NCBI GenBank assembly: GCA_000004985.1
Contig: GG739266.1
From: Naegleria gruberi
Lineage: Eukaryota
Length of the DNA stretch: 2,375 nt
Strand: one strand, 5' to 3'
In this document: piece after piece, positions 1 through 2,375 of the stretch
Layout: every line of letters starts with the position of its first letter
Position numbering within the stretch: position 1 is the first letter of the stretch
Translations under genes and position numbers: made by a program
Notes under the pieces: model-generated
What the model saw: only the letters and a program-made list of their open reading frames with translations
Databases searched by the model: none
What the model was told of the DNA's origin: nothing

Positions 1-164
1 ACTTCTGAAACTCCAACACCTCAACCAGAACCAGTTGTTAAATGTGGATCACTGAAGATGAAATAACTGTTATGGAAATGGTACTTGCATCAATGGTGTC
101 TGTGCTTGTAATTCAAACGTAAATGGTACATATTGCAATGAAACAAATTCTGATTCTCCAACCT
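1..164 (+). pseudogene. Frameshifted, degenerate copy of the repeat unit, near-identical to 561-743. It is either a decayed unit at the 5' edge of the array or an assembly or sequencing lesion.
   Basis: Positions 1-47 are identical to 561-607 and 1560-1606 and read TSETPTPQPEPVVKCG in frame 1. Relative to the sister copy at 561-743 there are four indels. 'ggtatcact' becomes 'ggatcact' (a 1-nt loss near 48). 'gatgagaataac' becomes 'gatgaaataac' (a 1-nt loss near 63). 'ccaacagaacc' becomes 'ccaacctgaacc' (a 1-nt gain near 163). 'atcaaatgtgg' becomes 'atttgtgg' (a 3-nt loss near 175). As a result the unit reads in frame 1 up to 47, in frame 2 from 65 to 163 (NCYGNGTCINGVCACNSNVNGTYCNETNSDSPT, then TGA at 164-166), and in frame 3 from 165 onward. 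Frame 1 ends in TAA at 64-66 and frame 3 has TAA at 120-122. None of the indel sites is a homopolymer. Confidence 0.45.
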
Positions 165-2375
165 GAACCAATTATTTGTGGTACAACTGAGGAAGAAAGC
201 AATTGTTATGGTAACGGCACATGTCTTGATGGATTGTGCATCTGTGTTGAGGGTATGAACGGAACATACTGTAATGAAACAACTGCTTCAGAACCTCAAA
301 TTCCAACTGAACCAGTTAAATGTGGATCAACCATTGAAGAAAATAATTGTTATGGAAATGGAACATGCGTAAATGGTATTTGTATTTGCAACTCTAATGT
401 AAATGGAACATACTGTAATGAAACAACTGCTTCAGATCCTCAAATTCCAACTGAACCAGTTAAATGTGGATCAAGTATTGAAGAAAATACTTGTTATGGA
501 AATGGAACTTGCATCAATGGTATTTGTATTTGTAATACAAACGTTAATGGAACCTTCTGTAATGAGACTTCTGAAACTCCAACACCTCAACCAGAACCAG
601 TTGTTAAATGTGGTATCACTGAAGATGAGAATAACTGTTATGGAAATGGTACTTGCATCAATGGTGTCTGTGCTTGTAATTCAAACGTAAATGGCACATA
701 TTGCAATGAAACAAATTCTGAATCTCCAACAGAACCAATAATCAAATGTGGTTTCACTGAAGATGAGAATAATTGTTATGGAAATGGTACCTGTATTGAT
801 GGAATTTGTGTTTGTTACGGAAGTGCAAATGGCACATTCTGTAATGCAACAGAAACAAAGATACCAGGTCAAACAGAACAAATTAACTGTGGTATAACTA
901 TAGATGAGAACACTTGTTACGGAAATGGTACTTGCATCAATGGTGTTTGTAATTGTGATGTTGGTGTGAATGGCACTTATTGTAATGAAACAACACATGA
1001 GCCTCAACCAGAACCTGTTGTTAAATGTGGTTTCACTGAAGATGAGAATAATTGTTATGGAAATGGAACTTGTTTGAGTGGTGTCTGTATTTGTAATTCA
1101 AACATTAATGGTACATATTGCAATGAAACAAATACAGAACCAGTTACTCCAGAACCAGAACCTGTCAAATGTGGTGAAACATTGGAAGAAAATAACTGTT
1201 ACGGAAATGGAACCTGTTTAAATGGTATTTGTGTTTGTAAGTCAAACATTAATGGTACATATTGCAATGAAACTACATCAGAACCAGTTATCCCACAACC
1301 AGTACCAATTAAATGTGGTGAAACATTGGAAGAAAATACTTGTTATGGAAATGGTACATGTGTAAATGGTATTTGTATTTGCAACTCTAATGTAAACGGT
1401 ACTTTCTGTAATGAAACAACTCCAGAAACTCCAATTCCACAACCTGAACCAATTAAATGTGGAACAACCATTGAGGAAAATAGTTGTTATGGAAATGGAA
1501 CATGTGTAAATGGTATTTGTATTTGTAATACAAACGTTAATGGTACATTCTGTAATGAAACTTCTGAAACTCCAACACCTCAACCAGAACCAGTTGTTAA
1601 ATGTGGTTTCACTGAAGATGAGAATATTTGTTACGGAAATGGAACTTGCATTAATGGTATTTGTGTTTGTAATTCAAACATTAATGGTACATATTGCAAT
1701 GAAACTACATCAGAACCAGTTATCCCACAACCAGTACCAATTAAATGTGGTGAAACATTGGAAGAAAATACTTGTTATGGAAATGGTACATGTGTAAATG
1801 GTATTTGTATTTGCAACTCTAATGTAAACGGTACTTTCTGTAATGAAACAACTCCAGAAACTCAAATTCCAACTGAACCAGTTAAATGTGGATCAACCAT
1901 TGAAGAAAATAATTGTTATGGAAATGGAACTTGCATGAATGGTATTTGTGTTTGTATTACCAACGTTAATGGAACCTTCTGTAATGAAACAAGTCATGAG
2001 CCTCAACCAGAACCTGTTGTTAAATGTGGTTTCACTGAAGATGAGAATAATTGTTATGGAAATGGAACTTGTTTGAATGGTGTCTGTATTTGTAATTCAA
2101 ACATTAATGGTACATATTGCAATGAAACAACATCAGAACCAGTTACTCCACAACCTGAACCAATTAAATGTGGTGAAACATTGGAAGAAAATACCTGTTA
2201 TGGAAATGGTACATGTGTAAATGGTATTTGTATTTGCAACTCTAATGTAAACGGAACATTCTGTAATGAAACAACTCCAGAAACTCCAATTCCCCAACCT
2301 GAACCAATTAAATGTGGATCAACCATTGAGGAAAATAGTTGTTATGGAAATGGAACATGTGTAAATGGTATTTGT
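123..2375 (+). CDS. Partial CDS: the 3' end runs off the window and the 5' boundary is unreliable. The product is a secreted or surface-type protein made of about 15 tandem EGF-like cysteine-rich modules separated by Pro/Thr/Glu-rich linkers, and it is probably heavily N- and O-glycosylated.
   Basis: I translated the + strand by hand with codon starts divisible by 3. After the TAA at 120-122 there is no stop through 2375, about 750 codons. About 15.5 units of 46-48 aa follow, each with six Cys at EGF-like spacing: KC-x9-C(YGNGT)C-x4-C-x-C-x8-C then NET. The unit period is always a multiple of 3 (144, 141 or 138 nt), so the frame holds across the array. Differences between copies are often synonymous (tgt/tgc, tat/tac, ggt/gga/ggc, aat/aac), consistent with purifying selection on the protein. 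The ATG at 123-125 is only the first in-frame Met. It falls inside repeat sequence read out of frame (the 'aaatggtacat' of an NGT motif), and MVHIAMKQILIL... is not a convincing signal peptide. The repeat frame is properly restored only from about 165 (gaa cca att att tgt ggt). The true start is therefore probably upstream of the window, or the 5' copy is defective. Confidence 0.78.
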   Translation, partial: MVHIAMKQILILQPEPIICGTTEEESNCYGNGTCLDGLCICVEGMNGTYCNETTASEPQIPTEPVKCGSTIEENNCYGNGTCVNGICICNSNVNGTYCNETTASDPQIPTEPVKCGSSIEENTCYGNGTCINGICICNTNVNGTFCNETSETPTPQPEPVVKCGITEDENNCYGNGTCINGVCACNSNVNGTYCNETNSESPTEPIIKCGFTEDENNCYGNGTCIDGICVCYGSANGTFCNATETKIPGQTEQINCGITIDENTCYGNGTCINGVCNCDVGVNGTYCNETTHEPQPEPVVKCGFTEDENNCYGNGTCLSGVCICNSNINGTYCNETNTEPVTPEPEPVKCGETLEENNCYGNGTCLNGICVCKSNINGTYCNETTSEPVIPQPVPIKCGETLEENTCYGNGTCVNGICICNSNVNGTFCNETTPETPIPQPEPIKCGTTIEENSCYGNGTCVNGICICNTNVNGTFCNETSETPTPQPEPVVKCGFTEDENICYGNGTCINGICVCNSNINGTYCNETTSEPVIPQPVPIKCGETLEENTCYGNGTCVNGICICNSNVNGTFCNETTPETQIPTEPVKCGSTIEENNCYGNGTCMNGICVCITNVNGTFCNETSHEPQPEPVVKCGFTEDENNCYGNGTCLNGVCICNSNINGTYCNETTSEPVTPQPEPIKCGETLEENTCYGNGTCVNGICICNSNVNGTFCNETTPETPIPQPEPIKCGSTIEENSCYGNGTCVNGIC
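1221..1430 (+). repeat. Higher-order repeat copy A of the 432-nt (three-unit) super-period.
   Basis: The roughly 210-nt block 1221-1430 recurs at 1653-1862, an offset of exactly 432 nt, with a single mismatch that I could find (aag at 1238-1240 versus aat at 1670-1672). Unit types cycle as FTEDEN, ETLEEN, (S/T)TIEEN through 1023-2375. Confidence 0.9.
1653..1862 (+). repeat. Higher-order repeat copy B of the 432-nt super-period.
   Basis: Near-identical to 1221-1430 (see above). The linker 'ccaattccacaacctgaacca' in copy A is replaced by 'caaattccaactgaacca' after the block ends. Confidence 0.9.

Follow-up and report, generated by a model that had tools for sequence, protein, structure and literature searches.

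The window (the whole stretch of DNA analyzed here) is 2375 nt long, has a G+C content of 34% with a GC3 of only 14.5%, and is filled by one array of tandem repeats whose period is about 144 nt. Both of its ends fall within this array, and the gene from whose interior it comes encodes a long series of tandem EGF-like modules joined by Thr/Pro/Glu-rich linkers. The odd extent of 2375 nt, together with the position of both ends inside the repeat, suggests that the window may represent an entire short contig broken within the array. Frame 3 has no stop codon from position 123 through the window end. Downstream of the first unit, 15 complete units and one partial unit have lengths of 138 to 144 nt, each a multiple of 3, and all are read in frame 3. 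This agrees with an earlier reading of the DNA made from its letters (hereafter the sequence-only reading), which had described all sixteen other units as keeping perfect frame.

The frame-3 units encode 46 to 48 residues with the consensus CGxTxEENNCYGNGTCxNGICICNSNVNGTYCNETT, which is then followed by a linker of Thr, Pro, Glu, and Gln residues. Each unit carries six cysteines and three N-x-T sequons, all of which are invariant, and the cysteines C1, C10, C16, C21, C23, and C32 retain the EGF spacing in all 15 units. When the 15 intact units were compared over the 35 core codons that align without gaps, pN/pS was 0.22, and the columns that vary at codon positions 1, 2, and 3 numbered 10, 13, and 31 of 35, respectively. 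Because pN/pS is low and the variable columns are concentrated at the third codon position, the frame-3 array is genuine coding sequence that has been under purifying constraint in the past. Furthermore, no competing stop-free alternative frame, RNA family, or minus-strand gene was found anywhere in the window. Positions 1242-1431 and 1674-1863 form an exact internal repeat of 190 nt, and the array holds hundreds of repeated k-mers (up to k=141). The most divergent unit is unit 2 (177-320), which is at most 79% identical to any other unit.

The modules belong, as judged from profile matches, to the tenascin/teneurin type of the EGF-like superfamily. Among Pfam families, EGF_Teneurin (PF23106) matches 15 stretches with 176.7 bits against a curated cut-off of 24.3 (E-value 7.5e-53), EGF_2 (PF07974) scores 129.9 bits against a cut-off of 22.1 (E-value 4e-38), and EGF_Tenascin (PF18720) scores 48 against a cut-off of 25. 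As in arrays of this type (PF23106, PF07974, PF18720, and EGF_integrin PF23105), the modules are arranged head to tail with the pattern C-x8-C-x5-C-x4-C-x-C-x8-C. Unlike in those arrays, the modules do not abut but are separated by Thr/Pro/Glu/Gln linkers of 10 to 16 residues, and each unit has its three invariant sequons. The EGF fold is characterized by 1-3, 2-4, and 5-6 disulfides. An AlphaFold2 model of one unit, computed with 15 units as the alignment, reached a mean pLDDT of 55.6, which is too low to confirm this fold, and contains a beta-hairpin at 14-17/20-23. The product is probably a repetitive EGF-like glycoprotein that is predicted to be secreted or located at the cell surface, and the base composition points to an AT-rich, probably eukaryotic source.

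An identification as tenascin or teneurin proper is not supported. The window consists of EGF units only, with neither the FN3 and fibrinogen domains of tenascin nor the transmembrane and YD/NHL regions of teneurin, and a 2.4-kb fragment cannot show a full architecture.

Searches for relatives returned distant proteins. A HMMER scan of 1.84 billion representative proteins identified generic EGF arrays from diverse eukaryotes as the nearest matches, with 38-49% identity over the EGF cores and a best E-value of 6e-11. By sequence, the sole match in the PDB is an EGF module of reelin (E-value 2e-6), and a word-indexed protein search gave only one weak match. No related DNA or second copy of the locus was recovered from viral, metagenome, and genome collections when exact and degenerate DNA patterns were used, and protein-guided locus searches likewise had no match in any of these collections. 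A blastn search of phage sequences found nothing related, an exact look-up of the partial product did not find it, and a motif search of the literature gave no match. Since the array's EGF-repeat glycoprotein is without a close relative among about 15 billion predicted proteins, the organism or the gene family appears to be poorly sampled.

The first unit of the array departs from this regular organization. The features discussed below are listed in Table 1.

Table 1. Features of the EGF-like array and of its frame-broken first unit
Feature	Position	Strand	Remarks
Linker tail of upstream unit 0, TSETPTPQPEPVVK, frame 1	1-42	+	Exact copy of 567-608 and 1560-1601
Unit 1, EGF-like, with broken frame; its 134 nt are not divisible by 3	43-176	+	Near-copy of unit 5 to ~160
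Lesion 1: unit 5 has GGTATC, of which one T is absent here; shift from frame 1 to frame 3	47-48	+	Junction GTTAAATGTGGATCA (37-51) occurs verbatim at 315, 459, and 1881, at starts of S-type units
Lesion 2: unit 5 has GATGAGAAT, of which one G is absent here; shift from frame 3 to frame 2	61-62	+	Plain one-base loss, no hybrid signature
Lesion 3: out-of-register switch from unit-5-type linker (SESPTEPIIK) to PQPEPIK-type linker; frame 2 to frame 3	153-163	+	17-mer match at 2294
Intact array, 15 complete EGF-like units plus partial 17th	177-2375	+	Frame 3, open to window end
Sister copy, comprising the end of unit 4 and all of unit 5	567-746	+	1-~160 is a near-exact duplicate of its first part

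Unit 1 is closest to unit 5 (609-746), to which it is 92% identical with gaps counted, and its identity to the other complete units is 67-83%. The sequence-only reading had noted that positions 1-47 match the sister copy completely, and this is borne out: they match both 567-613 and 1560-1606 with 100% identity. It had placed the sister copy at 561-743, which is six bases off, because the copy starts at 567 and the segment from 1 to ~160 corresponds to 567-~725. Over this segment, lesions aside, identity is ~99%, with two substitutions and two one-base deletions. Specifically, a T is missing after position 47 and a G after position 61, and substitutions are found at 127 and 154. Homology to unit 5 ends at ~153-162, and the sequence from there on is the tail of a PQPEPIK-type linker. 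A forced alignment to unit 5 past ~160 requires the insertion of one base at 162, three substitutions (164, 173, and 176), and the loss of 3 nt after 175. When the T and the G are restored and base 162 is removed, the segment reads TSETPTPQPEPVVK-CGITEDENNCYGNGTCINGVCACNSNVNGTYCNETNSDSPTEPII-CG, a perfect EGF unit. This repaired unit differs from unit 5 only by a change of E to D and by one missing Lys, and it has no other sign of decay.

The reading frame through unit 1 was followed by using codon-phase anchors. TGTGG at position 43 lies in frame 1, TGTTATGG at 68 and TGCAATGA at 134 lie in frame 2, and TGTGG at 177 lies in frame 3, which is the frame of every such anchor in the later units. 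Stop codons at 64 (frame 1), 120 (frame 3), and 164 (frame 2) block each frame in turn. Both lines of evidence confirm the earlier description of a frame that jumps from 1 to 3 to 2 to 3, and the return to frame 3 occurs near 160.

At the lesion sites, the sequence as given reads GGATCACT (46-53), GATGAAATAAC (57-67), and CCAACCTGAACC (158-169). The junction at lesion 1 is GTTAAATGTGG|ATCA, a verbatim 15-mer of the S-type units. At lesion 3, CCAACCTGAACCAATTA (158-174) is an exact 17-mer of the unit 16 linker. Positions 145-181 can be aligned, gap-free and in frame 3, with two PQPEPIK-type linkers, those of units 16 and 10, with 6 mismatches in 37 positions to 2281-2317 and 7 mismatches to 1426-1462, versus 22 mismatches in an ungapped comparison with unit 5. 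Both linker types carry the string A(A/T)TC(T/C)CCAAC in different codon registers, and a switch at this shared string therefore shifts the frame. The sequence-only reading had listed changes of -1, -1, +1, and -3 nt. The two single-base losses stand as it gave them. The "+1" and "-3" are better described as a switch of linker type, since the gap-free alignment makes the "-3" vanish and leaves three frame-breaking sites rather than four indels. Its remark that no indel lies in a homopolymer run is roughly true, except that base 162 can be written as a change of C to CC and that the loss of G62 creates an AAA run. The argument that it drew from this remark against simple long-read homopolymer error bears on only that one type of error.

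To assess the hybrid junctions, all possible single-base deletions (170) and insertions (680) were introduced in silico into the sister copy, and each product was examined for an exact match elsewhere in the array that spans the altered site with at least 4 nt on each side. A spanning match was produced by 5 of the 170 deletions, and only one of the 170, which is the deletion actually observed, reaches 15 nt. Among the insertions, 6 of 680 produce a spanning match and none reaches 17 nt. Because verbatim hybrid junctions of the observed lengths are rarely or never reproduced in this simulation, lesions 1 and 3 are out-of-register mixtures of repeat variants and not random point indels. The two junctions share 4-5 nt (ATCA and CCAAC) with both of their parental variants.

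The distribution of the lesions is also uneven. All three frame-breaking sites lie within positions 47-163 (~120 nt), and none is present in the following 2.2 kb. If frameshifts were placed uniformly, the probability that three would be clustered in the first 176 of 2375 nt is ~4e-4. The proportion of indels relative to substitutions in the segment from 1 to ~160 is likewise high (P of 0.03-0.05, given an assumed typical indel share of ~10% under neutrality).

The most probable explanation, in which we place middling confidence, is that the lesions are a hybrid or mis-joined consensus of repeat copies and do not exist in the genome. We infer this technical cause from the presence of hybrid junctions at two of the three lesions, their location at the edge of the window, an array that is otherwise flawless, and the 190-nt exact repeat. 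The repaired unit 1, which is complete and free of other decay, points in the same direction. Contig ends and repeats are error prone, and arrays rich in long exact repeats are of the kind in which assemblers mis-join or collapse copies. Our literature search on error rates at contig ends returned generic assembly papers only. Among the three possibilities put forward by the sequence-only reading, namely an interrupted gene or pseudogene, a gene that starts downstream of the lesions, and a consensus drawn from different repeat copies, the last is the best supported.

Under this explanation, consensus building or read joining across near-identical copies would have failed at the poorly supported edge of a short fragment made up of repeats only. 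Sequence from the unit 4/5 region (567-~725), or sequence closely like it, would have been merged with other unit variants, and an out-of-register linker would have connected the merged sequence to unit 2. In addition, one base would have been dropped. The left 160 nt may thus be a slightly erroneous image of 567-725 that was wrongly attached to unit 2. Known collapsed-repeat or hybrid consensus errors resemble the present case in having lesions at the edge of a repeat-only fragment, exact mixtures of variants (here two), a clean remainder, and a long exact repeat in the array. Frameshifts at the edges of repeat-only contigs, when they consist of verbatim mixtures of variants, constitute a recognizable signature of consensus or mis-join errors.

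Several observations run against a technical origin. The outermost 47 nt are perfect, whereas the decaying tail of a read should be worst at its very end, and lesion 2 is a simple loss of one base; in both respects the case differs from known errors of this type. The 3' edge of the window has no comparable damage. Finally, microhomology-mediated template switching between units in vivo could equally make hybrid junctions.

Indeed, the lesions may, with appreciably lower probability, be genuine. In that case, the unit 4/5 region would have been duplicated recently, and the duplicate would have been struck by a clustered, error-prone event, such as microhomology-mediated template switching or slippage among repeat variants, and the gene copy or allele would be interrupted. 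This would leave a young pseudogene, or else an N-terminal product that is truncated, with the array downstream remaining untranslated. The frame is disrupted unambiguously in the deposited sequence, as expected for a pseudogene, and the few nucleotides that the junctions share with both parents are what microhomology-mediated events would leave behind. Such rearrangements are known to be frequent in tandem arrays, and the clean positions 1-47 argue against a simple low-quality read tail. An otherwise intact and recently constrained array broken by small indels is likewise what is seen when repetitive surface-protein genes have become young frameshift pseudogenes or inactive alleles. If the lesions are real, they would represent a microhomology-mediated, out-of-register exchange among EGF modules that inactivates a surface-protein gene.

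The fit of the lesions to an interrupted gene is nevertheless poor. Gradual decay of a pseudogene predicts scattered lesions and far more substitutions than indels. The observed lesions do not conform to gradual neutral decay because they are clustered in one unit and because indels are about as numerous as the ~2 substitutions that accompany them; in both respects they also differ from typical young frameshift pseudogenes. A single complex event must therefore be invoked. The downstream array was strongly constrained in the past, and no relaxation of this constraint is seen past the first lesion, given that the 2.2 kb downstream have no stop or frameshift and that unit 1 is perfect once repaired. 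Furthermore, no independent copy of the lesion was found in the collections searched. The present evidence does not justify annotating this fragment as a pseudogene or splitting it into two genes. Whichever cause applies, the frame-broken first unit is an ordinary phenomenon and most likely not a biological feature.

A more elaborate version of real hybrid junctions is improbable. Out-of-register template switching between repeat variants would have silenced or truncated the gene for a highly repetitive surface glycoprotein in an unsampled AT-rich eukaryote, or the window would lie in a promoter-less reservoir of EGF modules that serve as donors for gene conversion. If true, this would be a eukaryotic on/off or variation mechanism that acts through the repeat array itself.

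Even less probable is a gene that starts downstream of the lesions, with unit 1 as a decayed noncoding remnant at the 5' border of the array. The divergence of unit 2 would be consistent with such a border, as units at the edges of arrays are often divergent, and in-frame ATG codons are present at 123 and 138, the only ones that shortly follow the last frame-3 stop. However, the product of this ATG start, MVHIAMKQILILQPEP, is an off-frame reading of an EGF unit, and other units yield an identical string in frame 1. Its hydrophobic core is only 4 residues long, which is too short, and the profile is not like that of a signal peptide, which a protein made of disulfide-bonded EGF modules alone requires for export. 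G+C content stays at 36-40%, without the AT-rich drop of an intergenic region. Unit 1, at ~99% identity to an in-frame unit, is young rather than decayed, and positions 1-42, a perfect copy of a linker, continue the array upstream.

It is barely credible that the cell overcomes the frame change, whether by removing the damaged unit through splicing, by programmed ribosomal frameshifting, or by editing of the RNA. A search of Rfam found no RNA element in the window, and frameshifting would need three successive shifts. Positions 1-180 contain no XXXYYYZ slippery heptamer. Five GT...AG pairs do link frame 1 to frame 3 without a stop, but in four of these the first cysteine of unit 2 would be lost, the remaining pair (44-315) would turn two coding-like units, whose composition is that of normal coding sequence, into an intron, and five is the number of solutions expected from chance GT and AG dinucleotides.

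A search of 1.84 billion representatives of ~15 billion proteins did not reveal any close relative of the protein encoded by the array of EGF-like units in frame 3. The lowest E-value among the matches is 6e-11, and identities run from 38-49% over generic EGF cores. Likewise, no close relative of this protein was found in viral, metagenome, or prokaryote-genome DNA collections. Judging from these searches, the source organism or family behind the protein is effectively unsampled.

Every unit of 177-2312 carries the same three invariant N-x-T sequons (N13-G-T15, N28-G-T30, and N33-x-T35), which amounts to 46 sequons in 737 residues, and the linkers between units are Thr/Pro-rich. The protein is devoid of Arg and Trp, its 11 Phe residues are all encoded by TTC, and GC3 stands at 14.5%. 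Together, the sequons, linkers, and composition suggest a heavily glycosylated extracellular protein from an AT-rich eukaryote.

The 3' portion of the array has a three-unit higher-order period (TRF period 423; offsets 432 and 999), in which the unit types CGFTEDEN, CGETLEEN, and CG(S/T)TIEEN roughly alternate. Identity reaches 94-97% among units 10, 13, and 16, and is 94% between units 8 and 15. This periodicity, combined with the presence of near-identical units, indicates that block duplication or gene conversion occurred recently.

Coordinates of the array features
Feature	Length (nt)	Position(s)
Frame 3 protein		165-2375
Unit 2		177-320
Unit 6		747-887
Three-unit period		1026-2375
Exact repeat	190	1242-1431, 1674-1863
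Exact repeat	82	996, 1995
Exact repeat	70	295, 1861
Linker-plus-start string	47	1-47, 567-613, 1560-1606

The longest exact repeat has copies of perfect identity that are offset by 432 nt (three units), and two shorter exact repeats are also present. Fifty 141-mers in the window are non-unique, and therefore an unambiguous unit order is impossible for a short-read assembly.

Units 2 and 6 are the most divergent, with at most 79% and 74% identity, respectively, to every other unit. Only unit 2 has Ile before the first Cys, this residue being Lys or Asn elsewhere, and the second half of unit 6 is aberrant (CYGSANGTFCNATETKIPGQTEQIN). Finally, the three copies of the linker-plus-start string (TSETPTPQPEPVVKCG) have zero differences, yet the units downstream of them do differ.

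What the first reader, a model, noticed from the sequence alone, without database searches (positions are those of the whole stretch)
1023..2375. Near-perfect 432-nt, three-unit higher-order repeat in the 3' half, pointing to recent expansion or gene conversion and probable copy-number instability
Units fall into three sequence types: KCGFTEDEN..NSNINGTYC, KCGETLEEN..NSNVNGTFC and KCG(S/T)TIEEN..NTNVNGTFC. These cycle with a 432-nt period (for example 1599, 1743 and 1884, then 2022, 2166 and 2310). Blocks of about 210 nt are identical apart from one base (1221-1430 versus 1653-1862), and 2166-2300 repeats the same unit again. Units in the 5' half (174-1022) differ from each other at many more positions. 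This gradient is the signature of concerted evolution by unequal crossing-over in a tandem array. Such arrays commonly vary in copy number between strains and are often collapsed in short-read assemblies, so the true gene may contain more units than shown here.
Basis: seen in the sequence. Interest (0 to 1): 0.5.

Follow-up and report, generated by a model that had tools for sequence, protein, structure and literature searches.

The report
Recently reshuffled EGF-like coding repeat array
The window is one long open reading frame made of about 17 tandem 144-base units, each encoding a small cysteine-rich EGF-like module plus a proline/threonine linker; its 3' half carries a real but irregular three-unit super-repeat built from patches of almost identical DNA, which is the ordinary footprint of recombination between repeats in a repetitive surface-protein gene.

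Summary
The three unit types exist. A column-shuffled null gives blocks of at most 54 nt.

The repeat is not a near-perfect 432-nt repeat:
- Same-type spacing is 576, then 423 nt. An extra chimeric unit (U08, 1167-1310: E-type 5' end, F-type 3' end) sits in the first copy.
- Whole super-repeat copies are 89-96% identical. Only patches of 70-217 nt are near-perfect.
- The patches lie on many diagonals (144, 423, 432, 568, 855, 993, 999, 1566).
- Some patches reach into the supposedly diverged 5' half.

Different unit types are old (dS about 1) and under purifying selection (dN/dS about 0.19). U09 and U12, two units of the same type, have dS = 0. Breakpoints fall inside units. This supports repeated gene conversion or unequal exchange on an old array. 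Copy-number instability and assembly collapse are plausible but untestable here.

The protein is a heavily N-glycosylatable EGF-bead array, probably from an unsampled AT-rich eukaryote, with no close relative in any collection searched. The phenomenon is ordinary, so interest is low.

The parts
1..39 (+). 3' linker fragment of a unit that lies upstream of the window (encodes TSETPTPQPEPVV in frame 1)
   Evidence: Identical to 567-605 and 1560-1598 in the alignment; translation.
40..173 (+). U00: a damaged copy of unit U04 (97% identical). It carries three single-base indels that shift the frame from 1 to 3 to 2 and back to 3.
   Evidence: Alignment and translations. Block 62-153 is close to 630-721, with 1 mismatch in 92 nt.
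165..2375 (+). Open reading frame of 737 codons in frame 3. It runs off the 3' end of the window and encodes the EGF-like module and linker array.
   Evidence: Translation. Pfam EGF_Teneurin scores 176.7 bits in 15 stretches, E = 7.5e-53, and EGF_2 E = 4.1e-38. Other frames are full of stop codons. dN/dS is about 0.19.
174..1022 (+). Units U01-U06 (starts 174, 318, 462, 606, 744, 885). These are the more diverged 5' units, with no three-type cycle. U01, U05 and U06 have no close partner.
   Evidence: Identity matrix, best partners. Triplet 174-605 vs 606-1022 is 67% identical.
1023..1598 (+). Super-repeat copy 1, four units (576 nt): U07 (F), U08 (E/F chimera), U09 (E), U10 (T)
   Evidence: Without U08 it is 96.3% identical to copy 3.
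1167..1310 (+). U08, a chimeric unit. The first ~54 nt are E-type (KCGETLEENN). The remaining ~90 nt are F-type and match U11 apart from one base.
   Evidence: Painting. Maximum chi-square breakpoint test gives p about 0.001. Split trees give 83% and 100% bootstrap.
1599..2021 (+). Super-repeat copy 2, three units (423 nt): U11 (F), U12 (E), U13 (S)
   Evidence: It is 89.4% identical to 1167-1598 and 92.1% to copy 3.
2022..2375 (+). Super-repeat copy 3, cut by the window end: U14 (F), U15 (E), U16 (S, first 66 nt only)
1221..1431 (+). Near-identical tract, upstream copy. It equals 1653-1863 at lag 432 with 1 mismatch in 211 nt. It starts in mid-unit (U08/U11) and ends in mid-unit (U09/U12).
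1653..1863 (+). Near-identical tract, downstream copy of 1221-1431. Most of it (1666-1863) also matches 2089-2286 at lag 423 with 8 mismatches in 198 nt.
1304..1520 (+). Near-identical tract that matches 2159-2375 at lag 855 with 5 mismatches in 217 nt. The match runs to the end of the window.
996..1131 (+). Near-identical tract that matches 1995-2130 at lag 999 with 1 mismatch in 136 nt. It spans the end of a linker plus three quarters of an F unit.
516..633 (+). 5'-half tract that matches 1509-1626 at lag 993 with 4 mismatches in 118 nt. It shows recent exchange between the two halves.
295..364 (+). 5'-half tract identical to 1861-1930 at lag 1566 (0 mismatches in 70 nt)
   Evidence: The U13/U02 breakpoint test gives p about 0.005.

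Best explanation
The window is an internal piece of a protein-coding tandem array.

Each unit of 138-144 nt encodes a six-cysteine EGF-like module of the tenascin/teneurin type. The cysteine spacing is C-x9-C-x5-C-x4-C-x-C-x8-C. Each module has three invariant N-x-T glycosylation sequons and is followed by a Pro/Thr/Glu-rich linker of about 12-14 residues. The most likely product is the stalk of a secreted or surface glycoprotein of an AT-rich eukaryote.

The units are old and kept by purifying selection. A set of recent homologous-recombination events is superimposed on them: gene conversion, synthesis-dependent strand annealing (SDSA) or unequal sister-chromatid exchange between misaligned units. 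These events copied tracts of 70-217 nt between units of the same type. They also propagated an F-E-S triplet three times in the 3' half.

At least one exchange was out of register by one unit. It joined the 5' end of an E unit to the 3' part of an F unit, created the chimera U08 and added 144 nt. This is why the first period is 576 nt and not about 430.

Shown here: the coding nature of the array, the domain type, the unit types, the near-identical tracts, the breakpoints and the chimera.

Inferred, not shown: the recombination mechanism, the direction of transfer, the cellular location of the protein, and copy-number variability.
For: - The ORF is open for 737 codons in a sequence with 14.5% GC at third codon positions, while the other frames are full of stops.
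- Pfam EGF_Teneurin, EGF_integrin and EGF_2 all score far above their cut-offs in 13-15 stretches.
- Six Cys, YGNGT, NGT and N-x-T are invariant across all 15 full units.
- There are 46 N-x-T sequons, against 16.8 +/- 3.5 in shuffles.
- Median between-unit dS is about 1.0, dN about 0.19 and omega about 0.19. U09-U12 has dS = 0.
- Near-identical tracts occur at lags 432, 855, 423, 999, 993, 568, 1566 and 144. They are far longer than the column-shuffle null allows (maximum 54 nt against 211 nt).
- Breakpoints inside units are significant.
- Trees group units by type, and U08 changes clade between its 5' and 3' parts.
- Copy 1 without U08 is 96.3% identical to copy 3.
- All unit length differences are multiples of 3 (138/141/144).
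- The closest hits in the library, P0003 (named 'Eukaryota sp. TZLM1-RC') and P0006 (Guillardia), also carry strings of identical EGF-like repeats. Such homogenised EGF arrays are therefore common.
Against: - Only one sequence is available. There is no orthologue, second isolate or read data, so real recombination history cannot be separated from an assembly that took wrong paths between near-identical repeats.
- Three frameshifting indels lie in the first 165 nt. They show that at least part of the window is either low-quality sequence or a decaying gene.
- The window starts and ends inside the array, as collapsed-repeat contigs do.
- The EGF fold could not be confirmed structurally (pLDDT 48 and 56).
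- No signal peptide, anchor or non-repeat domain lies in the window, so the extracellular location rests on the domain type and the sequons alone.
Confidence: 0.75

Rival explanations
1. Assembly artefact. The mosaic of near-identical tracts and the chimeric unit were produced by an assembler jumping between near-identical repeats of a longer or differently ordered array. The window is a short repeat-only contig whose internal order is unreliable.
For: - The window is only 2375 nt and begins and ends inside the array.
- Identical tracts of 136-217 nt exceed usual k-mer sizes.
- Three single-base indels cluster in the first 165 nt and none occur in the remaining 2210 nt. This looks like a poorly supported contig end.
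Against: - The reading frame is intact through every junction for 2211 nt, and all length differences are multiples of 3.
- The tracts carry a few private differences, 12 synonymous and 8 non-synonymous, rather than being exact copies.
- The sequence shared by U08 and U11 just upstream of the U08 junction is only about 17 nt (flanks). That is short for a graph mis-join.
Confidence: 0.15
2. One simple recent tandem duplication (replication slippage) of a three-unit block of about 430 nt, with no gene conversion. This is the clean higher-order-repeat expansion implied by the first reader's title.
For: - There are strong diagonals at lags 423 and 432.
- Tandem Repeats Finder reports a 423-nt period.
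- Mean unit-lag-3 identity is 0.89.
Against: - Identity along the lag-432 diagonal is not uniform. There is 1 mismatch in 211 nt, then a drop to ordinary between-unit levels on both sides (flanks).
- Non-adjacent copies 1 and 3 are the most alike, at 96.3% against 89-92%.
- Tracts also occur at lags 568, 993 and 1566 and link to the 5' half.
- The period changes from 576 to 423.
Confidence: 0.05
3. The three-type cycle is a functional super-repeat kept by selection on the protein, as in the super-repeats of titin or nebulin, and not a by-product of recent DNA exchange.
For: - The three types are old, with dS about 1 between units of different type, and they differ mainly in the C1-C2 loop (FTEDEN / ETLEEN / STIEEN).
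- The order F-E-S recurs three times.
Against: - Same-type units are identical at synonymous sites as well (dS = 0 for U09-U12). Protein-level selection does not explain that.
- The 5' half has no cycle (S, S, I, F, I).
- The first cycle tolerates an extra chimeric unit.
Confidence: 0.05

Closest known systems
Tenascin/teneurin-type EGF-like repeats (Pfam PF23106 EGF_Teneurin, PF18720 EGF_Tenascin, PF07974 EGF_2)
   Same: There are six cysteines with the C2-x5-C3-x4-C4-x-C5-x8-C6 spacing. The G-x-G-x-C / G-x-C-x-C core is present. Pfam scores are far above the gathering cut-offs in 13-15 stretches. The solved-structure sequence search also finds Reelin and Notch EGF modules.
   Different: - The C1-C2 loop has 9 residues instead of about 3.
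- Modules are separated by Pro/Thr/Glu linkers of 12-14 residues rather than being contiguous.
- There are three invariant N-x-T sequons per module.
- No other tenascin or teneurin domain lies in the window.
- The best match in 1.84 billion representative proteins is only 38% identical, E = 6e-11.
Higher-order repeats of satellite DNA (for example alpha-satellite)
   Same: Adjacent monomers are 71-83% identical, while monomers three units apart are up to 98% identical. This gives extra diagonals at multiples of the monomer length.
   Different: - The array is coding and under purifying selection.
- Only about three copies are present.
- The period is not constant (576 then 423).
- Copies are 89-96% identical, not 95-100%.
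- Homogenised tracts are short patches at several lags.
Intragenic coding minisatellites of cell-surface and secreted proteins, such as yeast FLO/adhesin genes, mucins, apolipoprotein(a) kringle IV-2 and parasite surface antigens (own knowledge, not tested here)
   Same: Long in-frame tandem repeats encode a glycosylated extracellular stalk. DNA-level near-identity between repeats makes them substrates for unequal recombination and conversion.
   Different: Copy-number variation, which is the defining behaviour of those genes, could not be examined here. The module is a folded EGF-like domain and not a low-complexity Ser/Thr repeat.
Protist proteins with homogenised EGF arrays found here: P0003 (KAL0208212.1, named 'Eukaryota sp. 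TZLM1-RC') and P0006 (Guillardia theta EKX44402.1)
   Same: They carry strings of identical or nearly identical EGF-like repeats, each with a short acidic/Pro linker.
   Different: They are only 30-45% identical to the window protein over EGF cores, and their unit lengths and domain contexts differ. They are analogues, not orthologues.

Membership tests
EGF-like domain (Pfam EGF_Teneurin PF23106 / EGF_2 PF07974) | Profile score above the curated gathering cut-off | tested here: met
   EGF_Teneurin scores 176.7 bits against a cut-off of 24.3, in 15 stretches. EGF_2 scores 129.9 against 22.1, in 13 stretches.
EGF-like domain (Pfam EGF_Teneurin PF23106 / EGF_2 PF07974) | Six conserved cysteines with EGF spacing in every unit | tested here: met
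   C2, C11, C17, C22, C24 and C33 are invariant in all 15 full units.
EGF-like domain (Pfam EGF_Teneurin PF23106 / EGF_2 PF07974) | EGF fold with 1-3, 2-4, 5-6 disulfide topology | tested here: inconclusive
   The AlphaFold2 models have pLDDT 48 (single sequence) and 56 (15-unit alignment). Only the central beta-hairpin appears. Confidence was too low for a fold search, so none was run.
Tenascin or teneurin proteins (family membership of the whole protein) | Contiguous EGF array together with FN3 and fibrinogen domains (tenascin), or a transmembrane segment and YD-shell domains (teneurin) | not testable with these tools
   The window holds only repeats and runs off both ends. The EGF modules here are not contiguous but separated by linkers, unlike tenascin arrays. 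The best database match is 38% identical. There is no basis for membership.
Higher-order repeat (HOR) array | Monomers within a copy clearly diverged from one another | tested here: met
   Adjacent-unit identity in the 3' half is 0.71-0.83.
Higher-order repeat (HOR) array | Successive multi-monomer copies much more alike than monomers, typically at least 95% over their whole length | tested here: inconclusive
   Whole-copy identities are 89.4%, 92.1% and 96.3%. Near-perfect identity is confined to tracts of 70-217 nt.
Higher-order repeat (HOR) array | Constant period over the array | tested here: not met
   F-to-F spacing is 576 and then 423 nt. The other same-type offsets are 432, 432 and 429, then 423 and 426. 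Tandem Repeats Finder gives period 423 with 79% matches.
Concerted evolution by gene conversion or unequal crossing-over | Mosaic similarity with significant breakpoints, including chimeric units | tested here: met
   Maximum chi-square tests give p = 0.001-0.005 for four unit pairs. U08 switches clade between its 5' and 3' parts. The longest tract is 211 nt against a null maximum of 54 nt.
Concerted evolution by gene conversion or unequal crossing-over | Repeats within a genome more alike than orthologous repeats between species | not testable with these tools
   No related locus was found in the viral, metagenome or genome contigs, or in the phage records.
Copy-number-variable coding minisatellite | Different unit numbers between isolates or assemblies | not testable with these tools
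   No second copy of the locus is available.

The most novel reading that the evidence does not exclude
The array belongs to a lineage-specific, heavily N-glycosylated surface protein made of EGF modules strung on linkers. Its owner would be a eukaryote (or a virus of one) absent from current sequence collections. The ongoing out-of-register exchanges would be used to vary stalk length or module order between cells or strains, as a contingency locus for adhesion or immune or predator evasion.
Probability: 0.12. Interest if true: 0.45.

Novelty: new member of a known kind. Interest (0 to 1): 0.2.

Why it matters
The main value is practical. The locus is a repeat-only fragment whose true length and unit order should not be trusted without long reads. 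Any gene model built on it will be partial.

Biologically it is one more example of a repetitive EGF-like glycoprotein gene homogenised by recombination. The chimeric unit U08 is a clear marker of an out-of-register exchange.

The only unusual point is that the protein has no relative above 38% identity among 1.84 billion representative sequences. That says more about the unsampled source organism than about a new mechanism.

Tried and rejected
1. Source and relatives. Exact 41-45-mers from the window were absent from viral, JGI metagenome and GTDB genome contigs.
   - A degenerate CYGNGTC..C.C pattern gave nothing in the metagenome or viral contigs.
   - In genome contigs it gave one hit, in a Clostridium genome, whose frame has stops. 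This is a chance match.
   - Protein-guided locus searches in viral contigs found nothing, with either the sequence or the unit profile.
   - blastn against the phage records found nothing.
2. Protein homology. The word-indexed search gave one weak hit. The exhaustive HMMER search gave 37 weak hits, the best at E = 6e-11 and 38% identity. The named ones are generic EGF-repeat proteins of diverse eukaryotes. No orthologue was found, so the taxon remains unknown.
   - A ciliate code with TAA/TAG read as Gln looks unlikely, because all 14 Gln codons are CAA and the frame has no TAA or TAG.
3. Structure. Both AlphaFold2 runs were of low confidence, so no fold search was made.
4. RNA. There were no Rfam matches.
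5. Minus strand. Only short ORFs of up to 108 aa lie antisense to the repeats. They were not pursued.
6. The ATG at 121 (MVHIAMKQILILQPEP...) was considered as a start codon and rejected. It lies inside a sequence 97% identical to a coding unit and has no signal-peptide character.
7. Two literature searches returned only general work on tandem repeats. Nothing was specific to this protein.
Full report
WHAT THE WINDOW IS

Frame 3 is open from position 165 to the end of the window, 737 codons. The other two forward frames are broken by stops every few dozen codons. The minus strand has only short antisense ORFs.

Unit starts, marked by A-A/T-N-TGTGG, lie at 40, 174, 318, 462, 606, 744, 885, 1023, 1167, 1311, 1455, 1599, 1743, 1884, 2022, 2166 and 2310. 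That gives 17 units of 138, 141 or 144 nt, plus a linker fragment at 1-39. I call them U00 to U16.

Each unit encodes K-C-G-x-T-x-E-E-N-x-C-Y-G-N-G-T-C-x-N-G-x-C-x-C-N-S-N-V-N-G-T-x-C-N-E-T followed by a Pro/Thr/Glu-rich linker. Six Cys, YGNGT, NGT and the N/T of N-x-T are invariant in all 15 complete units.

Pfam places the units in the tenascin/teneurin kind of EGF-like domain. EGF_Teneurin gives E = 7.5e-53 in 15 stretches, EGF_integrin 4.2e-39 and EGF_2 4.1e-38. Reelin and Notch EGF modules are the only solved-structure matches with E below 0.1, and they are weak.

The protein has 46 N-x-T sequons and no N-x-S, against 16.8 +/- 3.5 N-x-S/T in composition shuffles. GC at third codon positions is 14.5%.

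Together these point to a glycosylated extracellular stalk of EGF modules strung on linkers in an AT-rich eukaryote. The location and the host are inferences, because the window contains nothing but repeats.

CHECKING THE OBSERVATION

The key block is real: 1221-1431 equals 1653-1863 except 1241 G / 1673 T.

It is far beyond chance. When bases are shuffled within alignment columns among units, the longest block with at most one mismatch averages 37 nt and never exceeds 54 nt in 200 shuffles. The observed block is 211 nt.

In the 3' half, mean unit identity is 0.77 at unit-lag 1, 0.76 at lag 2, 0.89 at lag 3, 0.78 at lag 4, 0.86 at lag 6 and 0.87 at lag 7. A quantitative dot-plot (50-nt windows, at most 2 mismatches) has its strongest diagonals at lags 855, 423, 432, 993 and 999, ahead of 144.

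Neighbour-joining trees group units by position in the cycle. E {U09, U12, U15} has 99% bootstrap, F {U07, U14, U08, U11} 90%, and S {U03, U10, U13} 86%.

The order in the 3' half is F (U07), E/F (U08), E (U09), T (U10), F (U11), E (U12), S (U13), F (U14), E (U15), S (U16). Successive F units are therefore 576 and then 423 nt apart. An offset of 432 holds only between U08/U09 and U11/U12.

Tandem Repeats Finder reports a 423-nt period with 79% matches, against 71% for the 144-nt period. Ungapped identity of the 3' half is 0.546 at lag 432 and 0.503 at lag 423, but 0.867 at lag 999.

Whole super-repeat copies are not near-perfect. 1167-1598 vs 1599-2021 is 89.4% identical, and 1599-2021 vs 2022-2375 is 92.1%. 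The non-adjacent copies 1 and 3, once U08 is removed, share 342 of 355 columns, or 96.3%.

The near-perfect parts are tracts:
- 1304-1520 / 2159-2375: 5 mismatches in 217 nt, lag 855.
- 1221-1431 / 1653-1863: 1 in 211, lag 432.
- 1666-1863 / 2089-2286: 8 in 198, lag 423.
- 996-1131 / 1995-2130: 1 in 136, lag 999.
- 516-633 / 1509-1626: 4 in 118, lag 993.
- 62-153 / 630-721: 1 in 92, lag 568.
- 295-364 / 1861-1930: 0 in 70, lag 1566.
- 261-330 / 405-474: 1 in 70, lag 144.

Four of these eight tracts involve the 5' half, and two of them link it to the 3' half. The proposed gradient is therefore only partly true. U01, U05 and U06 have no partner above 77%. U02, U03 and U04 have partners at 95% (the truncated U16), 92% and 97%.

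WHAT PRODUCED THE PATTERN

Nei-Gojobori estimates over all unit pairs give median dS about 1.0, dN about 0.19 and omega about 0.19. The units are ancient duplicates kept by selection on the protein. Yet U09 and U12, two units of the same type, have dS = 0. The near-identity is therefore a matter of DNA recency and not of protein constraint.

Inside the near-identical tracts the few differences are 12 synonymous and 8 non-synonymous.

Similarity changes partner within units. A sliding 36-column painting shows this for several units:
- U08 is closest to E-type U15 in its first windows and to U11 in the last ~90 nt.
- U14 follows U07 for 109 nt and then U08/U11.
- U13 starts as U02 and continues as U03.
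- U10 starts as U16 and ends as U03.

Maximum chi-square tests with permutation support these breakpoints:
- U08/U11: p about 0.001.
- U07/U14: p about 0.0015, with 1 difference in 109 nt and then 8 in 35.
- U13/U02: p about 0.005, with 0 in 47 and then 23 in 88.
- U09/U12: p about 0.003.

Split trees make U08 a demonstrable chimera. It groups with the E units in columns 1-54 (83%) and with U11 in columns 55-150 (100%).

My reading of the first copy is an inference. It has a backbone like copy 3, with U07 close to U14, and the U09 tail plus U10 close to the U15 tail plus U16. A 211-nt tract from copy 2 was copied into this backbone. The tract entered out of register, with an E unit at offset 54 joined to an F unit at offset 55. 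It left in register, within the E unit at offset 121. The net gain was one unit of 144 nt.

Repair of a break by misaligned strand invasion (SDSA), or an unequal sister-chromatid exchange followed by a second exchange, would both produce this result. One sequence cannot separate the two.

A single clean duplication of about 430 nt does not fit, for three reasons. Identity along the lag-432 diagonal collapses on both sides of the tract (flanks). Copies 1 and 3 are the closest pair. Tracts occur on eight different diagonals.

CAVEATS

The first unit, U00 (40-173), is a 97% copy of U04. It differs by three single-base indels, near positions 51, 65 and 160, plus a 3-nt gap. The coding frame therefore goes from 1 to 3 to 2 and back to 3 within 165 nt.

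Three indels against three substitutions in this unit, and none in the following 2210 nt, is odd for natural decay. It suits a poorly supported contig end, although a pseudogenised edge of the array is not excluded.

The window starts and ends inside the array and is short. It may be a repeat-only contig. I give an assembly-chimera explanation of the mosaic about 15%.

Against the assembly-chimera reading, the frame is intact through all junctions, all length changes are multiples of three, and the tracts carry private substitutions.

COMPARISON WITH WHAT IS KNOWN

No close relative exists in the collections searched:
- Exact strings are absent from viral, metagenome and genome contigs.
- Degenerate motif scans gave nothing except one chance match in a Clostridium genome.
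- Protein-guided locus searches in viral contigs and blastn against phage records were empty.
- The word-indexed protein search gave one weak hit.
- The exhaustive HMMER scan of 1.84 billion representatives gave 37 hits, the best at E = 6e-11 and 38% identity.

The hits that carry a name are all eukaryotic: Guillardia, a sea cucumber, EukProt protist transcriptomes and a record named 'Eukaryota sp. TZLM1-RC'. Several are themselves strings of identical EGF-like repeats. Homogenised EGF arrays are therefore commonplace.

Structure prediction was uninformative (pLDDT 48 and 56). Rfam found nothing.

The module qualifies as an EGF-like domain by profile and by cysteine pattern. Membership of the tenascin or teneurin protein families cannot be claimed.

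As a higher-order repeat the array meets the 'diverged monomers' criterion. It only partly meets 'highly similar copies' and fails 'constant period'.

The behaviour expected of coding minisatellites in surface proteins, copy-number variation, is plausible from general knowledge but untested here.

VERDICT

This is a real and statistically solid repeat structure whose description needs correcting. It is an irregular three-unit cycle built from short, recently exchanged tracts, and it contains one chimeric extra unit.

The specific picture of a near-perfect 432-nt repeat does not. The claims of instability and assembly collapse remain untested.

The phenomenon is ordinary for repetitive extracellular protein genes. 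Interest is about 0.2, and the finding is a new member of a known kind.

Noticed in passing
window 40-173 (indels near 51, 65, 160): The first unit is a 97% copy of U04 (606-743) but carries three single-base indels that break the reading frame. The next 2210 nt have none. This is either a low-quality contig end or a pseudogenised edge of the array.
   Followed up: partly
window 165-2375, frame 3: There are 46 N-x-T glycosylation sequons and no N-x-S, three per unit and invariant across units that are saturated at synonymous sites. U05 keeps the third sequon as N-A-T although the middle residue changed. This suggests the sequons themselves are under selection.
   Followed up: partly
whole window: The sequence is absent from all contig collections searched. 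The encoded protein has no relative above 38% identity among 1.84 billion representative proteins. The source organism is probably an unsampled AT-rich eukaryote (GC at third codon positions 14.5%, all 14 Gln codons CAA, all 11 Phe codons TTC).
   Followed up: partly
window 1-46, 567-612, 1560-1605: The same 46-nt junction (linker TSETPTPQPEPVV followed by KCG) occurs three times without a mismatch. Each time it lies between an S/T-type unit (upstream of the window for the first copy) and an I/F-type unit. Linker types travel together with the unit that follows them.
   Followed up: partly
window 174-317, 744-884, 885-1022: Units U01, U05 and U06 are the only ones without a close partner (best 72-77%). 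They have altered C5-C6 loops (VEGMNGT, YGSANGT, DVGVNGT). They look like old units that escaped recent homogenisation.
   Followed up: no
window 121-165: An in-frame ATG at 121 would give MVHIAMKQILILQPEP... ahead of the first intact unit. It lies inside repeat-derived sequence and has no signal-peptide character, so it is probably not a real start.
   Followed up: no
L001 2519-2560 (Clostridium sp. C105KSO13, NZ_FBWL01000169.1): This was the only genome-collection match to the degenerate CYGNGTC..G.C.C pattern. Stop codons lie close on both sides of the match in that frame, and the flanks show no repeat array. It is a chance match.
   Followed up: yes
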